DNA from: a phage
Direction: 5' to 3' (one strand)
Length of the DNA: 64,000 nucleotides
Assembly (NCBI GenBank): GCA_012549035.1
Contig: GCA_012549035.1_4805.1
In this document: piece after piece, positions 1 through 64,000 of the stretch
How the letters are laid out: the number at the start of each line of letters is the position of its first letter
How positions within the stretch are numbered: position 1 is the stretch's first letter
Program-made: the position numbers and the translations under genes
Notes under the pieces: generated by a model
The model's input: the letters and a program-made list of their open reading frames with translations, nothing else
The model's database searches: none
Told to the model about the DNA's origin: nothing

Positions 1-1490
1 TACGGGTCGCCGCCGATTGAGCCAGAGTATGCAAGTGATGAGCCAGGTTGCATGAATGACTCGCCAACTACACCGTTTCTTGTCGTCAGCGGTCCGTTTG
101 CACAGGAGATGTTATTGAGTGTTCCCGCCGTTACAGACAGGATTGCTGTTCCGTCAGAAGGAGGGTTTTGCGTTCCATAAAAATAAGGCTCAGGTCCATT
201 TGGATTCTGAACAGGGTCGCAGACGCAAATCGAGTATCCAAACAAAAGAGCATCAGACCCTTCAGGCAATTCACGAGTTTGAGTTGATCCAGCGGCAGTC
301 GCCTTCAACTCTATTGAAAAGCTGGTACTTACTCCAGAAGCAGCGGTTGCCGTCTGCTCTACAATCCAGATTCGATACCAATCGCCGCCAATTGCTTTTA
401 TGCCACCACGGTTTGATTCCCTTCTTACTCCATCGAATTTGCCTTTGATGAAATAGCTCAATGACGGGTCCAAGTTGAACTGGCCAGTGACGGGGTCAAA
501 CAGCTTTCCATTACTCGATGCATCACTATTCTCTGTAACAGAAACAGAAGCGACATTTTCAGAAAGCACCTTTATGTAGAAGCTATAGCAAACGTTGACG
601 CCAGCCTGCGAAGGAAGCGAAATTGATTTGGCACTTGGATTATTGGCCAAAGAATACACAGGCTCACCGCTTGAAGCCGTCTTGATGACCCTTACTGCGT
701 TGGCAAAATTCTCTATGGCCTCGCCTGGGTAATCACCACACAACTGCCCATAGTAATCAGGCCCACCATACTGTCTGGTGTCGCCGCCGACAAGCCCTGT
801 GCCGGAACCATTTCCCCATGAGTACCAATCTGGGTGCGCCATCCGTGACACGGTGCCTGACACTCCGCTGATGGTCAACCCGGCGTTGTTGCCATGGCTT
901 AAAAGTATCTGCTTATAATCATGCTGAATCTCAGTCGACCCTTGCCAGTCGTACAGAAGGAATGAGCCATTTGTTGATTCAGATGAAGACACCGCACCTT
1001 GAGTATTGTCGGTCACATATGCGTAGCGTGATGAAGAGTAATCCCAAGCCTCTCCACGGTTAAAAATCCACTTAAGCATGCGGTTGATACTTTCGATGCG
1101 GCCATCACTTGTAAGCGTCAGATAACGAAGCTTAAGAAGTATTCGCGCTTCTTCGATATTCTTTACAACCTTCCCGCCAGCACCAAAGAAGTTGCCGCCG
1201 ATGTTGTCCGCACCTTCAAAGTTGTCGCGCGTCGGTCCAAACGCCCAGTTGTGCTCATAATTGCTTAAGTCCACAAAGTCTCTTGGTATGCAAAGAATGT
1301 CGCACCAAATATAAATGCCCATTGCATCACAAGTGTCAATGTTAAAAATGTTATTGTACCAGTCAGTCCAAAACTGATCTTGGTATCTTTCATACCAGTC
1401 ACTTTTCTTTTGCACCAAAGATGTAATGTTTGGTGCATTGTTCTGCATCCACTTAAGGTTTTGCAACAGGTTTGTGTCAAACTTTTGCAT
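1..1490 (-). CDS. Tail fiber / baseplate wedge-like protein, partial (3' end beyond window start)
   Basis: ATG at 1490-1488 with GAGGAA-like SD upstream; hand-translated open frame (MQKFDTNLLQNLKWMQNNAPNITSL...) toward window edge; follows baseplate J-like gene. Not in ORF track because no stop in window. Confidence 0.5.
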   Translation of the reverse strand, partial: MQKFDTNLLQNLKWMQNNAPNITSLVQKKSDWYERYQDQFWTDWYNNIFNIDTCDAMGIYIWCDILCIPRDFVDLSNYEHNWAFGPTRDNFEGADNIGGNFFGAGGKVVKNIEEARILLKLRYLTLTSDGRIESINRMLKWIFNRGEAWDYSSSRYAYVTDNTQGAVSSSESTNGSFLLYDWQGSTEIQHDYKQILLSHGNNAGLTISGVSGTVSRMAHPDWYSWGNGSGTGLVGGDTRQYGGPDYYGQLCGDYPGEAIENFANAVRVIKTASSGEPVYSLANNPSAKSISLPSQAGVNVCYSFYIKVLSENVASVSVTENSDASSNGKLFDPVTGQFNLDPSLSYFIKGKFDGVRRESNRGGIKAIGGDWYRIWIVEQTATAASGVSTSFSIELKATAAGSTQTRELPEGSDALLFGYSICVCDPVQNPNGPEPYFYGTQNPPSDGTAILSVTAGTLNNISCANGPLTTRNGVVGESFMQPGSSLAYSGSIGGDP

Positions 1491-1496
1491 AGTTCC

Positions 1497-2768
1497 TCAC
1501 ACAAATTTAACGTTGATGAAGCCGCGCATAGTATTCGCCTTATCCCAAGGGTTGGCAATCCACTCGCTGCCGTAATCGGATGGATAATTTGGCGCTGCCT
1601 GTCCGCTTTTTACTGCTGCAATTTTGCAATCTTTAATGTACAGACCTGGATACTCGCAAGACACTGCTGAAGCAATCTCAAAAGAAGATTGAGATTGGCC
1701 CACTGCATATCCTTGCTCGCCGTTAAAATTTCCATTACCGTAATTCAACACAGCGGCAATAATAGATTCGGCATCGGCGGTTGCGGTGCCTCTTACAACA
1801 GTAATATCGACATACAAGTCATATATGACAGCAGTGTTGAACTTTACGAAATAAGACAGTTGCGATTCTTCGTCGACAACTTCTATTCCATCAGGCGAGT
1901 TGACTGGATCACCCTGGTTGGTAGCACCAAAGTCCCACGGCTGGCCGCCCATCTTTGCCTTGAAAATAGTCTCAGCAAAAACTTGCTTATCGAACGTTCC
2001 GCTTGCGCACACCCAGACACCGTTAGGCGTTGAAAAGGTGATGTCGCGCACCGTTCCAGGCAATCCCGTGTCGTTCTCCACGACCATCACCGATTCCACG
2101 CCGTCGACCGACATGGCGCGAGCGCGAATAGCACCAAGCGATGCAATTCCCTGCTGGTAAAGGCGCTTAACGCGAGCGGCCTTTAACGCTCCGTCGCCCA
2201 TGTATTGCGTACCTGGTACGGTCGTCGTTGCTGATGTTGAATACGTTCTTGACCATCCGATGACGTCATATCCTTGCACCACGGTAAACTCTTCATCAGG
2301 TGCAACAGTAAATGAGCCATACTCTTTTGATGCAAGAGTCATATTACTTGTCTTGCCAGTCGAAGTGATTTGAACGTCTTCCAAAACATACCAGTATGTG
2401 CCATTTGAATCCGTCAGCAAACTTCCAGCAGGAATCTCCAACAGCGGCGTTCCTTCTGCGGTAATTCCTTTTAGCATCGTGCTGATGTTTTTAGTTCGCT
2501 CAATCCCAAGCAATGCCGCGATGGCATCAAGGTATACGCCATACGAATAATTTGGGTTGATGAGACTTCCCAGCTCGGCGTTGTTCTTCATCACTGAAGT
2601 TCTTGCCAAAGTCTCCGTTGCGATTAGGGTGCCTTGCGGTGTCGAGGCATCAACGTCAAGCCCGACCCCTAATGACTCAATCCATTCACTTTGAACGTCA
2701 GCCAGCAAATCGGCTGTGTCGATGGTTATTACACCAGTGCTTACTATGTAAGAATATTGTGCACTCAT
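1497..2768 (-). CDS. Baseplate J-like protein (putative)
   Basis: 423-aa ORF immediately downstream of spike gene with 4-nt overlap; size and position fit baseplate J/gp6 family; no search run. Confidence 0.5.
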   Translation of the reverse strand: MSAQYSYIVSTGVITIDTADLLADVQSEWIESLGVGLDVDASTPQGTLIATETLARTSVMKNNAELGSLINPNYSYGVYLDAIAALLGIERTKNISTMLKGITAEGTPLLEIPAGSLLTDSNGTYWYVLEDVQITSTGKTSNMTLASKEYGSFTVAPDEEFTVVQGYDVIGWSRTYSTSATTTVPGTQYMGDGALKAARVKRLYQQGIASLGAIRARAMSVDGVESVMVVENDTGLPGTVRDITFSTPNGVWVCASGTFDKQVFAETIFKAKMGGQPWDFGATNQGDPVNSPDGIEVVDEESQLSYFVKFNTAVIYDLYVDITVVRGTATADAESIIAAVLNYGNGNFNGEQGYAVGQSQSSFEIASAVSCEYPGLYIKDCKIAAVKSGQAAPNYPSDYGSEWIANPWDKANTMRGFINVKFV

Positions 2769-3493
2769 TCTATCATATCCCCAGTTCTGTTTCCAGGTCC
2801 GTTACCTATGTGACCGTGAGTGGATACATTTGTGCCGCCGATTGTTGTGCCAGTCGGAAGCGTTGCCGTCGTTCCTTCTTTCCCTTCTATACCACCATTG
2901 AACGTTGCCTTTCCATTAACTATCAATTGTTGGTCGATAGTGGTTATTGGTGTTTTCACATTTACTCCAGCCGATGCAGTTATGTTTATCGAGTCATCAC
3001 TTAATGCGATTCGTACAGCGCCGCTGAGTGACTGAATTACCATTGAGCCTGCATCCTCTCCGCTTATGGTGTATTTTCGGAATACATCCGGTATGAACAG
3101 TCCATCAGCGAAAGTTTTCGCGCGGCCATTGGTAGGCGCGGTCGGCTTCAATTCTTCAAGGAATGTCGATAACTCGCGGTCGCCAGCGAATATCCAGCCC
3201 AAATCGCCCTCTTTCAAAGGAAAGTTGATCACGAAGCCGCCGCCGCCAATTGCCAATACAGGAATTGACACCAAAGGTTGACGCTCCACTGGTTTATCAT
3301 CAAGACTTACGAAATGAATAACAGGCTTTATGACTGCTAAATTTTGTTTGCGGTCATAAGATATTACTTGTGCAGGAATCATGCCGTCAGTGGTATACTT
3401 GCCACGGTCCAGCATTCCCTGCAGCGCGGCAAACATACTTGATTTGTCAGTTTGGTTGGGGCTTGTAAGTTGGGTTAACTTTTCTGCCATCAT
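2765..3493 (-). CDS. Baseplate central spike protein (gpV / Gp138-N-like, putative)
   Basis: ORF with AAGGAG SD before tandem ATG at 3493/3490; Gly-rich C-terminus with HGH motif as in phage spike tips; context next to J-like gene. Confidence 0.45.
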   Translation of the reverse strand: MMAEKLTQLTSPNQTDKSSMFAALQGMLDRGKYTTDGMIPAQVISYDRKQNLAVIKPVIHFVSLDDKPVERQPLVSIPVLAIGGGGFVINFPLKEGDLGWIFAGDRELSTFLEELKPTAPTNGRAKTFADGLFIPDVFRKYTISGEDAGSMVIQSLSGAVRIALSDDSINITASAGVNVKTPITTIDQQLIVNGKATFNGGIEGKEGTTATLPTGTTIGGTNVSTHGHIGNGPGNRTGDMIE

Positions 3494-3550
3494 AGACTCC
3501 TTAGATCTGATCAACAAATTATAATCTATAAGGAGTCTATAAGCAATATT

Positions 3551-4072
3551 TTAGCGATTTGACTTTGATTCTTTAATGGCAGCTTCGTTTGAGTAGGCTT
3601 CATTAAGTGATTTTGCTATTAGTCCATCAAACATAGCGAATGCATCACGCAATGAATAATATTCTTCCAATTCTTTTAACGAAGCAAGACCATTGTTTAT
3701 TAGGCTTGCAACCATCGGCTCAAGATAATTAGGCTCTACGGTCGGGACGTCAGCCAAGAATCTATTTGGAATCTTAGTGCCTTTCCAATCACTGAGGAAT
3801 CCAAAATTGTGCTTCTTCACCGCTTCCATTAGAACTTTCAATACAAGGTTGGGCGGCAAGTGATTTGGCACACTTTTCACTTCTTCACTTATGGCCTTCT
3901 CAGAGTTTAATCTGACTTTAGTTCCGTCATATTTAATAACATAACATTCACTTAATAATTCAAGTGGAGTTAATATGCTTATCGCATCAACCATTTCAAA
4001 CGCGTCTATTGCGCTGAATTGATGTATTTCATAAGTAACTCCAAACAGCTCAATTACTTTATTCTTTCTCAT
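3551..4072 (-). CDS. Hypothetical tail/baseplate protein
   Basis: 173-aa ORF in baseplate gene block; no motif recognised. Confidence 0.5.
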   Translation of the reverse strand: MRKNKVIELFGVTYEIHQFSAIDAFEMVDAISILTPLELLSECYVIKYDGTKVRLNSEKAISEEVKSVPNHLPPNLVLKVLMEAVKKHNFGFLSDWKGTKIPNRFLADVPTVEPNYLEPMVASLINNGLASLKELEEYYSLRDAFAMFDGLIAKSLNEAYSNEAAIKESKSNR

Positions 4073-4074
4073 AT

Positions 4075-4947
4075 TTAGGCCGATGGTGCAACGCCGCCCG
4101 TCACCGTAAATATATCATCACGACTTGCTAAATCATATTCAAGTTGCATGATGACAAATGTGGTGTCGTTCAAGCTTGGGTTTAAGACTGATTTGAATTT
4201 CACACCTTGGGCAAGCTTCAAATCCGCGTTATACATGCAAGTGAAGTCAGCACCCCACTCGTTCCACATCGGTATTCCGACAAATTCCTCAATCACCGTT
4301 ATCTGTTCTGGATTCAGAATTTTGTCTTTATCCTTGACGATGAGCGTATCATCATCGATATATGCCGCAATAGAGTTCCTTTGATAGTTCTGAATCTCAA
4401 GCAACAAGGCGGCTGCAACATATGTTGTGCGGCCTGGGTTAACAAGGCGCTGATTGTTAATCGAAGTATCGCATATAACAGTATCAATATCCATTTGCTT
4501 TGCCGACCACTCCACAAACTCTTTGAATGTTGGGTTTGACGGTGCAGCTTGAGTGATAAACTTAGTCCTGTTTATCTGGTTGGTGTAGCAAGTGATGCGT
4601 ATGACGATGTTCGGCGGCGGCGCTGTTATCTCGACCGTTGTGACTTGCCCCTTGTAGACTAAGTTGCTACTAACAACGTTGCCTTCTCTATATCCAGCTT
4701 CAATTGTTACGTTGACATAATTCGCCGCCAATTGGCCTTGATCACGCAGACGTTTGTTGAATGCGGTGAAGTTGGAAAGCAGGTACTCTCTCAAGTACCC
4801 TGTCAATCCTGCAACTTCGATTGTGGCCTTATTCTGCACGGAAAGTGCTGCCTTTTTGATTCGGCATCTGAGCATCAATCCTTCATCAAGCACTTGGCTT
4901 GTGCCATCCGGCATAGATAAGGTGACTTTAAGGATTCTCTTTTTCAA
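4075..4947 (-). CDS. Hypothetical baseplate hub / tail protein
   Basis: 290-aa ORF directly downstream of tape measure gene; tightly packed with neighbours. Confidence 0.5.
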   Translation of the reverse strand: MKKRILKVTLSMPDGTSQVLDEGLMLRCRIKKAALSVQNKATIEVAGLTGYLREYLLSNFTAFNKRLRDQGQLAANYVNVTIEAGYREGNVVSSNLVYKGQVTTVEITAPPPNIVIRITCYTNQINRTKFITQAAPSNPTFKEFVEWSAKQMDIDTVICDTSINNQRLVNPGRTTYVAAALLLEIQNYQRNSIAAYIDDDTLIVKDKDKILNPEQITVIEEFVGIPMWNEWGADFTCMYNADLKLAQGVKFKSVLNPSLNDTTFVIMQLEYDLASRDDIFTVTGGVAPSA

Positions 4948-4951
4948 ATTA

Positions 4952-7132
4952 TCACCACTTCAAAGGTGTAGCAGTAAGGTTGTTTATGTCGTTGATATCA
5001 TCTTGTTCAAGCACCCGTTTCGTTTCGAATGCCGTGCTGCGTGGGTCTTGAGCGCCGTTGACGTTGATGACAACGTTTTTCTGACCCATAGTAATATCAC
5101 GCCCACCAGGTCGACTATTCGCGGAAAGGTCGCCGCCATATTTCTGGAATGCTTCAAGCTGGAATGCAGCAAGACGAGCGTTTTTCATCGCTTCGGCTTG
5201 AATGTTCGGTCTTACACCTGGAGTTGAAGCCAGTTGCATGTTTTTAATATAATCCCTTTGCGTGCCAAGCTTAAGGTAAGTTTGAGCAAAGTCAATATCA
5301 CCTTTGTTGACTTGTCCCTGCATCAACTGCTCAACTGGTACGTTCAGGTATCCTGCAATGGCTTCTTGCAATTGCCTGTATTGCACCGTTTGGCGCGATT
5401 GGCCTTGTACTGGTGCATAGCTGCCCTTTGGCGCTTCCGCTCCGCTACCGCTAAGTACTGGAGTAACTGGTGCACCTTGCGGCGCTGCCGTGGCATACTC
5501 ACCATTGGATTGTCGGTCGAGAGCGGCCATGACCTTTCCAGGATAAGCGCGTGTATTCTTGCCCCAGCCGCTGCGGTCGTAGCCACCGTGATACATCGTC
5601 AGCGCAAGATTCCAATCGCCGTTGGCAGCGTTTAAATACTCTTTCAACAGTTGAGCGCCGCCCATAATGTTTTGTCGAGGATCATTGCCATCGGTTATTC
5701 CAAGACCCTTGAAGTTAGAAGGCATTATTTGCATCAAACCAGTCGCGCCTGCTCCGCTCACAGCATTTGGATTGAATCCAGATTCAACTTCAGTCACGGC
5801 CTTCATCATCGCCACAGGTATGCCATAGCGTTTTGAAGCTTCCTCATATATTGAGTCATACGCTGTCGGGTTTCCTGACCCAAGATTATTCCCTATGGTC
5901 GCGCCAGTATTCAATGCAGGCGTTCCAGGCATCGCGGATTGCCCTGCGCTGCGCCCAATTTCACCTGCCCATGCCGCCCAAGCTTGACGCTCATCAATCA
6001 CGCCAGCAAAAGTTGACACGGCGCTTGAAAAAAGATTTATATCACGAGTGAAAAGCGCCTGTGCAGAACGTTGTTCAGCAGCGTTCTGCTCTTGATTCCT
6101 CTGGCGTTTCACATCGCCGTCTGCCATCTGCGTGATCCATCTATCAACGGCACGCTCGTGACGCTCGTTGACAGCGGCCTGCTTGTCGAACGGATGTTTC
6201 AAGTCAGCAATGAAATTGTCGACAAATTCGCTCCATCCGTCAGACATTCTTTGGAACATCATCTGGAATCCTTCGACTGTATCGGCGGTTTTGCTGACAA
6301 GCGTCGAGAATGCAGGCATAACGTTTTCACCGATGACCAGTTCAATACGCCGCCAATCTTCTTGAATTTGCCCCATACTATTTCGTATAGTCTCAAGAGC
6401 AGCTTGCTGTCTTTGCAGCTTCGCGGTTTCTTCGTCACTTATGCGCGTGCTTTCTTTCACAGACTGGTTGCGCTCACGAAGGGCGCGGACTTCATCAGCC
6501 GTGAATCCTGCCAGAGCACCAATGGCACGCGCGGTTTGCTCATTAACACTTCTCAGCTTTGTTCCAATTTCATCAAGCAGCTGATTCGTGTCTTTGATGC
6601 CGCCGTTACTGTTGAAAGGACTTGCCCCCATCTTGTTCAGCAACAAGTTGTCCTTGTTCATCACATCAGGGTTGGTGTATGCATTGAATGCCAAATTAGA
6701 AGCTTTGCTGATTAAATCGCGCGACCCCTGTGCGCCAAGGATGCCCCCTGAACTTTCATTCAACTGTCGTTGTAGTTGTTCGACACCCATTGGAGAGAGT
6801 CCGGCTTCAAAACCAAGCTTTCTTTGCGCTTCGTATTCTTTTCGAACATCAACGATGGATTTGACGACGACGGCCAATCCTGCGACAACAGGAACGAGCG
6901 CGGCAAAACGATATGTCAGCCGCGCAAGGATTCCGTCAATAGACCCCAGTTCAGCTGTGAGAGGCTTCAGCTCACCAAACACATCTTTGAATGCTCCGGT
7001 GAAGTCTTTACCAGCGGCCTTTGCCTTTTTGTTTGTCTGATCAACCTTATCTTGCAATTGCTCAAGACGATTGATGGACTCTTTCAAGTCCACCGTATAT
7101 TGAAGCACAAATTTTTCTAATGAGTCAGACAC
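4952..7132 (-). CDS. Tail tape measure protein with soluble lytic transglycosylase (SLT) domain
   Basis: 726-aa ORF; N-terminal coiled-coil/low-complexity; C-terminal segment AVTEVESGFNPNAVSGAGATGLMQIMPSNF matches SLT family catalytic-Glu motif. Confidence 0.65.
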   Translation of the reverse strand: MSDSLEKFVLQYTVDLKESINRLEQLQDKVDQTNKKAKAAGKDFTGAFKDVFGELKPLTAELGSIDGILARLTYRFAALVPVVAGLAVVVKSIVDVRKEYEAQRKLGFEAGLSPMGVEQLQRQLNESSGGILGAQGSRDLISKASNLAFNAYTNPDVMNKDNLLLNKMGASPFNSNGGIKDTNQLLDEIGTKLRSVNEQTARAIGALAGFTADEVRALRERNQSVKESTRISDEETAKLQRQQAALETIRNSMGQIQEDWRRIELVIGENVMPAFSTLVSKTADTVEGFQMMFQRMSDGWSEFVDNFIADLKHPFDKQAAVNERHERAVDRWITQMADGDVKRQRNQEQNAAEQRSAQALFTRDINLFSSAVSTFAGVIDERQAWAAWAGEIGRSAGQSAMPGTPALNTGATIGNNLGSGNPTAYDSIYEEASKRYGIPVAMMKAVTEVESGFNPNAVSGAGATGLMQIMPSNFKGLGITDGNDPRQNIMGGAQLLKEYLNAANGDWNLALTMYHGGYDRSGWGKNTRAYPGKVMAALDRQSNGEYATAAPQGAPVTPVLSGSGAEAPKGSYAPVQGQSRQTVQYRQLQEAIAGYLNVPVEQLMQGQVNKGDIDFAQTYLKLGTQRDYIKNMQLASTPGVRPNIQAEAMKNARLAAFQLEAFQKYGGDLSANSRPGGRDITMGQKNVVINVNGAQDPRSTAFETKRVLEQDDINDINNLTATPLKW

Positions 7133-7135
7133 AGT

Positions 7136-7552
7136 TTACCCCTTGTTTGGAGTCTCGCCGCTGAGGAATGGCGCGATTAATCGCATCGATTCGCCGATGA
7201 ATGCTGCAGCCATTTCGCCGCCAGCTTGTTCCCAGTAGCCTTCACGCTCGGCGTGAGTATCTGGGTTTATACCGTTCTCCATGAGGACTGCTTCGAAGAC
7301 TTCTTTAAGGTTTTCCCAGTCACCAAGATGGTTGTCAATTAGTGCACCAGTACTTAATGGGATTTCTTGGCCCACATCAAGCTCGACTTTTGCGAAGCTC
7401 AACACTTCCATCGTATACTCTGAACGAAAAGCAGGGTCTTTCGACATTGCAAATTCGACAAAGCGACGCTGAATATTCCAGCCTTCCATCGCAGTCATTT
7501 TGCTGATTTTAATTTCTACTGTACGACCAGTTTGTTTGTTGGTGATCTTCAT
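7136..7552 (-). CDS. Hypothetical protein (possible tail assembly chaperone)
   Basis: 138-aa acidic ORF immediately upstream of tape measure gene. Confidence 0.45.
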   Translation of the reverse strand: MKITNKQTGRTVEIKISKMTAMEGWNIQRRFVEFAMSKDPAFRSEYTMEVLSFAKVELDVGQEIPLSTGALIDNHLGDWENLKEVFEAVLMENGINPDTHAEREGYWEQAGGEMAAAFIGESMRLIAPFLSGETPNKG

Positions 7553-7553
7553 T

Positions 7554-8114
7554 TTATATTCCTACTGTTGATTTTATTTTATTATATAACGAACTCACAG
7601 TTGTAGTCAAACTGACTGGTTCTTTAATAGCAACACCATTTGATGATTCGTCTGCAGATTGTTTAGGGTCGAAGCTTCCTTGAATGCTAAATGACGTTTG
7701 CTCGAAGGTTATTACTATTGAGACTCCATTCAAGTTTTCTTCTGACTGGGTTATTTCAACGTCGGACATCGACATTTTACTGGCAATGATGCTTCGTGAA
7801 GTTATTGAAAATGTGACTTCGTCATCATCAAATGAATTTATGATATTTTCAATTGTAGACTGGTCATTGCAAATTACGTTTAACGCCATATGGGCTGGCA
7901 TTACAACCTTTGTCGCCTGTAAATTGCTTACTGATGACGTGCTTGATACTTCGACAACCTGCATGGCTGTACCAGCAAGAGGGAATTGAGTTGTTTCTGC
8001 TGGGGATGTTATTTCTGCAGAAACAGGTGAAAGCCTTGTCCAGACAGGAAGACCTGTTGACTCATTCGTTATGGTCAAAGATTGACCAGAAAGCAGAATC
8101 GAAACGAAGTCCAT
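7554..8114 (-). CDS. Hypothetical tail protein
   Basis: 186-aa ORF, 1-nt spacing to next gene. Confidence 0.45.
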   Translation of the reverse strand: MDFVSILLSGQSLTITNESTGLPVWTRLSPVSAEITSPAETTQFPLAGTAMQVVEVSSTSSVSNLQATKVVMPAHMALNVICNDQSTIENIINSFDDDEVTFSITSRSIIASKMSMSDVEITQSEENLNGVSIVITFEQTSFSIQGSFDPKQSADESSNGVAIKEPVSLTTTVSSLYNKIKSTVGI

Positions 8115-8647
8115 CAGAACATCCCCTTGATACCATTCATCACCTTTGTAGCGACGCCAGTGACGCTGGCAGAAGTTTCTTTTATGTATGCAATGCCGCG
8201 CTCTATTACTGTTGAGTCGCCTGCCTGCGCTGTTTGAATAGACACATCCTGCTGTGTTAATATCTCATGGAAGACCAATTGTATGGGCTGAGACGTTATA
8301 TTGTCAGCGTCCTGGCTGAAGTTGTTATTTTGCAGCACCATACGTTCGAATATTAGACCACGGGAATTAATTGTGTATATAGTCGACCTGTTTTGCAACA
8401 TCTTGGCTATTGCATCTGATGCGCTTTTCGTCTGAGCTATCACGGTGACAGTGAGTATTCGCGGCATCTTTACTCTGCCATCGACAATATAGCTGCCGTC
8501 TTCCCTTTGGTTTTTGAATATCTTCGCTTGGAGTCTTATTTTGACGTTGACTATGGCCCATCCAAGCGTGGATACTTCTCCAAGGTTGAAGCTCTTTATC
8601 GTGAAGCTTCTGTTTGATAGACTATATGACAGTAAATCGATAGCCAT
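8114..8647 (-). CDS. Hypothetical tail protein
   Basis: 177-aa ORF, start overlaps upstream stop. Confidence 0.5.
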   Translation of the reverse strand: MAIDLLSYSLSNRSFTIKSFNLGEVSTLGWAIVNVKIRLQAKIFKNQREDGSYIVDGRVKMPRILTVTVIAQTKSASDAIAKMLQNRSTIYTINSRGLIFERMVLQNNNFSQDADNITSQPIQLVFHEILTQQDVSIQTAQAGDSTVIERGIAYIKETSASVTGVATKVMNGIKGMF

Positions 8648-9144
8648 TAAATGGACCCCAATATGCTCTGCGCCACGCCCTTGGCAATTTGAGACGTGCT
8701 CTGCGCGCCGCCGTAGCTGGCAAACACAAATGTGTATCGGTTTGTCTTGCGACGGCCTGATTGCTCTATGGAGTCACCAAGCGGACCGCTGATTATTGTT
8801 CCGTTAGAGAATGCCACCCTTCCACCGTCAGGATATGTAATAAGCATTGATGTCACATCCTGAATTGGCAACCACTTGAATCCCCCTTTACGGGCAGATA
8901 ATAAAAGCTTAAGATTTATGTCATCTTCAGTGTTTGGAATGACCGCAATGGATACGCGAACGACGGCGGCTTTGTCGTATATGCAAATGCCGCCGTCGTA
9001 AGTAAGTTGATAACCTACTGATTCAACTTCCTCAATAATTAGCGAATCCTGGTCATCAGACAAAGAACTGATATTCAGCCCAACAGGAAAAGATTGAAGA
9101 GCGACAATTCTAATGCTTGTGCCAAATCCACTAATATTGACCAT
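8647..9144 (-). CDS. Tail tube-like protein, paralog of 10095..10562
   Basis: 165 aa; N-terminus MVNISGFGTSIRIVALQSFPVG parallels MINVSGFGASIRLVASNTFPNG of the other copy. Confidence 0.5.
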   Translation of the reverse strand: MVNISGFGTSIRIVALQSFPVGLNISSLSDDQDSLIIEEVESVGYQLTYDGGICIYDKAAVVRVSIAVIPNTEDDINLKLLLSARKGGFKWLPIQDVTSMLITYPDGGRVAFSNGTIISGPLGDSIEQSGRRKTNRYTFVFASYGGAQSTSQIAKGVAQSILGSI

Positions 9145-9146
9145 GT

Positions 9147-9413
9147 TTACTCCGCAGATGCAGATTTAACTGCAGCAAGAATTTCATCCTTATAAGAAAG
9201 ACCCTTGATGTCGATGCCATTTTCTTTGGCATAAGACTTCAATTCTGAAACGCTCATGGAATCAAAATCGAGTTTTTGTTCAACGGACTTTTCTTCGACC
9301 TGCTCTTTGATTTCTGTAACAGACTCAACCTTCTTATTAAACAGCTCTGATGCGTCTTCAAATTTTTCGCCAAATTTCATGACGCCATTTGCAAAATGAA
9401 TTACTTGTGCCAT
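9147..9413 (-). CDS. Hypothetical protein
   Basis: 88-aa ORF, Lys/Glu-rich with SAP/HeH-like C-terminal motif. Confidence 0.45.
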   Translation of the reverse strand: MAQVIHFANGVMKFGEKFEDASELFNKKVESVTEIKEQVEEKSVEQKLDFDSMSVSELKSYAKENGIDIKGLSYKDEILAAVKSASAE

Positions 9414-9769
9414 TATTGATTACTCACCTTTATACGTTCGCCATAAATAGTCACCACTTCTGCAGTGAATCCAAGGATACCGTTTTGGATGGTGACAGTC
9501 AATGAGTCGATTCCGGCAACGTCTGCTTTCTTCAGAATAGCATCTGCAATCGACTTTCGCGCACCGTCTTCGTCAACGGGCGACTTGAAAACGGTCCCCA
9601 AATAATCGACCCCGTTTTCTATATCGTACAAGTCTTCACCAAGTCGCATCTGATGCGCGGCCTTGATTACTTGCACCATCGCTTTTTCTCCTGAAAGAAT
9701 ATTTAAGTTTCTTCCATCAGGTAGAAAAAGGTCATTATTTTCGTTCACTTCAATGGTTAGAGTTGTCAA
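9413..9769 (-). CDS. Hypothetical protein
   Basis: 118-aa ORF in tail block, overlapping start/stop with neighbours. Confidence 0.5.
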   Translation of the reverse strand: MTTLTIEVNENNDLFLPDGRNLNILSGEKAMVQVIKAAHQMRLGEDLYDIENGVDYLGTVFKSPVDEDGARKSIADAILKKADVAGIDSLTVTIQNGILGFTAEVVTIYGERIKVSNQ

Positions 9770-10095
9770 ATTGCAAACTCCGCTTCAGCAGTGGCCTGGA
9801 ATTCAGCCAACTCAGATTCTGACATGTAATATAGATTACAGCCGCCAGAGTTAAACCTTTCATAATCAGGTACGCTGTCGAAAATGAAATTACCGTACCC
9901 AATCATGAGATACTTATAAGGCACCATTGGGATACCACCAAAACAGCGCACCCCTTGAATCAAAAGTTCACCATTGCGATATACGTCGGCACACATATGC
10001 TCGATAGCGGCAAAAATGTGCAACTGCCAATATGCACCGTCAACGTTAAAGCTGATATTCTGGTTAGGTACGCTGTCAAGTGGTATTTGATACAT
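9766..10095 (-). CDS. Hypothetical protein
   Basis: 109-aa ORF, coupled to neighbours. Confidence 0.5.
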   Translation of the reverse strand: MYQIPLDSVPNQNISFNVDGAYWQLHIFAAIEHMCADVYRNGELLIQGVRCFGGIPMVPYKYLMIGYGNFIFDSVPDYERFNSGGCNLYYMSESELAEFQATAEAEFAI

Positions 10096-10562
10096 TATAA
10101 AATCTCTTGGTTGCTCACGCCAGTTTTGACTACGTTCTCAAACTTGAAGCGATATTGACGTGTTTTCACACGACCTTGAGACTGGATGCCAGGAATTACT
10201 GAACCAGTTGTCAAGGTGCCTTTGTTTAGCGTGATAACCATTCCAGAAGGATAAGTCAGCACAAGTGTGATCACGTCTTTTGCGGAGTTCTTGCGCTTGC
10301 CTACGCGGTTTGCAGCTGCAAGAACGTCCAAGTTGACATCACTTTCAGAAGTAGGGATGATGTTCACACCTACTTCAAGCGGGTTTGCACGGTTCCACAC
10401 TACTAAGTCACCGTTAAGGCCCATTGCAGCCTCAGAGATTTGCAGGTCCGGCGCGTCAATCGGATCAGCATCATCTGCAAAATCAGAAAGGGTCACACCA
10501 TTAGGGAAAGTGTTTGATGCTACCAAACGAATCGAAGCGCCAAAACCGGAAACGTTAATCAT
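10095..10562 (-). CDS. Tail tube protein (putative)
   Basis: 155-aa ORF directly downstream of sheath-like gene; paralog of 8647..9144. Confidence 0.45.
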   Translation of the reverse strand: MINVSGFGASIRLVASNTFPNGVTLSDFADDADPIDAPDLQISEAAMGLNGDLVVWNRANPLEVGVNIIPTSESDVNLDVLAAANRVGKRKNSAKDVITLVLTYPSGMVITLNKGTLTTGSVIPGIQSQGRVKTRQYRFKFENVVKTGVSNQEIL

Positions 10563-10609
10563 TACAGATTCCTCTCAGAGAGATGGCCGCCAGTTACGGC
10601 GGCAATTAT

Positions 10610-12148
10610 TTAAATAAGAACGTCACGACCTTCAACGCGACGCACAGCATCATCTTTAGAGTAGATTAGCGTGTATGTTGCATAGTATTCGGTGCGGTTA
10701 TCGGAAGTGGTTTCAGTGTCAAAATCGACAGTCAACCAATAACCGATAGTCTCAACCTGCCGCCAAGCAGTGTTATCACCGGAAGTTTGCGTGATGTACT
10801 GTTTCTGGATTTCCGTCAGCGCCTTACCGACAGAGATGGTGCCGTTAACCTTCGCATTGTCAACAGCAACTTGAATCATTGCTTGTACAGTCGCTTTGCC
10901 TTCTTCGTTTGCAGGCACGCGACCAAGATTCAAGAACATGCTGAACAGCTGAGAAGTGATAGCAGATTTAAGCCACATCTCGTTGGCATAAGTGTTCATA
11001 TCAACTGCTGCGGTAGACCCGCCCATCAGAACACCACGCTGGAAGAACGCGAGAGTTTGACCAGCTTGCTGAGTCGCACCGATATAGTTTGCACGGTTTT
11101 GATCAGCAGTATCTGCGCGTGAATCAGTCGATACGGTTACATTTCGCGTTTCAAACTGATAATACATGTAGTTTTGAGTTGCATTTACAGTGTTATAGTT
11201 TGTCGCCGCGAGAATTTCAGCAGGTGCCTGGTCGATGTAATCATTCGCGAGGTTAGTTGCACGGATCATCATACCAACGCCTGAATAACCTTTCAACGCG
11301 GTATAGTATGAGCCGATGTTGGCGAATGCAGTCGAGAACAGATACATGTACATGTTGTTCTGCGAGTGAGTCCAAGCTGCAACGGCTGTGATTTCTTCCA
11401 GCGTTCGGTCTGCTCCAGCGAAAAGGAATGAGCCAAAGTTGTTGGAAATCTCCACAGATGCCGCGATGGCTTCTACCGGACTTGCTACACCCTGGCCAGC
11501 AACCGTAACGGTGCCAGTAGTCGTCCAACCAAGCGCCTGAGATGGGTCTGTAGGTTGGCCTGTGACGTTAATCGAAAGGTTTCCAGCGCCAGCGGTCGAC
11601 GTAGCGGCTTCCAAAGTGAACTGCTGGGTGTTGGCATTCCAATACACTTCTGCATCAGCAAGTGCAGGCACCGACGTGCCACCTTCTGCTGCAAACTTGG
11701 TGTTGATTGCCGTTTCCAAAAGTTCCGCTACGTTGGCAAGGCTTGTTGCCGCTGAAAGGTTGATGGCGTCAGTCAGGTAGTCTGTGCCGTCATAAGTGAT
11801 GCTTAAGATAGCGCCAGTGAATGCCTGGAAAGTGGCAAGTGTTTTAGGCTCAGTGTCGCCGATAACCATTGCAGGAATCGCCGTGGATACAACGCGAGAA
11901 AAGCTGATTGAATCAGGCGAGTTGATTTGCTTGCTGATGAATCCGAAATACAGTGCTGCACGCTTGTATTCTTCGGAAGAAAAACCGAAATATGATCCAA
12001 CGGCATCAGCAGTTGAAAATTCTGCTACAACGCCTGGCGGCAGAACTGTATTGGAAGTCATGATGCGAAGCGACAGTTTGCGAACTGCAACAGCCGCGCC
12101 TGCTCCGACCCCTGATACAATTTTAATATAACGAGATTGACTGATCAC
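10610..12148 (-). CDS. Tail sheath-like protein (putative)
   Basis: 512-aa ORF upstream of tube-like gene; size and position fit contractile-tail sheath; uncertain without search. Confidence 0.4.
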   Translation of the reverse strand: MISQSRYIKIVSGVGAGAAVAVRKLSLRIMTSNTVLPPGVVAEFSTADAVGSYFGFSSEEYKRAALYFGFISKQINSPDSISFSRVVSTAIPAMVIGDTEPKTLATFQAFTGAILSITYDGTDYLTDAINLSAATSLANVAELLETAINTKFAAEGGTSVPALADAEVYWNANTQQFTLEAATSTAGAGNLSINVTGQPTDPSQALGWTTTGTVTVAGQGVASPVEAIAASVEISNNFGSFLFAGADRTLEEITAVAAWTHSQNNMYMYLFSTAFANIGSYYTALKGYSGVGMMIRATNLANDYIDQAPAEILAATNYNTVNATQNYMYYQFETRNVTVSTDSRADTADQNRANYIGATQQAGQTLAFFQRGVLMGGSTAAVDMNTYANEMWLKSAITSQLFSMFLNLGRVPANEEGKATVQAMIQVAVDNAKVNGTISVGKALTEIQKQYITQTSGDNTAWRQVETIGYWLTVDFDTETTSDNRTEYYATYTLIYSKDDAVRRVEGRDVLI

Positions 12149-12160
12149 GTCGGTGTCCTC

Positions 12161-12646
12161 TTATTTAATGACTTGGCTGTTGACAGATTGCCACATAAGG
12201 CTGCTGTGAATTAAAGGTTTGTCGAATCCTTTCACACGCACGGTATATCTGGCGTTTCTTTGCCAAGGTCCGTTTTTAATTGATTCGACAATCTTTGCTT
12301 CCATCGCAAGCCCAATCTGACCTAATGCCTGTCTAGCGTCTATTTTACCGGAAAAAATCTTTTTAGCAATTTTATTCTCTATTTCACTGCGATCACTAAC
12401 GAATAATTCATAGGCATATCTCATGAATGGTCTGGGTGGCACTTCTACCCTGACTGGGCCTTGTCCAAAGTTCAAAACGGCTATGTGACCAAATTCATTA
12501 AGCCGCGCGACTTCTGACACCAACATCCCTTCTCCACCAGTTTCTGAAGGGTATCTGGTAGAATCAAACCATCCTGCCTCTACAGTAAGACCCTTCATCG
12601 ATTGAAGCGCCTTTATCTGTTTTTCTATCATTTTTGATTTTGTCAT
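12161..12646 (-). CDS. Head-tail connector / tail completion protein (putative)
   Basis: 161-aa ORF between capsid and tail blocks. Confidence 0.45.
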   Translation of the reverse strand: MTKSKMIEKQIKALQSMKGLTVEAGWFDSTRYPSETGGEGMLVSEVARLNEFGHIAVLNFGQGPVRVEVPPRPFMRYAYELFVSDRSEIENKIAKKIFSGKIDARQALGQIGLAMEAKIVESIKNGPWQRNARYTVRVKGFDKPLIHSSLMWQSVNSQVIK

Positions 12647-12647
12647 A

Positions 12648-13229
12648 TCACACCGGAATATCGCCTAAATCGTTATTAACAGCTCTTGCAACAGCAGGCG
12701 TGTCAATTGAAATTGCGTTTCTGTGAAGGATTACCAAATCAAAAGAAGGAAACGATTCAAATTGCGACATGTCGTCATAGAACTTTTCATTGTTGTTCAT
12801 GTCGACTCTATATACTGAAGCTTGATGCTTTTTAAACCAATCTCTCAAATTAGCCTTGTGGGTTATGAATCTTGCTAAATAAGTCAAAACGTCATTAGCC
12901 GTAGGCTTTTCTGGATTGCCAGGGACTTCTGGAAATAAACCGCTAATTTGAAGACGTGTTGCGTATATCTGATCTTCAATATCTTTGAATTTTCCATTAA
13001 CGAATTGAGATTCATCATTGACAAATTCATTCTTTCTCATCGACCAACCGAATGGAACTGAGAATAAAAGGTTAAACCAAATCTGATCACCAGTCGGAAT
13101 GCCCTGTTGAGTCGGTTGGTATTTTTTCTGGACCGGAACAGCAGAAAGGTCTGCACGACTATACGCCGCCAGACCTTCTTCAATTCGCGTTGCCAGCATG
13201 TCAATCAGGTCGACATCTGTCATATACAC
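12648..13229 (-). CDS. Hypothetical head-tail joining protein
   Basis: 193-aa ORF, tight spacing. Confidence 0.45.
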   Translation of the reverse strand: MYMTDVDLIDMLATRIEEGLAAYSRADLSAVPVQKKYQPTQQGIPTGDQIWFNLLFSVPFGWSMRKNEFVNDESQFVNGKFKDIEDQIYATRLQISGLFPEVPGNPEKPTANDVLTYLARFITHKANLRDWFKKHQASVYRVDMNNNEKFYDDMSQFESFPSFDLVILHRNAISIDTPAVARAVNNDLGDIPV

Positions 13230-13230
13230 C

Positions 13231-13617
13231 TCAAGTAGACACTGGAAAGCTTTGTTTTACTTCCACGGCAAGGCAAGACGTCCAACCATCTTGGTCAAAC
13301 CATGTCGTTTCATCTTCCATCTTGTACGTTTTGCCACCAAACACAAAATAGTCGCCGGAAGCGTCGCGGTCAAGGTCAACAATGTCTTTGTCCACCCAGA
13401 TTTTGACATAGTTCTTTTGAAGCTCTAAACCAAGCTCAACGTATTGGTTTCGAAGTACAGCCTGCACCGAAGCAAGTAAGGTGATTGGTTCTTCATATGT
13501 AGTGACATAGTTGCGCATTTTATCAAGGGTGCGCCCCTTGTACATGTAATATTGAATCGGTTGGCGACCGATAACCTTTGTCGCAACTCGATATAAGTTT
13601 ACGCCAGGAATCCTCAC
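13231..13617 (-). CDS. Hypothetical head-tail joining protein
   Basis: 128-aa ORF. Confidence 0.45.
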   Translation of the reverse strand: MRIPGVNLYRVATKVIGRQPIQYYMYKGRTLDKMRNYVTTYEEPITLLASVQAVLRNQYVELGLELQKNYVKIWVDKDIVDLDRDASGDYFVFGGKTYKMEDETTWFDQDGWTSCLAVEVKQSFPVST

Positions 13618-14078
13618 CAGAATACCCCACCAATTTTACGAAATCCTTCGCGCTCTGGAAGACCACCGAATGACAAGCCACCAACGGCCAATGCTTGAAG
13701 AAGCGCCCACAACGCCATGCCATATGGAGTGCTTGATAGCCAGTATTCCCAGCCATCACTCGCAGGCGGCGCGACTTTGTTCACTGTGATGTCACCAATT
13801 GTTGCGCCAGTCACGAAGCCGCCTTGTTCAACTCCGTCACCAGAAGACACAGACACTTGTTGGTCTGCGGCTATGCATAAAAGATGAGCCGTCATATATT
13901 CCAATGCCAGCTCCAATTTACTGCCATTTAAAACACGACAAGGACTGTCTTGTGATTCAATAAATTCACATGCCATGTCATAGAATACTTGAAGTGTTGT
14001 GTCAGGGAATTTAACCTGATCAGCAAACTGTGGAAATTTAATTCTGAACTTTTCGTAATCTAATGACATGGCATTCAC
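13614..14078 (-). CDS. Hypothetical head completion protein
   Basis: 154-aa ORF overlapping downstream start. Confidence 0.45.
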   Translation of the reverse strand: MNAMSLDYEKFRIKFPQFADQVKFPDTTLQVFYDMACEFIESQDSPCRVLNGSKLELALEYMTAHLLCIAADQQVSVSSGDGVEQGGFVTGATIGDITVNKVAPPASDGWEYWLSSTPYGMALWALLQALAVGGLSFGGLPEREGFRKIGGVFW

Positions 14079-14083
14079 CTTAT

Positions 14084-14548
14084 TTAAACGCGGAATAAAT
14101 CATCTTCTTGGTCGCCGCTCAACTTTACCTTGATGCGCTTGTCAGCAGTTTCGCGCGTCATAGGCGCAAACGGGTCGTCTGACATGCTGCGAACTTCTTT
14201 AGCGACGGCTTTGTGATTGCCAACAATGTCGTGATTTACGACTTTCACCAAACCTTTTTCAAGATGCTGCTTAAACACGTGATGATCTTTCAGATGCTCA
14301 AAATCTGCATCGCTTACAACGGTGACGATTCCTTCAGGAGTCCACAAAGGTGCACCGTCAGCGCCTTTTGCCATTTCACCAAAGCCGGAAGTTGCTGAAG
14401 TAAGACCAGCGCCACCCTTGATCAGAATCTGTTTGCGGATGTTTGGAAGAGCGCCTGAACCAGCTTTTGCATTCGGGTTTTCTTTCACTTCCGTATAGAA
14501 GGTGTAGTTAACTGACATAGACATAGTTGAAACGATGTATTTTGACAT
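14084..14548 (-). CDS. Hypothetical virion protein (possible decoration protein)
   Basis: 154-aa ORF immediately downstream of major capsid gene. Confidence 0.45.
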   Translation of the reverse strand: MSKYIVSTMSMSVNYTFYTEVKENPNAKAGSGALPNIRKQILIKGGAGLTSATSGFGEMAKGADGAPLWTPEGIVTVVSDADFEHLKDHHVFKQHLEKGLVKVVNHDIVGNHKAVAKEVRSMSDDPFAPMTRETADKRIKVKLSGDQEDDLFRV

Positions 14549-14663
14549 TTTGTAGTCCTATTTATATAAGCCTCAGATAAGCCCCTACAGCCCTTGAGGT
14601 CTATTGATATGGGGCGAAGCCTTTCGACCACGCCCCATGTGTTTTACTGTGTAATCACAGCAA

Positions 14664-15803
14664 TTAAATACCAGTCATACGGACGACTGCGAAAGGACGC
14701 TTGAGCAAAACGCCTGCTGTTGCGTTTGCGTAGTCTTCAACGTAGCTCTTAGCACGCTTTTCAACGCCCAGAGTCATGAACTTGGTCTGAACCAGCTGAC
14801 TGAATACGGAACCATCATCGCTTGAGCCATCGATTGAGGAATCAATGTGATCAGCGTACAGGTATGCCACGTTCAAGAAAGTCGGGTCACTGCCAAGTGC
14901 GCCGTTGAGTTCCGGTGCAGACTTGATCTTCATCTTCGGATAAGTCTGGGTGATCCAGTCACGTACAGAAATACCGAAGTCAGTGGTGTTGGACAGCCAA
15001 TCGATAGAGTTTGTCGGCAGCGCCAGAGTCATGTCAACCTTCTCTGGATCAATCTGGTCCTGAGAGTTCACACGAATTTGACGAACCATCAAACGGATGT
15101 CTGCAGTCACCTGTTGGAAGGTCGCAGTAGCCCAGCCGGAAGTGGTGTTGGAAGTCATCGCCGCTGGCAGGTTTGGATCATTCAGGAAGCCGAACGTGCG
15201 GTTGTTCCCGTTGTACCAACCATAGAAGCCGATTGCGTTACGCATGATTTCCAGAGATACAGCGGCCTGCTGGCGTTTGGTTTCTGCGGAGTTCAGACGC
15301 ATCGCAGACGCGCGGCCTTCTTCCAGCATACCAACTGCCATGCCCATTTCACCGCGAACGATAGAGCGACGTTCAAAGTTTACGTTCCAGCTTGCCAGAG
15401 GAATAGAGGTGAAATCACCATATTCAACTGCGGTGCCAGCTGGTTCAACGATGCCCTGAACGATTTCTGCATCTTCCCACTGACCAACGGTATCAATACC
15501 AACCAGCTCGTCGATTTTACGAGCAGCCGTCATGATTTTGACGAAGCCAGGCAGCCACTGCTGCAGGAATTGCAACGGGGTCGGGATTGACGGAGTAGTC
15601 TGCGGCGCAGTAAACGCGGCGTCACCTACGCGAAAAGCGCCTGCACGGTTTAAGTGCTCAATCTGATCACGCACAATCGCGGAATCAAACACAATACCGA
15701 TACGAGCAAGCTGGGAAACAGCCGCGTCAGTAACGGATTGCATATCAAAAGGGCGCACCTTGCTCGCTGGGAGGCGAGAGTGTGTTTGGCTAATGCGAGT
15801 CAT
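14664..15803 (-). CDS. Major capsid protein (putative)
   Basis: 379-aa ORF after scaffold/protease genes; size and position typical of HK97-fold capsid proteins. Confidence 0.55.
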
Positions 15804-15817
15804 TATTCACCTGCCTA

Positions 15818-16435
15818 TTAACGAGTCAATTGTACAATGGTATAAGTGGAAGACTGGACGCTTGGGCCGGAAAGGGCAATAGCAGTCGGGTCAATCACGA
15901 TACCGCCTGGAATGGCAACCATGCCAGTTGGCAGTGAGCCAGTGTAGGCGATAATTGCACCGATAGGCAAGTTGTTCGGGTTGTTACCGCTGGAAATGCC
16001 TTTAGGTACATAAGCGAGCAGGTCGCCGTAGTTCAGCGTCTGCGGACTGGTGCTTGGGTTGAATACTTCAACTACGAGGCCCGTGCACATATCGTAGAAC
16101 TCGCCTTCGCTATATTGAGGCAGAACCATGCTGGCGCCCAAAGGACCAGTAGAGTTGCCATACAGAGCGTAACGCTTGCTGTTGCCAAGGATGCCATAGT
16201 AATTGGTGCCGCCCAGTTCAACTTCAAAGTCCTGCGCGCCCAAGGTTTTGGTTTGACCAGTACCCATTAAAGATACGTCATCTTTAAAACCAAACACACG
16301 GCTAATGGCGTTTACGTTTGCACCGTCGTTGGCGCTAACGATTCGGCCTGGCTTCCCACGCTGTGGGCCGTCGCGAACGATGTCGCCAGGAAAGCCAGTT
16401 GTATATTGACGGCCTACACTAGTTTGGAAAGTCAT
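15818..16435 (-). CDS. Hypothetical head protein (scaffold or decoration)
   Basis: ATG at 16435 overlaps upstream stop and has AAGGGG SD; track ORF starts at non-ATG 16456. Confidence 0.5.
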   Translation of the reverse strand: MTFQTSVGRQYTTGFPGDIVRDGPQRGKPGRIVSANDGANVNAISRVFGFKDDVSLMGTGQTKTLGAQDFEVELGGTNYYGILGNSKRYALYGNSTGPLGASMVLPQYSEGEFYDMCTGLVVEVFNPSTSPQTLNYGDLLAYVPKGISSGNNPNNLPIGAIIAYTGSLPTGMVAIPGGIVIDPTAIALSGPSVQSSTYTIVQLTR

Positions 16436-16437
16436 GT

Positions 16438-17856
16438 TTATTCCCCTTTCAACCAAGCTTCAAATGCTTCGTCAGTTGCTGCAGAATCCGCAGCGGCCTT
16501 TTGTTTTGCGACTACACGCTGTTTTTGACCGTGTTCAACGCCGCGCAGATAATTATCCACAACGTCAAACTCAGCACCATCAACGCACTTCAAGCCTAAC
16601 TTTTTAGCGCCATATTTCGCTACGGACTTGGAGTCCATAGTTGCATGATCAAAGGCACCAACAACTTTAGACAGGCGCTGGTAGAGGCTATTCTTACGAG
16701 CAGAATCAGCGTAGAAAGCAGCAACTGCTGAATCAGATGCCATTGAGTGTTCCCCTTTTGCTGGACCTGGCGACGCTTTCGCCGCTTTTGTCGGTTTGTC
16801 ATCTTTTTCGACCGAAGCCCCCTTTACGTTGCTGTTTTGCAGGCCGCTAACCACATCTTCAGCTTTGTCGCAAGGTGATACATCTTCAGCCTTGACTTCA
16901 ACTTCTTCGTCTTTGACTTCGGCTTCAACTTCTTCTTCATCACCTACCGCGCCACCTTTCAGTTTTGCAATAAGTGCTTCGATTTGGCTGATCAATTGCG
17001 GAAGTTCGCCGCCAGCGTGAGATTCAGTTTCAACTTCAAACTTCTCTTCACCTTCTGGGGTTTCTTCTGCTTCTGCCTTGACTTCTGGATCAACCATTAC
17101 TTCTTCACGATTTTCGGTTGAGTCCTTCTCTTCTGCTTTCACTTCAACTTCATCCTGATGAGCAGCTTCAGCACTCTCTTCGTTCAGAAATTGTTCGAGC
17201 GCAGGGATCAGTGATTTCAGCTGTTCAACAGCATTATCACGCGCTTTACCTTTTAACGGTTTTGGCATGTCTAAATCCTCGTTGGATGGTGTTACAGTCG
17301 TCAAACAAAGATGGTCAAAGCAACGACCATCCAGCACCCGTGCACCTGGTACTCGACCAACGTCCACGAGAGCAATGTGGTTGCCGCGAAGAGTTGTCTG
17401 CACCACTTCATACGGCTGCCCGTCAAACTCTCCAGACTGTATGATGAATTCACAGTCATAGCCCAAAGACAAGTCAACCTTTCCAGAATCAATGGCCTTC
17501 TTCAGACGACGGCTAAACACTTTAAGGTCGCCGCGCATCCATGGCTTGTCATAATAAACATTGCCAGTCAGAACGCCATCAACTCCATACTCTTCGGGTG
17601 CTGTGTTATCCTCATCACCTTCAAATCCAGAAAGCATTTCGTGATTGTCGATGAAAGGGATATTTTTGAATGAATCTATCGCTTCGGGGTCTTTCACCGC
17701 TGACTCAGGGCGATAGACTTTTACGATGCGATTCGGATCACCATCAAGACCAACTTGACCAGCAGAATAATCAAAAATGCCAAATGACGAAATTGGACAA
17801 CCCATAATCGTCAAGAATCCATTTTTGTCAATTTCGCGTGCCGTTTGCATTCGCAT
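16438..17856 (-). CDS. Prohead protease / scaffolding-like protein with acidic coiled-coil region
   Basis: 472-aa ORF; Glu/Lys/Ala-rich central region typical of scaffolds; GAGGGTGG SD; alternative ATG at 17850. Confidence 0.45.
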   Translation of the reverse strand: MRMQTAREIDKNGFLTIMGCPISSFGIFDYSAGQVGLDGDPNRIVKVYRPESAVKDPEAIDSFKNIPFIDNHEMLSGFEGDEDNTAPEEYGVDGVLTGNVYYDKPWMRGDLKVFSRRLKKAIDSGKVDLSLGYDCEFIIQSGEFDGQPYEVVQTTLRGNHIALVDVGRVPGARVLDGRCFDHLCLTTVTPSNEDLDMPKPLKGKARDNAVEQLKSLIPALEQFLNEESAEAAHQDEVEVKAEEKDSTENREEVMVDPEVKAEAEETPEGEEKFEVETESHAGGELPQLISQIEALIAKLKGGAVGDEEEVEAEVKDEEVEVKAEDVSPCDKAEDVVSGLQNSNVKGASVEKDDKPTKAAKASPGPAKGEHSMASDSAVAAFYADSARKNSLYQRLSKVVGAFDHATMDSKSVAKYGAKKLGLKCVDGAEFDVVDNYLRGVEHGQKQRVVAKQKAAADSAATDEAFEAWLKGE

Positions 17857-17968
17857 CCACCCTCAAATAAGTATTGTGTATTATATCTAATGAAAAAAAC
17901 TTAGGCAAACAATAATTATGGTTTGAATATGTATAACAACCGATATAGCCGCGCCTTTATTAGTGTGA

Positions 17969-18193
17969 TACGGATGATACGGATAAAATGAGGCGTATTT
18001 TTATCCGTATCGGTGTATAAGCCGCGCTATCACTGGTGTGCTACGGATGATACGGATGATACGGATACTTTTCATATATAAGAGTTTATAAAAAAAAATA
18101 AAATTAAATTATATATATAATTTTAAATTAATTTATTTGAATTCCTATATAGTACGGCGGCAACGCGTATCATCCGTATCATCCGTAAGATTC
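17969..18193. repeat. Iteron cluster R1 (GATACGGAT-type 9-bp units) flanking extreme AT-rich tract
   Basis: GATACGGATGATACGGATA (x2), inverted TATCCGTATC, CTACGGATGATACGGATGATACGGATAC (x3), AT-rich 18075-18150, then 29-bp GCGTATCATCCGTATCATCCGTAAGATTC (18165-18193) identical to 34419-34447. Confidence 0.6.
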
Positions 18194-18273
18194 TTTTGAA
18201 AACAATAACTTACTTGATACGTATGATACGTCATTATACGTATAAAACTCGCGGCAATCCTTTGCCGATGAAT

Positions 18274-18411
18274 TCAGTGGATATTAAATAGCACTCCTGC
18301 AACTAAAACGCCAATCAGCATTGAGTCATAAACAGCCCATTTCCAAGAAAGCAAAGAGTTGCAATTAATATTTCGCACTTTAACATAATGTGACTGAATA
18401 ATCTTTTGCAT
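18274..18411 (-). CDS. Small membrane protein (45 aa)
   Basis: Hand-translated MQKIIQSHYVKVRNINCNSLLSWKWAVYDSMLIGVLVAGVLFNIH; GAGGAAG SD before ATG; hydrophobic C-terminus; below ORF-track size cut-off. Confidence 0.4.
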   Translation of the reverse strand: MQKIIQSHYVKVRNINCNSLLSWKWAVYDSMLIGVLVAGVLFNIH

Positions 18412-18421
18412 AACTTCCTCT

Positions 18422-19342
18422 TTAGTTCAGCTTGATTGCGGTGATCTGTCCGTAAACGGTAGATGTCAATGCCTCTGTGCATTGATAGTTTAGATACACG
18501 TTGCCAGGCGCGGCAAGAGTGATTATCTTTGTTGGAATATTGCCGCCGAAACGACCTGCAGCCCGAATGCCAGCTGACATCGTAAATGCATCATCCGTAA
18601 TATCTGAATCGCTTGTTGACAATTTGGCTGTAATTCCGGTATTCGCTTGAATTCCTGCTGTCGCGACAGTCAACTGACTTGCCGTCACAAGCCACTTTCC
18701 TGCAGGAAGGTTTAAGGTCGCCAGATTAACCAAAGTGGTTGGAGGATTGCTAACACTGTTCGTGGCACTCTGGACGGTGCTTTCCGCTGCGTTAAGCACA
18801 CCGGAACCATCAATTGATAGAGTTGTACCGACCTTTACGCCGCCTAAAGTAGATGCTGACGCAATCGGCAATGAGTATTGAGTAACGCTAATTGTACCGT
18901 CACCTGCGACGCTTATTCCGCTTCCTATTTTGACGCCGCCGAGAACAGAAGCCGTTGCCGCTGGTAACGTGTATTGGTTGCCGCTTGATTTGACCACTTT
19001 AACGGCGACAGCATTCTTTGACCCTCCAGACTCCATTCCTATAATCACTGCTTCTCCAAAAGCGATGGTGATTGTAGATGCAGTTAAACCAGTCTGCACG
19101 TCTGTTATGTTCATTTTGGGAACTGAAAGTGTCAGATTCGGCTTGCTGGTAGAATCGCCATCATTACCGATCATAAAGAATTGACCAACTGAATTGTATC
19201 CAGACGCCAATGGCGGACTCAATGGAACAATCAGGTTTTTATCGGATGTAAATTCTGAAACAATCGCCAAACCGTTAGCATATACAGCAGGCAATACTGG
19301 CGTTTGTCCAGATAGAGGAAACGTGCTGATTGGTATCGTCAT
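18422..19342 (-). CDS. Virion protein with Ig-like/fiber repeats (head fiber or decoration, putative)
   Basis: Repeats LPAATASVLGGVKIGSGISV / LPIASASTLGGVKVGTTLSI; ATG at 19342 with GAGGT SD avoids overlap with MuF-like gene. Confidence 0.5.
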   Translation of the reverse strand: MTIPISTFPLSGQTPVLPAVYANGLAIVSEFTSDKNLIVPLSPPLASGYNSVGQFFMIGNDGDSTSKPNLTLSVPKMNITDVQTGLTASTITIAFGEAVIIGMESGGSKNAVAVKVVKSSGNQYTLPAATASVLGGVKIGSGISVAGDGTISVTQYSLPIASASTLGGVKVGTTLSIDGSGVLNAAESTVQSATNSVSNPPTTLVNLATLNLPAGKWLVTASQLTVATAGIQANTGITAKLSTSDSDITDDAFTMSAGIRAAGRFGGNIPTKIITLAAPGNVYLNYQCTEALTSTVYGQITAIKLN

Positions 19343-19349
19343 AATGACC

Positions 19350-20201
19350 TCAAATGATTGGTATTTTTCTGCACTTGCAGTGTATTGCCCATCCAGGAGG
19401 ACCGATGTCACCCTTTTTGAACTTCAATTCGCCGCCAACTTCCCATAGGCGCTTGTCATCAAGTTTGAATCTCATTCCGTCGACGTGTTCATGAGAGATT
19501 CGCGGCTCCTTTCCTGCTCCTGAGTGCGCCCACTCAAATTCTTCGACTCCATTCTGGCGCATCCTTTCATCGCTTAGAACGCAATACAATTTGCTTGTCT
19601 GGTCTTTAGCGATCAAGTCGACTCTCTTTGCAGAGAAGTGTTTTACGTTTCGCAATGCCGCCTGAATGCCTGACGTGCCTTGCTGGGCTGGGTCGGGAGA
19701 AGTCAGCGAAAGCATGACTGCTTCGTACACTCTGTTGTGAATATCCTCGCCGACCTTAGTCACTAGAGTCGTGTTAAACTTCTCGCTTGTTCTAAGAGTG
19801 TTCTCAACGAATTTGTTATATGTGGCCTTTGGCGCTTCTATGCCTGCGGACTTAAGGCTTGCGAATGTAGCAGAAGTGGCACCCTTTTCGACCGATTTGA
19901 TAAAATCAGCGGCAATCTTCGACCCAACACGTGCAAACGCCTTTGCCCATTTCAGTTGCAGCCGTTTCATAAGGGTCTGGAATGTCGAATCAGCAGAGTC
20001 TTGCGCAAAAAACTTCTGCACCTGCTTCTTGTCAAGCCATTCTGAAATGCCTGCCTGATAGTCATCAATCATCGCATAGCAAAGACCTTTCATCTCACGA
20101 CGATAGGCCATCGCGATTGCGTTGGATGGGATTATCGGACTGCCGCGCCCGACTCTATCGGGTAAGCGGCGTTCACGTTTTTTCGAAGCTTTAAAAGCCA
20201 T
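19350..20201 (-). CDS. Head morphogenesis protein (Mu F / SPP1 gp7-like)
   Basis: C-terminal HVDG...PPGWAIHCKCRKIPII resembles conserved MuF-family motif; directly downstream of portal; ATG at 20201. Confidence 0.6.
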   Translation of the reverse strand: MAFKASKKRERRLPDRVGRGSPIIPSNAIAMAYRREMKGLCYAMIDDYQAGISEWLDKKQVQKFFAQDSADSTFQTLMKRLQLKWAKAFARVGSKIAADFIKSVEKGATSATFASLKSAGIEAPKATYNKFVENTLRTSEKFNTTLVTKVGEDIHNRVYEAVMLSLTSPDPAQQGTSGIQAALRNVKHFSAKRVDLIAKDQTSKLYCVLSDERMRQNGVEEFEWAHSGAGKEPRISHEHVDGMRFKLDDKRLWEVGGELKFKKGDIGPPGWAIHCKCRKIPII

Positions 20202-20202
20202 A

Positions 20203-22578
20203 TCAACCTTGCTTCGGTGAATTAGTAGGATTGTTGAGTGCTCCATATGCTTGAGAGCAATCACCCTTCAACCACTCCTTGAATGAGTTTACATCCAATT
20301 CGTGGATTGAGTCAAATCCATTCCAACCGTTACCAAATGATGCTTGATAAGCTTCTTTCGCTTCTTCTGCTGAATCGAATCCAAGCATACATTTGTGTTC
20401 ATCAAACTCGCCAGAGTAGTTATCGTTTTGGTTCACGATAAAAACTTTCGGTGACTTCAGATTTGGACCCACAAAGCAGTCGACTTCATCGCCGTCCGCG
20501 CCCTTGGTGCCCTTGATGAATCCGTAGTGGTGCGGCATCTTGACTGCCCATTCACCGTCAAGGCTGTTTCCTCTACGGATGCTGTTGCGAGGATTCTCAA
20601 TCCCAAGAATCAGTCCATGCAACTTCATCTTAGGTAATGATGCTGCGTCCATCTTTCCAACGTTGTGTCGTAAGTTTACGACATTACCTTTGACGCTTGG
20701 AAGGGTAGACGGTTGCACCGACCGTGAATCTTTTTGAGGGTCAAAATCCACATCCTGACCTTCTTTCAGGTAGTAATCCGCAATACCCTCCAGACCTTCT
20801 TTCAACTGCGTTAGGACATCAACCTGATGGCTTGATTCGTCATCGGTATCGTCCATGTTGATTTCAACAGGTGCTCTGTCAGGGTTTTCCGCCAACTCAC
20901 CACGCGCGGCACCCTCTGGCATAATACCTGTTTCGCTATAGAACTGGCCGCCCATCTTAACGACATCAGCTTTCGCCTGTTCAATATCGGCCTTACCTTG
21001 CAAGACTTCACCAGCAGACTTGCCAAGCAATGCCATATTCTCTGGAGACATCCCTGGGGTTTCTTCTGCTGCGTCTTCCGGCAGACGGTTGTAGCCGCTG
21101 TTTTTGTCGTCTTTGATGCGGTCGCGCTCTTCATCAGGAGAAATGACGCCAGCATCAATAAGAGTTTTGCCAGTGTTGGCTCGCTTATCATTGATTTCTG
21201 CAAGTTGAGTAGCAGTAAGTGAGCCAACTGGTTCCCATGCAACCTTAACATCGACATCCACCCCTTCTGATTTGAGAAGGATTTTGTAATGGCGGTCGAG
21301 AATTTTTGTCAGGTCATGCTGCTGGCACGTTTCCAACTCTTCGTGATAGCTGACCATCTCGAATTCACCAGTGGCATTAAAGCCTTTTGGCGAAGTCCCA
21401 AGCAGTTTGGTCGACGGAACTTTTGCGATTGCGGCCACCAGCTGGTACTGGTTCATGATGATGCTGTCGAAGTCTGACAAGTTGATGTCGAACTGGTCCA
21501 TCTCTTCTTTTTGGCCAAGCACTTTGACTGCATAGTTGTCGCGATACTTGATCCACATCATCAGACGTTCTGCAAAAGACCGCTCATTGGCAATCGCCTT
21601 GTCAACGTCGGTCCGCAGCGTGGTTGTACGCTTGGACATCGCCAGCAATGGCGCTTCGTTAGCGGTACGTTCAGCGGCATAGATGCGTTCATAAATCTGC
21701 TGAGTCAGAGGAATGCCGCCGTAAATATAAGTTGGCTTGAGAATATCAGCTGGCTCATCATTGCGCAAGATGATGAGGTGACTGCGATGATAACGTTGTC
21801 CGCTGATCACCCAGTATTCTGGATCATAGAAGTGCTGTGATGCAGGGTCTGCGGTATTTTCAGACGTCAAAAATGGCATCATCCAATAAGGGTCAACCTG
21901 AATGATTCCCTTGTAAGACCCCTTTGTCACACCATCAATGTTAAAAGGCTTGCTGTAATATTCTGGGTCATCGCTACGCACATCAAATATGATGACGCGG
22001 ATACCAAAAATATTTTTGAATCGTTCGGCTTCAACTAAGTGCTCTTTGATATTAAATTCTTTATCAATTTGCTTTAGGCGTTCGCTTGCCTGCACTGACA
22101 ATTCTGACTCAGAACTGGATTTGACTTCCCAACCTTTACGGACCGCATCGCGGCCTACCATGGAACACGCCTTGTTCACCAGCCAATGCTGTGCGATGAT
22201 GGCACAAGCTTGATAGCCGATGAATGACTGTGACAAATACCAGTTTTGAAGTTGAATAGGTACTGTGTATGGGTTGACCTGCCCTTCTGAACTGATGTTC
22301 TTCAAGGCATTATCCATAACTTTTTTGGATACTGTTGCGGAATCGACTGAACGACCTTTTATGATAGCAACACCGTCGCCATTAATATCAGGCTCATATA
22401 AAGGGAAGTCATCAACCGTTTTAAAGGTCGGTCGATTGCTTTCAGTCTTTTCCCAGCGTTGACCGCTGCCGCGCCTTTCAAGGCGTTCAAACGGTGCCAA
22501 TGGGTCGCCTGGCGGCATCTCCGCTGGTTCGGCTTCTGGTTGCGTCTTCTCCCAGAGTTTTATGCCAAGAATTTTCAT
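20203..22578 (-). CDS. Portal protein with C-terminal inorganic-pyrophosphatase-like extension
   Basis: About 790-aa ORF between terminase and MuF genes; AGGTGG SD before ATG at 22578; C-terminal HHYGFIKGTKGADGDEVDCFVG fits family I PPase signature D-[SGDN]-D-[PE]-[LIVMF]-D-[LIVMGAC]. Confidence 0.6.
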   Translation of the reverse strand: MKILGIKLWEKTQPEAEPAEMPPGDPLAPFERLERRGSGQRWEKTESNRPTFKTVDDFPLYEPDINGDGVAIIKGRSVDSATVSKKVMDNALKNISSEGQVNPYTVPIQLQNWYLSQSFIGYQACAIIAQHWLVNKACSMVGRDAVRKGWEVKSSSESELSVQASERLKQIDKEFNIKEHLVEAERFKNIFGIRVIIFDVRSDDPEYYSKPFNIDGVTKGSYKGIIQVDPYWMMPFLTSENTADPASQHFYDPEYWVISGQRYHRSHLIILRNDEPADILKPTYIYGGIPLTQQIYERIYAAERTANEAPLLAMSKRTTTLRTDVDKAIANERSFAERLMMWIKYRDNYAVKVLGQKEEMDQFDINLSDFDSIIMNQYQLVAAIAKVPSTKLLGTSPKGFNATGEFEMVSYHEELETCQQHDLTKILDRHYKILLKSEGVDVDVKVAWEPVGSLTATQLAEINDKRANTGKTLIDAGVISPDEERDRIKDDKNSGYNRLPEDAAEETPGMSPENMALLGKSAGEVLQGKADIEQAKADVVKMGGQFYSETGIMPEGAARGELAENPDRAPVEINMDDTDDESSHQVDVLTQLKEGLEGIADYYLKEGQDVDFDPQKDSRSVQPSTLPSVKGNVVNLRHNVGKMDAASLPKMKLHGLILGIENPRNSIRRGNSLDGEWAVKMPHHYGFIKGTKGADGDEVDCFVGPNLKSPKVFIVNQNDNYSGEFDEHKCMLGFDSAEEAKEAYQASFGNGWNGFDSIHELDVNSFKEWLKGDCSQAYGALNNPTNSPKQG

Positions 22579-22740
22579 TGTTAACGCCACCTGACAGTGA
22601 AAGGGAATCAATCTATATTATAAATATTCATGTGTTTGTAAGCAAATGATATGTATGGTGATCATAAATAGTTCATAAAATATTTTGCTTTTGTATCATT
22701 TTGAGTTATATTTTAGTTAACCAAACGAAAGGAGATTGAA

Positions 22741-23157
22741 ATGAGCACAACAATTGTATTTGTCGTCTTGCACAACGGCGAAGTCGTTAACGTATGCGAA
22801 TATGAAGAACTGGCAAAGGCCACTGCTGCGCGATACGAAGGTGCTACTATTGACCCGTGGATTTTAGATGCGCGAAACGTCTTGCAGGCGACTTTGGATG
22901 AGTGGTTGTTGGGTCGCAAAGTCTATCCAGTAGACAACATCGACTCAATTCAAGGTGAAACAGTATATTTTGAAGATGAATGCGTTCGCGGCATCGGCAA
23001 ATTTATGGGATTGTGCCCATCTTCATCCAAAAATAAATTTTATCGTATTCAAGTTGAAGAAAACGATATGTTTGACAAAGTTACGCGCTCGATTGTTCCT
23101 GGCGGCGGCACTCCAATATTTATGGCAGAATCAGACATCAAAGGGATTATCAAATGA
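22741..23157 (+). CDS. Hypothetical protein
   Basis: 138-aa ORF with AAAGGAG SD; opposite strand to flanking portal and terminase genes. Confidence 0.55.
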   Translation: MSTTIVFVVLHNGEVVNVCEYEELAKATAARYEGATIDPWILDARNVLQATLDEWLLGRKVYPVDNIDSIQGETVYFEDECVRGIGKFMGLCPSSSKNKFYRIQVEENDMFDKVTRSIVPGGGTPIFMAESDIKGIIK

Positions 23158-23393
23158 GAACTTTAACCGAACTCGATGTTTTGAAAGATGTTGCAGCCGC
23201 GCTGGGCGTTGAAGTCTCCGAAAAGTCGACACTGGGTGCACTGCGTCGTGATTTACTCGAAGCCGTCGACCGCAACGATTTTGATCGTAAGTGTTTGCAA
23301 AAGAAGATTCGACAGGCAGTAAGGGCGGGTAAGCGATTCCGTGCCAGGTCGTTTGCCGCAAGAAAACTCGACCTTCAGCACGGAATGCTTTAG
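23154..23393 (+). CDS. Hypothetical basic protein
   Basis: 79-aa ORF with ATGA overlap to upstream gene. Confidence 0.5.
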   Translation: MRTLTELDVLKDVAAALGVEVSEKSTLGALRRDLLEAVDRNDFDRKCLQKKIRQAVRAGKRFRARSFAARKLDLQHGML

Positions 23394-23396
23394 TTG

Positions 23397-24857
23397 TTAA
23401 AGGTTAGAGAAGAAGCCGGATGCTGCAACAATTGGTTTCATCAATGCCATGATTGCGGCGTCCGCTTTGTTAGGCGATTTAACTCCACGCTTTGCCATAT
23501 CCTTTTTCGATTCAACTTTGAACTTACCAAGAACAGACGTGTCTTTGCGCGGCGCTGACATCTCAAAAAGAAACGTCTCAATTTCTTCCGCAGACCAAGC
23601 AGGAATCCCAAGTTCTGGAATGCCGTCTGTGTCGATGGAAATCAACTCATCGGTCGGATATACGGCTTGCCCTGTCGCATACTCATATGTCTTTCTGAAT
23701 CGTTCGGCAATCTCAGTCCATTTTTGCGCTTTTATGTTTGCGAAATGGTCTTTATTGAGTATTTCAACGTGTGGTAACTCAAGGAAAACGTCATCAGGAT
23801 CATCAACAGCACCTTGCGCGTTGAACGCATTAAATTCGATTCTTGGGAATGTTGGATTTTCATGTATTGCATACTCATTGAGCTCATCAAATTTTGAACC
23901 AGCAAATGCACCGACACCGATGGCGTCATAGGTAATTGACGCGCCGAATGTCAATGCGTCTTTCCAAACTCCGCTTGCGGACTTAAGCAATTCATCTTCC
24001 AGACCTTCCCATGTCTTGATGCCACGTAATACGTTGCCTGTGACGAATGCAGTGGCGTTAAGGTCGTCGCCATCGTCCGCTACGTCAAAGCCTATACGGT
24101 TAGACCCTGACAAACTCCATCCCAGCGTAGGGTGCTTGTGGAGGTTAAGCGCAGCCTTAACGAATGCGCGGTTGATTACAGATTTGTCGCCGCCAGTCTT
24201 CGGCACGCCGCCATAAACGTGCTCTGCCTTTTTCGGGTCACGCTCGTACATGCCTGCAATAACGTCCAGCATTGTTTGCGACAAAAATGGATTGTCTTGC
24301 CAGTTTATCTTTTTAACAATGGCATTCTTCGGCGGTCGCATAACAAAGTTTTGGTAGACGAAATCGGCCTCTTCATCAGGGTTAAAGATGATCCATATTT
24401 CGGACCCTTCTTTACGGATTGTCGGCTCAATAATGTCCCACTGTTCTTCAGTAAGCGCGTGCGCTTCTTCCAGCCAAAGGACGTCAACACCTTCTGTTGA
24501 TTTAATTTCATCAACGTTACGTGCGATACCGTAAAATAGAAATTCAGATTTAGTTCTTTTATGTTCAATAGAGTTCTTTAATAAATTGAACTCATCTTTG
24601 AAATCAGAAATCTCTATTTTGTCTTTTAATAGAGTATATACAGATTCAGAAATCTTGTTCTGGAATTGTCGAACGCAAAGGAATTTTAATTTGAAGTTTG
24701 CCGCCAAATAAATAGCAAAACCAGCGGCATCGTGCGATTTGGAAGATGCACGACCGCCGTATATTACTTTGTATCGCGCTTTTGTCTTCCAGACTTCTTT
24801 TAAAGCAGGATTCAACTGGTACATGACTTTCCAATTATGTGTTAATATTTTATTCAT
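23397..24857 (-). CDS. terL: Terminase large subunit
   Basis: 486-aa ORF; Walker A-like YGGRASSKS near N-terminus; acidic nuclease-like C-terminal half; adjacent to portal. Confidence 0.8.
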   Translation of the reverse strand: MNKILTHNWKVMYQLNPALKEVWKTKARYKVIYGGRASSKSHDAAGFAIYLAANFKLKFLCVRQFQNKISESVYTLLKDKIEISDFKDEFNLLKNSIEHKRTKSEFLFYGIARNVDEIKSTEGVDVLWLEEAHALTEEQWDIIEPTIRKEGSEIWIIFNPDEEADFVYQNFVMRPPKNAIVKKINWQDNPFLSQTMLDVIAGMYERDPKKAEHVYGGVPKTGGDKSVINRAFVKAALNLHKHPTLGWSLSGSNRIGFDVADDGDDLNATAFVTGNVLRGIKTWEGLEDELLKSASGVWKDALTFGASITYDAIGVGAFAGSKFDELNEYAIHENPTFPRIEFNAFNAQGAVDDPDDVFLELPHVEILNKDHFANIKAQKWTEIAERFRKTYEYATGQAVYPTDELISIDTDGIPELGIPAWSAEEIETFLFEMSAPRKDTSVLGKFKVESKKDMAKRGVKSPNKADAAIMALMKPIVAASGFFSNL

Positions 24858-24933
24858 ATTATAGTTTGCTTGTGCAAGCTATATCAAGTAAAATTATGAT
24901 TCCAGCTTAGTAGTGGATAAAGGGTGATCTTTC

Positions 24934-24960
24934 GGCCAGATTCTTTCTGGCCATTTTTTT
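24934..24960 (+). terminator. Intrinsic terminator-like hairpin
   Basis: Stem ggccag/ctggcc, 7-nt loop, then TTTTTTT. Confidence 0.4.
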
Positions 24961-24974
24961 ATCAGGAGTAAACC

Positions 24975-25205
24975 ATGGCCCTAGTCAACATTCAACTCAC
25001 TCCCTCTTATACTTCCGTAATCTCTGTTGCTGAAAACGTATCAGGAGCACTTATTCAAGTTCGCGGCGGTGCCGCTGAGATTTGTTTTGGGGAAAAGGCC
25101 GATGACAATTTGATCGGAATCGCAGTTGTTGGTACAGTCACAATCCCGCCAGGCGTTGAGATTTTCGCAAAGGGAAGTGGCACATTAATTGCGTCTTCAC
25201 ACTAA
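24975..25205 (+). CDS. Hypothetical protein
   Basis: 76-aa ORF, AGGAG SD 5 nt upstream. Confidence 0.5.
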   Translation: MALVNIQLTPSYTSVISVAENVSGALIQVRGGAAEICFGEKADDNLIGIAVVGTVTIPPGVEIFAKGSGTLIASSH

Positions 25206-25293
25206 TACGATGCCATGGACGGCATAATTCACAAAAAGTTTGCCTTTCTGAAACTCTGCGTTATAATCATATTAACTCAAAACCGGAGGTAAT

Positions 25294-25509
25294 ATGAAAC
25301 TCATCGACCGTGCCATCAAAGCCATAGATAACCATTCCACAGCTATTGCATTTGTAATGGGATTCTGTTTTACTGCTGCGTTTGGCGACGTTCAAACATT
25401 CAAGTCTGTCATCTTGTGCTGGTCTATCTGGTCCCTCATTTCTCTGGTTTTGATTCTTCCGATGACGTGGCTTGTCCTTACTTGTCTGGAATCTCAAGGT
25501 GAAGACTGA
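25294..25509 (+). CDS. Small membrane protein (2 predicted TM; holin candidate)
   Basis: 71 aa; GGAGG SD; two hydrophobic stretches. Confidence 0.5.
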   Translation: MKLIDRAIKAIDNHSTAIAFVMGFCFTAAFGDVQTFKSVILCWSIWSLISLVLILPMTWLVLTCLESQGED

Positions 25510-25730
25510 TGAGACTATCAATCAAAGAGCGGGCAAAACGTCCCAAAAGGAGTGAGCCAAAAGCGAAATATACATGCGTAGGCGGTCCATTCGACGGTCA
25601 AGCGATGTGGCTTTCAAAATCTAATCCATCGACGGTTGAGTTTAGCCTTCATGGAATGCGCGGCAGATACCTGCTAAACAGAGAAACAATCGGCAGCACA
25701 TTTGTGGAGTGGAAAGAAAATGGCAAGTGA
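25509..25730 (+). CDS. Hypothetical protein
   Basis: 73-aa basic ORF, start overlaps upstream stop. Confidence 0.45.
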   Translation: MRLSIKERAKRPKRSEPKAKYTCVGGPFDGQAMWLSKSNPSTVEFSLHGMRGRYLLNRETIGSTFVEWKENGK

Positions 25731-25953
25731 ATTAACTTTAAAAGTACCAAAAGAAGTGCTAGATAAGGCATATGCAGATTCTGTAAAAGAATTGGCCGTG
25801 GTGCTTGGGATTGAAAATGAATTTAACGTTCAATTGCAATTCCTTAAGGACACGCTTCAAATTAAAGAGAATAGAGAGGCTGGAAGCGGTGCGCCTTTAG
25901 CTCTGGCAATCCTCTATACAGGTCTGATTTTGCAATCTGGAGACGAACTGTGA
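25720..25953 (+). CDS. Hypothetical protein
   Basis: ORF in track frame 25702..25953; likely start at MASELTL. Confidence 0.4.
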   Translation: MASELTLKVPKEVLDKAYADSVKELAVVLGIENEFNVQLQFLKDTLQIKENREAGSGAPLALAILYTGLILQSGDEL

Positions 25954-26149
25954 ATCGTTGGTGCAGTTGGAAGTTGAAACGACTCGCATGGGCCAATGCC
26001 GCCAATTCTGCTGGCCCAATCACCGCTGGTGTTGGGTCGATATGGGATGGCGAAGGCCGTTGGGACTCTCTGTGTGGCACGCGCCTATTCTTTCGCGTAA
26101 AATAATTATCACCCTTCCCGCTTCGGGAAGGGAATTTAAAGAGGTTATC

Positions 26150-26491
26150 ATGAACAACACTTTATCACAACTGTTAATCTGGACTATCGCCGCTATCATC
26201 GGCACCGTTATTATGATGTCAAGTGCAAAGGCTGAAACGGATATTTGCGGCAGGCTGATTTCTGAAAACGGCGAAATCTATTATGGCAACTCAAAAGGTG
26301 ATTATATATCGCCTGAAGTTTGCGCTCAGAAGAAAGCAGAAATGCAAAAGCAGTATCATGAAGATCAATCTATATCTCAAGCCGCTCTGATTGAATTAAG
26401 TATATCAGCCATCATCTTTCTAATCGTTTTTATGCTCATTATTAAACCAAATAATGGCAGCCACCGTCATATTCCTCTCAAAAGAAATTAA
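26150..26491 (+). CDS. Membrane protein with N-terminal signal/TM and C-terminal TM
   Basis: AAAGAGG SD before ATG at 26150 (MNNTLSQLLIWTIAAIIGTVIMMSSAKA); track N-terminal extension is Trp/Cys/Arg-rich and unlikely coding. Confidence 0.5.
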   Translation: MNNTLSQLLIWTIAAIIGTVIMMSSAKAETDICGRLISENGEIYYGNSKGDYISPEVCAQKKAEMQKQYHEDQSISQAALIELSISAIIFLIVFMLIIKPNNGSHRHIPLKRN

Positions 26492-26529
26492 GGTTATAAT
26501 ACGGTTGTCGACAAAACGAGGACCGTAAA

Positions 26530-28881
26530 ATGCCAAGGCTAATATTCAAAAACAACTTTGAGGTCGCGCTCGCTCAGCCAACGACGACTTCAGACACCAC
26601 AATCACAATCCGCTCAGGGTCGGGCTTTCCGGCCTTGGGCGCAAACGAGAGTGTAGTGGCGACAATCGTCGACGCTGCAACAGGCCTCCAATTCGAAATC
26701 ATCACAGTAACAGCCGTCGTTGGTGATGTCCTGACCGTTCAGCGTGCACAGGAAGGGACTGCAGCGCGTGCATGGGCTGCTGGTGACATGCTTTCCATTC
26801 GAACAACTGCTGCGACTTTGACGGGTACTGTCCGAAACTTTGGCGTAATTCCTAATGGAGTAAACCTTAACGCGCTGAACGGAAGCTGGTTCGGGCAGTA
26901 TTACCAACTGGCTGATTCTGGGGCATCAATATCACTCAACTATCCTGTCGCACAAGCGGGAATACTTGAAGTTTTACAAACGGGAGTTTCAACGAACGGA
27001 TGTGTTCAGCGATACACACCTTACAACACTAACACTGTATACCAGAGGCTGTATAATGCCATCACATCAACTTGGTCTGATTGGGTTCAAGTTTATAATA
27101 CGCAAAGCGTTATACCAGTCGCAAATGGCGGTACAGGACAAACGACCATCCAAGGGATGAAGTCTGCTTTTGGATTCGGAACGGTCGCTGATCAAAACAT
27201 TGTTCCCACTTCAATGGGCGGTACGGGATCAGCAGACAATGCGCAGGCATGGCTTAACATTCGTCCACAAGGGTCGACTCCGCTGGCTGGCGACCCTGTG
27301 AATGATTATGATGCCGCAACTAAGCGTTGGGTTGAGAACTTAGTAAATACTGGCACCGTTGGCCCAAGCATGAACGGTGTTATGAACTATGGCGTCGGTG
27401 ACTTCCACTTACGCGACAGTCGTGCTTATATTCAACCGTATGAAGTCGTTGCTGATGGGCAGTTGTTAAACCGCGCTGACTGGCCTGAACTTTGGGCGTA
27501 TGCGCAAATGCTTTCTCCTATTGCTGATGCCGACTGGCTTGCCGACCCAGCGAAACGCGGCAAGTATTCACTTGGTAATGGCACAACGACATTCCGTGTG
27601 CCAGACCGTAACGGTATTCAGACGGGATCAATAGATTCTCTTTACGGTCGAGGCGATGGTGGCAATTCAAGTCTCGACGGAACAGTGATTGAATCAGGTG
27701 CACCAGATATTCAAGGTTCCATCCGAACGGTTTCGGCAGCAGCTGTATTTGAAAACTCAGGGCAGAGCGGCGCATTTTACAATCAAGAGGCGACTTATCC
27801 TTATGCAGACCTTGGCAGCATAACTGCGCCAGGCGCTACAACAAATTATCCAAGGCGTGTGAGTTTTTCAGCCAATCGATCAAATTCCGTGTATGGCAGA
27901 ACGACAACCGAAATCCGACCGAAGTCATTCATCGGCGTTTGGGTAATCCGTGCATCTGGTGGGTTCGTGGCGGCGAATACGACTTGGAGCGTTATTAATG
28001 GTGACGCAGTAAAACCTGCAACCGGAACGCTTGTCAGAGGCGGCAGTGTAAAATCTGAATATAAAATTGGCACCAACATTGCGTATCAAGCATTCTTGCA
28101 AGCATACGGTAAGATTGATGGATTAACGTCTGAACAAGGTGCTGTGATATCTAATGGGGTGCAAGAATGGAAGTTTGCGCAAGACGGTACATTTTATTTC
28201 CCTGACTCCATAAATCAAATTGGCACGGAAAGGTCAGACGGGGCGTTGAATGTTAATGCATATCTCAGACCAAAAGACCTTGTTGCGAAACCGTTGAACT
28301 CAGTAGGCGTTTCAGCGTATGAAAGCAACGGCATGAGGATGATAAACTTCAACCAGTCAACACCTGGGTATGTATCATATTTTTCAGGGGATTGGTATGC
28401 TGGCAGTTATACATTCGGAGGCGTTCGAGGCACCGGAGTTGATTTGATGCACGCGCAAATATCCATAAACAATGGGCAAGGCGCTGCAGCAGACTTCAAA
28501 TTTCTACCTGATGGTACTGCTACTGCAGGGAACTGGGTAAGCACGTCTGATGAAAGGGTAAAAACAAATATTCAAAGGATTTCCGACCCGTTAGGAAAGA
28601 TGAGGTTGATCAAGGGTGTGACTTGGGAGCGCCTTGATAAGTCAGAGAAACCGAATGGCATCGGCTTTATAGCTCAAGATGTAGAAGGTGTATTCCCTGA
28701 CGCAGTAAGAACTTTGAAATATTCAAACACGGAACTTAAGGATGGCACGGTTGTAGAGAATATCAAGTCAGTCGACACTTACGGAGTGGCAGCGGCACTG
28801 CACCACGAGGCTATTCTCGCATTGATGGATCAAATAGATGAACTCAAGGCAGAGATAGCCGCGCTGAAAGAAGCGAAATAA
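26530..28881 (+). CDS. Tail fiber/spike with C-terminal intramolecular chaperone (peptidase S74-like) domain
   Basis: 783 aa; GAGGA SD; C-terminal SDERVKTNIQRISDPLGKMRLIKGVTWERLDKSEKPNGIGFIAQDVEGVFPDAV matches auto-cleaving chaperone domain of endosialidase-type fibers. Confidence 0.75.
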   Translation: MPRLIFKNNFEVALAQPTTTSDTTITIRSGSGFPALGANESVVATIVDAATGLQFEIITVTAVVGDVLTVQRAQEGTAARAWAAGDMLSIRTTAATLTGTVRNFGVIPNGVNLNALNGSWFGQYYQLADSGASISLNYPVAQAGILEVLQTGVSTNGCVQRYTPYNTNTVYQRLYNAITSTWSDWVQVYNTQSVIPVANGGTGQTTIQGMKSAFGFGTVADQNIVPTSMGGTGSADNAQAWLNIRPQGSTPLAGDPVNDYDAATKRWVENLVNTGTVGPSMNGVMNYGVGDFHLRDSRAYIQPYEVVADGQLLNRADWPELWAYAQMLSPIADADWLADPAKRGKYSLGNGTTTFRVPDRNGIQTGSIDSLYGRGDGGNSSLDGTVIESGAPDIQGSIRTVSAAAVFENSGQSGAFYNQEATYPYADLGSITAPGATTNYPRRVSFSANRSNSVYGRTTTEIRPKSFIGVWVIRASGGFVAANTTWSVINGDAVKPATGTLVRGGSVKSEYKIGTNIAYQAFLQAYGKIDGLTSEQGAVISNGVQEWKFAQDGTFYFPDSINQIGTERSDGALNVNAYLRPKDLVAKPLNSVGVSAYESNGMRMINFNQSTPGYVSYFSGDWYAGSYTFGGVRGTGVDLMHAQISINNGQGAAADFKFLPDGTATAGNWVSTSDERVKTNIQRISDPLGKMRLIKGVTWERLDKSEKPNGIGFIAQDVEGVFPDAVRTLKYSNTELKDGTVVENIKSVDTYGVAAALHHEAILALMDQIDELKAEIAALKEAK

Positions 28882-28889
28882 TTCACTCA

Positions 28890-28916
28890 AGGCGCTGAAA
28901 AGCGCCTTTACTTTAT
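28890..28916 (+). terminator. Intrinsic terminator after tail fiber gene
   Basis: Stem aggcgct/agcgcct, GAAA loop, T-rich tail. Confidence 0.5.
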
Positions 28917-28964
28917 GCGCTATTAAGTTATACTCATTATACGTTAACAAGTGAGGTGAATGAA

Positions 28965-29246
28965 ATGAAATTTGAATACATCGATAAGGCCCAAAAAGCA
29001 AAGGCGCTGCCTAAATATGTCATCTGTGGTATTGATCCTGAAGATAACCGCTTGGTCTTCTTAAAGCAAGTTGATAGCAATGAATCTGGCGATGCAGTTA
29101 ATTGGTGCATTCCTTTGTTTGAGACAGCAGAAGAAGCCCAGAAAGTATTGTCAGAAAGCAATCTGCCTAAACACTACAACGTGATTTCACAAGATGACAT
29201 GGCAAAATTAGTGTTTAATTTTATGGATATTGGAGAAAGGTTCTAA
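28965..29246 (+). CDS. Hypothetical protein
   Basis: ATG at 28965 after GAGGTGA SD. Confidence 0.5.
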   Translation: MKFEYIDKAQKAKALPKYVICGIDPEDNRLVFLKQVDSNESGDAVNWCIPLFETAEEAQKVLSESNLPKHYNVISQDDMAKLVFNFMDIGERF

Positions 29247-29455
29247 TGGAAATTAAATTATTGTCCGATTTCGTAAAAAGTATTGAATCCAAAGGAATGA
29301 CAATAAAGGCAAAGAAAGGTGGCCTTGTCTGCATCGATAAGCAACAAAGTGATCAGAGTATATCTCTTGATGATATCAAAACTATGCAAAAGCTTAACAA
29401 GAAGGGCGACTTGCACAAGTTCTTAATTGATATTGGGGCGGTGGACAATGGATAA
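29246..29455 (+). CDS. Hypothetical protein
   Basis: 69-aa ORF, start overlaps upstream stop. Confidence 0.5.
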   Translation: MEIKLLSDFVKSIESKGMTIKAKKGGLVCIDKQQSDQSISLDDIKTMQKLNKKGDLHKFLIDIGAVDNG

Positions 29456-29546
29456 AGAATCACGACGCTTTGCATTTTGGGGCACGGTATGCATCGCCGC
29501 GCTGTTTGGAATCGCTTATGCAATTGTTTACGCTGCAGCGGCATAA
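29448..29546 (+). CDS. Tiny hydrophobic peptide (32 aa)
   Basis: MDKESRRFAFWGTVCIAALFGIAYAIVYAAAA; ATG overlaps upstream stop; single TM-like segment. Confidence 0.35.
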   Translation: MDKESRRFAFWGTVCIAALFGIAYAIVYAAAA

Positions 29547-29548
29547 TT

Positions 29549-29944
29549 ATGATCATCGATATTGAAAAGGCTCTCAAGCGCGAATTGACACCAGGTGCGA
29601 CTCCTGGAGAAGAAGCCTACTACCGACCGAAAGCGCAACGCACCAATGAGATTCCGGTTGTGAAGCGGACAGTGAATAAGAACGGTCAGCGGTCGCGACC
29701 ACGCTCTATCCGGTCCGGTGAAAGGCTGAAAACGATTCGCCAGTGTCTACAACGTCTCGAAATAATGGGTTGTCGCGCTTATATCGACCCTGATGGAAAG
29801 GTCATGGTGAGAATTGGCAATAGTACACAGCTACAAGACGGATTGCCCTGCGGCGAATCCAGACCCATAGCCAAGACCGACCGTGTGGCTACTGGTCGCG
29901 AGGTTGAGGAAAGTTGGTTGGGTGCTTTCTTATTAAAATATTGA
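29549..29944 (+). CDS. Hypothetical basic protein
   Basis: ATG at 29549 (MIIDIEKALKR) just after tiny ORF stop. Confidence 0.45.
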   Translation: MIIDIEKALKRELTPGATPGEEAYYRPKAQRTNEIPVVKRTVNKNGQRSRPRSIRSGERLKTIRQCLQRLEIMGCRAYIDPDGKVMVRIGNSTQLQDGLPCGESRPIAKTDRVATGREVEESWLGAFLLKY

Positions 29945-29951
29945 GGTTAAT

Positions 29952-30146
29952 ATGAATAAAAATGAATCAGTAGCGTTCTTGCAATGGCTGGAAGGCGTGG
30001 TGGAGTATTACGCACCAAAAGACCGCTTCATCTTTCAAGGTAAAAGCTTCAAGCGCAAAGGACAAGCCCAGAAAGCAGCGCGTAAGTACTGGAAGGAAGT
30101 TTATTCAGATTTCTTTCAGCACATCGGCTCAGTTGGTATCGATTGA
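29952..30146 (+). CDS. Hypothetical protein
   Basis: 64-aa ORF. Confidence 0.45.
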   Translation: MNKNESVAFLQWLEGVVEYYAPKDRFIFQGKSFKRKGQAQKAARKYWKEVYSDFFQHIGSVGID

Positions 30147-30241
30147 TGAATCCAATCGTTACAATTAACAAACCGATTTGAATGCCGCGCTATGCGGCTT
30201 TATTATAATTCAAGTTAATCACCCTCATGAAAGGTAATGAT

Positions 30242-30622
30242 ATGTCAAATAAGAATGATTCTATTCACAATACATATACTAAAGGCAGCGGCACTGCTTT
30301 TGGTTCAAGTATCAAACTTGACGCTCCATCTTGCGATTCTGATGGATTGGAAGTCGGCAACCGCGACTTAACATGGGTTTTACGTCGCCAATCCGATTTA
30401 GAAGAGAAGCTGGAAAATATTGAGCGTTCTCTCGAAAGTTTGCGCGACCAGCTTTTTGGCTGTTCTGGAGATGAGTCAAAACCTGGACCATATGCAGCCA
30501 ATCGTGGTTTGATTGATAATATGCTTGCTATTACCGCTCGATCAATTGGTAAGACTGTGTCCATTGAATCATTGATCAGCCAGATTGCGGATGGCTTTGG
30601 TGATGCCCATAAGAGTGAATAG
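30242..30622 (+). CDS. Hypothetical protein
   Basis: Likely start at MSNKND within track ORF 30227..30622. Confidence 0.5.
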   Translation: MSNKNDSIHNTYTKGSGTAFGSSIKLDAPSCDSDGLEVGNRDLTWVLRRQSDLEEKLENIERSLESLRDQLFGCSGDESKPGPYAANRGLIDNMLAITARSIGKTVSIESLISQIADGFGDAHKSE

Positions 30623-30651
30623 TGGGTGTTGCTGATTTAACCGTGAATCGT

Positions 30652-30677
30652 GGGTCGCTGTTGCGGCCCTTTCTTTT
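30652..30677 (+). terminator. Intrinsic terminator closing plus-strand cassette
   Basis: Stem gggtcgc/gcggccc (one G-U), loop tgtt, tail tttctttt. Confidence 0.55.
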
Positions 30678-30893
30678 GCCTGCCGCGCAGGAGTGTACTG
30701 CAAAATTCCTGTGGGTACAAAATAGTACGGTACTGTCTAGGGCTTTTTCTTTGAAAAGTTAGTGGACCAAATGTGTCGTATTTTGATTAGTGTACCGCAA
30801 ATTTCATCAAGTACCAAAACGCACCAAAAGACCCATGCCATAAAAACCACACGAACGCAATAATCAATCGCCGTTACAGTTTCCAGCGTTACA

Positions 30894-30956
30894 ATTCGAA
30901 AGCGAATGATTCGACGCATAATAATATGAAGCACAATGATTCGAAAGCGAATGATT
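30894..30956. repeat. Direct repeat TTCGAAAGCGAATGATT x2 (46-bp spacing) in untranslated gap
   Basis: Identical 17-mers at 30894-30910 and 30940-30956; each contains cgaat-N-attcg inverted motif. Confidence 0.6.
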
Positions 30957-31274
30957 GTGTGTAGGATAATATCGGTGGGGATTATTCGAGATGCATGTAA
31001 TTTCGCATGCGTACTATTTTCGGGCGAAGGGTCGGCATATTCCTCGTTTTAGTTCGGAACGAAGGGAAAGTTTTGCGCCTTTATAAAACAACGACTTACG
31101 CGACCCGCCCTAACGGTCCGATATAGGTGTCTATATAAAACAAGGACTTACTCGATGTTCTCCATTTAACGTAATACCTGTTATGCGAACTAAGGCGCAT
31201 CTCGATGAAGATTATGCGACGAAGAAGGGAAGGATAAAGGAGTTTTTTGCGGAGAAGCGCATCGAGATAGGGAC

Positions 31275-31300
31275 GAAGAAAAGCCGCGACTAAGCGCGGC
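31275..31300 (-). terminator. Intrinsic terminator closing minus-strand island operon
   Basis: On minus strand GCCGCG-CTTAGT-CGCGGC followed by TTTTCTTC. Confidence 0.5.
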
Positions 31301-31326
31301 CTATTAGTAACGGTGGGTGATTATAA

Positions 31327-31536
31327 TTAAAGGAATAATCCGGCGCGTTTAATTTGCCCAAGGACGTTATCGCGACGGCGACGCATAACCGCGTATTTAA
31401 CTTCTTCTTCGTATCCCCAGCCGCCGATGGATAACATCGCGTTCATATTATCGCATAATTCCTTAAGCTCGCGAAACATATCGATTACGGCGGTGCGATG
31501 GGCGCGCGCGTTAAGAGAGTTATTCATATTAGTCAT
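31327..31536 (-). CDS. Hypothetical protein (CpG-rich island)
   Basis: 69-aa ORF with AAGGAG SD; CpG-rich codon usage unlike flanking genes. Confidence 0.5.
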   Translation of the reverse strand: MTNMNNSLNARAHRTAVIDMFRELKELCDNMNAMLSIGGWGYEEEVKYAVMRRRRDNVLGQIKRAGLFL

Positions 31537-31546
31537 TTTCTTCTCC

Positions 31547-31837
31547 TTAAAGGCTTACGATTTTAAAGTAAGTTACTTCGCCGCCGAGTTGCGGTACAGC
31601 GATATATTCGCCGCCGATTTCGGTGATCGTATAAACGAATCCGTTAATCGTTACGCGGTAGGATACGATGTCCTCGTCGCGATACTTGTAAAGGTCGAGG
31701 AAGTTGATCGGCTCATAAATAGACTCGATAATCGCGTCGACGTTAGAGAGATAAACGCTCTCTAAGGTTTCGCCAAATACGTTAGAGTTTTCGGAAGTTT
31801 CGACGCGAGCGGCGCGGATAGCGGATAAAGTAATCAT
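31547..31837 (-). CDS. Hypothetical protein (island; paralog of 31944..32246)
   Basis: 96 aa; AGGAGA SD; preceded by conserved promoter/5'UTR cassette A. Confidence 0.55.
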   Translation of the reverse strand: MITLSAIRAARVETSENSNVFGETLESVYLSNVDAIIESIYEPINFLDLYKYRDEDIVSYRVTINGFVYTITEIGGEYIAVPQLGGEVTYFKIVSL

Positions 31838-31940
31838 AATATTCTCCTAGTTAGTCGGGAGGGTAGCGACCTATTCGCTACCTCATCCCCTCTCGATATA
31901 AAACATTATAGCCTTAGTGTACGAATAAGTAAAGCACTTT
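31838..31940 (-). promoter_or_regulatory. Promoter + 5'UTR cassette A (sigma70-like -35 TTTACT / -10 TATAAT, UTR hairpin)
   Basis: Minus-strand TTTACTTATTCGTACACTAAGGCTATAATGTTTTATATCGAG; UTR hairpin ggtagcg...cgctacc; homologous to cassettes B and C. Confidence 0.5.
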
Positions 31941-31943
31941 TCG

Positions 31944-32246
31944 TTATTTTGCGATAAAATATTTGTAAGCCTTATCGCCTTCTACGTCGATATACTCGAC
32001 GATAATTAATGCTTCGCCGCGCGGCGTAACCGTCTCGATAAGGGTAACGGCTTCGTCGTCGGTCTTCGCGAAGCGGATGGCGCTACGTTCGGCGTACTTG
32101 ATATCGTCGAAGGAAAGACCGACGAAGGCGACCGCGCGGACCTTAATGGCGCTAGATTCTAGTTCGGCGTTAACGGCGGCGATAAGAGAGCGAACGGTTA
32201 AACGGTCTTCGTCGTAAGTAAGGATGGAAGAGATTAAAGTGGTCAT
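31944..32246 (-). CDS. Hypothetical protein (island; paralog of 31547..31837)
   Basis: Start at MTTLISS (ATG 32246) after GGGAG SD; about 100 aa; track N-terminal extension lies in promoter cassette. Confidence 0.5.
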   Translation of the reverse strand: MTTLISSILTYDEDRLTVRSLIAAVNAELESSAIKVRAVAFVGLSFDDIKYAERSAIRFAKTDDEAVTLIETVTPRGEALIIVEYIDVEGDKAYKYFIAK

Positions 32247-32336
32247 AATAAAACTCCCGATGCTAGTGGAAGGAAGGGCCATCGCCCGTCTCGATATAAA
32301 CAAGTATACGTGAGTGTACGAAGAAGTAAAGAAAAA
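32247..32336 (-). promoter_or_regulatory. Promoter + 5'UTR cassette B
   Basis: Minus-strand TTTACTTCTTCGTACACTCACGTATACTTGTTTATATCGAG; same architecture as cassette A. Confidence 0.5.
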
Positions 32337-32371
32337 GATAAATAATTTATCTCATTTTTATCGAAAAAGTG

Positions 32372-32469
32372 CTTTACTTTTTTCTACACTATATTATAAT
32401 GTACTCATATCGGGACGGGATGAGTTGACGAATAGGTCGTTAACACTGCTCCCAAACTAGGAGTTTATT
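32372..32469 (+). promoter_or_regulatory. Promoter + 5'UTR cassette C (inverted copy of cassette A)
   Basis: Plus-strand TTTACTTTTTCTACACTATATTATAATGTACTCATATCGGG then GGGATGAGTTGACGAATAGGTCG...ACTAGGAG; divergent from cassette B. Confidence 0.5.
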
Positions 32470-33108
32470 ATGGCCAGTTTGAATCGTTTCTCCACCAGCG
32501 GCGACGTAATCGCAACCAAGACAGCCGACCTCGTTGCATTCTATAACGAAAATTCAGGCTCAAAGCCGATTAAAAAATTCGCGGACCGCCGGACCGCCGA
32601 GACTCGCGTAATCGCGTTAATCGAGTCCTTAAACGCGCTCGATGAGCCGTCCAACGAATCGCCCATCCCAGACGTGAAGGCGCGTGAGGAAGTGTCCAGC
32701 GATGTAAAAACGCATAAGGCGCGTGCGGTCGTTAAAAAGGCTGAGCCGACCCAGGAAGAACTCGACGCGATGAGTGATGAAGAGTATGAAGCCTTCGTTA
32801 AGAGCAGCCTTAATAGCGCTCCGGTTGGCGCTCCGGTTGGCGCGGATAAAATTGCCAGCCCTTCCCATCGCCGTTCGAATAGCGAAGGTATTGCAAAAAG
32901 TTGGGATAACAAGGAAGTGGCGCAAAAGCGTCTCACCCGTAACGGCGTTATGGTCGAGGGTGTAGGCGAGTTCAAATCGGTCCGCGTAGCGTTCGCCGCG
33001 CTGGGATTACCGGATAGCAAGCACATTCGCTTCCGCATGAAGCTTAAAGAAGCTGGACGCTTGAACTTCGAGTTCGGCAACAAGTCCTACACCTTCCAGA
33101 TTATCTAA
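32470..33108 (+). CDS. Hypothetical protein (island)
   Basis: 212-aa ORF, CpG-rich codons; driven by cassette C. Confidence 0.55.
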   Translation: MASLNRFSTSGDVIATKTADLVAFYNENSGSKPIKKFADRRTAETRVIALIESLNALDEPSNESPIPDVKAREEVSSDVKTHKARAVVKKAEPTQEELDAMSDEEYEAFVKSSLNSAPVGAPVGADKIASPSHRRSNSEGIAKSWDNKEVAQKRLTRNGVMVEGVGEFKSVRVAFAALGLPDSKHIRFRMKLKEAGRLNFEFGNKSYTFQII

Positions 33109-33115
33109 TCGAATG

Positions 33116-33137
33116 GCGGCCCTTCGGGGTCGCTTTT
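33116..33137 (+). terminator. Intrinsic terminator (UUCG tetraloop hairpin + T-run)
   Basis: gcggccc-ttcg-gggtcgc followed by tttt. Confidence 0.55.
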
Positions 33138-33158
33138 CATAGTGCAAATTGGTGGCTT

Positions 33159-33422
33159 ATGAATACGCTTATTCTCATCGCTACGTTGTCCATCGGAAGT
33201 GGTCGCACCTTATCCCTTTATGATCATAGTGCAAATTGCGCTTACCCAACGCGCGTTGCGGCGATAGTTAATAGTGCAAATCGAATGCTATTCGAGACTT
33301 GTTGGCGGGTCGATAACGAGAAAGGGCGCATCGTCTTAGGTTATAGTGCAAATCTGCTGGTGGAGTCGTTCGACTGGACGGCGGAAGGTCGTAAATTGTT
33401 ACGTAAAGTGACTAAAAGATGA
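33159..33422 (+). CDS. Questionable small ORF encoding SAN tripeptide repeats
   Basis: 87-aa ORF; GGTGG SD; three in-frame motif copies give H/N/Y-S-A-N; nucleotide-level conservation suggests the DNA motif is the selected feature. Confidence 0.25.
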   Translation: MNTLILIATLSIGSGRTLSLYDHSANCAYPTRVAAIVNSANRMLFETCWRVDNEKGRIVLGYSANLLVESFDWTAEGRKLLRKVTKR

Positions 33423-33536
33423 CTTATAATAATACACTTTCTAACGCGTTTATGGCTGCAGCCTTCCCCGTCGTATTACCGATGGCCCTAGAAGTGGAGA
33501 AAATGTGTTCTAGGGCCGTTTTATAGTGCAAATTGG

Positions 33537-34010
33537 CTAGTGGCGGGAGAATTGCTCACCCTCTTTGGCCGCCTCTCCAAAATCCTTGTAGAAATCGTCC
33601 ATGGAACGGCCCATTTTACTATTGCCATTCTCATCAATCATCGTGATGCCGTAGATGATATTCAGTTCACGAATGGCATTAAGCTTGGCTGATGCCGCGA
33701 CTTCTGGATCACGCACAAGCTTCACTAAATTGTGAATGGAACTCTTTACACTCCACAATTCCTTCAATGGCATCTCTTCCATACGCTTTTTGTAGCGCAT
33801 CTTGTAGTACGGATTGCGTTGCGTGCAGAGGATTCGCTGGCCAGTGTAGTTATCGGTCGCAACCTCCATGCCAAATACTAGTGCAAAAGCTGCGCGCATG
33901 TCATGGCCCTGAATAACAAGGTCAATGAACTCATCGAATAATGCCTGATTATGCTCTGCAAATCGCGGGTCTTCAAAGTCTTCAGGCATTGCTACATAAT
34001 CTTGACTCAT
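33537..34010 (-). CDS. terS: Terminase small subunit-like protein (putative)
   Basis: About 157 aa from ATG 34010 (MSQDYVAMPEDFEDPRFAEHNQALFDEFIDLV...); N-terminal HTH-like segment and ..AKLNAIRELN.. recall Terminase_2-type small subunits by memory; track N-terminal extension rejected. Confidence 0.45.
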   Translation of the reverse strand: MSQDYVAMPEDFEDPRFAEHNQALFDEFIDLVIQGHDMRAAFALVFGMEVATDNYTGQRILCTQRNPYYKMRYKKRMEEMPLKELWSVKSSIHNLVKLVRDPEVAASAKLNAIRELNIIYGITMIDENGNSKMGRSMDDFYKDFGEAAKEGEQFSRH

Positions 34011-34062
34011 AGTGCAAATCCCATAGTGCAAATTAATAGTGTGAATTATACAATGATTGAAC

Positions 34063-34091
34063 ATTATATTCAAGTGCAGATTGATGTTCAA
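34063..34091 (-). promoter_or_regulatory. Sigma70-like promoter for terS-like gene
   Basis: Minus-strand TTGAAC, 17-nt spacer, TATAAT; 5'UTR carries the tandem ATTTGCACTAT motifs. Confidence 0.45.
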
Positions 34092-34237
34092 ATTGGCTGT
34101 AAACGTACATAAATCATAGTGCTGAATGAATATCGGACCGTGGTGCGTGGTGTACTGTTTGATACGTATAAAAGAAATCCATCCCTTTCGCCGCTTGTTA
34201 TGCAAATCAATGACTTAGCCGCTGCTGGCTGGTTGAA

Positions 34238-34513
34238 GCGTATCATGACGTATCATCCGTATTGCCGCAAGTCTTTGTTTTTACTTATATCTTACGGATA
34301 ATACGTTAAATATATAAATTAACATAAGTATGAGGATGTAGAAAAAAATTAATTTAAATTAATTCAAAATGGAGTTAATTAATTTTTGAAATAATTCTGG
34401 TTACAATAAGGAAAAATGGCGTATCATCCGTATCATCCGTAAGATTCAGTGTACAAATCCAGGCGCGGCGCACCCTAGCGCCATGATACGGATAAAAACC
34501 TATCCGTAAGAGT
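34238..34513. repeat. Iteron cluster R2 (GATACGGAT / ATCCGTATC 9-bp units) flanking AT-rich tract
   Basis: GTATCATGACGTATCATCCGTAT, TTACGGATAATACG, 29-bp GCGTATCATCCGTATCATCCGTAAGATTC (34419-34447), inverted pair TACGGATA-N6-TATCCGTA; AT-rich block 34305-34410. Confidence 0.6.
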
Positions 34514-34741
34514 GTACGCTTCAAGCAAAGAATCCAGGCGCGGCGCGGCTTTCGCCACCACACACCACGGTTCACTCTCCAAAATCCGCACACTAAATTC
34601 CAAAATCCAATGCTCATACTCCAAAAATAAATCAAAATTTCCATTTTATTTATTATTTTCATCCACAATATCCTAAATTCTATCCGTATCAACCATGCCT
34701 CAACCCACCACTATTCACGCCACTCACTTCAAAATTTCCAT

Positions 34742-34772
34742 CGAAAACAACAAAAGGTCGCATAAAGCGACC
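34742..34772 (-). terminator. Intrinsic terminator ending minus-strand early operon
   Basis: Minus-strand GGTCGC-TTTAT-GCGACC followed by TTTTGTTGTTTTCG. Confidence 0.55.
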
Positions 34773-34824
34773 CATTGCACACATTCCATTATTCAAAACA
34801 CGTAAACGAGTGTTCTTTTATCCA

Positions 34825-35364
34825 CTATAATTTAGGCATCAATCCCTTTTCCGTTCTCCTTTTTATCTCGTCTTCTATCATTTTATTGGTTACTCTATAC
34901 CCAATCCTCTCCAATTCCAGCAATACTTCCTTTTGGTATTTTCTTATTTTTACGATGTCGACCGTATCCCTCCAATAAGATAATACCTTCTTAATGACTG
35001 ACTTTTCCATTTTATATCTGGCTGTCGTCATATATTTCATTTTGAAAATAGAGTTGATGGCATCCGTCTTTAACCATTCCTTTCTTAATTCAGGATGATC
35101 ATCCCAAAGAGCAATGGCGAACTCCTGCGGACTTTTGCACCTGCTTTGAAGCTCCTTTATGTAGTCGACCGTTTTCACTTTTCTATCTAAACGCTCGCGG
35201 CAAACGGTGCACTCTTCCTTGAGCAACCAATCGGCCTTCTTGTCAATTTGCAAAGTTGAATTACCATCCCTTTTATACCTGCCGCAAATGCTTATGCCTT
35301 CATCTTTTAAGAAGTAATGCAACTCTTTAGAGTATTTCGCTTTACGCCAAAAGCCTCCCATCAC
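34825..35364 (-). CDS. Hypothetical protein
   Basis: 179-aa ORF, Cys-containing basic protein. Confidence 0.5.
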   Translation of the reverse strand: MMGGFWRKAKYSKELHYFLKDEGISICGRYKRDGNSTLQIDKKADWLLKEECTVCRERLDRKVKTVDYIKELQSRCKSPQEFAIALWDDHPELRKEWLKTDAINSIFKMKYMTTARYKMEKSVIKKVLSYWRDTVDIVKIRKYQKEVLLELERIGYRVTNKMIEDEIKRRTEKGLMPKL

Positions 35365-35783
35365 CCCTCCTTAACGACCCGATAAGCAACAATCTTTGCG
35401 CCAGTCGGGCTTGCCACTGCACCCCAGTTCAAATTATCCGAAGGGACGGCCTCTTTTGATTTATAACCGTTGAGTAATTCAAACATGACCATCTTCCCAG
35501 GCACCGGATTATCGCCACCAAACCACACGGTCCACGCTTCTTCCTTTTGTGCGACAGTCTTCTTGCTTTGTTCGATGATGTCACTAAAATTCTTCACTAC
35601 CAGCTCAGCGGCTTTGATGCACTCGTGGTATTGTTCAATCTCTTTTGTTAGAGAATCATTAAGCTTGAGTAGTGATTCATAGTCCTCATATGCAACAAAA
35701 CGTCCTTCGTGACTTTCTGGAACAGGAGTGATGTCGAAATCTTCTGTCGCCACATCGTATGTCAGATCATAACGTTGTATCAT
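35361..35783 (-). CDS. Hypothetical protein sharing C-terminal domain with 36934..37434
   Basis: C-terminal WTVWFGGDNPVPGK...AYRVVKEG parallels WIEWAGGENPVPGK...AYRVVEE. Confidence 0.5.
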   Translation of the reverse strand: MIQRYDLTYDVATEDFDITPVPESHEGRFVAYEDYESLLKLNDSLTKEIEQYHECIKAAELVVKNFSDIIEQSKKTVAQKEEAWTVWFGGDNPVPGKMVMFELLNGYKSKEAVPSDNLNWGAVASPTGAKIVAYRVVKEG

Positions 35784-36267
35784 TTAACTTCTCCAAAATT
35801 TCAATAGCGATTTGCGTTTGCTTCTCAAGAGCGATACGCAACATGTCAATTTGCAAGTCACGGTGAGCCAGTTCAGCGGCGATGTCCGACTTGCTGTAAA
35901 GTCCTTCGTGAGTCATGGCATAAATGTGGCGCGTATAATAGCCGCCCTCGTCGAGTTGCTCGATGTCACGTTGCCCGACTGCGTATTGTTTATCGGTTGA
36001 TGGCGCTTGGATTTTGATTGATTCGACTTCTTGAAGAGAATAAATTGATGCTGGTCGGTTCTCTTCAAACGTCTTTACTTGGTCAATGCGCTGACACCAA
36101 GATGATTCACCGATTTCAAATCCCCACTGTCCGTGTGTGCTTACCCATGAAGGTTTCTTCTCATACACCCAAATGCTGCCATTAGAATCGCGCGCAACGA
36201 ATCGTGCACGAGCGTCTATTTCGTATTCTTTACCTTCGAACTTGATGCGCTGTCTATTGTTAGTCAT
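35767..36267 (-). CDS. Hypothetical protein
   Basis: 166-aa ORF. Confidence 0.5.
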   Translation of the reverse strand: MTNNRQRIKFEGKEYEIDARARFVARDSNGSIWVYEKKPSWVSTHGQWGFEIGESSWCQRIDQVKTFEENRPASIYSLQEVESIKIQAPSTDKQYAVGQRDIEQLDEGGYYTRHIYAMTHEGLYSKSDIAAELAHRDLQIDMLRIALEKQTQIAIEILEKLNDTTL

Positions 36268-36596
36268 GATGCATCCTTAGTTGGATAGAATTTAGGGTTG
36301 TTCTTATAGAATGCCTTGAGCCATGCCTTTGCTTCTGCGATGCTGCTGAACTCTTCCTTGGAGAGTCCGGTGCGGTCCTCGCCTGCGACCTTGAAATGGA
36401 TGCGCACCTTGAGCCGAAGGTTGGTTGCTCTCGCGTAGTGGCCTTCATAGCCGTGATGGTCGAGGCTTACGATTGCGGCAAGCAGCTCGCAGTCTTCTTT
36501 ATCGGGATTGCCGCTGTAACAAGTCGGCCAGCCGCGACGTTGGAATGACCTGTATTGGCCTGTTGGCTCAGGGTCCACGTACCATTTCAATTTCAT
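36264..36596 (-). CDS. Hypothetical protein
   Basis: 110-aa ORF, ATGA-type overlap. Confidence 0.5.
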   Translation of the reverse strand: MKLKWYVDPEPTGQYRSFQRRGWPTCYSGNPDKEDCELLAAIVSLDHHGYEGHYARATNLRLKVRIHFKVAGEDRTGLSKEEFSSIAEAKAWLKAFYKNNPKFYPTKDAS

Positions 36597-36934
36597 TTAA
36601 CCTTCTCCAATTGGAATCTTGTTTCTGGAAAGCCTGCGACAAACATGTCACGACCCTCGACATCACGCTTCACGAACCAACGCATGCCGTTGACTACCGT
36701 GAAGACAATTTGCCTTCCATCAATAATAAGTCCTTTTGCCTCATAAAGCAAATAAGTCTGACCGACTTTGAAGCTCAATATGTCCTTGCTTGTGCTGGTG
36801 CACTTGAGCCGCCACTGGGTGAGATTGGATTCACTCGCCTCGATGTCAACAACCTTACCGCGCAGCGGCGATGTGCGTTGAATCTCTTTCATTTGCTCGT
36901 CGAACGTTAGCTCACGGCCTTCTTGCTCTTCCAT
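36593..36934 (-). CDS. Hypothetical protein
   Basis: 113-aa ORF. Confidence 0.5.
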   Translation of the reverse strand: MEEQEGRELTFDEQMKEIQRTSPLRGKVVDIEASESNLTQWRLKCTSTSKDILSFKVGQTYLLYEAKGLIIDGRQIVFTVVNGMRWFVKRDVEGRDMFVAGFPETRFQLEKVK

Positions 36935-37434
36935 TATTCCTCCACGACGCGATAAGCGATGATGTCATCGCCGCTTCCAACGTGCTTCCATCTTACTGAT
37001 TGTGAGCCGTAACACCCGACGGACTTTATCCCGCTTCTCATTTTGTACTTGATAATCTTCCCAGGCACCGGATTCTCGCCTCCAGCCCATTCAATCCAAC
37101 CTTCATGAGACTCTTCGGACTTCTTCAATTGCTCATGCTTCTCACCAATGTGGGCAATTGGTTGGTTGCTGTTGTAAAAGAATCCAAGCGCAACATCGTA
37201 GCACGGATGACTATGAGAAAGACAGATGTCATCACACCAAAGCTCCATGGTGCGCGACTTAAGCGTCATGATATTGGTATACCACTCGATGGTGTAGTGG
37301 TCGTTAAGGTTGCCGACGATGTAGAAGTTGCGACAAAAGTGCGAAGCATCGTCAGACTTCTCGCGGCGATAGCTTTTGATTGCGCCAGCCTTTACAGCCA
37401 TTTCCAGTACTGCTTCGAGTTGTTTGATTTTCAT
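36934..37434 (-). CDS. Hypothetical protein (paralogous C-terminal domain)
   Basis: 166 aa; see 35361..35783. Confidence 0.5.
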   Translation of the reverse strand: MKIKQLEAVLEMAVKAGAIKSYRREKSDDASHFCRNFYIVGNLNDHYTIEWYTNIMTLKSRTMELWCDDICLSHSHPCYDVALGFFYNSNQPIAHIGEKHEQLKKSEESHEGWIEWAGGENPVPGKIIKYKMRSGIKSVGCYGSQSVRWKHVGSGDDIIAYRVVEE

Positions 37435-37667
37435 TTCTTTACTCCGAGTTCAATTTGATAGCCGATTGACAATTCATTTTCGCCGATGGTAAATGCATCG
37501 ACGGGCTGCGACATCACCGCTTTTAAATATACCTTCTTGCGCCGCTTCGCCTTGTACAAGCAACGGTCGCCGCTGCGGTTGTAAATATTAAGCCAGGTGC
37601 GCTTACTAATCTTATACGGCACATGCGGCTTGATGAATAATAAACGGGCCTTAAGATTTGATGTCAT
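37431..37667 (-). CDS. Hypothetical basic protein
   Basis: 78-aa ORF. Confidence 0.45.
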   Translation of the reverse strand: MTSNLKARLLFIKPHVPYKISKRTWLNIYNRSGDRCLYKAKRRKKVYLKAVMSQPVDAFTIGENELSIGYQIELGVKK

Positions 37668-37944
37668 AATATTTACCTCCAGCCATATTCTCTTTAATTT
37701 CTTTTAATGCTGCACGACCTGCTTTTGTCATCACCACGGATGAATAGCGCGTCGTGTCTTTCTCACCTGGCATTGCCCAATCAACAAGGCCCAGGCGGAA
37801 TAAGACAGGGATTGATGGCGCATTGATGTCGTGAAATAGTGATGGCCGCTTTTCATAAGCCTTCTTGCGGTCGCCGCGCAGCATGTATGGCGTTCCGTCT
37901 TCCATCCGGTACAATGTTTGAATTTGCGCTAGGCTTAGTCTCAT
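37651..37944 (-). CDS. Hypothetical protein
   Basis: ATG at 37944 (MRLSLAQ) after GGAGAAG SD. Confidence 0.5.
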   Translation of the reverse strand: MRLSLAQIQTLYRMEDGTPYMLRGDRKKAYEKRPSLFHDINAPSIPVLFRLGLVDWAMPGEKDTTRYSSVVMTKAGRAALKEIKENMAGGKYYDIKS

Positions 37945-38125
37945 TGTTGTCTTCTCCAAACTGCGTGTAATGTTTTCTGGTCGAACTTGGACAGCGTTTC
38001 ACGCTCCGATGCCTTAAGGAATCGCGTGCCAAAGAATAACATACCTTGCGGCGTTTTAACGAGCGACACGCCTTTGTTACGGTAAAGCTTACCAAGGCTG
38101 ATGCGTTGTGGACTTCGGTACTCAT
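37853..38125 (-). CDS. Questionable ORF (overlaps 37651..37944 by 92 nt)
   Basis: Strong AAGGAG SD and ATG at 38125 but Arg/Ser/Cys-rich product and large overlap; may terminate earlier in reality. Confidence 0.3.
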   Translation of the reverse strand: MSTEVHNASALVSFTVTKACRSLKRRKVCYSLARDSLRHRSVKRCPSSTRKHYTQFGEDNNETKPSANSNIVPDGRRNAIHAARRPQEGL

Positions 38126-38153
38126 AATCAGTTCTCCTTTGCTTGATGAACTA

Positions 38154-38201
38154 AGTATAATACAGGCAAATAAAAAGGCAAGCATCTAGCTCACCTTTTT
38201 G
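38154..38201 (-). promoter_or_regulatory. Terminator-promoter cassette, copy 1
   Basis: Hairpin aggcaagc/gcttgcct with flanking A/T runs; minus-strand TTGCCT, 16-nt spacer, TATACT; about 60 bp near-identical to copy at 39414-39461. Confidence 0.45.
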
Positions 38202-38203
38202 AA

Positions 38204-38464
38204 TTAAATATTCTTCGCCTCTTCGTGGAGGCCGACTGACCTTAGTTTGCGTCGCAAGTAAGCTTTCTTCTCGCTCTCCCGTCCTGCTGGGGTGACTCGC
38301 CAACGTAATGTGTTCTCCAGATTCTTGCGTCGGTTGTGCTCGTCGAGTAGCTCTACCAGTGCCTTTGCATCGTCGAGTGTTAACACCACGGGCCGCGACC
38401 CATTAACGGCTTGTCGAAGCTTCCGCGCGGCAACGGCCAGCTTAGTCATCGGACCCTTGTTCAC
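38204..38464 (-). CDS. Hypothetical protein
   Basis: 86-aa ORF; GTG start with AAGGAG SD, or ATG at 38449. Confidence 0.45.
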   Translation of the reverse strand: MNKGPMTKLAVAARKLRQAVNGSRPVVLTLDDAKALVELLDEHNRRKNLENTLRWRVTPAGRESEKKAYLRRKLRSVGLHEEAKNI

Positions 38465-38853
38465 GGCAACTCCTTATTCATCGGCGTTATGGAAAGCACC
38501 TTCACTTCAGTGATGTCACGGTTGTATTCGCGCTTGATTTGTAGAATCTGGGATTGGATGCGCGCGATAAAATGCGGCGTGATTCCTTCCTTAACGTTAA
38601 TCCAGGCCGCAAGCTGCATCGAGTCGATGTCACTTCTCAATGTCGTTGGGCAGTTAATAGCACTTGGTGCACCACTAGCACCGTAAGCAAGTTGCGCGTC
38701 ATAAGCTGAATACTTGAATGACACCAGGAACATTCTTTCTTCAAGCTGACTCTCGCTCTTAGGATTCTTATCACAATTAGTCATGTGCTGCACAAACTCT
38801 TCGTGTGGAAGATGCATCACATCGTGGCAATACGGACAACGTTTCATTCTCAT
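38461..38853 (-). CDS. Hypothetical zinc-finger protein
   Basis: N-terminal CPYCHDVMHLPHEEFVQHMTNC cysteine/histidine cluster. Confidence 0.5.
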   Translation of the reverse strand: MRMKRCPYCHDVMHLPHEEFVQHMTNCDKNPKSESQLEERMFLVSFKYSAYDAQLAYGASGAPSAINCPTTLRSDIDSMQLAAWINVKEGITPHFIARIQSQILQIKREYNRDITEVKVLSITPMNKELP

Positions 38854-39086
38854 TTTGCATACTCCATAGCATATTGCTGCAGCTTAAACGCAGCCTTTTG
38901 TAATTGTTTGTGGCGTTCAAATAACGTCTCACGCTTTTCAGCAGGGCAATCGGCGCGAAGCATTGTTATGGCAACGCTTGACATAGCATTCAATAAAAAC
39001 TGAAAACAAGACACCATTCTCAGCTCATTGCGCTTGTTGAAAGACAACTTACCCAGCGCGGCATTCATAATTGCACCTCGACACAC
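38850..39086 (-). CDS. Hypothetical protein
   Basis: 78-aa ORF. Confidence 0.45.
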   Translation of the reverse strand: MCRGAIMNAALGKLSFNKRNELRMVSCFQFLLNAMSSVAITMLRADCPAEKRETLFERHKQLQKAAFKLQQYAMEYAK

Positions 39087-39382
39087 GATTCACTAGCCGA
39101 GAATCCCCAGCCTTCCAGACCGACTTCGCCGCAACAGCGCACCTTTGCCCAACCAGTCATGAGCCATTGGCGATACTTTTCGAAGTATGTTGGCTTTTCT
39201 GAATAACAATGAACAAGGCCGTCGTCATCAATGGCCACGTAACGCGTCCAAGGCGCAACGGGTACAACTACGTCGGGGTGCGACTCTGGCCAAGGCTTGA
39301 TGTGTACAGCTGTGTTCAAGTCTACGTTTAACACGCTGCCTAACCGCTCGTCTTGCTCCTGGTCGATGCCTAAGTAAATCAT
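39065..39382 (-). CDS. Hypothetical protein
   Basis: ATG at 39382 (MIYLGIDQEQ) after GAGGTGA SD; track extension lies in promoter cassette. Confidence 0.5.
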   Translation of the reverse strand: MIYLGIDQEQDERLGSVLNVDLNTAVHIKPWPESHPDVVVPVAPWTRYVAIDDDGLVHCYSEKPTYFEKYRQWLMTGWAKVRCCGEVGLEGWGFSASESCVEVQL

Positions 39383-39413
39383 AATCACCTCGCTTGTTTG
39401 TCTTGATGAAAAG

Positions 39414-39461
39414 AGTATAAGTATTGATAAAAGAAAAGGCAAGCATTTAGCTCACCTTTTT
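39414..39461 (-). promoter_or_regulatory. Terminator-promoter cassette, copy 2
   Basis: Same hairpin and -35/-10 arrangement as 38154-38201. Confidence 0.45.
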
Positions 39462-39466
39462 GATAT

Positions 39467-39799
39467 TCATTTTACATAGTGAAGTAGGTCAATCTCTATC
39501 TGTTCACGTGTCCTTGTTATCTTTGTATCACCCGTCCGGTGAGAGAATCGATAGATGGTCAACTCTCCGTCACCTCCTCTATCGAACTTCATGTTGGCTA
39601 GTCGACAAGCATATATTGCATTAAGCTTATTACCATAAGACAAAATGTTAAATGTCAAAACGGTATCGCCCATCCTCACATTCTCTTTTATGCACCTCTT
39701 TAAGAAGTAATAGGACTCGGCAAAGGCGTTGTGCCTTTTCCAGATTTCGTTCACCTTCCTACGCTCATGCGCGGCAAGTATCTGATCACGGGTCATCAC
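39467..39799 (-). CDS. Hypothetical protein
   Basis: 110-aa ORF. Confidence 0.5.
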   Translation of the reverse strand: MMTRDQILAAHERRKVNEIWKRHNAFAESYYFLKRCIKENVRMGDTVLTFNILSYGNKLNAIYACRLANMKFDRGGDGELTIYRFSHRTGDTKITRTREQIEIDLLHYVK

Positions 39800-40035
39800 T
39801 GCACCTCTGTTATTCCGGTAATTCGAACGATGACGGTGTCATCCAAATTGAACTGCTGCCGCGCGACGCGTTTGATGTCGTCCTTAAGGTCAGAAATCAA
39901 CTCCCTTGTTAACACTGTACGCTCTGAGACGCCATATTGAACGTCAAAGGTATACTCGCCATAAAATACCGCGCCATTGGGAAGTTGAACGACATAGAAT
40001 GCCATATACATGGCGTTAATATAATCTTCCATCAC
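39796..40035 (-). CDS. Hypothetical protein
   Basis: Start at MEDYINAMYMAF (ATG 40035) gives ATGA-type coupling to upstream gene. Confidence 0.45.
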   Translation of the reverse strand: MMEDYINAMYMAFYVVQLPNGAVFYGEYTFDVQYGVSERTVLTRELISDLKDDIKRVARQQFNLDDTVIVRITGITEVQ

Positions 40036-40379
40036 ACATTCTCCACGGGTCGACGAATGAGTTTGCGTAATCCTTCGGGCCAGACCTTCTTGATGACGGC
40101 CTTTGCTGGGCTGGATGAAAGCTTCTTCAGCTTCAATAGGACACATCCTTCATCACCGTTCGGTTGCACCTGGATAACGACTCGCGCTTGTCGGTCGATG
40201 ACCATGACATCGCCAATGCGAATGTCTTTTACCAACACGCCCATCTCCTTCGTGCCGGATACGCCATTGATGTGATCAAAACCTTTTCGCAGCGGCTTCA
40301 TCCTTTCTTCTCCTGCCATTTCTCTGACACGTTTCTTAATCTCTGCGCCAAACAACACTTCGTCTTTAACATGAGCCAT
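40032..40379 (-). CDS. Hypothetical protein
   Basis: 115-aa ORF. Confidence 0.5.
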   Translation of the reverse strand: MAHVKDEVLFGAEIKKRVREMAGEERMKPLRKGFDHINGVSGTKEMGVLVKDIRIGDVMVIDRQARVVIQVQPNGDEGCVLLKLKKLSSSPAKAVIKKVWPEGLRKLIRRPVENV

Positions 40380-40860
40380 GGTCGAGCACCTTATAAAGAA
40401 TGCAAGAAGGACTGCTGAACTCCCTTAATGCATAAGCCACGTTCAAGCTGCCAGGTTCTTTCTTTGCGTTTGTCACTTCCATGTATTGGCAACCGTTTAT
40501 GCTGTATCGCCTTACTACAACAGCATTGAAAATCTGACTGCCGTAATATACGCAAACAATAACGTCACCAACTTCTATCTTATCAGCCGGAACAGGCTTA
40601 AGGCGCGGCTTTTTATCAACATAAGTTTGAATAGGAACTCTTACGCAACGTGATTGATGGTGAATAGGTCTTGTTGCACCCTTGACGTTTCGCTTCAGTA
40701 ATTCATCGATGGCATAGTCGACATCATCACTTTTAAACTCATTCATGATAAAGTTTCTTACCTTTACACGAATGTTGACATCTGCCTCTGCACGTCTCAA
40801 TGCGTGTAAAATTTCTTCACACTCTTCTTTGTTTAACATTAAAGGGCGATGAATGATCAT
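40366..40860 (-). CDS. Hypothetical protein
   Basis: 164-aa ORF; AGAGGT SD. Confidence 0.5.
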   Translation of the reverse strand: MIIHRPLMLNKEECEEILHALRRAEADVNIRVKVRNFIMNEFKSDDVDYAIDELLKRNVKGATRPIHHQSRCVRVPIQTYVDKKPRLKPVPADKIEVGDVIVCVYYGSQIFNAVVVRRYSINGCQYMEVTNAKKEPGSLNVAYALREFSSPSCILYKVLDHGSC

Positions 40861-40865
40861 AATTA

Positions 40866-41018
40866 ACCTCTGATTTGTGACACAAAACGTTTATAGTGTT
40901 CTTTGGCCAGGACGCGTGCGCGCTCTTTCGTATGGCCGCTGGCTTCAAGTACGCGGCGAAGCTGCTTGATTGCGTCTGCCTTACTGATTTTATTATCGCT
41001 AAATTGATATTTATTCAT
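40866..41018 (-). CDS. Small hypothetical protein (50 aa)
   Basis: MNKYQFSDNKISKADAIKQLRRVLEASGHTKERARVLAKEHYKRFVSQIRG; ATG overlaps upstream TGA (ATGA coupling); below track cut-off. Confidence 0.4.
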
Positions 41019-41236
41019 GCTTCACAAGCCGCCTTAATTTGACGTGTAGTAACGATGACCACTTCACCAACCAGTGACTTGTCATCTTCTTTTACCGTAT
41101 CGATTCGAACGCGGTAGTGATTGCGACCGCGCAAATCGGTAAGGTATTCATCCAGCTCAAGGATGGTGCCTGCTCGCATATGTTGTCCTGATACCCAACG
41201 GATACGGTCGCCAGCCTTAAGGGTTTTCTTGCTCAT
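41015..41236 (-). CDS. Hypothetical protein
   Basis: Start at MSKKTLKAGDRIRW (ATG 41236); track N-terminus is Arg/Cys-rich and unlikely. Confidence 0.45.
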   Translation of the reverse strand: MSKKTLKAGDRIRWVSGQHMRAGTILELDEYLTDLRGRNHYRVRIDTVKEDDKSLVGEVVIVTTRQIKAACEA

Positions 41237-41243
41237 CTTCAAC

Positions 41244-41522
41244 TCACTTATAATATTTAAACATAGCCGCGCAAAAGTCTTGCATGGCATTCTTAATTTG
41301 CTTCTTGAACAACGGATCATGCATCGTTTCAACATTCGTCTTAATCCGAACGTGACCGATAACATCAAACGCAGTCGCTGGCATCGGCTCATAGATTTCA
41401 TGATCGTTCAAGATTATGTCTAGCTTTGACTCAGAAATCACGGGATAATTCTTGCCAGCAGTAAATTGGTCATCAATAGATGATATGCACTTGACAAAGA
41501 ATACTTTGTATGTAGTAATCAT
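41244..41522 (-). CDS. Hypothetical protein
   Basis: 92-aa ORF. Confidence 0.5.
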   Translation of the reverse strand: MITTYKVFFVKCISSIDDQFTAGKNYPVISESKLDIILNDHEIYEPMPATAFDVIGHVRIKTNVETMHDPLFKKQIKNAMQDFCAAMFKYYK

Positions 41523-41728
41523 AGAGAATCCTTCGGGCCGCAGTAGCGCCCGTCCAGGTAGCGGTCGTATTGGATTAAAGCGAATGTTTTCAATGAAAGG
41601 TTACGGCGCTTAAACAGGTGACCCGTTGATGGATTCCGCTCGTGCGCCGTTGGATAAAGGCGTGTCAGGTAGTGGATGAGGACTTGTAAAGCCCTACGTT
41701 GCTTTGTTATTCTCCCTTGTGTATTCAT
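41519..41728 (-). CDS. Questionable small ORF
   Basis: 69 aa; ATGA coupling to downstream gene but GC-rich, possibly structured non-coding region. Confidence 0.3.
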   Translation of the reverse strand: MNTQGRITKQRRALQVLIHYLTRLYPTAHERNPSTGHLFKRRNLSLKTFALIQYDRYLDGRYCGPKDSL

Positions 41729-41918
41729 GGCTGAATCTACCCTCTGTCAATATCCGGTCATGGATAACTATACCAGTACAGCGCAGGCGGTTGGCATTGC
41801 TTCTCGCCTTTGCTGCTTGATGAGGATTGAACAAGCCAAACAAACTAGCCTTAAACGCAAACTGGTAATATTTGATTAAGGTACTAAGTGCTAACTCAAT
41901 CCTGTCTAAATTAATCAT
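41694..41918 (-). CDS. Hypothetical protein
   Basis: 74-aa ORF with strong GAGGTGA SD before ATG 41918. Confidence 0.4.
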   Translation of the reverse strand: MINLDRIELALSTLIKYYQFAFKASLFGLFNPHQAAKARSNANRLRCTGIVIHDRILTEGRFSHEYTRENNKAT

Positions 41919-41957
41919 AATATCACCTCGTCAGAAAAGCAAATATTTTGATGATAA

Positions 41958-42605
41958 TTATCCTGTGGCCTGCATATTGCGTACATACTTCTGCTCTAAT
42001 GAATAGATGAAGTCGGCGACAGTCAATCCCTTCGTGTGCCATTCATACATGGTGAAGCCTGTATTCAGGAAATAGCCGCGCACCTTGTCCATCGCTTCAG
42101 CTTCCTCCATTGAAGCCATCAGCGCGGCGACGTTGTCATAAGAAGGCACAAATCCCTTCTTGCGTAGCGCATTGCGCAAATCTTTAGTTCTGAAGCCAAT
42201 CTTGCAAGGGTCATCGCGGCCCGTGGATGATGCAACCTTTGGAAGAGCAAGGAACTCTTTGAGGAACATTGCAATGTTCAAGTCGCCTGCATCATCAAGC
42301 TTCTGGATTCGGTTGCGACCGCGACCCTTGAATTCACTCGCACGAGGGTGAGCGCCAAAACAGTGCGCCCCTTCCAGTTTAGGGTCAATGATCATCACAT
42401 CTTTCCCAATGCGCAGCTCTACGTAGTAAAGATAAGACTCATCGACAAGCTTTGTGCGCTTGCAAGTGATTGAGTCCTTATCATAACCAAAGCCGCGCAA
42501 CACGGTTGAGATCATTCGGTTCATTTCTTCGCCGTGAACGTCACTTTCTTTGTTCAGTTCACCAAGATGTTGAAAGAATTTAGCGATGTTGATTGCTTTA
42601 TTCAT
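41958..42605 (-). CDS. Hypothetical protein
   Basis: 215-aa ORF overlapping primase-helicase stop. Confidence 0.55.
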   Translation of the reverse strand: MNKAINIAKFFQHLGELNKESDVHGEEMNRMISTVLRGFGYDKDSITCKRTKLVDESYLYYVELRIGKDVMIIDPKLEGAHCFGAHPRASEFKGRGRNRIQKLDDAGDLNIAMFLKEFLALPKVASSTGRDDPCKIGFRTKDLRNALRKKGFVPSYDNVAALMASMEEAEAMDKVRGYFLNTGFTMYEWHTKGLTVADFIYSLEQKYVRNMQATG

Positions 42606-44275
42606 CAGAATTCATCCTTATCTCTTCCCAAAGAACGTTTACGCTCAATAACCTTCTTCAAGAATTCAATATCTTCAGGGTCAGACTCATCGCGGATAAG
42701 ATACGCTAAGATGGTCATCAAATCAGAAATGTATTCTCCTGCTTCATTCTTAATCAGCGGCGTAAAGTACCCGCGCTGGTTGCGATAGGTTGCAGGCTCA
42801 AAACCAAGCTTCGACATGTGCGGCGCAAGGGTACGAGAGAAAGGCGACTTGCCACACTTCGCTCTGAATCCCATAGCAATAGCGCCACTGGTGATGTGCC
42901 AGCGTCCGCTGTGATGTCGGTCATAAGGCGCGGTGATGACGACTTCAACAAGGTCGTTGTCGACCATCTCATCACGGATAACGCCGCGCGCACGTTCCAT
43001 TTCGTTCTTGCTGAACTCAGTAAGCATGCGAGATGTTTCACCAACAAACGCGTTATAGCCTGCTTCGCCGTGCTTCTCCATCCACGCAGCGCACTCAGCC
43101 ATAAGCTGCCAAACGTCTTCTTTCAAAGTGGAAAGGTCGGCTTGGAAGTCCTTAGACCAGTTCGGTTGCCCGTCCTTGTCAGCGAGTTGGCCAACAAAGA
43201 TAGGGTACACACGACGGTTGCCCGTGTCGTCACGCTGCATGCCTGCGTATTCGTTGCCGTCCATGATCGCAATCCACTGGCGTGGTTTAACCTGCGTATC
43301 TTCAAATTTGAAGTCCAGGTCATCTTCCGTCTTAGTCAGGAATGCTTTCATGTTTTCGATGTCGGCCTTTTTAAAGCCTGTCATCTCGCCAACGTTCGCG
43401 ATAATTGAGCGACCCGTGATAGCTCGCAAGAACGGGTTGAAGTTTTGCGCGGCTAAGTTCAACGGAATCGGTGTTGCGTGGCGGTCGTTCATAATAGCTT
43501 CGCAAAGCAGCTTGCTAAAATAACTCTTCCCTGCGTTCTGGCCGCCGATGAGCGCAATGGAGATTGGCGCTTGACAGCCAGGGTTGGTCAGGCGGTTGTA
43601 GAGCGATAGCCAAAAATACACACCGATTTGTCGGTTTAACTCTGTATCGAACGGTCGGAATAGCTCGATAAGGTATTTCTCGATGCGCGCAGTACCGTCC
43701 CATTCAGGCAGCTTCTTGTAGAAGAAGTCCATCAGGTCGTCGCGCTGATAACGCATGGCCCATTCCTTATAGGATTGAGCGACCTGACGTGAGTTTGGGT
43801 TGGACAACCCTGCTGCGTCGACAGCGGCAACTATCTCTGTGACTTCCAAGGTACGGTCAGTGAATGTTTCGCCGCGATGGTCGACTAAGCGCCCACGAAA
43901 AGTATCTTTGTGAGGGAATGGAACAACGCCACTTCCCTTATCAAACAACGCGTCGAACACCGCATAACGGTTCATGTCACTCGTCCGGTCTGCCTGTAGA
44001 ACGAAGTCATCTTTAGTCGGCTTGTAGTGAGGGAACTTGATTACCTGAAGTGAGGCGAGCAAGCGTGCTCTTTCAACCAAGTCTTCTTCACCGTAGCATT
44101 CCATGCGCTCTGAATCTTTTTCAACGGCTTTATGTTGAAGGCTGATTTTAGCTCTGGTGCCTTGCTGCTCTGCTGCCTGCATTTCTTCCGAAACACCTGC
44201 ATCTTGAATTTCGTCAAAGATTGCACCAAATTCATCACCTGTATCCTCTGGAAGATTGTCATTATTAATTGACAT
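42605..44275 (-). CDS. SF3 primase-helicase (D5 / P4 alpha C-terminal type, putative)
   Basis: 556 aa; Walker A GGQNAGKSYFSKLL; acidic N-terminus; size and motifs fit phage/plasmid primase-associated SF3 helicases. Confidence 0.6.
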   Translation of the reverse strand: MSINNDNLPEDTGDEFGAIFDEIQDAGVSEEMQAAEQQGTRAKISLQHKAVEKDSERMECYGEEDLVERARLLASLQVIKFPHYKPTKDDFVLQADRTSDMNRYAVFDALFDKGSGVVPFPHKDTFRGRLVDHRGETFTDRTLEVTEIVAAVDAAGLSNPNSRQVAQSYKEWAMRYQRDDLMDFFYKKLPEWDGTARIEKYLIELFRPFDTELNRQIGVYFWLSLYNRLTNPGCQAPISIALIGGQNAGKSYFSKLLCEAIMNDRHATPIPLNLAAQNFNPFLRAITGRSIIANVGEMTGFKKADIENMKAFLTKTEDDLDFKFEDTQVKPRQWIAIMDGNEYAGMQRDDTGNRRVYPIFVGQLADKDGQPNWSKDFQADLSTLKEDVWQLMAECAAWMEKHGEAGYNAFVGETSRMLTEFSKNEMERARGVIRDEMVDNDLVEVVITAPYDRHHSGRWHITSGAIAMGFRAKCGKSPFSRTLAPHMSKLGFEPATYRNQRGYFTPLIKNEAGEYISDLMTILAYLIRDESDPEDIEFLKKVIERKRSLGRDKDEF

Positions 44276-44341
44276 TTAATCCTCCTGATACGGCTTTGTT
44301 ATATTGTTGCATGGATATATCCTTTCAGGGTGCGGTAAATA

Positions 44342-44361
44342 AACGCCAGAAATCTGGCGTT
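44342..44361 (-). terminator. Hairpin terminator (possibly bidirectional)
   Basis: aacgccag-aaat-ctggcgtt with T-rich flanks on both strands. Confidence 0.4.
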
Positions 44362-44411
44362 GTATATTAATATAGTAAAACTCAATTTAAAGCAATATAA
44401 CTGGTGAACTA

Positions 44412-44702
44412 TCAGCAAGGAAATTGGTTGGCGTATGCCTTTCTCAATTTGTTTACTGATTGAACAGCATGAAGGTATTGGCAATCGGTGAAGATGCGGC
44501 GCAAATGATCCATAGAAGACAGGTCATCGTTAGTAACCACCAGAATCTCTTCCGAAGGACAGCCAGCCTCTTTGGCAATCTCATTGAGATTTGCGCCACT
44601 AATTTCTTCAACACGTTTCACCTCATCGATACCGTAAACATCAACGGCAACTTCGATGTCGTCATCGCTGATATTTTCACCATAAAGAATTACAATATTC
44701 AT
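44412..44702 (-). CDS. Hypothetical acidic protein
   Basis: 96-aa ORF. Confidence 0.5.
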   Translation of the reverse strand: MNIVILYGENISDDDIEVAVDVYGIDEVKRVEEISGANLNEIAKEAGCPSEEILVVTNDDLSSMDHLRRIFTDCQYLHAVQSVNKLRKAYANQFPC

Positions 44703-44803
44703 CCGCTCACCCCTGCCAAATAATATGCCATATCCAATACATATAATAGCCCCAGGATGATGACAAGGGAAATGATTAATGTGTATTTCTTTACGGCTTT
44801 CAT
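44699..44803 (-). CDS. Tiny membrane peptide (34 aa)
   Basis: MKAVKKYTLIISLVIILGLLYVLDMAYYLAGVSG; stop overlaps next ATG (ATGA). Confidence 0.35.
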   Translation of the reverse strand: MKAVKKYTLIISLVIILGLLYVLDMAYYLAGVSG

Positions 44804-44821
44804 AAGTATCTATACCTAAAT

Positions 44822-45085
44822 TTACTGTTGAGGATCACCAATGGAGTCTGTTGCATCCCATTCAACGCGTGCTGTACGTTCTGCTGGTGGACAACCTTCG
44901 CCAGCGTAAAGTTCCACAACACCTTCATGAGAGCGGCACTGGCACTCTACAAGGTCGCCATCCTCCCAGGCGCCTTCCTCCGCGTTGCGATGTTGCCGCA
45001 CCTTGATAACATCGCTCGCACAGTTAGGACAAGTCGAGAGATTGCTGGTAACGTTCCAGATGAACTCGTTACGGAAAGCACCCAT
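44822..45085 (-). CDS. Hypothetical zinc-ribbon protein
   Basis: CPNC...CQC cysteine pairs; start at MGAFRNEF. Confidence 0.45.
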   Translation of the reverse strand: MGAFRNEFIWNVTSNLSTCPNCASDVIKVRQHRNAEEGAWEDGDLVECQCRSHEGVVELYAGEGCPPAERTARVEWDATDSIGDPQQ

Positions 45086-45086
45086 G

Positions 45087-45377
45087 CTACACCTCTTGAT
45101 CTCTTTGCTGTTGAATCGCGACTGAAGCTTCGTCAAAATTGACTGGCTCAACAGTGAACGTTGCGCTGACGGTAAGGTCTTTAATAGTCAGAAGTGTGTT
45201 GAATCGCTCGGCCTGAAGATTCATAGCGACATGCGTTGATACGTTAAGGATTGCACCAACAACTTCCTCCACTGCGTAGCCTGCAAACAAGGGGAGAATC
45301 TGGTTGACAAGCTTAAGCTCGTTTTCAACACGAAGCTTTTGTGCTTCTTCAACGGTCATCATTTTTGGTTCGTTCAT
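45087..45377 (-). CDS. Hypothetical protein
   Basis: Start at MNEPKMMTVEE (ATG 45377) with AAGGA SD. Confidence 0.45.
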   Translation of the reverse strand: MNEPKMMTVEEAQKLRVENELKLVNQILPLFAGYAVEEVVGAILNVSTHVAMNLQAERFNTLLTIKDLTVSATFTVEPVNFDEASVAIQQQRDQEV

Positions 45378-45381
45378 TTTT

Positions 45382-45528
45382 TTATTCCTTAACAAATTCA
45401 GAGTAGTGTTTGGCCGCAGCCGCTTGATGGTGAGCCATGACTCCTTGAAGGGTCGGAAGCTCTGCTGGTTTAGGTTCTAACGACTTTAACAGACATTCAA
45501 CCTCGATGTTCAATTCTTCGCTTTGCAT
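45382..45528 (-). CDS. Small hypothetical protein (48 aa)
   Basis: MQSEELNIEVECLLKSLEPKPAELPTLQGVMAHHQAAAAKHYSEFVKE; AGAGGTGA SD; below track cut-off. Confidence 0.4.
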   Translation of the reverse strand: MQSEELNIEVECLLKSLEPKPAELPTLQGVMAHHQAAAAKHYSEFVKE

Positions 45529-45586
45529 GAATCACCTCTGCTTCAGTTCATAAAATGATTATAGTTGCTATGAAAATAAAAGCAAA

Positions 45587-46669
45587 CTATTTTATGCCAC
45601 CTGCACGACGATTTATCATGTCAAGTTGATTCTCAATATAAGGCATGACGATTGCTTCAACAAAAGCAGTCCAACCTTTCTTGCCTTCCCCTTTCCGGTG
45701 ACAGTCGTGGGCGCAACCGAACACAAATTCATGTTCTGCACCAGGGATAGGGCCGCGAAAGTAAGCGCCATACGGGTCGCCGTTGGTGTGCTCTTCACCC
45801 CAAGGACAGATTATGCGGCACTTGCCTGACATATTCTCGATGACGTCGCCATCAGACCCTTCACCCATCTTGTTGCGCGCTAGAATTTGCTGGGCTATTT
45901 TATACCAAACGGCATCATACTTGTATTCATCGACGTCAATTTGAATCTCACGCTTTTGCGGCATGACGACGTGAAAGCCAAATGCCTGACAAATGTCTTC
46001 GATGGTGTAGCGCAAGGAGTAGTCTGCATGGACAAGTCGGCAGCGGAACGGGTCGCCGTTCTCATCGACATATTTATAGGGGCCGTCGTGAGTCACACGC
46101 TTGTTATTGATGCACCCAGGAACACGGCCCACGCGCGTTACGTCTTTAATCGTGTTGTCGCCGCCCTTCTTGAGTACCATGTTAACGAAAGACCCAAGGA
46201 ACGCTTTGAACTGAATAAGATGGTCAATCGGTTCTTTAAAGAAGTACCAAAGCTGGTGGTTGTTCGGTGAAGTCTCGACGATGACAGTCGGCTTCAGTCG
46301 CTCAAAAAAGAATTCCAAATCTAAATCGCCTTTGGACCCTTTACCGTGACCGATGTCGTCGACCATCATCGCCATACCGTGACCAAAGGCCGACTCTGTA
46401 CGCCAGTATCGCATCTCACCCGTCTTTGGGTTGGGAGACTTACGCATTGAACTGATGCAAGCATAGCCGTTTTGGTGCTGCATGAGCGGCTTGCCCAACT
46501 TCCAAGGCTTAGGCCAGAAGCTGCTGTTAATCTTCTTGCCGCGCTCGTCAGTCTGCACCGTTGCTTCAGGAGCAAACACCGTCATGACGCGCTCATCTTC
46601 TGGGATGCCTCTTTGGAGTTCTGTTAAAAACTCTTCAATTATTTTTGCTTCTTCTCTTAAACTAGCCAT
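45587..46669 (-). CDS. Primase/replication-initiation-like protein with Cys/His zinc cluster (putative)
   Basis: 360 aa; first gene of minus-strand early operon; CPWGEEH...FGCAHDCH motif; family assignment tentative. Confidence 0.4.
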   Translation of the reverse strand: MASLREEAKIIEEFLTELQRGIPEDERVMTVFAPEATVQTDERGKKINSSFWPKPWKLGKPLMQHQNGYACISSMRKSPNPKTGEMRYWRTESAFGHGMAMMVDDIGHGKGSKGDLDLEFFFERLKPTVIVETSPNNHQLWYFFKEPIDHLIQFKAFLGSFVNMVLKKGGDNTIKDVTRVGRVPGCINNKRVTHDGPYKYVDENGDPFRCRLVHADYSLRYTIEDICQAFGFHVVMPQKREIQIDVDEYKYDAVWYKIAQQILARNKMGEGSDGDVIENMSGKCRIICPWGEEHTNGDPYGAYFRGPIPGAEHEFVFGCAHDCHRKGEGKKGWTAFVEAIVMPYIENQLDMINRRAGGIK

Positions 46670-46829
46670 CTTTCTTTCCTTTGGTGATCAATACCTGCAG
46701 TATAATATTGAGTGATACAAAGTCAACAATATTTACCATTTAGTTCACAATTTCGATTTACTTTGCTTTATACTATATCTGCAATTATACTATCAGAAAA
46801 TATTTCCGCACTAACAAAGGTCGCCTGAA
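46670..46829. promoter_or_regulatory. Divergent promoter region between early minus operon and plus replication module
   Basis: 160-bp AT-rich gap with several TATAAT/TATACT-like hexamers between oppositely oriented genes. Confidence 0.45.
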
Positions 46830-47156
46830 ATGAACGAAAAAGAGACGAAGCAACGCGAACGTGCAACACACGTCGGAATCGTTGAGTCCTTCCTTAATAC
46901 AAGATTGAATTCAAGCCTAACAATCATGCGATTCCTGGGTCAACCAGACAGAATCAAATTTATTTTTGCCGCAAATCCGGTATCGCTGTACATCCCTGTT
47001 GAATCCATGGCGTACTTAGTGCGCGACGAGAAAGGATGGAAGATACCAAACACAACTGTTTTCTTCAGCCATGTTGATGGTGAGATGTTTGAACGAAAAG
47101 AAGATTGCCATTTTATTCCAGTATATCTGGACCTTGAAAGCGTAGTGGAGTTATAA
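46830..47156 (+). CDS. Hypothetical protein
   Basis: 108-aa ORF. Confidence 0.5.
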   Translation: MNEKETKQRERATHVGIVESFLNTRLNSSLTIMRFLGQPDRIKFIFAANPVSLYIPVESMAYLVRDEKGWKIPNTTVFFSHVDGEMFERKEDCHFIPVYLDLESVVEL

Positions 47157-48340
47157 TGAACATTCCAGAATTTAATGATGAGCCAGTGATTCAGTTTAAC
47201 GCGCAACAAATCGACGCCATCGAGAAAGCCGTTGCATGGTACAAGCGATTGCAGGACGGTAAAACGACGAAGCGCGTGTTTTTCATCGCTGGCTATGCAG
47301 GAACTGGTAAAACCTCTATTGCTCGCGAGATTGTGCGCCGTTGTGTCGGTGAGTATGGAGCTATCTATATTGCGCCGACCGGAAAGGCTGCAAGCCGATT
47401 AAAGCAAAAAGGCTGTCGTGGCGCTAAGACCCTTCACCAGTTCATCTATAACGTGCGCGGCGTAAATGACGACAATGAGCCAATCTTTTCGAGAAAGTCA
47501 AAGCTGGATGAAAGGCCGCACCTTGTTGTACTCGATGAAGCGTCGATGGTTGGCGAGTGGGACACAGAGCGCCTTCTTGATCACCGCATCCCTGTCCTGG
47601 CATTAGGCGACATTGGACAAGTCCCTCCGGTAAAAGCCGCCGCCTACTTTACTGAAGATGCCGTTGACGTACTGTTAACAGAAATCATGCGGCAAGGGAA
47701 AGAGTCCAATATAATCCGCGCCTCCTTCTTCGTGCGCCAAGGCAACCGCCTTCCTCCGCGTGAATACGATGACGTCAAAGTATTGGCAGAATCGCCGCGC
47801 GTTACTGCATTGAAGAAATTCATGGGCGAAGATGATCAAATTATTTGCTCCTATAATAGCACCAAAGATAAATGGAATTCATTATTACGGCAAGTGAGCG
47901 GACGTATAACGCCAATGCCAGGAATCGGCGAGAAAGTTATTTGCACCTTCAACCAGCACGGGCCAGGATTCTGTAATGGCGAGCAAGGGATTGTTATTAG
48001 CTATGAGCCAGTGCCGGACTTTGAAAGGGATGAAGATGAGTCGAATGAAATAATGTATGTCAACTTGCGTTCATTGACTGATGGTAAAGATATAAAGGTA
48101 AAGATTAATCCTCTTTCCTTCTCTACTGATCAGGAAGTGCGCAAAGAAGCGCAACGTGCTGTTGGCGGGATGGACTACGGCTATGTCATCACGGTGCACA
48201 AATCGCAAGGCAGCGAGTGGGACAATGTGTGCGTGCTGGAAGAAATCTTGCGCGGCGTTCCGTACTCCAAGATGATGTACACCGCTATCACCCGTGCTAA
48301 GAAGAATCTGACCGTGTACCGTGATTTGAAAGCGCGTTAA
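47156..48340 (+). CDS. SF1 DNA helicase (Dda / RecD-like)
   Basis: Walker A AGYAGTGKTS, motif II VVLDEASMV, C-terminal VITVHKSQGSEWDNV. Confidence 0.75.
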   Translation: MNIPEFNDEPVIQFNAQQIDAIEKAVAWYKRLQDGKTTKRVFFIAGYAGTGKTSIAREIVRRCVGEYGAIYIAPTGKAASRLKQKGCRGAKTLHQFIYNVRGVNDDNEPIFSRKSKLDERPHLVVLDEASMVGEWDTERLLDHRIPVLALGDIGQVPPVKAAAYFTEDAVDVLLTEIMRQGKESNIIRASFFVRQGNRLPPREYDDVKVLAESPRVTALKKFMGEDDQIICSYNSTKDKWNSLLRQVSGRITPMPGIGEKVICTFNQHGPGFCNGEQGIVISYEPVPDFERDEDESNEIMYVNLRSLTDGKDIKVKINPLSFSTDQEVRKEAQRAVGGMDYGYVITVHKSQGSEWDNVCVLEEILRGVPYSKMMYTAITRAKKNLTVYRDLKAR

Positions 48341-48493
48341 TGTTGACGTAAATTTACGAAAAATAAAACTGAAAATCAGTTTAATTAAAGTGGCATTGCC
48401 GCCATAGTTTTTAGTTGCTACTGGCGGCAACTGAAGGCATAATTAAGTTATCCCAAACGGGGAATATAAAATAAACTAATTTATTTAAGGACT

Positions 48494-49339
48494 GTGAATA
48501 TGGCCGAAGCAATCAAAGTATTATCTAAAGAAGAAAAACAAGCAGCCGCAGCAGAACGTCGTCGCGTGGCTGAAGAAAAACGCCTGGCTAAAAAGAAAGA
48601 AGCCGAAGAGAAACGCCAGAAGCGTGAGCAGGAAAAACAAGCCAAGCGTGAAGAAGCTGCGCTGAAACGCAAGCAGGCTGCTGATGAGAAGGCTCAGAAG
48701 CGTGCTGAAGAAGCAGCTAAGAAAGCTAAAGAGCGTGCAGAAAAGGCTGCTGCTAAGAAAGCAGAGCGTGAAGCCGCTAAAGCAGCAAAAGAAATCGAAA
48801 AGGCAAAGGCTAAAGAAGAAGCCAAGCGCCTGAAAGCTGAGCAGGCTGCGGCCAAGAAAGCAGAGCGTGATCAAGCCCGTGCTGCAGCGAAGGCCGAAAA
48901 AGAGAAGGCCAAAGAAGAAGCTAAAGCGAAACGCAAGGCAGAGCGTGAAGCTGCTAAGATTGCGGCGAAAGAAGCTGCAGAACAGCAGAAAGAACAGCGT
49001 AAGAAAGAAGCTGAAGAACGTCGCAAAGCCATCGCAGAACGTAAGGCTGCTAAAAAGGCAAACGGTCAGCGTCGTGCAAAAGCCACTCACTTCATCTACA
49101 CTGGCAATGGCCTGAGCCAGCCGCAAGAGCATTCCACTCGTGGACGCGTTCTGGCGGCGATCAAAGAAGGCGAAGTTGGCGTGGCGCAGTCTATCGATGA
49201 GCTGGGCGAAAAAGTTAAAGATCAACTGTTTGGCGCTTCCGTTCGCTCCTACCTGAGCAAGCTGGAAGAGATGGGCCACATCGAGTTTGTCGATGTTGAA
49301 TCCAACGACGATGCTGAAGACGGTGATCAAGCGGAATAA
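48494..49339 (+). CDS. Lys/Ala/Glu-rich low-complexity protein with globular C-terminal domain (histone H1 / TolA-like)
   Basis: About 190 aa of KAKE/AAKK repeats followed by non-repetitive 90-aa C-terminus. Confidence 0.55.
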   Translation: MNMAEAIKVLSKEEKQAAAAERRRVAEEKRLAKKKEAEEKRQKREQEKQAKREEAALKRKQAADEKAQKRAEEAAKKAKERAEKAAAKKAEREAAKAAKEIEKAKAKEEAKRLKAEQAAAKKAERDQARAAAKAEKEKAKEEAKAKRKAEREAAKIAAKEAAEQQKEQRKKEAEERRKAIAERKAAKKANGQRRAKATHFIYTGNGLSQPQEHSTRGRVLAAIKEGEVGVAQSIDELGEKVKDQLFGASVRSYLSKLEEMGHIEFVDVESNDDAEDGDQAE

Positions 49340-49367
49340 CCTGTAGGACGGTTATATAGCGGTAATT

Positions 49368-49394
49368 GACCCACACTTGTTGTGGGTCTTTTTT
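49368..49394 (+). terminator. Intrinsic terminator
   Basis: gacccaca-cttgt-tgtgggtc followed by tttttt. Confidence 0.6.
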
Positions 49395-49473
49395 CGTCTG
49401 TACTAAATAGAAATGACTTGTTGCTGTAAAATAATTTAGCTATTATACTTCTCATATCACCCACAAAGGACAA

Positions 49474-50469
49474 ATGAACATGAAACAACATGTAATGATT
49501 ATCGGCGGCGGTTTGGCAGGACTTATTACCGCGTGTCACTTCCCGAACTCTATTGTGTACGAAGCAGGGGAGCGAGCGCAGCAGCACAAGGCGTTGCTAC
49601 GCTTTCGCGGCGAAGAAGTAAGCCGTATTACCGGAATCCCTTTTAAGGCCGTGACAGTTGACAAGGCTGTGTATTTTCGCGGCAACTACTACCACGACCA
49701 TTGCCCAATCAACCTTGCCAATATGTATTCCATGAAGGTCACCAATCAATTCGGTAGCCGCTCAATTATGAAGCTTAAAACTGCAACGCGTTATATTGCG
49801 CCTGATGACTTTTATGATCAGCTTGTCGACAAACTGGGTGACCGCATATTCTTTAACACTCCTGTTGATACGCTTTGCGGCTATAGCGAGACGCCAATCA
49901 TCAACACGTCGCCGCTGCCAGTCATGATGAAGCTTGCTGGGATTGATCAAAAGATTGATTTCTCATTCGATAAGGCGAACATTCGTGTTTACCGCTTTAA
50001 GATTAAACGCAAGTGTGAACTGTATCAAACCATTTACTTCCCTGACTACTCCGTCAGAACTTACCGCGCATCAATCACTGGCGACACATTGATCATCGAA
50101 ACAATTCCTTTGGTTAGCGTAAGTGAAGCTGCAGTTGAAGCCGCTGGCGGCATTACTCGTTACCGTGACATTAAGTTGCGTGCAGAAGTTGACGAAGTGT
50201 TGACAGCCTTTGGCCTCTCATGGAGTGACATTACTCTTGAAGAAGTTGAAAAGGTCGACCAGAAATATGGCAAGATTGTCGACATTCCGAAGGACTTGCG
50301 ACACGCCCTACTCCTGCAGCTGACTATGGATTTGAACGTGTTTAGTGTCGGTCGATTTGCTACCTGGCGCAACATTTTGCTTGATGATGTCGCTCATGAC
50401 CTTGTTGAAGTTGAAAAACTCATCAAAGCAAATAACTATCAAAAATTTGCTTATATTGCTAATAAATAA
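49474..50469 (+). CDS. FAD/NAD(P)-binding oxidoreductase (putative)
   Basis: N-terminal Rossmann dinucleotide motif MIIGGGLAGL; 331 aa. Confidence 0.5.
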   Translation: MNMKQHVMIIGGGLAGLITACHFPNSIVYEAGERAQQHKALLRFRGEEVSRITGIPFKAVTVDKAVYFRGNYYHDHCPINLANMYSMKVTNQFGSRSIMKLKTATRYIAPDDFYDQLVDKLGDRIFFNTPVDTLCGYSETPIINTSPLPVMMKLAGIDQKIDFSFDKANIRVYRFKIKRKCELYQTIYFPDYSVRTYRASITGDTLIIETIPLVSVSEAAVEAAGGITRYRDIKLRAEVDEVLTAFGLSWSDITLEEVEKVDQKYGKIVDIPKDLRHALLLQLTMDLNVFSVGRFATWRNILLDDVAHDLVEVEKLIKANNYQKFAYIANK

Positions 50470-50477
50470 TTTGCTTT

Positions 50478-50514
50478 CTGCTTCAATGGGCGTATACTTT
50501 AATCATTGAAGCAG
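50478..50514. repeat. 11-bp perfect inverted repeat (ctgcttcaatg / cattgaagcag)
   Basis: 15-nt loop, no T-run; between FAD gene and secreted-protein gene. Confidence 0.5.
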
Positions 50515-50534
50515 AACTCATAGAGGAAACGAAA

Positions 50535-50981
50535 ATGAAACGAATCACTGGAATCGCGCTTGCCGCAACCGCTATTCTCGGCACCATGTATATGGAAGCT
50601 ACTGAAGCGGCTGTCCGCACTTCCGATTCAGTAGCTGTGTATGATTGCGAAGCGATGGACGGTAAAACCGCAGCAGCCACTGGCGCAACTATCACGGCTT
50701 ACATCGGCGTGAACGAGCAAGAAGGTCTGAATATTCAGATTCAAGGATTCACAGGCAAAGGTGCCAACCGCACTCCTTGGATGCAACGTTTCACTTTCGT
50801 TCAGCCTCGTTCAACTGGCGGCTTTATCAACCTGATTGGTGAAAATCGTTCTGGTGCAGAAATCTTTACATCAATGAGTTCTAATAATGAACCAAAGAAA
50901 AGTTTTCAGTTGCTTTATAACGCACAATTCGTTTATCATTGCACCTTCTCTGGTGATCAGCAACTAGTAAATTACCGTTAA
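50535..50981 (+). CDS. Secreted hypothetical protein (signal peptide)
   Basis: N-terminal MKRITGIALAATAILGTMYMEATEAA; 148 aa. Confidence 0.5.
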   Translation: MKRITGIALAATAILGTMYMEATEAAVRTSDSVAVYDCEAMDGKTAAATGATITAYIGVNEQEGLNIQIQGFTGKGANRTPWMQRFTFVQPRSTGGFINLIGENRSGAEIFTSMSSNNEPKKSFQLLYNAQFVYHCTFSGDQQLVNYR

Positions 50982-50994
50982 TAGGATAATTAAA

Positions 50995-51804
50995 ATGAAA
51001 GTTGAATTAATTCGATACACCCAAGATGCACTTGACCTTTTGCTGGAAACAAAGAACACGCGCATGACTGGTAAGCCTGTCTCTGAGATGACGGAATCAG
51101 AGAAGCAAGAGCATTGGCGCTACATGCTTGACACCATCAAGTCGCCTTTTGACTTTGTGGACTATATCTTTGACATCACCGCTGTATCAAAGAATATGAC
51201 TCATCAGATGGTACGCACACGCACAGGTGCATATCAAGAACGCACCAGCCGCGCTCAGGAATCTTCTGCATTTGATGCGATTCGTCCGAAGGCATTCGAG
51301 CACCCTTCTGACTGCAATGATGAAAATGCATTTGATGATGTGCACATAAGACATCACTCATTGGCAGAGAAATGGGATGATGCAATGGCGACTATCGATG
51401 CTTTGTATCAAGAACTTCGCGCGGCTGGCGCAGAGATTCAAGATGCACGTGCCGTGTTGCCTTCTAATATGCAAACGCATATCATGGCAAAGTTCAACTT
51501 GCGCACCCTGCAACAAATGGCTTCCAACCGCTTGTGTACGCGCACCCAAGGCGAGTATCAGGAAGTTTTCCGTGCGATGGTAGCGGAAGTCCTCAAGGTG
51601 CACCCGTGGGCTAATCCTTTACTACAGCCGCAATGCATCGGTATGGGCAAGTGCGCATTCCCTCGCCATGGCAAGGCCCATTGCCCTTGGTATCGTGATT
51701 GGATGGATACCACTGCACAGCAAGAAGAGTTGCGCATCCAGTTTTGGGATGCCGCGCCAATCACCAATAATCCAGTTGCTAAAGATGGAGTATCAAAAGG
51801 ATGA
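50995..51804 (+). CDS. ThyX-like (flavin-dependent thymidylate synthase family) protein, divergent
   Basis: ThyX-like pattern (MKVELI.., SPFDF, HQMVRTRTGAYQERTSR, ARAVLP) but canonical RHR-x7-S reads RTR-x7-TS; C-terminal CIGMGKCAFPRHGKAHCPW Cys cluster. Confidence 0.4.
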   Translation: MKVELIRYTQDALDLLLETKNTRMTGKPVSEMTESEKQEHWRYMLDTIKSPFDFVDYIFDITAVSKNMTHQMVRTRTGAYQERTSRAQESSAFDAIRPKAFEHPSDCNDENAFDDVHIRHHSLAEKWDDAMATIDALYQELRAAGAEIQDARAVLPSNMQTHIMAKFNLRTLQQMASNRLCTRTQGEYQEVFRAMVAEVLKVHPWANPLLQPQCIGMGKCAFPRHGKAHCPWYRDWMDTTAQQEELRIQFWDAAPITNNPVAKDGVSKG

Positions 51805-52673
51805 GCATTAAAAACAGCGAAATCTTAAACGTATTCGACCTTGACGGAACGCTGTTTGATGACCGTTGGCGCTTAGACCGCATCAAGGTGGCAGGTCCGT
51901 TGTCAGACTATGATGACTATCACAGCGGTATTGGTTATGATCAGTTCTATCCTCACATTGCATCAGCAGTAGAGTCGGCATCTCTTCGCGGTGAGGCGGT
52001 TGAATATTGGACTGCAAGGCCAGAAAAATACAGACAAGTGACTTTTGAACGTCTGGACAATGTTTTCCCTTTTGATGAATTTACAATCAAGATGAGAGAC
52101 TATGGCGACAAACGTCCATCAACTATTATGAAATCTGCATGGCTATCGCACGCTTTGCGGCACGGCGATTATCGAATCATCAATGTATTCGACGACCGAC
52201 AAGACGTACTCGCGCGGATGCAAGATGAAGCATTGTATTATAACTCCGTTGCTCAAAATAAAATCGCTTTTACATTTAATCTTTGCAAAGCAGGTGAAGT
52301 GGTGCAACAATTAGCAATTGATCCAAGCGCAACAGGGCAAGAAGAGACTAAGGCTGTGGAAGTTGAACAATCTCCGGCAACTGCCGCCGATATTCTTGAT
52401 GCGATGGCCGCGACCTTCCGTGAGCGCAATGCCGTTTATGGCGATAACGCTGTGATGGTAGGTCAGGTTATGCAGGTGTTGTTCCCTAATGGCGTAACTT
52501 TGAAGACACCGGAAGACTACCACATGTGGCATCTGTTCGAGCTTAAGATTGTCAAGCTTACACGCTTCGCAATCAGCGGCCTGAAGCACGAAGACTCAAT
52601 ACGCGACGATGGTGTTTATAGCGCCATGTGTGAACGTCTTGTAAACACCCATAATATTAATTTCAATAAATAG
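51801..52673 (+). CDS. HAD-superfamily phosphatase-like protein with unknown C-terminal domain
   Basis: HAD motif I FDLDGTL near N-terminus, later VFDDRQDV; 290 aa. Confidence 0.45.
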   Translation: MSIKNSEILNVFDLDGTLFDDRWRLDRIKVAGPLSDYDDYHSGIGYDQFYPHIASAVESASLRGEAVEYWTARPEKYRQVTFERLDNVFPFDEFTIKMRDYGDKRPSTIMKSAWLSHALRHGDYRIINVFDDRQDVLARMQDEALYYNSVAQNKIAFTFNLCKAGEVVQQLAIDPSATGQEETKAVEVEQSPATAADILDAMAATFRERNAVYGDNAVMVGQVMQVLFPNGVTLKTPEDYHMWHLFELKIVKLTRFAISGLKHEDSIRDDGVYSAMCERLVNTHNINFNK

Positions 52674-52717
52674 TTTACTTGTGCGTTTCGATGAGTTATA
52701 TTTACCTCATCGAAACG
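52674..52717 (+). promoter_or_regulatory. Promoter-like element with 12-bp perfect inverted repeat CGTTTCGATGAG-N10-CTCATCGAAACG
   Basis: TTTACT, 17-nt spacer, TATATT; right half-site CTCATCGAAACGAA recurs at 59538-59550. Confidence 0.45.
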
Positions 52718-52738
52718 AAGTCCAAAAAGGATAAATAA

Positions 52739-53422
52739 ATGAAAAAAGTAATTGTTGTAACAGGTTCCAATTCCGGTCTTGGTAAATCTATTTTTGACAC
52801 CCTTGGCGCTTACGGTCATAACGTGCTTGGCATCGATTCAGCATACGGATATGACGTCCGCGATGCTAAACAGATGAAAGAAATTTTAAGCCCATGTGAT
52901 GTTGAAGGCTTGATCAACTGTGCTGGTGTCAACTCTAACAATTGGTTTGAAGATGTAAACTATGAAGAGTTTAACCGCGTTATGCACACCAACGCATTCT
53001 CTTTCGTTAACACGACTCAGGCTGCGCTGAAAAGTCTTATCGACAACAAAGGCTTTGTGATCAACATCGTTTCCAACGCTGCGCATATTCCTATGACGTC
53101 CAGCTTGTGTTATAATGCATCCAAGGCCGCTGCGCTTATGATCAGCAAGCAGATGGCTCACGAACTTACGCCTAAGTACGGCATCACGGTATTCTCTATT
53201 AGTCCTAACAAGTTGCGCGGCACTGGCATGTCTAAACAGATTGAAGATGCCGTTTGCGCGACTCGCGGCTGGACTCCTGAATACGCTGCTGAATACCAGA
53301 AAAAGGCATTGATGAATGGATTGGAAACTGAGCCGCAAGTAATTGCTGACTTCATTCGCCATATCTTAATTACGGGCGCATGGCGCTTTATGTCTGGCAC
53401 TGATATTCCATTTGGTAAATAA
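52739..53422 (+). CDS. Short-chain dehydrogenase/reductase (SDR)
   Basis: TGSNSGLGKS cofactor motif, NCAG, catalytic YNASK. Confidence 0.7.
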   Translation: MKKVIVVTGSNSGLGKSIFDTLGAYGHNVLGIDSAYGYDVRDAKQMKEILSPCDVEGLINCAGVNSNNWFEDVNYEEFNRVMHTNAFSFVNTTQAALKSLIDNKGFVINIVSNAAHIPMTSSLCYNASKAAALMISKQMAHELTPKYGITVFSISPNKLRGTGMSKQIEDAVCATRGWTPEYAAEYQKKALMNGLETEPQVIADFIRHILITGAWRFMSGTDIPFGK

Positions 53423-53514
53423 CAAACATTTGAAGTTGTCACACCCGCTCCTGAAAAGAAACAGGACGAAGACAACACAGTAATTAATCAATAATATTTA
53501 ATTAAGGAAACAAA

Positions 53515-54066
53515 ATGCCACATTTTAAAATTGAACAAATCGCCCTGTCAATTCCAGATGCTCAGCGCGCACAGGATTTCTTGGCTAAAATCGGCCTGAC
53601 AGAATGGTTCCATGATCATGTTGTTGCTACTGGTCGCGTATTTGAAGCTGATGACTTTAAAGGTCGTCGCGACGATTGCACCAATGAAGCTGACTTGCGC
53701 TTCAACTATCAGGCTGGCAACGGTACTGATGGTGGCGCTGGTAAGCCTCTTGAGCTTGAAATCCTTGACTACACAATGGGCTGCAACTGGATTAACGAAA
53801 ACATCGAATATATCGATGCGCATGACAATCAGGTCAGCCATCTTGGCATGCACGTAACTGCCGCTGAACTTGCTGAATGGCGTAAGTTCTTTAGCGAAGA
53901 AGGCATTCAGGTTGCACAGGAAGTTGTAACTGACTCTCATACCAACCCGAACATTGCTGGTCAACGTCGTTACAACTATGTGATCTTTGATACGCGTGAA
54001 ATCATCGGTGTTGATTTGAAGTTTATCGTGCGCTTGAATCAAGACGGTACTCCGTACACTGTATAA
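53515..54066 (+). CDS. Hypothetical protein (possible VOC/glyoxalase-like)
   Basis: 183-aa ORF; weak His/Glu pattern only; tentative. Confidence 0.4.
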   Translation: MPHFKIEQIALSIPDAQRAQDFLAKIGLTEWFHDHVVATGRVFEADDFKGRRDDCTNEADLRFNYQAGNGTDGGAGKPLELEILDYTMGCNWINENIEYIDAHDNQVSHLGMHVTAAELAEWRKFFSEEGIQVAQEVVTDSHTNPNIAGQRRYNYVIFDTREIIGVDLKFIVRLNQDGTPYTV

Positions 54067-54082
54067 CGAATCGTGAATCTGT

Positions 54083-54107
54083 GGCCGTCCTAATGGGCGG
54101 CCTTTTT
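54083..54107 (+). terminator. Intrinsic terminator
   Basis: ggccgtcc-taat-gggcggcc followed by ttttt. Confidence 0.6.
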
Positions 54108-54120
54108 GTAGGAGGCCAAT

Positions 54121-54663
54121 GTGTTATTTCTCCCTTATGACTTCGAAACAACCGGATTAACCGTGCACCCGAAAGCGCCGCTTGGAATGCAGCCGCGCCC
54201 TATTGAATTTGCAGGCTTGCTGACAGACGGCAAAGAGATTCTTGAAACGTTTGAATTCATAATTAATCCTGAAATCGTGATCGAAGAAATCATCACAAAG
54301 ATTACCGGATTAACAAATGAAGACCTTGAGTGCAATCCACCGTTCATCAATTTCGTCCCGCAGCTAAAAGAAATCCTCAAGAAGACTGATGCAACTATCG
54401 CGCACAACCATGCGTTCGATAAAAACATTCTTGATTATGCACTACAGCGCGAAGGACTTACGCTTGATGATGTTAATTTTCCAGAAATAAACATATGTAC
54501 AGTTGAGCAAACCTTGCCTATTTTTGGCCGAAGAGTTAAGCTTCAAGAGCTGTATGAATTATATTTCGGAAAATATGAACAGAAGCACCGTGCATTAGAC
54601 GACGTAATATTACTGCACAAAGTCTGCCAACAAATTGGCGTATATGACATCTGGAGTAAATAA
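54121..54663 (+). CDS. DEDD-family 3'-5' exonuclease (DnaQ / epsilon-like)
   Basis: GTG start after AGGAGG SD; Exo I DFETTGL, Exo II AHNHAFD, Exo III HRALDDV. Confidence 0.75.
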   Translation: MLFLPYDFETTGLTVHPKAPLGMQPRPIEFAGLLTDGKEILETFEFIINPEIVIEEIITKITGLTNEDLECNPPFINFVPQLKEILKKTDATIAHNHAFDKNILDYALQREGLTLDDVNFPEINICTVEQTLPIFGRRVKLQELYELYFGKYEQKHRALDDVILLHKVCQQIGVYDIWSK

Positions 54664-57560
54664 TGTTTCCACAATTGAGAGTTCGCAGCGGTTACACGTT
54701 CAAAGAAGTTTATGGACGGCATCCTGAAATTATAGCACGGCTCAAAGAGTTGGGCTGCGAAGTCGCGGCATTAGTTGATAACAACACATGGGGTCACGTT
54801 CGCTGGGAAAAGGAATGCCAGAAAAATGATATTAAGCCTATGTTTGGAATGGAGATTCCAATCATCGACCCTGATGCGGACCCTAAAAAGGGATTCAAAC
54901 CGAAGGCTTGGATATTGGCCCTTGACTTAAAATCTTTTTACAACGCTACAACACTTTCAACGCAGCGCGGTGGACTTACCCGTTCAGAGTTCGGTGCGCT
55001 CGATGGCGTCGTTAAATTCTGTGGCGGTGCCGTGGAGTTGCTGCGGCCAGAGGACTACGACTATATAGACGTCAACCCATCATCGTTCCTTTTGGCAAAG
55101 CGCCAGGCATTGGCTCATCGTAGCAGTGGAAGGCCGCTGGTTTTAACCGGATACAACCACATGCCTTCACCTGAGCACGTTGACTTTGCTTATGCGTGGG
55201 AAGTGCGCGACACGGTCAAGCCGCACTGCATCGTTGACGCGGAAGACTTGCGCAAACAGCTTAAAGGCATCTTGACTGAAGATGAGCTCAATCAGGCAAC
55301 GGCCAATGCTGTTGACATAGCAAACGGCATAGTCGGACTTGACCTGAAATTACGCAAGGCACCGATTATTCACCTTGCTGGTGACATGGTAAAGCTTGCT
55401 CGCGAGGGTATGGAGTACCGTCTAAAAGCAGGTCACATCAAAGAATGGACTCAGGAATACGAGGACCGCTTCAACGAAGAAATTCACCAGATTCAGCTGA
55501 AAGATTTCGACTCATACTTTCTGGTGGTAGCGGACCTTGTACGATTCGCAAAAACAAAAATGCTCGTCGGTCCTGCGCGCGGCTCATCGGCTGGTTCACT
55601 TGTTTGCTATTGCCTCGGCATCACGGAAGTGGACCCAATCCCGTATAAGCTGCTGTTTGCCCGATTCATCGACGTAAGCCGCGCCGACCTTCCTGACATC
55701 GACATCGACTTTGAAGATACCAAACGCTATATGGTGTTTGATTATCTTAAAGAGAAATACGGCGAAATGAACGTTGCAAAGCTTGGCAACATCAACACGC
55801 TTAAGGCCAACTCAGTAATGGCTCAAGTTGGTAAGAAGTTCAACATTGGATACCACGAAACAGCCAACATTAAAAACGCACTGCTTGAATACTCATCCGG
55901 TGACGCCCGTTATGGTCACGGCCTGGAGGATACCTTTGCAACAACGACCACGGGTCAAGAGTTCGTGGCTAAATATCCCGATGCCGCGCGATGCATGGGT
56001 GACCTTGAGATTCACCCTTCCCACACTGGCGTTCACGCAGCGGGAATCATCGTGTGTAATGACCCAATCTCTGATTACTGTACTGTAACTGCAGAAGGGA
56101 TTGCGCAAATCGATAAGCCTGACAGCGAATACCTCAACCTTTTGAAGCTTGATGCACTGGGCCTTCGTACTCTCGGCATCATTTCTGATACAGGCGTCAT
56201 TGATGCTGAAACGCTGTACGGAATCAAGCTTGATGATCAAAGTGTCCTTGACATTCTTAATGAAAACAAAATGTCAGGCATCTTCCAGTTTGAAGGTGAT
56301 GCTGTACGCTCAGTAACAAACTTTGTGCACGTCGATAACTTTAACAAAATCGACAACCTGACGGCGTTGGGTCGACCTGGACCATTGTCATCCGGTATGG
56401 CCCAGAAATACATTGAACGCGCGGCAGGGCGTGCGCCGATTGAGTACGACGTGCCGCAGCTTGAGCCGTACTTGAAAGAGACTTACGGCGTGTTTCTTTA
56501 CCAAGAGCAAATCATGGCCGTGGTTAAAGAGATTGGTTCATTTGACTGGGCGAAAACATCCGCTGTACGTAAGGCGATGTCAGGCCGTAAGGGTGAGGAA
56601 TACTTTAACAAGCTTGGCGAAGACTTCGTTGCAGGCGCAATAAATAATGGCGTGCCGGAAGCGGATGCAAGAAAGCTTTGGCAGGCGATGGCGACGTTCG
56701 GGTCATGGGGCTTTAACAAGTCACACTCCGTGTCATACGCGGTCGTGACCTACTGGACCTTGTGGCTTAAACGACACTACCCGTTGGAATTTGCCGCTGC
56801 TTGCTTACGCGCTGCTAAGGACGAAGACCAGACGATTGCGATATTACGTGAACTTGCGAAGGAAGGCGTGGATTATGTGCCAATCGATCCTGATCACTCT
56901 TCAATGAACTGGACCATCGCTAACGGAAAGCTAATCGGCGGCATCATGAACGCTAAAGGGTACGGAATGGTGAAGGCGATGAAGTACATCGAAGCACGTG
57001 AAGCCGGAACCTTAACGCAAAAGCAGAAGGATGCATTGGCCAATGCTGAAGTCAAATACGGCGACCTTACAGAGATGCACACCAAGTTCGGCTGGGCATA
57101 TAATGACCCATATCTTATTGGCGTCACTTCCGGCGCTTCAATACGCCAGATGAAGGAAGTAGGCGATGATGAGCGTGCAATAGTAATCGGCAAGTTGACA
57201 AAGAAAGTGCTTGCGGACGAGAATGAAGCAACACGCATCCGTAAACGACTTGAGCGCGGCATCTATACAAAGCACGGCAAGCTTAAAAAGGGTCTTCAAG
57301 CTGATGGCCGCTACGCAGAGTTTGACCAGTACGGGAACAAGCTTGAGACTCAGTTCATCGACCTTATGTGCAAAGACGACTCGACCGACTCGCCAATGCG
57401 ATTCAGGATTCGTCCAGAGAAGTTCCAGAAGTACGGGAAGTACATCGCTGAAAACGTCGGGAACGGCGCATTCTTCCTGATGAAAGGTCGTAAGCTTGAA
57501 GGCATTGACATGTTCATTGTTGACGTGATCAAACAGGTGTACCCAGATGGCAACAAATAA
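54663..57560 (+). CDS. DNA polymerase III alpha-like (DnaE-family) replicative polymerase
   Basis: 965 aa; GSSAGSLVCYCLGITEVDPIPYKLLFARFIDVSRADLPDIDIDFE matches DnaE palm region; N-terminal PHP-like region lacks the usual His-rich motifs. Confidence 0.7.
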   Translation: MFPQLRVRSGYTFKEVYGRHPEIIARLKELGCEVAALVDNNTWGHVRWEKECQKNDIKPMFGMEIPIIDPDADPKKGFKPKAWILALDLKSFYNATTLSTQRGGLTRSEFGALDGVVKFCGGAVELLRPEDYDYIDVNPSSFLLAKRQALAHRSSGRPLVLTGYNHMPSPEHVDFAYAWEVRDTVKPHCIVDAEDLRKQLKGILTEDELNQATANAVDIANGIVGLDLKLRKAPIIHLAGDMVKLAREGMEYRLKAGHIKEWTQEYEDRFNEEIHQIQLKDFDSYFLVVADLVRFAKTKMLVGPARGSSAGSLVCYCLGITEVDPIPYKLLFARFIDVSRADLPDIDIDFEDTKRYMVFDYLKEKYGEMNVAKLGNINTLKANSVMAQVGKKFNIGYHETANIKNALLEYSSGDARYGHGLEDTFATTTTGQEFVAKYPDAARCMGDLEIHPSHTGVHAAGIIVCNDPISDYCTVTAEGIAQIDKPDSEYLNLLKLDALGLRTLGIISDTGVIDAETLYGIKLDDQSVLDILNENKMSGIFQFEGDAVRSVTNFVHVDNFNKIDNLTALGRPGPLSSGMAQKYIERAAGRAPIEYDVPQLEPYLKETYGVFLYQEQIMAVVKEIGSFDWAKTSAVRKAMSGRKGEEYFNKLGEDFVAGAINNGVPEADARKLWQAMATFGSWGFNKSHSVSYAVVTYWTLWLKRHYPLEFAAACLRAAKDEDQTIAILRELAKEGVDYVPIDPDHSSMNWTIANGKLIGGIMNAKGYGMVKAMKYIEAREAGTLTQKQKDALANAEVKYGDLTEMHTKFGWAYNDPYLIGVTSGASIRQMKEVGDDERAIVIGKLTKKVLADENEATRIRKRLERGIYTKHGKLKKGLQADGRYAEFDQYGNKLETQFIDLMCKDDSTDSPMRFRIRPEKFQKYGKYIAENVGNGAFFLMKGRKLEGIDMFIVDVIKQVYPDGNK

Positions 57561-57969
57561 CCGTGAGCAGAAATACATATTCGTCCCATTGAAGAAGCAT
57601 TCGGAATCAATATTGAAGCTTCAACGAATCGAGTCAATGACGGGCGATGGCGTGCCGGACGTAATCGGCACCAACCGGAAAGGGCGCGGCTTTTGGCTTG
57701 AAATGAAGTTCTTTGAATCGTGGCCTGCAAGGGCCACCACTGCACCTTTCAGAAATGCATTTGAGAAAGGCCAATGCAGCTTTCTTTCTTCGTGGAATGA
57801 TTGGAAATACCCATCATTTGTTCTGCTTAAGGTTGATTCTGAGAAGATGTTTTATTTAGTCCACCCTTCTATTGAATTAAAGCGTTATAATACTGCAGAC
57901 GTTCAACGTGAGATAATCGTGAAGGGAACTATTCATCACATCATCAAGTATTTAGAGGAATTGTCATGA
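57547..57969 (+). CDS. VRR-NUC-like nuclease (PD-(D/E)xK)
   Basis: GVPDVIGTNRKGRGFWLEMK fits PD...E-x-K; lies directly upstream of SNF2 helicase. Confidence 0.5.
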   Translation: MATNNREQKYIFVPLKKHSESILKLQRIESMTGDGVPDVIGTNRKGRGFWLEMKFFESWPARATTAPFRNAFEKGQCSFLSSWNDWKYPSFVLLKVDSEKMFYLVHPSIELKRYNTADVQREIIVKGTIHHIIKYLEELS

Positions 57970-59489
57970 AAACACAAGGAATGCGCCACCAATTATTGGC
58001 GCTTGATAAAGCAGGCCGCAGAAAATACTTTGCTTATTTCATGGAGCAGGGTCTTGGTAAAACCTGGACTGCTTTGGCAGAGTTTGAAAAGCATTTCACC
58101 GCTGGCGCATTTGACGCCATGGTTGTCATCGCTCCTAATGGTGTACACTCAAACTGGATTCGTCGTGAAGCGCCAGAGCACCTTTCCATCAAGTGGATTG
58201 GGCATTACTGGCGCGGCAATGACAAGATGAAAACTAAAAAGGGCAAAGCAATTTGGGAGAAGATGTTTGCTGATCACTATCCTGAAGGTGAAGTGCCTGC
58301 GCGCATCTTCTCATTCAACATTGACACGGTGAATACGCCAGTCGGTTATCAACACATTGAGTCCGTACTGAAGAAGTACCGCTGTTTGATGATCATTGAT
58401 GAATCGACGCGTATCAAAAATAACACAGCCAAGCGTTCCATCAAGGTTGTGGAATTGGGACGGCTGGCAAAGGCCCGTCGAATCCTTTCCGGTACGCCGC
58501 TGCCGCGCTCGCCTGCTGATATTTACATGCAGTATCACTTCCTTGAAGCTGGCTTGCTTGGCACCAAATCGTTCCGTGCATTCAATTCTGAATTCACGGT
58601 GCTGCTTGAAGCGCACGACCCAGAGATGCAGGCCATTCTCAAGAAAATCGGCGGCAACGGTTATGGCATTCCGCAAGTGCCGCGCAAAGACCAGTTTGGC
58701 CGACCGATGTATAAAAACCTTGACAAGCTTATCCGGCTGATGGAGCCGCACTATTTCCGCGCGACAAAAGCGGAATACCTGCCGGAACTTCCAGAGAAGG
58801 TGTACAAGTTTATCGACTTCGAGTTGTCGCCTAAGCAGCGCGATGTCTATGATGAACTCAAGAATGAGTACAACTATCTGATGGAGTATAAAGGCGAAGA
58901 AGAAAACGTTAAGTTTGAGATGATCGCATCTCGCACTAAGATGAAGCAGGTGACATCAGGCTTTGTTAAGGTGTATGATGAGATGGTCTACATGGAAGAT
59001 AACCCACGATTCACGGCCTTTAAGGACTATGTTGAAGGGGTGTTGGAAGATGACCCAGAGCGCAAATTCATTGTGTGGGCAATCTTTAAGGAAGAGATGA
59101 ACCAGATTAAGGATTGGCTTGAGTCTGAAGGCGTGGTCACTGGTGTGTACAACGGTGAAACGTCAAAAGAGCAGCGCGAGTTCTTGATTGATGACTTCCA
59201 GAAAAACACAGTCGAGAACGGTGGGACGCAAGTCTTAGTTTGTCACGCTGCAGCGGCAGGCATCGGAATCACGCTTACCGCCGCCGACTTGGCAATCTAT
59301 TATTCTTGCAACTATGACAACGAGTTGCGCAAGCAATCCGAAGACCGAAATCACCGCATCGGCACCAAATCAAGCGTGTTGTATGTTGATTTTATTGGGG
59401 TTGATACCATCGACGAAGAAATTCAGCGTTCATTGAGTATGAAGTCTATGCTTGCTGATCACATCCTCGACGGCAAAAAGATGAATTAA
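57966..59489 (+). CDS. SNF2-family (SF2) helicase
   Basis: Motif I GLGKT, motif II MIIDESTRIKN, C-terminal helicase motifs. Confidence 0.75.
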   Translation: MKTQGMRHQLLALDKAGRRKYFAYFMEQGLGKTWTALAEFEKHFTAGAFDAMVVIAPNGVHSNWIRREAPEHLSIKWIGHYWRGNDKMKTKKGKAIWEKMFADHYPEGEVPARIFSFNIDTVNTPVGYQHIESVLKKYRCLMIIDESTRIKNNTAKRSIKVVELGRLAKARRILSGTPLPRSPADIYMQYHFLEAGLLGTKSFRAFNSEFTVLLEAHDPEMQAILKKIGGNGYGIPQVPRKDQFGRPMYKNLDKLIRLMEPHYFRATKAEYLPELPEKVYKFIDFELSPKQRDVYDELKNEYNYLMEYKGEEENVKFEMIASRTKMKQVTSGFVKVYDEMVYMEDNPRFTAFKDYVEGVLEDDPERKFIVWAIFKEEMNQIKDWLESEGVVTGVYNGETSKEQREFLIDDFQKNTVENGGTQVLVCHAAAAGIGITLTAADLAIYYSCNYDNELRKQSEDRNHRIGTKSSVLYVDFIGVDTIDEEIQRSLSMKSMLADHILDGKKMN

Positions 59490-59502
59490 TATCAAAAATA
59501 AT

Positions 59503-59550
59503 TTGACTTGTCACGGAAGATGAGTCATAATTACTTCATCGAAACGAAAC
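59503..59550 (+). promoter_or_regulatory. Promoter-like element homologous to 52674-52717
   Basis: TTGACT, 17-nt spacer, CATAAT, then TTCATCGAAACGAA; AGAGGA SD before ATG 59564. Confidence 0.45.
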
Positions 59551-59563
59551 AGAGGAATACAAA

Positions 59564-59827
59564 ATGGTACGCATCCTTGAACGTTACAAAAATGAAGCTA
59601 CTGGAGTAATCGCTTTCAAACGTCTTTTGGTCAAAGAAATTGACGGAATGTTCCGCGTTGTTAAAGAGTTTGATTATGGCAACGGTGCTGGGGTGAATAC
59701 CGTTATTATGCCTGGCATCAAGGCATATAAAACCTTAAAAGGCGCTGAGAAGGCTTTGGCGGCTTGGAAACCTGAACGTTATCAAATGACCCGTGTTGAA
59801 GGGCTAATGCAAGAAGGTAAAATATGA
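59564..59827 (+). CDS. Hypothetical protein
   Basis: 87-aa ORF. Confidence 0.5.
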   Translation: MVRILERYKNEATGVIAFKRLLVKEIDGMFRVVKEFDYGNGAGVNTVIMPGIKAYKTLKGAEKALAAWKPERYQMTRVEGLMQEGKI

Positions 59828-60381
59828 GCAATATTAATTGGGAAGATGATTTGCCGCAGGTTGCTCCTGAGAGCATTCAAGAGCGCCTTGCGCGCTTAGT
59901 ATCTGAACTGGCAGAACGCCAAGAAGCTTTGACGGAGCTTGAAGATGAAGCTGATATGCAAAAGCAGCGCATCAGTGAAATCAAAACTGTTCTGCTTCCT
60001 GGCGTTATGGATGAGCTTGGTGTGTCTGAAATCAAGCTTGAGGACAAGACCAAAATCAAGGTCGAGTCAAAGGTGAATGCTTCAATCAAGAAAGAAAACG
60101 AATTAAAAGTTTTCGATTGGCTTGTCAACAACGGTTACGGCGGCTTGATCAAGTCCAGCGTCACGGCTGAGTTCGGTCGCGAAGAAATCGAACAGGCGCA
60201 AGAGATTGTTGCCGCGCTGCGTGAAGATGGTGTTGAAGCCACGTTGAAACAAGGCGTTCACTCTGCTACACTGAAGTCGTTTGTAAAAGAACAGCTGGAA
60301 GCGGGCAATCCAGTTAGTGAAGATATTAGCGTTTTTGAATACAAAGAAGCTAAAATAACCTTGCCTAAAAGCAAAAAGTAA
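59824..60381 (+). CDS. Hypothetical acidic coiled-coil protein
   Basis: 185-aa ORF upstream of SSB-like gene. Confidence 0.5.
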   Translation: MSNINWEDDLPQVAPESIQERLARLVSELAERQEALTELEDEADMQKQRISEIKTVLLPGVMDELGVSEIKLEDKTKIKVESKVNASIKKENELKVFDWLVNNGYGGLIKSSVTAEFGREEIEQAQEIVAALREDGVEATLKQGVHSATLKSFVKEQLEAGNPVSEDISVFEYKEAKITLPKSKK

Positions 60382-60440
60382 TTTAACCTTTATCTTGAAA
60401 TCAGGTTGCCACGAAACTTGATACTATAGGAAAATATCAA

Positions 60441-61301
60441 ATGTCTAAGAAAGAAACTACCGAAGTTGCAGTGAAAAACACCCAGATGTCCGCTATGGCT
60501 GATTTTGTCGACATGACCGATTTTGGCGCTGGTTTTGAAGGTGCCGATGCCGATGCGTATGCCATTCCTTTTATCGTCGTACTGCAGAAGATGTCTCCTA
60601 TGGTCGACGAAGATGATCCAAAACACGTTCCTGGCGCAAAAGCTGGCATGCTTTACAACACCGTTACTGGTGAGTTGTATGACGGCAAGAAAGGCGTGCA
60701 GATCATCCCTTGCGCATTCAAACGCACCTTCATTCTTTGGGGCGGTCGCGAGTCCGACGATAAAGGCTTTAAAGGTGAATTCACCAAAGAGCACGTTGAT
60801 GCAGAAGTCGCGGCAGGCCGCGCTGTTGAGATCAACGGTAAGGTATTCGTGCCGGACGAAAACGGCAAGGTGCACGAGAAGAAATCTCCTTACTACGCAG
60901 ATACACGCAACCACTTCGTAATTCTGTTGAACGAAGAAACTGGTGAATTTGGTAGCGCAATGCTGTCTCTGACTTCTTCCATGATCAAGCCGTCTCGCAT
61001 GCTGATGACCGCTCTGCAGCAGAAGAAAGTTCAGACTCCGCAGGGTCTGAAAACGCCGCCGACCTTTATGAACATCGTTCGCATGGGTACTGCATCCCAG
61101 TCCAAAGACGGCAACACCTGGTCTGTTCTGAAGTTTGAGCTGGAAGGTCTGGTGCAGGACAAAGGCCTGTACGAAGTCGCCAAGGCATTCCACAACGACG
61201 TAGTTGGCGGTAACGTTAACATCGACCGCAGCAAGCAGGAAGAAGCAAGCGGTGCCGCTGGTCCTGTCAATGAAACTCCGACCGACGCAGAAGAGTTTTA
61301 A
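60441..61301 (+). CDS. ssDNA-binding / annealing-like protein (putative) with acidic C-terminal tail
   Basis: 286 aa ending ...ETPTDAEEF, like acidic aromatic-terminated SSB tails; in replication module. Confidence 0.4.
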   Translation: MSKKETTEVAVKNTQMSAMADFVDMTDFGAGFEGADADAYAIPFIVVLQKMSPMVDEDDPKHVPGAKAGMLYNTVTGELYDGKKGVQIIPCAFKRTFILWGGRESDDKGFKGEFTKEHVDAEVAAGRAVEINGKVFVPDENGKVHEKKSPYYADTRNHFVILLNEETGEFGSAMLSLTSSMIKPSRMLMTALQQKKVQTPQGLKTPPTFMNIVRMGTASQSKDGNTWSVLKFELEGLVQDKGLYEVAKAFHNDVVGGNVNIDRSKQEEASGAAGPVNETPTDAEEF

Positions 61302-61320
61302 TCGACAATCAAATCAACAA

Positions 61321-61349
61321 GGCTGCCGATTGGCGGCCTTTTATTTATC
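61321..61349 (+). terminator. Intrinsic terminator
   Basis: aggctgcc-gatt-ggcggcct followed by tttatttat. Confidence 0.55.
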
Positions 61350-61358
61350 TGGTGCATC

Positions 61359-61877
61359 ATGATAGAAAGAATTGTACCGCTCCTGAAGATTCTGGCCCTT
61401 GTTGGCGCGTTTGCCGCTGGATCATACGTTGAAGAACTGCAGCAAACCAACGCATCACTGGCCAAGGATAACCAATATCTGACATCGCTGAATGAGCGTA
61501 AGGACAAGATAAATGCACTCGAAGAGCAAATTGCATCTTTACAGGTTGAATCGGCATCGGCATATGAGAAAGGTCGCCAGGAAGCGCAACTGGTTGCTGA
61601 TGACACTATTGCTCGTTACAAGTCTGGGAATATCAAGCTGCGCGCGCAACTCAGCTGCTCCCGTGAGTTACTCAGGAGTGTGCCCGACTCTGCGACCACT
61701 GGACGCCTCTCTGTCCCAGAAGGAAACTGTGGACTATCAGAAGAGGATGTCAGATTTCTTGTTCAGTTCGCCGCAGAAACAAATCGATTAAAAGAGAAAG
61801 TTAATAGCTTGATTGATACTTATAATCAGGCTAAAATAAAAATCGATCAATTCAATGCATCAAAGGAAAATAAATGA
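61359..61877 (+). CDS. i-spanin (Rz-like)
   Basis: N-terminal TM (IVPLLKILALVGAFAAGSYV) then coiled-coil periplasmic domain. Confidence 0.55.
   Translation: MIERIVPLLKILALVGAFAAGSYVEELQQTNASLAKDNQYLTSLNERKDKINALEEQIASLQVESASAYEKGRQEAQLVADDTIARYKSGNIKLRAQLSCSRELLRSVPDSATTGRLSVPEGNCGLSEEDVRFLVQFAAETNRLKEKVNSLIDTYNQAKIKIDQFNASKENK
61564..61791 (+). CDS. o-spanin (Rz1-like lipoprotein) embedded in +1 frame within Rz-like gene
   Basis: MRKVARKRNWLLMTLLLVTSLGISSCARNSAAPVSY...: basic n-region, hydrophobic core, lipobox-like ISSC, Pro-rich mature part. Confidence 0.5.
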   Translation: MRKVARKRNWLLMTLLLVTSLGISSCARNSAAPVSYSGVCPTLRPLDASLSQKETVDYQKRMSDFLFSSPQKQID

Positions 61878-62497
61878 AACAGATTTATGCAAACATTCGC
61901 CAGTGGGCTTCTGACCGTAACATCATCCAAGGTTGCGACCTTAAGGACCAATACCCGAAGCTTATCAGCGAGTTCGGGGAGTTAACCGACCACGTTGATC
62001 AACTCCATGACCTTGTGTTCTTCGACCCTGAAATTGGATATACAGAGCAAGCCATCTGTGACTTGCAGGCAGCAATTAAGGACGACATCGGCGATTGCCT
62101 TGTTGTGTTGACCATCCTGGCAGCGCAAAACGGTACTGAAATCGAAAACATTAATGGCGGCGGTTGCGCTGATAAAGGTGCTCACCCTCATTCATTTATC
62201 CTTCGCCTGGCAAAGACCCTTGGACGACTTGGTGATGCAATCGCTAAGAATCAGACCATGGATATTGACGTGACCATCATGGCCGCAGCCGATTACCTTT
62301 CCGGCGTAGCTCATGATTATGGCCTTCGCTTATCCGACTGTGCGCAAGCGGCCTACGAAGACATTAAAGACCGAAAAGGTGTCATGTACAACGGCACATT
62401 CATCAAATCGACTGATCCAGCTTATGAGCACTCCTGCAAAATGGTAAAGAAGCTGGAACTTGAAGACCGTGTGATCAGAGAAGTTACAGGACAATAA
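61874..62497 (+). CDS. MazG-like nucleotide pyrophosphohydrolase (putative)
   Basis: 207-aa acidic helical protein with EFGELTDHVDQ and DDIGD segments; tentative. Confidence 0.4.
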   Translation: MKQIYANIRQWASDRNIIQGCDLKDQYPKLISEFGELTDHVDQLHDLVFFDPEIGYTEQAICDLQAAIKDDIGDCLVVLTILAAQNGTEIENINGGGCADKGAHPHSFILRLAKTLGRLGDAIAKNQTMDIDVTIMAAADYLSGVAHDYGLRLSDCAQAAYEDIKDRKGVMYNGTFIKSTDPAYEHSCKMVKKLELEDRVIREVTGQ

Positions 62498-62499
62498 TT

Positions 62500-63462
62500 A
62501 TGACAGCATTAAAACCAATGAAGGGTTGCCAACGTAAGCAAATAATCGAGCGCGGCGAGGACGTGCCGCTGCCTTGCGGACTGTCATTCAAGGTCGATGG
62601 CATACGTGCAATGGCGTATGACAACTTGCCAATGGGCACTTCCGGCATGCCGTTGCGCAACGTTCAAATCAAAAAAGAGTTCCTCTTCTTGGGTGAATTA
62701 ATTCACGGACTTGATGGAGAGCTAATCGACGGCAATCCGAATGACAAGAACGTCATGCAACAGGCCTATACTGCATGCATGAATACTGATGCAATCACTA
62801 ACTTTACATGGTGGGTGTTTGATGACTTCAGTGACCCTGATTTGCCTTTTGAAAAGCGTTATGCAAACTATCGAGCTAGAGTTGCTGAGGTCAATCAGCA
62901 TCTCATCAACCATGGTCGACGCCCATTCCTTCGCGCTCTCGAATATCGAAACATCGAAAATATGGAACAGTACGCGGCGATGCAAATCGAAGCAGACCAG
63001 CTTGGATATGAAGGCTTGTATGGCAAGTCTTGGACGGGCAAATACAAGCATGGCCGCGCAACGCCAAAGTCACGTGATGTATGGAAGGATAAGCCGTGGA
63101 CGGATGAAGAAGGATTGATCATAGACTTCGTTGAGATGATGGAGAACAACAACGAAGCATTCATTGACGAATTGGGTCGCACCAAGCGTTCAAAAGAGGC
63201 TGAAGGTTTAGTTGCGAAAGGATACCTTGGCTCATTTGTAGTCGTCAATCCAAAATATGTTGATGAGAAAGGTGAAATGATTCCTTTCCGCGTTTCAGCT
63301 GGTTCGATGCCTATGGCAGAGCGTAAAATGCTTTGGGAGAATCGCGAGAACTATCGCGATAAATATCTAACGTATAAATTCTTTAACTTTGGCATCGTTG
63401 ATGTGCCGCGCTCTGCTTTGTATAAATGCTTCCGTGATATTACCGATATGGAGTATTTTTAA
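62500..63462 (+). CDS. ATP-dependent DNA ligase
   Basis: Motif I KVDGIR (FKVDGIRAMAY); length and Lys-rich downstream motifs fit small phage ligases. Confidence 0.7.
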   Translation: MTALKPMKGCQRKQIIERGEDVPLPCGLSFKVDGIRAMAYDNLPMGTSGMPLRNVQIKKEFLFLGELIHGLDGELIDGNPNDKNVMQQAYTACMNTDAITNFTWWVFDDFSDPDLPFEKRYANYRARVAEVNQHLINHGRRPFLRALEYRNIENMEQYAAMQIEADQLGYEGLYGKSWTGKYKHGRATPKSRDVWKDKPWTDEEGLIIDFVEMMENNNEAFIDELGRTKRSKEAEGLVAKGYLGSFVVVNPKYVDEKGEMIPFRVSAGSMPMAERKMLWENRENYRDKYLTYKFFNFGIVDVPRSALYKCFRDITDMEYF

Positions 63463-63536
63463 GACACTAGATAAATAATTGGTGCGGATAATCTATCGCG
63501 TCGTTTTATAGAATTTAATATACAGTGTATACATAA

Positions 63537-63565
63537 AGCCGGAAATCTCCGGCTTTTCTTTTATT
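63537..63565 (+). terminator. Intrinsic terminator after ligase gene
   Basis: agccgga-aatc-tccggct followed by tttcttttattt. Confidence 0.6.
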
Positions 63566-63638
63566 TACCTTTCGCCTTATTTACTTTCAAAACCTTCGGC
63601 CTATACTATTAATATTCGTAATCAAAAGGTGAATTATA

Positions 63639-64000
63639 ATGAAATCGAAAACTTTAAAGATTGTTTTGATCACCATCATGGCTATGCTGACAGTCTTGTT
63701 CTTCACCAAAAGTGCAGCGGCTGAAAGTATGTTTACGCCGCCAAATAGTAATGCCAAAGTGTTAACGAGATATTTTAACAACGGCCAATCGTTCGAATTT
63801 TGCTGGAACAAATATGATGTGATAAAGGAAAGGTTTGATAAGGAAAAGATGTGCGTAATGAATGATCGCGGTCGCCAAGTCGTTTCGTTTGTGTTCGGAA
63901 TGTCAATTGCAAAAGTTGATGCCGCTGAAATCGTTGTCAGGTATAATACATTGGACAGCGGCCTTGTCGACAAGACATACCCTGTTGCAGTAGACAGCAG
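63639..64000 (+). CDS. Secreted hypothetical protein, partial (3' end beyond window)
   Basis: AAGGTGA SD; signal-peptide-like MKSKTLKIVLITIMAMLTVLFFTKSAAA; open to window end; preferred over antisense track ORF 63587..63973. Confidence 0.45.
   Translation, partial: MKSKTLKIVLITIMAMLTVLFFTKSAAAESMFTPPNSNAKVLTRYFNNGQSFEFCWNKYDVIKERFDKEKMCVMNDRGRQVVSFVFGMSIAKVDAAEIVVRYNTLDSGLVDKTYPVAVDS

Follow-up and report, generated by a model that had tools for sequence, protein, structure and literature searches.

Two accessory proteins of an E. coli Wifcevirus share an exchangeable tryptophan-rich module with a possible role in binding or specificity

The T-shaped tail fibres of Wifcevirus phages carry receptor-binding domain cassettes that are exchanged horizontally between phages (PMC11990801). 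The two small proteins analysed here, A and B, evolve in the same mode, with a conserved N-terminal part, distal domains that vary strongly and horizontal exchange between phages. The fibres differ in being large components of the virion that attach to surface glycans (PMC11990801); in A and B, the exchanged unit is only about 30–60 aa long. The variable regions of diversity-generating retroelements (DGRs) are similar in that a conserved scaffold holds a hypervariable stretch in a phage protein, but they differ in that the diversity of the A/B module stems from recombination and not from mutagenic retrohoming. The small beta-barrels of the SH3, Tudor and KOW-like type are comparable to the module in size, beta content, aromatic residues, repetition and their appending to other domains. 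Membership in this group found no support in the searches: a weak Tudor_Coilin match covers only 16 residues in the one protein with the position shown, and Foldseek gave no barrel match, at a sensitivity that is low for 57 aa. Among annotated domains, only those of the MazG-like dNTP pyrophosphohydrolase type (DUF3310/SaV-like, DUF6378, PF18909, PF04447) are repeatedly fused to the module; they are absent from A and B by Pfam search, and the relation is one of neighbourhood within the same protein, not of homology. Several PHROGs of 'unknown function' (phrog_9174, 11995, 16943, 26870, 27780 and 13874) contain the module and are matched by A and B over the module only (E down to 2.5e-13). These are whole-protein clusters and not a domain definition; the position of the module varies among them, and they supply no name, structure or function.

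The window analysed here is a 64,000-nucleotide stretch from a Wifcevirus, an E. coli myophage of ~68 kb. Both ORFs were confirmed on the minus strand: gene A (140 aa) at 35361..35783 with its stop codon at 35361–35363, and gene B (166 aa) at 36934..37434 with its stop codon at 36934–36936. Both occupy the distal end of a long minus-strand operon whose first genes encode primase and helicase. The operon begins at a promoter-like site ahead of the primase gene; its last gene is the one downstream of A (34825–35364, minus strand), after which a terminator-like hairpin closes it (34755..34773, minus strand; consensus scan only). A GGAG ribosome-binding (Shine-Dalgarno) site precedes each of A and B, and the stop codon of each overlaps the next start codon. 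The module copies are separated by three minus-strand genes (35767..36934), ORF113 (36593–36934), ORF110 (36264–36596) and ORF166 (35767–36267), all three of which are lost on recombination between the copies (gene order in L017/L018 and L019). Both A and B are small, non-structural accessory proteins of this replication/accessory operon, and their position in it is compatible with early or middle expression.

The initial annotation proposed that A and B share a C-terminal module on differing N-terminal halves, and named pairwise alignment as a check. BLASTP supported both parts of this claim, with a significant alignment of A residues 71–139 to B residues 101–166 (30/69 identical, 43%; 62% positives; E = 4e-16) and no similarity between the N-terminal parts. 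The part common to A and B is about 57–61 aa long. The motif reported for it was correct over GG-(D/E)-NPVPGK...AYRVV-(K/E)-E and incorrect at W-x-W, as two residues separate the tryptophans; the corrected form is W-x-x-W-x-G-G-(D/E)-N-P-V-P-G-K ... I-(I/V)-A-Y-R-V-V-(K/E)-E. When each module was compared with all six frames of the window by tblastn, exactly two copies were found, cross-matching at E of about 1e-13, with the next best match at E > 1. The module DNA of A and B is 57% identical, with mismatches at all four bases. A 20-nt run that codes for NPVPGK, AATCCGGTGCCTGGGAAGAT, is identical in both copies (35491..35510 and 37055–37074, minus strand).

Gene A, whose orthologues are syntenic in 9 Wifcevirus relatives, encodes a head, a helical stalk and the module, all on the minus strand. 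The head (aa 1–35, MIQRYDLTYD...GRFVAYEDY; 35679..35783) was delimited by orthologue alignment, in which it takes two allelic forms among the relatives, and a blastn breakpoint lies at the head/stalk border, near 35678–35680. Residues 9–57 showed a weak match to phrog_1378. The stalk (aa 36–78; 35550..35678; orthologue alignment and blastn) exists in two unrelated allelic forms, ESLLKLN... and AALEAKYSEAQREL..., and is probably a coiled coil, with weak matches to coiled-coil Pfam families. Module copy 1 (aa 79–140; 35364..35549; BLASTP and tblastn) is comprised of an N-box (about 35488–35546), a variable centre (35394–35492) and a C-box, IVAYRVVKEG (35364–35393). The N-box DNA is 93–97% conserved in relatives with an unalignable centre.

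Gene B encodes a conserved globular N-domain, a flexible linker and the module, also on the minus strand; its orthologues form 53 clusters on 66–69 kb contigs. The AlphaFold2 (AF2) model of full-length B had a pLDDT of 83, falling below 50 in the linker between the N-domain and the module. The N-domain (aa 1–100; 37135..37434) matches phrog_21861 (E = 1e-49), is predicted by AF2 to fold as one helix followed by 8 strands, and was found only in Wifcevirus-sized contigs. It is highly conserved across the 53 clusters (column entropy 0.04–0.56 bits), with a dN/dS of about 0.1–0.2. A Foldseek search of full-length B against the PDB returned nothing significant (best E = 0.29), and the low-confidence matches of the N-domain to a PH-like fold (Rtt106, FERM) were not usable. 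Module copy 2 (aa 106–166; 36937..37119; BLASTP and tblastn) contains an N-box (37057–37107), a variable centre (36964–37056) and a C-box, IIAYRVVEE (36937–36963).

The module is predicted to be a mostly beta domain of ~57 aa that folds independently. Modelled alone by AF2 (pLDDT 87, pTM 0.72), it shows 2 long and several short strands, and independently predicted phage proteins in BFVD superpose on this model with TM scores of 0.73–0.92. An exhaustive profile search with the module returned 7,864 representative proteins at E ≤ 1e-3, of which 1,669 reached E ≤ 1e-10. Among the matches listed, it was free-standing, N-terminal, C-terminal or in tandem arrays of 2–6, giving 1–6 copies per protein, and stand-alone proteins of 57–80 aa were common. 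Across 113 diverse modules, eight positions (W4, W7, G9, P13, W40, I49, Y52 and R53) showed conservation of 90% or more. Both window copies have W4, W7, G9, G10, P13, W40, I49, A51, Y52 and R53, and score E of about 1e-24 to 1e-28 against the 57-position profile. The module has a near-neutral pI of 6.1–6.4. In about 12% of the best-scoring 147 family members, 1–3 copies are fused to DUF3310 (SaV-like), DUF6378, PF18909 (dATP/dGTP diphosphohydrolase N-terminal), PF04447 or HD domains. The genes sit in replication-gene neighbourhoods.

The searched catalogues contained no entry for this module. Pfam-A gave no relevant match for A or B at E ≤ 0.1, no Pfam family covered the module among the 147 members, and the precomputed Pfam column for module-only proteins was '-'. 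Weak recurrent Pfam matches to Tudor_Coilin (16 aa over DIIAYR, in one protein with the position shown) and to PP2 and Aca2_YdiL (24–36 aa over the W-x2-W-GG box in P0013) were set aside as motif coincidences. NCBIfam returned no match for the module, and PADLOC returned five matches in all, to coiled-coil JetC/LmuB-type models, none of them recurrent. No PDB sequence was matched by phmmer or hmmsearch; against PDB structures, the best Foldseek result for the module was E = 0.17 with TM < 0.45, at low sensitivity for a 57-aa domain, so that neither type of search found an analogue with a known function. A word-indexed protein search recovered short proteins only, with no informative names, and the cluster look-ups gave 'hypothetical protein' only. 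When long multi-domain members were scanned against PHROGs, the module itself was the sole recognised part. DUF551-type phage domains, a candidate for a relationship, appeared in no hmmscan, and the literature on Wifcevirus and on the fusion-partner domains contained nothing on A, B or the module. A contig scan with a narrow back-translated pattern found 4 loci, a count that says nothing on taxonomic spread. By these searches, the module appears to represent an uncatalogued and very widespread phage/prophage domain family. Phage accessory-region genes are mostly unannotated 'hypothetical proteins', and a single 57-aa unit explains part of thousands of them.

The initial annotation further suggested domain shuffling of a common effector or interaction module. 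Shuffling is supported by natural variants that lack the module, carry it in tandem, consist of it alone or join a B head to an A module, and by the thousands of proteins in which it is attached to a wide range of unrelated partners. In AV128, B is without the module and is missing exactly the equivalent of 36940–37119; B of Mansfield is likewise module-less, and further losses were seen in P0211/P0212 and in frameshifted alleles. As the module is cleanly lost in these natural phages, it is dispensable for plaque formation. A of ECO71P1 carries two tandem modules of different types, and in P0001 the A module directly follows the first part of ORF110 as a fusion. The module is thus a self-contained mobile unit. 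It is retained in about 45/53 B clusters.

The centre of the module is far more variable than its frame. Across the 53 B clusters, the centre had a column entropy of 1.3–1.9 bits and fell into at least 8 old allelic types; clustering of modules at 65% identity gave 11 clusters in about 12 genomes. Centres differed by 40–60% between near-identical phages. Between types, the synonymous sites were saturated (pS 0.7–1.0), whereas within one type dN was 0.01–0.03 and dS 0.07–0.6 (few sequences, about 30 codons). The Wifcevirus module has a conserved frame, W-x2-W-x-GG-x-NPVPGK...DIIAYRVV, around a centre of at least 8–11 anciently diverged types, and purifying selection appears to act on each of the few types tested. 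Mosaic replacement is common throughout the gene block containing A and B, including other shuffled segments; cassette diversity alone is thus no proof of selection for diversity.

Judged by its architecture and evolutionary pattern, the module, carried on a linker or a stalk, is most likely a specificity or binding domain. The chances that this reading is right are about even. The conserved Trp/Gly/Pro/Tyr-Arg frame would build the fold, and the variable centre would form the surface that recognises a partner that itself varies, most likely a protein of the host or of host defence. In B, the module would hang on a disordered linker from the conserved globular domain, presumed to hold a constant activity or scaffold. 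In A, it would tip a helical stalk that probably oligomerises and displays several copies. Old types, each apparently under purifying selection, would fit frequency-dependent (arms-race) maintenance better than drift. Specificity determinants in host-virus conflicts likewise combine a conserved frame with old allelic centres, are cleanly gained and lost, and recombine between loci. If the module is such a determinant, the family would offer a handle for finding the targets of accessory proteins. Wifceviruses lyse many E. coli strains and form plaques on few (PMC11990801), which makes variable intracellular specificity modules plausible contributors to productive host range. A broader and more tentative proposal is that the module is a phage 'binder scaffold', a conserved Trp-rich frame that presents hypervariable loops. 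Used as single units, as arrays or attached to enzymes, it would recognise (and inhibit or recruit) host or defence proteins that vary, with cassettes kept by frequency-dependent selection and reshuffled via the conserved frame-coding DNA. If this holds, phages would harbour a widespread class of cytoplasmic specificity domains that has so far gone unrecognised, with a logic like that of the receptor-binding domains of tail fibres.

Other readings account for part of these data. The module could bind nucleic acid, a nucleotide or a signal derived from one, being accessory elsewhere to enzymes of the dNTP-pyrophosphohydrolase type and tethering the N-terminal parts of A and B to DNA, RNA or the nucleotide pool. 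The recurrent fusions to DUF3310, DUF6378, PF18909, PF04447 and HD domains and the replication-gene neighbourhoods are consistent with this, and the conserved aromatics and Arg could make stacking or binding contacts with a base or phosphate. However, a conserved small ligand would leave the 40–60% divergence of centres, with each type conserved, unexplained; the pI is unlike that of most nucleic-acid binders, which are basic, and neither the PDB sequence search nor Foldseek found similarity to known nucleotide-binding folds. We consider this reading unlikely. A somewhat smaller likelihood attaches to a passive, target-free cap for folding, stability or oligomerisation, in which the diversity is neutral mosaicism and the frame is needed for folding. 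The survival of module loss (AV128, Mansfield, P0211/P0212, frameshifted alleles) and the mosaic nature of the whole block would agree with such a cap, as would the last codons of the module in the window, which double as the Shine-Dalgarno site of the next gene. Against it, the common free-standing forms of 57–80 aa would cap nothing, an autonomous function is suggested by arrays with as many as 6 copies and by the 7,864 representative clusters, and dN is far below dS within a cassette type.

It is improbable that the module is a trigger recognised by host defence and that a cassette swap means escape and not a change of target, although this reading fits the same pattern of old allelic types and clean loss variants in an otherwise conserved protein. 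SaV is a phage protein that activates AbiV, and a SaV-like domain, DUF3310, is joined to the module in some relatives. A pure liability should vanish, yet the module is kept in most B clusters and duplicated in A of ECO71P1, and no link to defence systems was found by PADLOC or otherwise. The many strains that Wifceviruses lyse without forming plaques (PMC11990801) would suit a trigger. It is scarcely credible that the resemblance of A and B reflects chance, low complexity or targeted hypermutation as in a DGR target. The motif is short, and nothing else speaks in favour of this; the pairwise E-value and the thousands of proteins retrieved by the module profile argue against chance. A DGR variable region was rejected, as the mismatches fall on all four bases and not on adenines only, and the saturated synonymous sites between types indicate old alleles and not recent mutagenesis.

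The exchange of module types by recombination can be followed in detail in one relative. Centre types are swapped by homologous recombination anchored in the conserved frame-coding DNA, both from phage to phage and between locus A and locus B of a single genome. P0191 is a chimera of a B head and an A-type module. Its HSPs to the B and A loci of FEC19 have a 45-nt overlap within the N-box, and about 1,576 bp are deleted relative to FEC19, the three intervening genes being gone. The crossover maps to the conserved N-box that holds the NPVPGK-coding 20-nt run. Recombination between the two direct-repeat copies thus produced a three-gene deletion together with the chimera, which illustrates at base level how a phage genome gains new fusions and loses genes when domain-coding DNA is repeated in it.

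The initial annotation placed two ORFs on the minus strand, ORF A (35361-35783, 140 aa) and ORF B (36934-37434, 166 aa), and both were recovered. The C-terminal module that they were proposed to share was borne out by BLASTP, which aligned residues 71-139 of A with residues 101-166 of B at a significant level (30/69 identities, E = 4e-16); no alignment was found beyond these segments, in agreement with the differing N-terminal halves. The residues of the motif were as first described; however, the tryptophan spacing was not, and the correct form is W-x-x-W-x-GG-(D/E)-NPVPGK ... I(I/V)AYRVV(K/E)E. Either module, used as a tblastn query, retrieved these two copies only from the whole window, and tblastn beyond the window located the module in 187 phage records of many groups. 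A GGAG Shine-Dalgarno sequence precedes each gene, and the stop codons of A and B overlap the next start (TGATG and TAATG, respectively), which identifies both as translationally coupled members of one operon. The final codons of A (AAGGAGGGG TGA, 35361-35372) and B (GTGGAGGAA TAA, 36934-36948) also serve as the Shine-Dalgarno site of the downstream gene, an overlap that may place the C-terminal residues 'VVKEG'/'VVEE' under additional constraint in Wifcevirus.

Ten module positions were invariant in a 12-sequence alignment (W4, W7, G9, G10, P13, W40, I49, A51, Y52 and R53), and W4, W7, G9, P13, W40, I49, Y52 and R53 were at least 90% conserved across 113 diverse copies. The AlphaFold2 model of the module was compact and mostly beta (pLDDT 87, pTM 0.72). 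Independently predicted viral proteins in BFVD, all uncharacterised, superposed on it at TM 0.73-0.92 and spanned very different phages, including WFC, FEC19, FV3, PEi21, ep3, Cronus and phiM12. Foldseek found no solved structure resembling the module (best E-value 0.17), sequence and profile searches of the PDB returned nothing, no model in Pfam, NCBIfam or PADLOC covered it, and in PHROGs it was present only within several clusters of 'unknown function'. Among the named families tested, none was found to include the A/B module.

When 1.84 billion representatives were searched exhaustively with HMMER, the module was recovered from 7,864 proteins with E ≤ 1e-3 and from 1,669 with E ≤ 1e-10. 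The best 159 proteins carried one to six modules each, at any position, and free-standing module proteins of 57-80 aa were common among them. Approximately 12% of 147 members were fused to MazG-like dNTP-pyrophosphohydrolase-type domains (DUF3310/SaV-like, DUF6378, PF18909, PF04447, HD), the only recurrent annotated partners. Both genomic contexts examined were small-ORF blocks with replication-type genes; the module lay beside DnaT-like, DnaA_C, methyltransferase and HNH genes in one, and between a DUF3987 protein and terminase and portal genes in the other. In two large proteins from metagenome assemblies, P0022 (915 aa) and P0032 (1031 aa), three modules followed a region of ~700 aa in which the motifs GVELEVY...ERDGSL...GFEVVT were conserved. 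The motifs are reminiscent of amidoligase-type enzymes, but the region had no Pfam or PHROG match.

The full-length model of B (pLDDT 83) comprised a conserved N-domain (aa 1-100) of one helix followed by eight strands, a linker (aa 102-110, pLDDT < 50) and the module, and had no analogue among PDB structures. The N-domain corresponds to phrog_21861, seen only in Wifcevirus-sized contigs. ORF A consists of a short head, a helical stalk and the module; the stalk weakly matches coiled-coil families and is probably a coiled coil.

The domain shuffling suggested initially was supported, and carried further, by relatives, whose A and B genes displayed module loss, tandem gain, mosaics and an inter-locus chimera. 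Phage AV128 lacks exactly window positions 36940-37119, the B module, with flanks 91-96% identical, leaving a B protein of 108 aa. The B module was as cleanly absent from Mansfield and from protein clusters P0211 and P0212, and B was truncated within the module in P0209, P0210 and P0213. The A protein of ECO71P1 contained two tandem modules of different types. Alternative alleles existed for each of the three parts of A (head, stalk and module), combined differently among relatives, and blastn breakpoints coincided with the borders of these parts; the 59-bp N-box of A (35488-35546) was 93-97% identical even where the module centre was unalignable. Cluster P0191 joined the B N-domain and the B-type 'GWIEW' to an A-type centre and the A-type end 'VVKEG', and on its contigs the chimera lay between a 78-aa gene and the gene normally following A. 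The P0191 DNA could be aligned to the B locus of FEC19 as far as position 3377 and to its A locus from 3333 onwards, which places the crossover in a 45-nt shared box; relative to FEC19, ~1,576 bp were deleted, comprising three genes and the A head and stalk. The two window copies have a 20-nt identical run in this box. In P0001, a deletion joined the start of ORF110 (six codons) to the linker and module of A, yielding a nearly free-standing module. The module is thus shown to be self-contained, mobile and dispensable; its frame is conserved, its centre behaves like a cassette, and the DNA encoding the frame is the recombination substrate.

Across 53 B orthologue clusters, column entropy was 0.04-0.56 bits in the N-domain and 1.3-1.9 bits in the module centre, with at least eight discrete centre types; 24 A and B modules formed eleven clusters at 65% identity. 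Nei-Gojobori estimates from nine genomes (dS 0.1-0.6, dN 0.01-0.12) were consistent with purifying selection on the B N-domain. Between centre types, pS was saturated (0.7-1.0) and pN was 0.43-0.6, and within one type (Bas99, FEC19, Ro157lw) dN was 0.01-0.03 against a dS of 0.07-0.6; the types are therefore old, functionally constrained alleles, moved by recombination. Recent hypermutation was rejected as their source, as the estimates point to old alleles.

The module may well be a specificity or binding domain, a reading that we hold about as readily as we doubt it. The variable centre would then engage a partner that is itself variable, a host or defence protein being the most plausible candidate; B would hold the module on a flexible tether attached to its constant domain, and A would display it on an oligomeric stalk. 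A nucleotide or nucleic-acid-binding accessory domain, as the MazG-like fusions could suggest, is unlikely in view of the hypervariable centre and the near-neutral charge of the module. Somewhat less probable still is a passive structural cap undergoing neutral mosaicism; dispensability of the module and general mosaicism of the gene block would fit such a role, but the free-standing and tandem forms and the constraint within centre types argue against it. That the module is a defence trigger, diversifying to escape, is improbable. Chance was rejected as an explanation of the likeness between A and B, as was a DGR, which was excluded by the mismatch spectrum.

In evolutionary logic, the closest parallel is with the cassettes of receptor-binding domains in Wifcevirus tail fibres (PMC11990801). 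Two things set A and B apart from those fibres: both proteins are small and non-structural, and no family library searched has an entry for their module. A and B are modular, shuffled accessory proteins of phages, built on an uncatalogued domain, and not categorically new; no surprising mechanism is involved. They represent a solid, well-delimited lead: the domain is unnamed and very widespread, its alleles show a conflict-like pattern, and recombination is evident at base level.

Throughout, the gene block is a mosaic of segments smaller than a gene. ORFs 35767-36267 and 39065-39442 (both minus strand), which belong to the operon of A and B, have a second module in common, the segment 'R(F/Y)VA.D..G....Y..KP' (10/27 identical, pairwise E = 7e-5), and match phrog_1972 (E = 2e-10 and E = 1e-21, respectively); this segment is another shuffled unit. 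The former, ORF166, is itself chimeric: its C-terminal half (TDKQYAVGQRDIEQLDEGGYY..., phrog_34533) recurs in AV128 as the N-terminal part of a distinct protein of 130 aa (L006 4434-4826). In phage kaset, the A orthologue (L008 4003-4671) reaches 222 aa through an additional ~80 aa inserted after the head and before the stalk, with copies of the motif 'EDYAALEAKY' on either side; P0131 has a comparable internal duplication of this motif. The A stalk grows through repeat recombination.

In DNA sequence, the region is 81-95% identical to E. coli and Shigella myophages of the genus Wifcevirus, among them ECO71P1, EC150, RCIP0319, FEC19 and Bas99-101, in which all the matching genes are annotated 'hypothetical protein'. 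Identical A and B proteins are encoded on a 68,163-bp contig of an E. coli assembly. The window encodes terminase, portal, tail fibre, DNA polymerase, Dda-like helicase and primase/helicase genes, and A and B sit near the distal end of a ~12-kb minus-strand block. Upstream of the primase gene, a promoter-like site (46726-46699, minus strand) opens this block, and a terminator-like hairpin (34773-34755, minus strand) closes it one gene beyond A; 'early' expression of A and B is a guess from position. With its divergent partner (47128-47157, plus strand), the promoter-like site separates the primase operon containing A and B from the Dda-like helicase/DNA polymerase operon, and 46699-47157 is likely a control region for replication genes.

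The Mansfield record was opened at a predicted terminal-repeat boundary (PMC6753283), and the A orthologue is its penultimate gene. By coordinate transfer from Mansfield, ~33900-34800 maps to the record end, the boundary of the authors' predicted 3.7-kb direct terminal repeat. This stretch is AT-rich (GC 0.41 in the 34-36 kb window), lacks convincing genes and includes three overlapping promoter-like sites (34045-34091, minus strand) as well as the terminator-like hairpin of the operon (34755-34773). Elsewhere, a portal-like protein (20203-22611, minus strand) matched phrog_4660/phrog_146, and its C-terminal ~125 aa (aa 660-785) also matched phrog_10089, 37402 and 30335, domains that occur in very large polyvalent or DarB-like virion proteins.

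Follow-up and report, generated by a model that had tools for sequence, protein, structure and literature searches.

A gene in the replication and DNA-metabolism module of an E. coli myophage encodes a protein in which a long, basic region predicted to form one continuous helix precedes a conserved C-terminal domain and an acidic tail. By analogy with a eukaryotic chromatin factor, we tentatively read the product as a non-sequence-specific nucleic-acid-binding protein, its ligand most likely being dsDNA, with an architectural or accessory role in that module, a reading held at a little under an even chance. Nucleoid-associated or DNA-condensing proteins are the most plausible functional class. 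The window analyzed, a stretch of 64,000 nucleotides (GenBank assembly GCA_012549035.1, contig GCA_012549035.1_4805.1), comes from a Wifcevirus, kin to the Pseudomonas PB1-like phages. A first-pass annotation of the locus had described a long Lys/Ala/Glu-rich region followed by a globular C-terminal domain, an architecture that composition, AlphaFold2 (AF2) modeling and cross-genus conservation bear out. The features discussed below are as follows.

48415..48443, + strand: candidate sigma-70-like promoter TTGCTA-17-CATAAT (consensus scan, 9/12 matches; ~56 nt upstream of the ATG; a weak call)
48487..48491, + strand: Shine-Dalgarno sequence AAGGA (direct sequence reading)
48500..49339, + strand: CDS, 279 aa plus stop, PHROG 4765 (open reading frame list; PHROG match)
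48521..49330, - strand: spurious 269-aa antisense ORF (codon-column counts; interrupted by a stop codon in phage Mansfield)
48527..49054, + strand: predicted uninterrupted alpha-helix, residues 10-185, ~26 nm (AF2, pLDDT 80-96)
49058..49303, + strand: conserved C-terminal domain, residues 187-268, of winged-helix-like topology (AF2, conservation)
49295..49336, + strand: disordered acidic tail VESNDDAEDGDQAE, residues 266-279 (low pLDDT, composition)
49368..49394, + strand: intrinsic terminator (scan; 8-bp stem with 5 G-C pairs, followed by a T run)

The gene, its flanking signals and its coding constraint

The open reading frame on the + strand spans 48494, a GTG, to 49339. The ATG at 48500 is a likelier start than this GTG, because AAGGA lies 8 nt upstream of it and the resulting CDS of 840 nt is found in all annotated relatives; translation from it yields a product of 279 aa and 31.1 kDa with a pI of 9.6. 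Phage Mansfield has an annotated ribosome-binding site at the equivalent AAGGA, and both hexamers of the candidate promoter are unchanged across 7 Wifcevirus genomes. The terminator is annotated in WFC, WFH and Mansfield, and LBL3 has one at the equivalent site. A shared late-promoter motif, GAATATAAAAT, was also considered and rejected; of its remaining occurrences, one combines a Shine-Dalgarno sequence with an ATG and the other lies within a gene.

In Wifcevirus the gene is real and evolves under strong purifying selection. All nine copies (9/9) are 840 nt long and free of indels, codon position 3 of the + frame accounts for 47 of their 50 variable sites, and the codon columns of that frame divide into 45 synonymous vs 4 non-synonymous. 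There are four amino-acid changes in total, two of them inside the 177-aa charged region, where 29 of the 31 variable sites are again at codon position 3. Read in the reverse frame, the same nine copies give 5 synonymous vs 44 non-synonymous columns, and phage Mansfield has a stop inside the reverse ORF. The 269-aa antisense ORF is a by-product of codon composition, and the initial judgment that it is spurious holds.

A predicted single helix with a basic stripe

Residues 10-186 are composed of 31% Ala, 25% Lys, 21% Glu and 11% Arg, include no Pro and just 7 hydrophobic residues among 177, and carry a net charge of +25. The first-pass annotation had read this region as KAKE/AAKK-type repeats. 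Its K/A/E-rich character stands, whereas Tandem Repeats Finder (TRF) detected no array in the gene, reporting a 2-copy 15-mer alone; a true tandem repeat was rejected on this basis, the pattern being a compositional and periodic bias with an 11/3 basic periodicity. Fourier analysis of the Lys and Arg residues gave a peak at 3.68 residues, the 11/3 or hendecad spacing, that was matched by none of 500 shuffles (0/500). Hendecad positions 0, 3, 7 and 10 hold 43 K/R vs 2 D/E, the 11/3 charge moment reaches 0.41, compared with 0.09 for the null, and the phase of the stripe stays coherent along all 177 aa. Among 15 orthologs drawn from different genera, whose helices are mutually unalignable, 13 show the same basic stripe.

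Neither heptad power at 3.5 residues nor a significant Ala periodicity or Ala seam was found in the charged region, and a heptad coiled coil and an Ala-zipper dimer were both rejected on these grounds. Residues 10-185 are therefore predicted to form a single helix rather than a coiled coil, a prediction to be read with the caveat that AF2 commonly draws long helices for such compositions and that oligomeric state lies beyond it. The region shares with SAH and ER-K domains a long helix that lacks a hydrophobic seam or heptad periodicity. Relative to shuffles, opposite-charge pairs score z = 1.5 at i+3 and z = 1.7 at i+4, and like charges within the stripe take up many of the i+3 and i+4 positions.

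Hendecad periodicity has precedents among long helices. An 11-residue period keeps one face straight on a very long helix, and 11/3 helices are seen in the right-handed coiled coils of tetrabrachion and in the amphipathic 11-mers of apolipoproteins, alpha-synuclein and group-3 LEA proteins, the LEA 11-mers being K/A/E-rich. In such hendecad helices the core positions are hydrophobic, whereas the phage protein has Lys or Arg at a, d, h and k, so that a polyanion, rather than a lipid or another helix, is expected as the partner surface.

Across orthologs the helix ranges from ~30 to ~270 aa in length and defies sequence alignment between genera, and in most of them its net charge is +1 to +16, well under the +25 of Wifcevirus. 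A PDB search with the helix alone returned no match owing to bias filtering. One natural variant keeps only ~30 aa of helix. The idea that the charged helix of this variant had become detached and was encoded in small ORFs beside it was rejected on inspection of those ORFs.

The C-terminal domain and acidic tail

The first-pass annotation had set apart a distinct globular C-terminal domain, and this claim is confirmed by conservation across genera and by AF2 confidence, the pLDDT being 84-94 in the full-length model and ~90 for the core in a domain-only model. The order of secondary-structure elements is beta-alpha-beta-alpha-alpha-beta in the AF2 model. The ~80 C-terminal residues constitute a new domain that forms the core of the family, and its modeled topology suggests a winged-helix-like assignment. 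Seven residues are invariant among 26 diverse members (R192, Q209, S212, R214, G227, R249 and K254), four of which are basic; no acidic residue is invariant, though the domain is net acidic and the domain plus tail has a pI of 4.8. The tail is predicted to be disordered, with a pLDDT below 50 at residues 269-279 of the full-length model, and residues 265-279 include 8 D/E and 0 K/R. An acidic tail is present in 45 of 51 orthologs, and in 28 of the 51 the terminal residue is Glu.

With the domain as query, Foldseek against the PDB placed winged-helix modules at the top, none of them significant (best E = 0.35, TM ~0.5), and the fold search also showed a faint resemblance to RPA32C, whose winged helix binds proteins. 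A structure search of BFVD retrieved orthologs only (TM 0.81), and a profile of the domain had no significant sequence match in PDB or Pfam. The sub-threshold echoes of this profile, which are noise or leads, were to L18 (E = 0.2), YejK/NA37 (E = 0.005-0.8) and RPA_C (E = 0.25), the last in Pfam and coming from one family member.

These echoes bear on a rather unlikely alternative, in which the protein is a protein-protein spacer or adaptor. The helix would act as a 26-nm ruler, the C-terminal domain and tail would dock the Dda-like helicase encoded next to it, the polymerase or an SNF2-family translocase, and the stripe would bind an acidic protein surface or merely steer the complex to DNA. 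SAH domains are classical spacers, the KER helix of CAF-1 also being one, and SSB-type proteins use acidic C-terminal tails for docking. The weak RPA32C and RPA_C matches, the tight linkage to the helicase gene and the presence of an SNF2-family translocase in the same module are likewise consistent with docking. A pure spacer would have no need of a charge-segregated face conserved across genera, however, and the range of helix lengths speaks against a fixed ruler.

Family membership, gene order and natural variants

The protein matches the PHROG 4765 profile over its whole length (residues 1-279 vs profile positions 14-271 of 294, E = 2.4e-84). Searched as a whole protein, it matched no Pfam family, gave 3 compositional matches in NCBIfam, all at E >= 0.2, and returned nothing meaningful from PADLOC. 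Word-indexed homolog searches found few proteins, and an exhaustive HMMER search found 28 representative clusters, so the family is narrow. Its GenBank names include 'TolA protein', 'putative structural protein' and 'hypothetical protein'; these names have spread from compositional BLAST matches or virion mass spectrometry (MS) and are uninformative on function. An identity with the END-nuclease inhibitor was rejected, the inhibitor being 14-1 gp88, a different gene.

Gene order is conserved across genera and runs from the Dda-like helicase through this gene and the terminator to nucleotide-metabolism genes. A position within the replication module, directly 3' of the helicase gene, is shared by Wifcevirus, Pbunavirus, BcepF1, the Aeromonas phage Gekk3-15 and a metagenomic phage of 70 kb that is only distantly related. 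The annotations of the replication module include neither SSB nor HU nor any other architectural DNA-binding protein, which leaves no alternative candidate for such a role there.

The downstream neighbors are a UGM-like flavoprotein, ThyX, PNKP and a FabG-like reductase, and they give rise to a further proposal, that the protein is an accessory of thymidine hypermodification, a DNA-bound scaffold that positions these enzymes. Pbunavirus DNA contains a sugar-type hypermodified thymidine, the gene adjoins plausible candidate enzymes, and glyoxalase-like and FabG-like proteins of the same cluster also occur in virion preparations. In addition, a deletion in the Pbunavirus isolate FBPa21 takes out both the gene and the N-terminal, FAD-binding part of the UGM-like gene that follows it. 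The connection is one of adjacency, however, the terminator stands between the gene and those downstream, and BcepF1 and the distant 70-kb phage retain the gene with different downstream genes and no UGM-like gene. We regard this proposal as very unlikely.

Natural variation was considered as a sign of dispensable sequence, the first-pass annotation having held that repeat-number variation with frameshifts among relatives would mark the region as non-essential low-complexity filler. Indels are absent from Wifcevirus, while such variation does occur, rarely, in Pbunavirus, where the variants among ~297 genomes were a 17-nt frameshift, a deletion and an in-frame loss of 26 aa. Two isolates, FBPa21 and antinowhere, carry disrupted copies, so phages can do without the gene under laboratory conditions. 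The in-frame deletion, in NP3, removes 7.09 turns of an 11/3 helix, close to a whole number, so the phase of the stripe is nearly kept. A largely functionless filler attached to a small domain would fit the rare frameshift and deletion variants, the short-helix variant and a helix that is variable in length and unalignable between genera. This disfavored explanation is nonetheless highly improbable given the concentration of variable sites at codon position 3 and the lack of indels in Wifcevirus, the phase-coherent stripe in 13/15 lineages and the retention of the gene by ~295 of ~297 Pbunavirus genomes. Judged from these sequence patterns, the charged region is not filler, though the gene can be lost in the laboratory.

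Detection in phage preparations

Published proteomics has shown that the gene is expressed as protein. It was detected by MS as vB_Eco4M-7_83 and PI34_gp81; in CsCl-banded vB_Eco4M-7 it scored 1198 on 7 peptides that covered 25.8% of the sequence, vs 1112 for the portal protein, and the MS data for ECML-117 also contained it (PMC7048862). Because the same lists include non-structural proteins, namely helicase, glyoxalase-like and reductase proteins (PMC7048862), detection may reflect abundance, not packaging. Tryptic digestion also leaves the helix under-represented in data of this kind.

These data raise the possibility of a DNA-associated internal virion protein that coats part of the genome in the capsid, is co-injected, and protects or organizes the incoming DNA. 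Such a role, which would extend the DNA-binding reading and, if true, bear on the restriction resistance of Wifcevirus, is unlikely. It gains support from recovery in CsCl-purified preparations of two Wifceviruses at a score near that of the portal protein, and from the 'putative structural protein' annotation in LBL3 and many PB1-like records. The absence of the protein from the MS list of Pbunavirus SCUT-S1, for which DNA was removed with LiCl before analysis, points the same way. Weighing on the other side are the location of the gene in the replication module rather than the morphogenesis module, the clearly non-structural proteins in the same MS lists, and the possibility that hypermodification of Pbunavirus DNA by itself explains restriction resistance. 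The protein also goes unmentioned in those parts of the text of the E217 and Pa193 cryo-EM papers that were searched.

Comparison with TolA, linker histones and CAF-1

The first-pass annotation had likened the protein to TolA and to histone H1, with an envelope-spanning role as one possibility, and neither likeness withstood comparison. Domain II of TolA is an elongated helix of ~200 residues rich in Ala, Lys and Glu (Asp), a compositional likeness that accounts for the 'TolA protein' annotation. However, E. coli TolA domain II lacks a charge-segregated 11/3 face, its moment being 0.04 vs 0.41 for the phage protein and its peak lying at 5.3 residues. The phage protein has no signal sequence and no transmembrane anchor: its maximum 19-residue Kyte-Doolittle average is 0.61, and that of 14 orthologs is at most 1.01, where a transmembrane segment would require ~1.6 or more. 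Models of TolA, TonB_C, TolA domain III and their relatives gave no match in Pfam or NCBIfam, or with the C-terminal domain profile in PDB and Pfam. The tolQ-tolR-tolA-tolB-pal context is also absent, the gene lying between the Dda-like helicase and nucleotide-metabolism genes.

Linker histones H1/H5 and the phage protein each pair a small fold, whether winged-helix-type or of another kind, with a long Lys/Ala-rich basic region. Here the domain order is reversed: the H1/H5 tail is C-terminal, disordered and Lys/Ala/Pro-rich, whereas the basic part of the phage protein is N-terminal, predicted to be ordered and helical, Glu-rich (21%) and Pro-free. The linker-histone family PF00538 was not matched in Pfam by the protein or by the C-terminal domains of 26 family members, and linker histone 7dbp_K appeared at Foldseek rank 50 (E = 6.9, TMq 0.38). 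Membership in either family, whether as a TolA-like envelope-spanning protein or as a true linker-histone homolog, is refuted and retains almost no credibility, despite the 'TolA protein' label of several records, the TolA domain II-like composition and a winged-helix-like fold with a basic region reminiscent of H1. Bacterial H1-like nucleoid proteins such as Chlamydia Hc1, Pseudomonas AlgP and the tail of mycobacterial Hlp offer a comparable combination, with a Lys/Ala-rich region that could neutralize and condense DNA.

By analogy, the closest functional counterpart appears to be CAF-1, in which a long, solvent-exposed, K/E/R-rich single helix (KER) with a basic face is accompanied by a winged helix. 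The basic stripe of this helix binds DNA non-specifically and cooperates with the C-terminal winged-helix domain (PMC10335832). The two proteins are not homologous, the sole match being compositional (E = 0.79). The phage helix is longer (176 aa vs 90 aa for the CAF-1 KER) and is 31% Ala, and its stripe, at 3.68 residues, is far stronger than the weaker face of human KER at 3.6. Furthermore, CAF-1 is a subunit of a eukaryotic histone chaperone, whereas the phage protein stands alone and bears an acidic tail.

A proposed architectural role on DNA

In the DNA-binding reading, residues 10-185 would form a rigid, solvent-exposed single alpha-helix of ~26 nm, on which Lys and Arg in the a, d, h and k positions of the hendecad create an unbroken stripe of ~43 charges spaced about 0.6 nm apart. 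The other faces would be covered by Glu and Ala, which would also stabilize the helix. The stripe could lie along a DNA duplex, spanning ~75-80 bp, or between neighboring duplexes, and might thereby neutralize, stiffen or bridge them. The winged-helix-like domain would anchor the protein on DNA or dock a partner, for which the Dda-like helicase is the obvious candidate. The acidic tail may fold onto the stripe until DNA displaces it, in the manner of HMGB1 or T4 gp32; alternatively, it may recruit a partner. Bound to DNA in this way, some of the protein may enter the capsid along with the genome. We infer that the helix is monomeric and that DNA is its ligand, and the roles given here to the domain and tail, together with the timing of expression, are of the same standing.

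Several observations run against a role on DNA. Canonical SAH domains, such as that of myosin 7a, do not bind DNA, winged helices of the RPA32C type bind proteins and not DNA, and the C-terminal domain plus tail is acidic. The lower helix charge of most orthologs, the variant with ~30 aa of helix and the dispensability of the gene in the laboratory count in the same direction.

A bolder extension of the DNA-binding reading, which should be seen as a long shot, would make the protein a linker-histone analogue. The helix would in effect form a hendecad coiled coil with DNA and the winged-helix-like domain would serve as its anchor; the protein would be packaged along with a sugar-hypermodified genome, co-injected with it, and would shield or organize the incoming DNA. 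It could in this way help Wifceviruses to resist restriction and to complete their very rapid life cycle, perhaps in concert with the SNF2-family translocase.

Significance for phage annotation and biology

[quoted passage not shown] The annotations 'TolA protein' and 'cell wall associated hydrolase' should be dropped. Should the striped helix prove to bind DNA, SAH-type DNA binding, hitherto described for CAF-1 only, would have its first example from a prokaryote or virus. The phage design would then be cleaner and longer than that of CAF-1, and would represent a chromatin-like component in the DNA biology of tailed phages. Wifceviruses are themselves a recent model group in E. coli.

Gene limits and coding strand

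The stretch derives, as judged from its sequence, from a Wifcevirus, an E. coli myophage resembling vB_EcoM_WFC, and over 47000-51000 it shares 95-98% identity with 29 phage records, among them Bas99, SP13, WFC, vB_Eco4M-7 and FEC19. The open reading frame first read as 48494-49339 (GTG start) is present on the + strand as claimed, with ATG 48500 as the likelier start, given an AAGGA Shine-Dalgarno sequence 8 nt ahead; all annotated relatives use the equivalent start, and the product has 279 aa (31.1 kDa, pI 9.6). Its flanking signals are as follows.

48415-48443: modest sigma-70-like match in the 159-nt upstream spacer, a candidate only
49368-49388: strong intrinsic terminator downstream of the gene, predicted here and annotated in relatives too

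The upstream spacer (48341-48499) is invariant at 154 of 159 positions among 7 Wifceviruses, exceeding the conservation of synonymous sites in the coding sequence, and its RNA fold is stable (-22.8 kcal/mol, z = -3.35). In an alternative fold, 48396-48404 pairs with 48422-48430 as a 9-bp hairpin, unlike in the minimum free energy fold; pair 48397:48429 of the hairpin runs through a possibly compensatory U-A, U.G, C-G series.

A 269-aa reverse-strand reading frame over the same region required a coding check because Pbunaviruses possess a genuine antisense anti-defence gene, DadIII-1, which overlies a gene adjoining the neighbouring helicase (PMC12390725). In 9 distinct Wifcevirus copies of the gene, 47 of 50 variable sites fall at codon position 3 of the + frame (29 of 31 within the charged region), and codon columns are synonymous in 45 cases vs non-synonymous in 4; the only residue changes in the charged region are Q162K and K169Q. 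The reverse frame gives 5 synonymous vs 44 non-synonymous columns and is interrupted by an internal stop in phage Mansfield. On these counts and this stop, the + strand holds a genuine gene under strong constraint over its whole length, while the reverse frame is an artefact of composition, in agreement with its earlier dismissal as spurious.

The predicted helix and its basic stripe

The conserved trait of the charged region is a basic stripe that runs unbroken along a very long predicted helix, not its sequence, because the same periodicity recurs in orthologs whose helices are mutually unalignable. Residues 10-186 are rich in Ala (31%), Lys (25%), Glu (21%) and Arg (11%), with a net charge of +25 and only 7 hydrophobic residues, and AlphaFold2, run on an 11-sequence alignment, predicts a single unbroken helix over residues 10-185 (pLDDT 80-96), whose 176 residues, at a rise of 0.15 nm each, would extend ~26 nm. 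The KAKE/AAKK repeats of the first-pass annotation survive as a Lys/Ala/Glu-rich charged region, not as a tandem repeat array, none being detected in the gene by Tandem Repeats Finder. Fourier analysis of this region revealed no heptad periodicity and a sharp Lys/Arg peak at 3.68 residues, that is, 11/3 or hendecad, unequalled in 500 shuffles (0/500). In rows of 11, positions 0, 3, 7 and 10 hold 43 Lys or Arg vs 2 Asp or Glu, acidic residues and Ala filling the remainder, and the phase drifts only from -98 to -20 degrees across all 177 residues. The positions at which a hendecad coiled coil would have its hydrophobic core carry basic residues in this protein.

Orthologs of different genera behaved similarly, with 13 of the 15 tested, including LBL3, Kyle, Gekk3-15 and metagenomic phages, peaking at 3.66-3.70 residues with charge moments of 0.32-0.49 vs a null of 0.09. 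BcepF1 gave a weaker peak (2 of 500 shuffles as high), and the periodicity was absent from one lineage (locus L017). Domain II of E. coli TolA peaks at 5.3 residues (moment 0.04) and has no stripe pattern, and the human CAF-1 KER helix shows a modest face only, at 3.6 residues.

The C-terminal domain and family architecture

The distinct globular C-terminal domain proposed from the sequence alone is borne out by matches across genera and by its AlphaFold2 model, which has a beta-alpha-beta-alpha-alpha-beta fold (core pLDDT ~90).

Matches beyond Wifcevirus, all confined to residues 188-279
Pantoea phage Kyle: 64%
Pseudomonas PB1-like phages (~293): 54%
Serratia MTx: 53%
Aeromonas Gekk3-15: 37%
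BcepF1 and Xanthomonas XcP1: also matched

Searched exhaustively with HMMER, a set of 1.84 billion representative proteins yielded only 28 clusters, with the domain C-terminal in all 28. R192, Q209, S212, R214, G227, R249 and K254 are invariant in 26 diverse members; the charged ones are all basic, though residues 187-279 (domain plus tail) have a pI of 4.8. Foldseek against the PDB returned nothing significant (best E = 0.35); its highest-ranked matches, non-significant as they are, were winged-helix modules throughout (TM ~0.5; the MetAP2/Ebp1/Arx1 insert, the RPC39 winged helix, RPA32C and AhrC-N), with a linker histone, likewise non-significant, at rank 50. A BFVD structure search recovered orthologs only, and a profile of the domain drew no significant match from Pfam or from PDB sequences. 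We class it as a new domain family of winged-helix-like predicted topology. A sub-threshold likeness to nucleoid-associated YejK/NA37 at residues 205-240 (PDB 9be2_A, E = 0.81; Pfam NA37, E = 0.0047, in 2 of 26 family C-terminal domains) was set aside as evidence of kinship: two independent searches found it, but it spans only ~35 residues. Residues 266-279 form a disordered acidic tail, which is present in 45 of 51 orthologs, 28 of the 51 having a C-terminal Glu.

The plan of the orthologs is constant and helix length very variable, the mostly helical N-terminal region occupying 134-274 aa in most members. In a distant lineage, the 116-aa protein P0031 has ~30 residues ahead of the domain and almost no acidic tail; its gene (L047/L048, 5001-5351, on a 70.7-kb phage contig) lies downstream of a Dda-like helicase, from which two unrelated small ORFs separate it. 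On these comparisons, the C-terminal domain is the family core and the helix an expandable module. Many metagenomic orthologs have a His-rich N-terminal segment before the charged helix, e.g. MSHGHHHHT and MSHAHGHHHNHEHH (loci L016, L021, L022 and L027-L029; proteins P0007-P0009, P0011 and P0015), which suggests metal binding and is absent from Wifcevirus and Pbunavirus proteins.

Genomic context

Synteny is kept across Wifcevirus, Pbunavirus, BcepF1, Gekk3-15 and the distant 70-kb phage, in the order primase (opposite strand), Dda-like helicase, the studied gene, a terminator (in most cases) and genes for nucleotide metabolism and polymerases. In the curated Bas99 annotation, this module has neither an SSB nor an HU nor any other architectural protein that binds DNA.

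46830-47156, +: gene upstream of the Dda-like helicase, sense protein without a match in Pfam; the Pbunavirus equivalent is overlapped antisense by the anti-Druantia gene DadIII-1
49474-50469, +: next gene downstream, 331 aa, PHROG 4828, N-terminal GGGLAGL Rossmann motif
57966-59489, +: SNF2-family translocase/ATPase (PF00176, E = 1e-21, plus Helicase_C), annotated 'DNA helicase'

The SNF2-family gene, whose Pbunavirus counterpart has been compared with Ino80/CHD1L chromatin remodelers (PMC12390725), is of note beside a putative DNA-coating protein. The PHROG 4828 gene is annotated in phage Mansfield, by HHpred, as UDP-galactopyranose-mutase (UGM)-like, and ThyX, a PNKP-like gene and a FabG-like reductase follow to about 53500. 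The cluster from 49474 to about 53500 is a candidate hypermodification pathway, because Pbunavirus DNA contains a sugar-type hypermodified thymidine with no genes assigned (PMC12191111) and Wifcevirus RM resistance is unexplained. The same thymidine makes it worth testing a rival and improbable reading in which the studied protein would be a scaffold for its hypermodification.

Identity and possible mechanism

The family is catalogued as PHROG 4765, function unknown, the literature searched assigns it no function, and its GenBank names are misnomers. Of the earlier histone H1 / TolA-like reading, the nucleoid-associated or DNA-condensing class stands as the most plausible, and both memberships fall. 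TolA is contradicted by the missing transmembrane anchor and domain III, by the genomic context and by how the helix is organised; H1 is contradicted by the lack of its Pfam domain, the order of the domains and the character of the basic region. We give slightly less than an even chance to the mechanism with the best support, in which the protein binds DNA without sequence specificity and has an architectural or accessory role. The striped helix would run along ~75-80 bp of DNA, or else between duplexes; the core of winged-helix-like topology may serve as a DNA anchor or as a docking point for a partner, and the acidic tail may modulate binding. The CAF-1 KER single alpha-helix, an analogue and not a homologue, is the only precedent of this kind characterised by experiment: it carries a basic stripe, binds DNA without sequence specificity and works with a C-terminal winged-helix domain (PMC10335832). 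The single alpha-helix of myosin 7a does not bind DNA (PMC10335832). A protein-protein spacer or adaptor is a rival reading of the phage protein. As far as can be told, neither the phase-coherent hendecad stripe nor the predicted winged-helix-like core has been described before. The protein has a clear and unusual anatomy, and the hypotheses lend themselves to direct tests; function is inferred only.

Expression and virion association

Mass spectrometry of CsCl-purified vB_Eco4M-7 detected vB_Eco4M-7_83 ('TolA protein') by 7 peptides (25.8% coverage, score 1198; portal protein, 1112), and 2 peptides of the ortholog were found in ECML-117 (PMC7048862). Because tryptic cleavage would leave only very short peptides of the helix, ~26% coverage is probably close to the obtainable maximum, implying an abundant protein. 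That it is packaged as a genome-associated protein, which would extend the DNA-binding reading, is worth testing, and PB1-like records name the ortholog 'putative structural protein'. The vB_Eco4M-7 and ECML-117 lists are not clean virion proteomes, because they also include helicase, glyoxalase-like and reductase proteins (PMC7048862), and in Pbunavirus SCUT-S1, analysed after LiCl removal of DNA, the ortholog is unlisted and the neighbouring helicase listed; virion association is therefore only possible. The glyoxalase-family protein (20.8 kDa, score 718) and FabG-like reductase of the CsCl-purified virions (PMC7048862) are encoded in the same nucleotide-metabolism cluster as the studied gene, a hint of either lysate carry-over or DNA-metabolism proteins packaged with the genome.

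Natural variants

A further rival, that the region is filler, had been linked to repeat-number variation with frameshifts among relatives. Such variation is absent from Wifcevirus, in which all 9 copies are exactly 840 nt, and occurs rarely among the ~297 Pbunavirus genomes that carry the gene, in three variants.

Phage antinowhere (NC_050150), L023 about 4845: 17-nt deletion that puts the charged region out of frame; the gene is split and annotated as two ORFs
FBPa21 (Pseudomonas phage vB_PaeM_FBPa21, ON857942), L044 3660-4598: natural ~1 kb deletion
NP3, L045 471-1277: clean in-frame 26-aa deletion

In FBPa21, ortholog codons 1-13 are fused in frame to the downstream UGM-like gene, which has lost its first ~34 residues and with them the GxGxxG motif, so that this isolate appears to be without both functions. 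In NP3 the phase of the stripe is nearly kept, because 26 aa correspond to 7.09 turns of an 11/3 helix. To judge from these genomes, the gene is kept in nature yet dispensable for laboratory propagation. In several Pbunavirus records, 'repeat_region' features have been placed within the gene.

What the first reader, a model, noticed from the sequence alone, without database searches (positions are those of the whole stretch)
49474..54066. Cluster of FAD-oxidoreductase, divergent ThyX-like, HAD phosphatase-like, SDR and VOC-like genes
Six co-oriented genes between the helicase and the polymerase encode a Rossmann FAD/NAD protein, a secreted protein, a ThyX-like protein whose signature reads RTR-x7-TS instead of RHR-x7-S and which ends in a Cys cluster, a HAD-motif protein with an extra domain, a canonical SDR (YNASK) and a possible VOC-fold protein. 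An SDR and an altered ThyX are atypical for a basic replication module, suggesting a nucleotide modification or salvage pathway (for example pyrimidine C5 chemistry) beyond thymidylate synthesis.
Basis: partly seen in the sequence, partly recalled or inferred. Interest (0 to 1): 0.7.

Follow-up and report, generated by a model that had tools for sequence, protein, structure and literature searches.

The report
Candidate thymidine-hypermodification operon in a Wifcevirus
A terminator-bounded six-gene block in this E. coli Wifcevirus-like phage holds an altered ThyX, a sugar-mutase-like flavoprotein, a phosphatase fusion, a reductase and a glyoxalase-fold protein, and is the best candidate for the still-unidentified pathway that decorates thymine in this phage group's DNA and blocks restriction enzymes.

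Summary
Six co-oriented genes (49474-54066) lie between two intrinsic terminators in a Wifcevirus-like coliphage.

- The ThyX-like protein belongs to a fixed variant clade: RTR instead of RHR, folate-stacking His53 replaced by Ile, catalytic Tyr91 by Ala, four invariant Cys. It scores below NCBI's thyX equivalog cut-off but keeps every dUMP-binding arginine.
- g4 is a T4-Pnkp-type HAD phosphatase fused to a DUF6378 four-helix domain.
- g5 is a classical SDR and g6 a VOC-fold protein. g2 is genus-specific and probably unrelated.

g1, g3 and g4 are syntenic in Pbunavirus. Its DNA was recently shown to carry sugar-like thymidine hypermodification at TG, with no genes assigned. They also cluster in an unrelated Rhizobium jumbo phage.

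The genome shows TG-linked protection. No TG-containing palindrome is avoided (0/16 against 21/48). Of 116 GATC sites, 114 abut a 5' T (p 1e-29), as do 14 of 15 EcoRI sites. Lambda shows no such bias.

Most likely this is a nucleotide/DNA-modification operon (confidence about 0.5). The chemistry and the sequence-specific step are inferred, not shown.

The parts
49368..49388 (+). Intrinsic-terminator-like hairpin (GACCCACACTTGTTGTGGGTC followed by T6) that closes the upstream unit and marks the left border of the block.
   Evidence: A terminator is annotated at the equivalent place in Pbunavirus LMA2.
49408..49435 (+). Weak sigma-70-like promoter match (9 of 12 positions) upstream of g1.
   Evidence: This is a consensus match only, and the number of such matches in the region is not above the shuffled expectation.
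49474..50469 (+). g1: a 331-aa flavoprotein of a new sequence family with a UDP-galactopyranose-mutase / protoporphyrinogen-oxidase / amine-oxidase-like fold. It is one of the three conserved core genes.
50535..50981 (+). g2: a 148-aa protein with a signal-peptide-like N-terminus. It is restricted to Wifcevirus and is probably not part of the pathway.
   Evidence: It matches no family. tblastn finds it only in 29 Escherichia/Shigella Wifcevirus records.
50995..51804 (+). g3: a variant ThyX (Thy1 fold). The dUMP-binding Arg network is kept. H53 is replaced by I48, H79 by T75, S88 by T84 and Y91 by A87. A clade-specific THQ motif and four invariant Cys (181, 214, 220, 230) are present.
   Evidence: Residue roles come from PMC11940539.
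51801..52325 (+). g4 N-terminal domain: a T4-Pnkp-type HAD phosphatase with no kinase domain. Its start codon overlaps the g3 stop codon (ATGA).
   Evidence: HAD_PNKP matches at E 5e-8. The family profile hits the T4 Pnkp phosphatase domain at E 1e-7. D13, D15, T71, K111, D131 and D132 are invariant. Fold hits are Pnkp1, T4 Pnkp and AphA. The ATGA overlap is read.
52383..52640 (+). g4 C-terminal domain: a four-helix bundle matching DUF6378. By eye it resembles DUF1599, 'nucleotide modification associated domain 1'.
   Evidence: DUF6378 is hit by 33 of 63 homologues. The AF2 model has helices 195-280 at pLDDT above 90. The domain stands alone in TinyMiny gp59 and is fused differently in Rhizobium Y65 gp205. 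hhalign to DUF1599-bearing proteins was not significant.
52739..53422 (+). g5: a classical short-chain dehydrogenase/reductase (TGxxxGxG, YNASK). It is an accessory gene, absent from Pbunavirus.
53515..54066 (+). g6: a VOC (glyoxalase/dioxygenase) fold protein. It is an accessory gene that travels with the SDR, and in some metagenomic proteins it is fused to DUF1599.
54083..54102 (+). Intrinsic-terminator-like hairpin (GGCCGTCC-TAAT-GGGCGGCC followed by T5) at the right border of the block.
   Evidence: A terminator is annotated at the same place in Serratia phage MyoSmar.

Best explanation
The block is a transcription unit whose conserved core is g1 (UGM-like flavoprotein), g3 (variant ThyX) and g4 (Pnkp-type phosphatase fused to DUF6378). 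I propose that it makes a C5-substituted, sugar/polyol-bearing deoxyuridine that replaces thymine next to G in the phage DNA and blocks restriction enzymes. This is the same kind of modification shown chemically in the related Pbunaviruses F8 and 14-1. g5 (SDR) and g6 (VOC) are lineage-specific tailoring enzymes. g2 is an unrelated insert.

Proposed roles, all inferred:

- g3 still binds a dU nucleotide through its retained arginines and activates C5. It has lost the folate-stacking His and the Tyr general acid. It therefore either stops at a reactive 5-methylene or 5-hydroxymethyl handle or accepts a different electrophile.
- g1 uses reduced-flavin N5 chemistry on a sugar, as UGM does, to supply or remodel the sugar moiety.
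- The g4 phosphatase removes a phosphate from a sugar-phosphate or nucleotide intermediate, and its DUF6378 domain binds or hydrolyses a nucleotide.
- g5 reduces a carbonyl and g6 isomerises a carbonyl in the appended chain.

Shown here: gene content, residue changes, folds, synteny and the TG-linked sequence signature. Not shown: any enzymatic activity, the modified base itself, and which protein confers TG specificity.
For: 1. g3 is a fixed variant, not a drifting ThyX. All 120 closest homologues have RTR and four invariant Cys. The same signature (no His53, R-T/N/Q-R, Tyr91 replaced by A/V/F, new THQ) is shared with Pbunavirus, Rhizobium, Mycobacterium and Microbacterium phage proteins. Canonical phage ThyX of Bacillus, Clostridium and Synechococcus phages keep GH..EH, RHR and S.RY. 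g3 scores 80.3 bits against the 87.9 cut-off of the thyX equivalog model. S88 and Y91 are described as strictly conserved and critical, and H53 as the folate-stacking residue.

3. g1, g3 and g4 are syntenic in Pbunavirus. They also lie within 6 kb of each other in the unrelated 207-kb Rhizobium phage Y65.

4. Pbunavirus F8 and 14-1 DNA carries thymidine derivatives of 362 and 390 Da, read as a tetrose sugar-alcohol and a cyclised pentose derivative. They sit at TG and replace about a quarter of T. No biosynthetic genes are named.

5. Between F8 and 14-1, the g4 orthologue (80% identity, 354 against 338 aa) and its small neighbours are among the most divergent proteins. Most others are 92-99% identical.

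6. [quoted passage not shown]

7. Sequence signature in the window:
- 0 of 16 TG-containing 6-mer palindromes are strongly avoided, against 21 of 48 without TG (p 6e-4). In T7 the figures are 8/16 against 26/48.
- 114 of 116 GATC sites have a 5' T on at least one strand (p 1.6e-29). So do 14 of 15 EcoRI and 4 of 4 EcoRV sites.
- The GATC effect is also seen in MyoSmar (p 1e-19) and Pbunavirus LMA2 (p 4e-7) but not in lambda (p 0.36).
- Sites of EcoP1_I, the one enzyme these phages are sensitive to, show no T-flank enrichment.

8. The SDR, VOC and DUF6378 genes recur as one block, together with a HAD phosphatase and a Rossmann oxidoreductase, next to DnaE in Microbacterium phage TinyMiny. VOC homologues are fused to DUF1599, 'nucleotide modification associated domain 1'.

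9. The genes form one unit, shown by flanking terminators and the ATGA overlap between g3 and g4.
Against: - No experiment links any of these genes to a modified base. No analysis of Wifcevirus virion DNA was found in the literature searches made here.
- TG specificity needs a DNA-level, base-flipping or base-exchanging enzyme. ThyX active sites are buried nucleotide pockets, and no protein in the block is an evident DNA-modifying enzyme.
- About three quarters of T stays canonical in Pbunavirus. A simple pool-level replacement by a g3 product does not fit that.
- The 6-mer palindrome test was negative in the expected positive control (Pbunavirus LMA2 4/15 against 12/38; F8 and 14-1 also not significant) and weak in MyoSmar.
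- AA/TT-containing palindromes are also never avoided, and CC/GG-containing ones dominate the avoided set. Composition therefore contributes to that test.
- g3 remains a strong Thy1 match with all dUMP-binding arginines and could be a working thymidylate synthase.
- The SDR and VOC genes are absent from Pbunavirus.
- The similarity of g1 to UGM is at fold level only (18% identity, no Pfam GLF match).
- Co-occurrence of the genes with DnaE could reflect inheritance of a replication module rather than a shared pathway.
Confidence: 0.5

Rival explanations
1. This is ordinary nucleotide supply and repair. g3 is a functional, if divergent, flavin-dependent thymidylate synthase that feeds fast replication. 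g4 is a nucleotidase or DNA 3'-phosphatase working with the phage ligase. g1, g5 and g6 are auxiliary metabolic genes of unrelated function. Protection from restriction comes from genes elsewhere in the genome or from very fast replication.
For: - g3 matches Thy1 at E 1.2e-29 and keeps R78, R80, E86, R90, R147 and R174.
- It is the only thymidylate synthase annotated in the 50 kb of the Bas99 record examined.
- The g4 N-terminal domain is closest to the T4 Pnkp 3'-phosphatase and to AphA nucleotidases, and a DNA ligase is encoded nearby.
- ThyX genes are common in phage replication modules.
- The block sits inside the replication module, next to DnaE, in many phage lineages.
Against: - Residues called critical for the ThyX methylene transfer (Y91) and for folate stacking (H53) are lost, the loss is fixed across the clade, and the protein scores below the equivalog cut-off.
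- This reading does not explain the tight linkage of a UGM-like flavoprotein and DUF6378 with the variant ThyX in unrelated phages.
- It does not explain the VOC-DUF1599 fusions.
- It does not explain the T-flank signature.
Confidence: 0.25
2. The phage DNA is modified at TG, but by other, still unannotated genes shared with Pbunavirus, such as the Pam3 gp33/gp34-like pair, the gp76/gp77 homologues or the MazG-like protein. This block would then serve another purpose.
For: - Several proteins of unknown function are also shared between Pbunavirus and the window.
- The most divergent protein between F8 and 14-1 is gp70 (56% identity). It lies outside the block and has no homologue in the window.
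- No DNA-binding modification enzyme is recognisable in the block.
Against: - g1, g3 and g4 are the only shared proteins with recognisable small-molecule enzyme folds apart from the MazG-like protein and the ligase.
- Their predicted chemistry (uracil C5, sugar, phosphate) fits the reported adducts.
- The g4 orthologue is itself among the most divergent proteins between F8 and 14-1.
Confidence: 0.15
3. This is a cofactor-support module. The flavoprotein and the SDR regenerate reduced flavin or a reduced pterin/folate for a ThyX that has lost its own NAD(P)H and folate site. The end product is still dTMP.
For: - H53 stacks the folate in the canonical enzyme. From general knowledge of ThyX rather than a tool result here, NADPH uses the same site, and that His is missing in g3.
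- SDR and ThyX-like genes co-occur in Mycobacterium and Gordonia phages.
- Some SDRs are pteridine reductases (general knowledge).
Against: - The g1 fold is UGM / PPOX / amine-oxidase-like, not that of a flavin reductase.
- The best SDR family matches are generic, mostly sugar, polyol or acyl reductases.
- Pbunavirus has the variant ThyX without any SDR.
- This reading does not explain the phosphatase-DUF6378 or VOC components.
Confidence: 0.07

Closest known systems
Pbunavirus (F8, 14-1) TG-specific thymidine hypermodification (Yee et al., bioRxiv 2025, PMC12191111)
   Same: - The phage groups are related, and orthologues of g1, g3 and g4 lie in the same order between the Dda helicase and the exonuclease/DnaE.
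- Both resist restriction.
- Both show T-flank enrichment at GATC.
   Different: - The modified base has not been measured in any Wifcevirus.
- Wifcevirus adds SDR, VOC and g2 genes that Pbunavirus lacks.
- Wifcevirus lacks Pbunavirus gp69-71.
- The sequence signature is far stronger in the window, and there it extends to EcoRI and EcoRV sites, which F8 DNA does not resist.
- The genes responsible are unassigned even in Pbunavirus.
Flavin-dependent thymidylate synthase ThyX (Pfam PF02511; NCBIfam TIGR02170)
   Same: Thy1 domain over residues 5-205. The Gln75, Arg78, Arg80, Glu86, Arg90, Arg147, Asn163, Arg165 and Arg174 equivalents are retained.
   Different: - H53 is replaced by Ile, H79 by Thr, N85 by Gln, S88 by Thr, Y91 by Ala and H178 by Arg.
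- A new THQ motif is present.
- A 60-residue C-terminal extension supplies three of the four invariant Cys.
- The score is below the equivalog cut-off.
5-hmdU-based thymidine hypermodification pathways of phages M6, ViI, PaMx11 and phiW-14 (Lee et al. 2018 and 2021, PMC8989533)
   Same: - The outcome is a bulky substituent on the C5 methyl position of part of the thymidines, protecting against nucleases.
- Flavoenzymes and other tailoring enzymes are used.
- The chemistry proceeds through an exocyclic 5-methylene intermediate.
   Different: - Those systems use a ThyA-type dUMP hydroxymethylase, a P-loop 5-hmdU DNA kinase and an aGPT-Pplase amino-acid:DNA transferase. None of these is detectable in the block.
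- Their adducts derive from amino acids or polyamines rather than sugars.
UDP-galactopyranose mutase (Glf/UGM)
   Different: - g1 is about 40-140 residues shorter.
- It has no Pfam GLF match and no detectable sequence similarity to PDB chains beyond GxGxxG.
- PPOX and amine oxidases score nearly as well.
- Substrate-binding residues were not compared.
T4 polynucleotide kinase/phosphatase (Pnkp)
   Same: The g4 N-terminal domain is the same HAD subfamily, with all catalytic motifs.
   Different: There is no kinase domain. It is fused instead to a DUF6378 helical domain, so the database label 'polynucleotide kinase/phosphorylase' is misleading.

Membership tests
ThyX, flavin-dependent thymidylate synthase | Thy1 domain or fold | tested here: met
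   PF02511 at E 1.2e-29 over residues 5-205. phmmer hits T. maritima and M. tuberculosis ThyX structures.
ThyX, flavin-dependent thymidylate synthase | ThyX signature RHR-x7-S | tested here: not met
   g3 reads R74-T75-R76-x7-T84. All 120 closest homologues have RTR. Canonical phage ThyX proteins keep RHR...S.RY.
ThyX, flavin-dependent thymidylate synthase | Folate-stacking His53 and general-acid Tyr91 (T. maritima numbering) | tested here: not met
   H53 is Ile48 and Y91 is Ala87. Roles of these residues come from PMC11940539.
ThyX, flavin-dependent thymidylate synthase | dUMP-binding arginines R78, R80, R90, R147 and R174 | tested here: met
   R74, R76, R86, R152 and R179 are present and conserved in the clade.
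ThyX, flavin-dependent thymidylate synthase | Score above the NCBIfam equivalog cut-off (TIGR02170) | tested here: not met
   80.3 bits against a cut-off of 87.9.
ThyX, flavin-dependent thymidylate synthase | Converts dUMP, CH2-THF and NADPH to dTMP | not testable with these tools
   Needs enzyme assays or thyA complementation.
Pbunavirus-type TG-specific thymidine hypermodification | Non-canonical thymidine derivative in virion DNA | not testable with these tools
   Shown for F8 and 14-1 by LC-MS. No such data were found for Wifcevirus in the searches made here.
Pbunavirus-type TG-specific thymidine hypermodification | Protection of restriction sites that contain or abut TG | tested here: met
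   In silico only. 0/16 TG palindromes are avoided against 21/48 without TG. GATC is T-flanked at 114 of 116 sites and EcoRI at 14 of 15. Lambda and T7 controls are negative. The 6-mer palindrome test was not significant in Pbunavirus itself.
Pbunavirus-type TG-specific thymidine hypermodification | Shared gene set with Pbunavirus | tested here: met
   g1 (40% identity), g3 (49%) and g4 (32-47%) are syntenic. The responsible genes are unknown in Pbunavirus.
5-hmdU kinase / aGPT-Pplase thymidine hypermodification (M6, ViI type) | P-loop 5-hmdU DNA kinase, aGPT-Pplase transferase and ThyA-type dUMP hydroxymethylase | tested here: not met
   No such domains were found in the six proteins with Pfam, PHROGs or NCBIfam. 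The rest of the genome was checked only through database annotation.
UDP-galactopyranose mutase | UGM fold with FAD Rossmann domain | tested here: met
UDP-galactopyranose mutase | Sequence-family membership (Pfam GLF) and substrate-binding residues | tested here: not met
   No Pfam hit. The family profile finds no UGM in PDB sequences. Substrate residues were not compared.
Classical short-chain dehydrogenase/reductase | TGxxxGxG cofactor motif and YxxxK catalytic motif | tested here: met
   TGSNSGLG at residues 8-15, YNASK at 125-129, adh_short at E 9e-32. No NCBIfam subfamily cut-off is reached.
VOC (glyoxalase/bleomycin-resistance/dioxygenase) superfamily | Paired beta-alpha-beta-beta-beta modules and family HMM match | tested here: inconclusive
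   g6 itself scores 17.8 bits against a cut-off of 27. Homologues reach E 1e-10. The family profile hits 3gm5 at E 3e-4. No structure model was made, and the metal ligands are not assigned.
HAD phosphatase, T4 Pnkp subfamily | Motifs I-IV (DxDxT, T/S, K, DD) | tested here: met
   D13, D15, T71, K111, D131 and D132 are invariant. Profile match to T4 Pnkp at E 1e-7, with fold matches.
Polynucleotide kinase (database label of g4) | P-loop 5'-kinase domain | tested here: not met
   No kinase domain is present. The C-terminal half is a DUF6378 four-helix bundle.

The most novel reading that the evidence does not exclude
A ThyX-derived enzyme has given up folate-dependent reductive methylation. Together with a UGM-like flavoprotein and a phosphatase-DUF6378 fusion, it defines a new route to sugar-type thymidine hypermodification at TG sites. 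This route needs no 5-hmdU kinase and no aGPT-Pplase. It would be widespread in DnaE-encoding phages, including the therapeutic Pbunaviruses, and SDR and VOC enzymes would diversify the adduct in Wifcevirus-like phages.
Probability: 0.3. Interest if true: 0.9.

Novelty: new variant of a known kind. Interest (0 to 1): 0.78.

Why it matters
- Pbunaviruses are among the phages most used for Pseudomonas therapy. Their DNA was only recently found to be hypermodified, and no genes have been assigned. Wifceviruses resist restriction without any explanation.
- This block gives a short, testable list of candidate genes for both groups.
- If the assignment is right, it would show a ThyX scaffold recruited for base hypermodification and a UGM-like flavoenzyme acting in DNA-base chemistry.
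- It would explain restriction resistance and sensitivity to END nucleases.
- It would supply new enzymes for making sugar-decorated DNA.
- The T-flank statistic for restriction sites is a cheap sequence-only indicator. It could flag context-specific DNA modification in other phage genomes.

Tried and rejected
- **g1 against actinophage oxidoreductases.** Profile comparison with TinyMiny gp55 and Troll4 gp61 aligned only the GxGxxG motif, and the g1 HMM did not hit them. Homology is therefore not claimed.
- **g1 against PDB sequences.** Nothing was found beyond the Rossmann motif.
- **g4 C-terminal domain.** Comparison with the window's MazG-like protein and with a DUF1599-VOC fusion by hhalign was not significant. 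The DUF6378/DUF1599 resemblance rests on my reading of motifs and on Pfam hits of homologues.
- **Fold search of the full g4 model.** It returned only HAD matches, so the helical domain stays unplaced.
- **6-mer palindrome test.** It failed in the Pbunavirus positive controls. I therefore rely more on the flank test, which does work there.
- **CCGG context.** The near-exclusive TCCGGY context looked like a second T-flank effect. It is fully explained by stacked avoidance of CCSGG, RCCGGY and TCCGGA, and I do not count it as evidence.
- **Landmark table.** Part of it was off by one position.
- **Literature.** Searches for a characterised ThyX-like subfamily, DUF1599/DUF6378 or Pbunavirus modification genes found nothing on function. 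Iyer et al. 2013 could not be retrieved.
- **EcoCFT_II.** Its recognition sequence could not be found in the material I read, so I could not test whether that site contains TG.

Full report
**What the window is.** The 4.6-kb region is 93-96% identical to 29 Wifcevirus genomes, which are E. coli/Shigella myoviruses including WFC/WFH, ECML-117, SP13 and BASEL Bas98-101. Database annotation there reads hypothetical, hypothetical, thymidylate synthase, 'polynucleotide kinase/phosphorylase', 'FabG-like reductase', hypothetical.

**Check of the observation.**

- All six + strand ORFs are present at the stated coordinates.
- g1 begins with a Rossmann IIGGGLAGL motif and has an AAGGA ribosome-binding site.
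- The g3 stop codon overlaps the g4 start codon as ATGA.
- Strong terminator-like hairpins lie at 49368-49388 and 54083-54102, immediately outside the block. Terminators are annotated at the equivalent borders in Pbunavirus LMA2 and Serratia phage MyoSmar.
- The six genes therefore look like one transcription unit, placed between the Dda-like helicase plus a Lys/Ala/Glu-rich protein and the exonuclease plus DnaE-type polymerase.

**g3, the ThyX-like protein.**

- It is a solid Thy1-domain protein (PF02511, E 1.2e-29) but scores 80.3 bits against the 87.9-bit cut-off of NCBI's thyX equivalog model.
- Alignment to T. maritima ThyX (numbering verified) gives these retained residues: Q75=Q71, R78=R74, R80=R76, E86=E82, R90=R86, R147=R152, N163=N168, R165=R170, R174=R179.
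- The same alignment gives these substitutions: H53 to I48, H59 to F54, H79 to T75, N85 to Q81, S88 to T84, G89 to S85, Y91 to A87, H178 to R183.
- A recent structural paper calls S88 and Y91 strictly conserved and critical, with Y91 mutants about 1000-fold slower. It describes H53 as the residue that stacks the folate on the flavin and hydrogen-bonds Y91 and N85 (PMC11940539). g3 thus keeps the dUMP site but has lost the H53-Y91-N85 triad.
- This is not drift. All 120 closest homologues (at least 53% identity, on phage contigs of about 60-75 kb) have RTR, and C181, C214, C220 and C230 are invariant. C181 lies two residues after the R174 equivalent.
- A direct alignment separates the variant clade (window, Pbunavirus LMA2, Rhizobium Y65, Mycobacterium Troll4, Microbacterium Potty) from canonical phage ThyX of Bacillus, Clostridium and Synechococcus phages.
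  - Variant clade: T(I/V)..P..(F/A), THQ.VR(T/N/Q)R, (T/S).R(A/V/F).
  - Canonical: GH.S..EH, RHR, S.RY.
- Troll4 gp68 carries the same four-Cys pattern. Y65 and Potty do not.
- No paper describing the function of this subfamily was found.

**g1.**

- It has no Pfam, NCBIfam or PDB sequence match and falls in phrog_4828, function unknown. The family has 1917 members.
- An AlphaFold2 model built from 64 sequences has pLDDT 87.
- Foldseek ranks T. cruzi and Aspergillus UDP-galactopyranose mutases first, followed by monoamine oxidases.
- g1 is therefore a compact member of the UGM/PPOX/amine-oxidase flavoprotein superfamily, with UGM as the nearest known structure. Membership of the UGM family itself is not shown.

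**g4.**

- The N-terminal 175 residues are a HAD phosphatase of the T4 Pnkp type. The Pfam HAD_PNKP match has E 5e-8, and the family profile hits the T4 Pnkp phosphatase domain at E 1e-7.
- D13, D15, T71, K111, D131 and D132 are invariant, and the fold matches are Pnkp1, T4 Pnkp and AphA.
- There is no kinase domain. Residues 195-280 form a confident four-helix bundle. In 33 of 63 homologues this domain matches DUF6378.

**g5, g6 and g2.**

- g5 is a classical SDR (TGSNSGLG, YNASK) that reaches no specific subfamily cut-off.
- g6 belongs to a small family of 290 representative clusters. Its members match Glyoxalase_4 down to E 1e-10, and the family profile hits VOC structure 3gm5 at E 3e-4.
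- Some g6 relatives are fusions of DUF1599, which Pfam names 'nucleotide modification associated domain 1', with the VOC domain.
- g2 occurs only in Wifceviruses. I treat it as an unrelated insert.

**Distribution of the genes.**

- g1, the g3 clade and g4 have almost the same phyletic pattern in 50,697 phage records: Pseudomonas 292/292/293, Escherichia 27/27/27, Serratia 9/9/9, and Rhizobium 8/10/9.
- In Pbunavirus they are syntenic with the window as gp65, gp59 and gp57, between the Dda helicase and the exonuclease/DnaE.
- In the unrelated 207-kb Rhizobium phage RHph_Y65 the three components lie within 6 kb: a g1 homologue, a variant ThyX (RNR) and a protein with a weak HAD-family N-terminal match (Hydrolase_6, E 0.003, below the Pfam cut-off) and a clear DUF6378 C-terminal domain.
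- The SDR and VOC genes are absent from Pbunavirus. They travel together in Wifcevirus, Myosmarvirus, Xanthomonas (Carpasina, FoX, XcP1), Luteibacter, Pantoea, Aeromonas and Erwinia phages.
- In Microbacterium phage TinyMiny the order beside DnaE is Rossmann oxidoreductase, HAD phosphatase, SDR, VOC, DUF6378.
- Cluster-D mycobacteriophage Troll4 has oxidoreductase, nucleotidase, SDR, DnaE and variant ThyX in one stretch.

**Link to known biology.**

[quoted passage not shown] It calls Pbunavirus their distant relatives (PMC11990801).
- A 2025 preprint shows that F8 DNA resists every tested enzyme whose site contains TG.
- The same preprint reports that F8 and 14-1 carry new thymidine-derived nucleosides of 362 and 390 Da. 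[quoted passage not shown]
- It notes that Pbunavirus lacks the known modification genes (PMC12191111).
- By my arithmetic both masses equal 5-hydroxymethyl-dU (258) plus a tetritol (122) or a pentose (150) minus water. The 362 Da mass also equals dT plus a tetrose. This is inference only.
- Comparing F8 with 14-1 over 30 kb, most proteins are 92-99% identical. The g4 orthologue is 80% identical with a length change, its small neighbours are 78-82% identical, and the Pbunavirus-specific gp70 is 56% identical.

**Sequence signature of protection.**

- *Palindromes.* In the window, 21 six-base palindromes are at less than a third of expectation and none contains TG/CA. All 16 TG-containing palindromes are retained (Fisher p 6e-4; among palindromes with at least 4 G+C, 0/8 against 17/24). 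In T7 the proportions are equal (8/16 against 26/48).
- *Caveats on that test.* It was not significant in Pbunavirus or MyoSmar. AA/TT and CC/GG content also separate the classes, although the two CC/GG palindromes that contain TG are kept.
- *Flanks of sites starting with G.* This test is sharper, because a 5' T creates a TG overlapping the site. The table gives the number of sites with no T flank on either strand, out of all sites.

| Genome | Site | Unflanked / total | Expected unflanked | p |
|---|---|---|---|---|
| Window | GATC | 2 / 116 (54 are TGATCA, 60 one-sided) | 55 | 1.6e-29 |
| Window | GAATTC (EcoRI) | 1 / 15 (7 are TGAATTCA) | 7.1 | 9e-4 |
| Window | GATATC (EcoRV) | 0 / 4 | 1.9 | 0.076 |
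| MyoSmar | GATC | 32 / 180 | 90 | 1e-19 |
| Pbunavirus LMA2 | GATC | 166 / 348 | 212 | 4e-7 |
| Lambda | GATC | 56 / 116 | 58 | 0.36 |

- *The sensitive enzyme.* The complement of the EcoP1_I site shows no T enrichment (24 of 82, 25 expected), which matches the sensitivity of these phages to that enzyme alone.
- *Reading.* This is what a bulky group on the T of TG would produce. It also accounts for in vivo resistance to EcoRI and EcoRV even though their sites lack TG.

**Interpretation.**

- The most economical reading is that g1, g3 and g4 are the conserved core of a nucleotide/DNA-modification pathway. It would yield a sugar- or polyol-bearing C5-substituted deoxyuridine at TG, with g5 and g6 tailoring the adduct in Wifcevirus-like phages.
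- The logic is that g3 keeps uracil-C5 activation but not folate-dependent reductive methylation. UGM-type flavoenzymes form flavin-N5-sugar adducts that are formally analogous to the flavin-N5-methylene of ThyX. Phosphatase, reductase and isomerase steps fit processing of a sugar-phosphate-derived chain.
- All of these steps are inferred.
- The main gap is the sequence-specific DNA-level step, for which the block offers no clear candidate.
- The main rival is that g3 is simply a divergent thymidylate synthase in a replication and nucleotide-supply module.
- I put about 0.5 on the modification-pathway reading and about 0.65 on the narrower claim that Wifcevirus DNA carries a TG-linked protective modification.

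Noticed in passing
window 48494-49339 (+): A 281-aa Lys/Ala/Glu-rich, histone-H1-like low-complexity protein lies just upstream of the block. Its C-terminal region (about 87 aa) is 53% identical to Pbunavirus gp66. The long antisense ORF at 48521-49330 is probably an artefact of the repetitive composition.
   Followed up: partly
window, whole sequence: CCGG occurs 72 times, and all but one site is in the context TCCGGY/RCCGGA (TCCGGT 22, ACCGGA 20, GCCGGA 16, TCCGGC 13). CCSGG occurs once and TCCGGA never. This is consistent with stacked avoidance of several CCGG-containing restriction specificities.
   Followed up: yes
window, whole sequence: TGATCA (the BclI site) is twice as frequent as expected (54 against 25) and accounts for almost half of all GATC sites, while GATC overall is at about 40% of expectation.
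   Followed up: yes
window 61874-62497 (+): A MazG-like pyrophosphatase (database label; no Pfam hit for this copy) is conserved with Pbunavirus gp49 at 30% identity. It could shape dNTP pools for a modification pathway.
   Followed up: partly
window 59824-61301 (+): A pair of Pam3 gp33-like (DUF7307) and Pam3 gp34-like proteins of unknown function is conserved with Pbunavirus gp52 and gp51 (42% and 56% identity). They are among the few other shared non-replication proteins.
   Followed up: partly
L010 17894-19090 (F8 gp70) and L011 17997-19301 (14-1 gp71): This protein, with only sub-threshold Pfam matches (DnaJ CxxCxGxG zinc-finger domain, E about 0.01), is only 56% identical between F8 and 14-1, which carry different thymidine adducts. 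Most other proteins are 92-99% identical. It has no homologue in the window. It is a candidate specificity determinant in Pbunavirus.
   Followed up: partly
window 53423-53514, compared with L001 9956-10341: Bas98 has two extra small ORFs and Bas99 one between the SDR and VOC genes. The window has only a 92-bp spacer there.
   Followed up: no
L005 4359-7675 (Microbacterium phage TinyMiny gp55-gp59): An actinophage carries Rossmann oxidoreductase, HAD phosphatase, SDR, VOC and DUF6378 genes as a contiguous block beside DnaE, with a glycosyltransferase about 4 kb downstream. The related phage Potty has an oxidoreductase plus a 439-aa variant ThyX at the same position.
   Followed up: partly
L015 18179-19597 (Serratia phage MyoSmar gp35): The g4 orthologue in Myosmarvirus is 472 aa, against 290 aa here, so it carries an extra segment of unknown nature between or beside the HAD and DUF6378 domains.
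   Followed up: no
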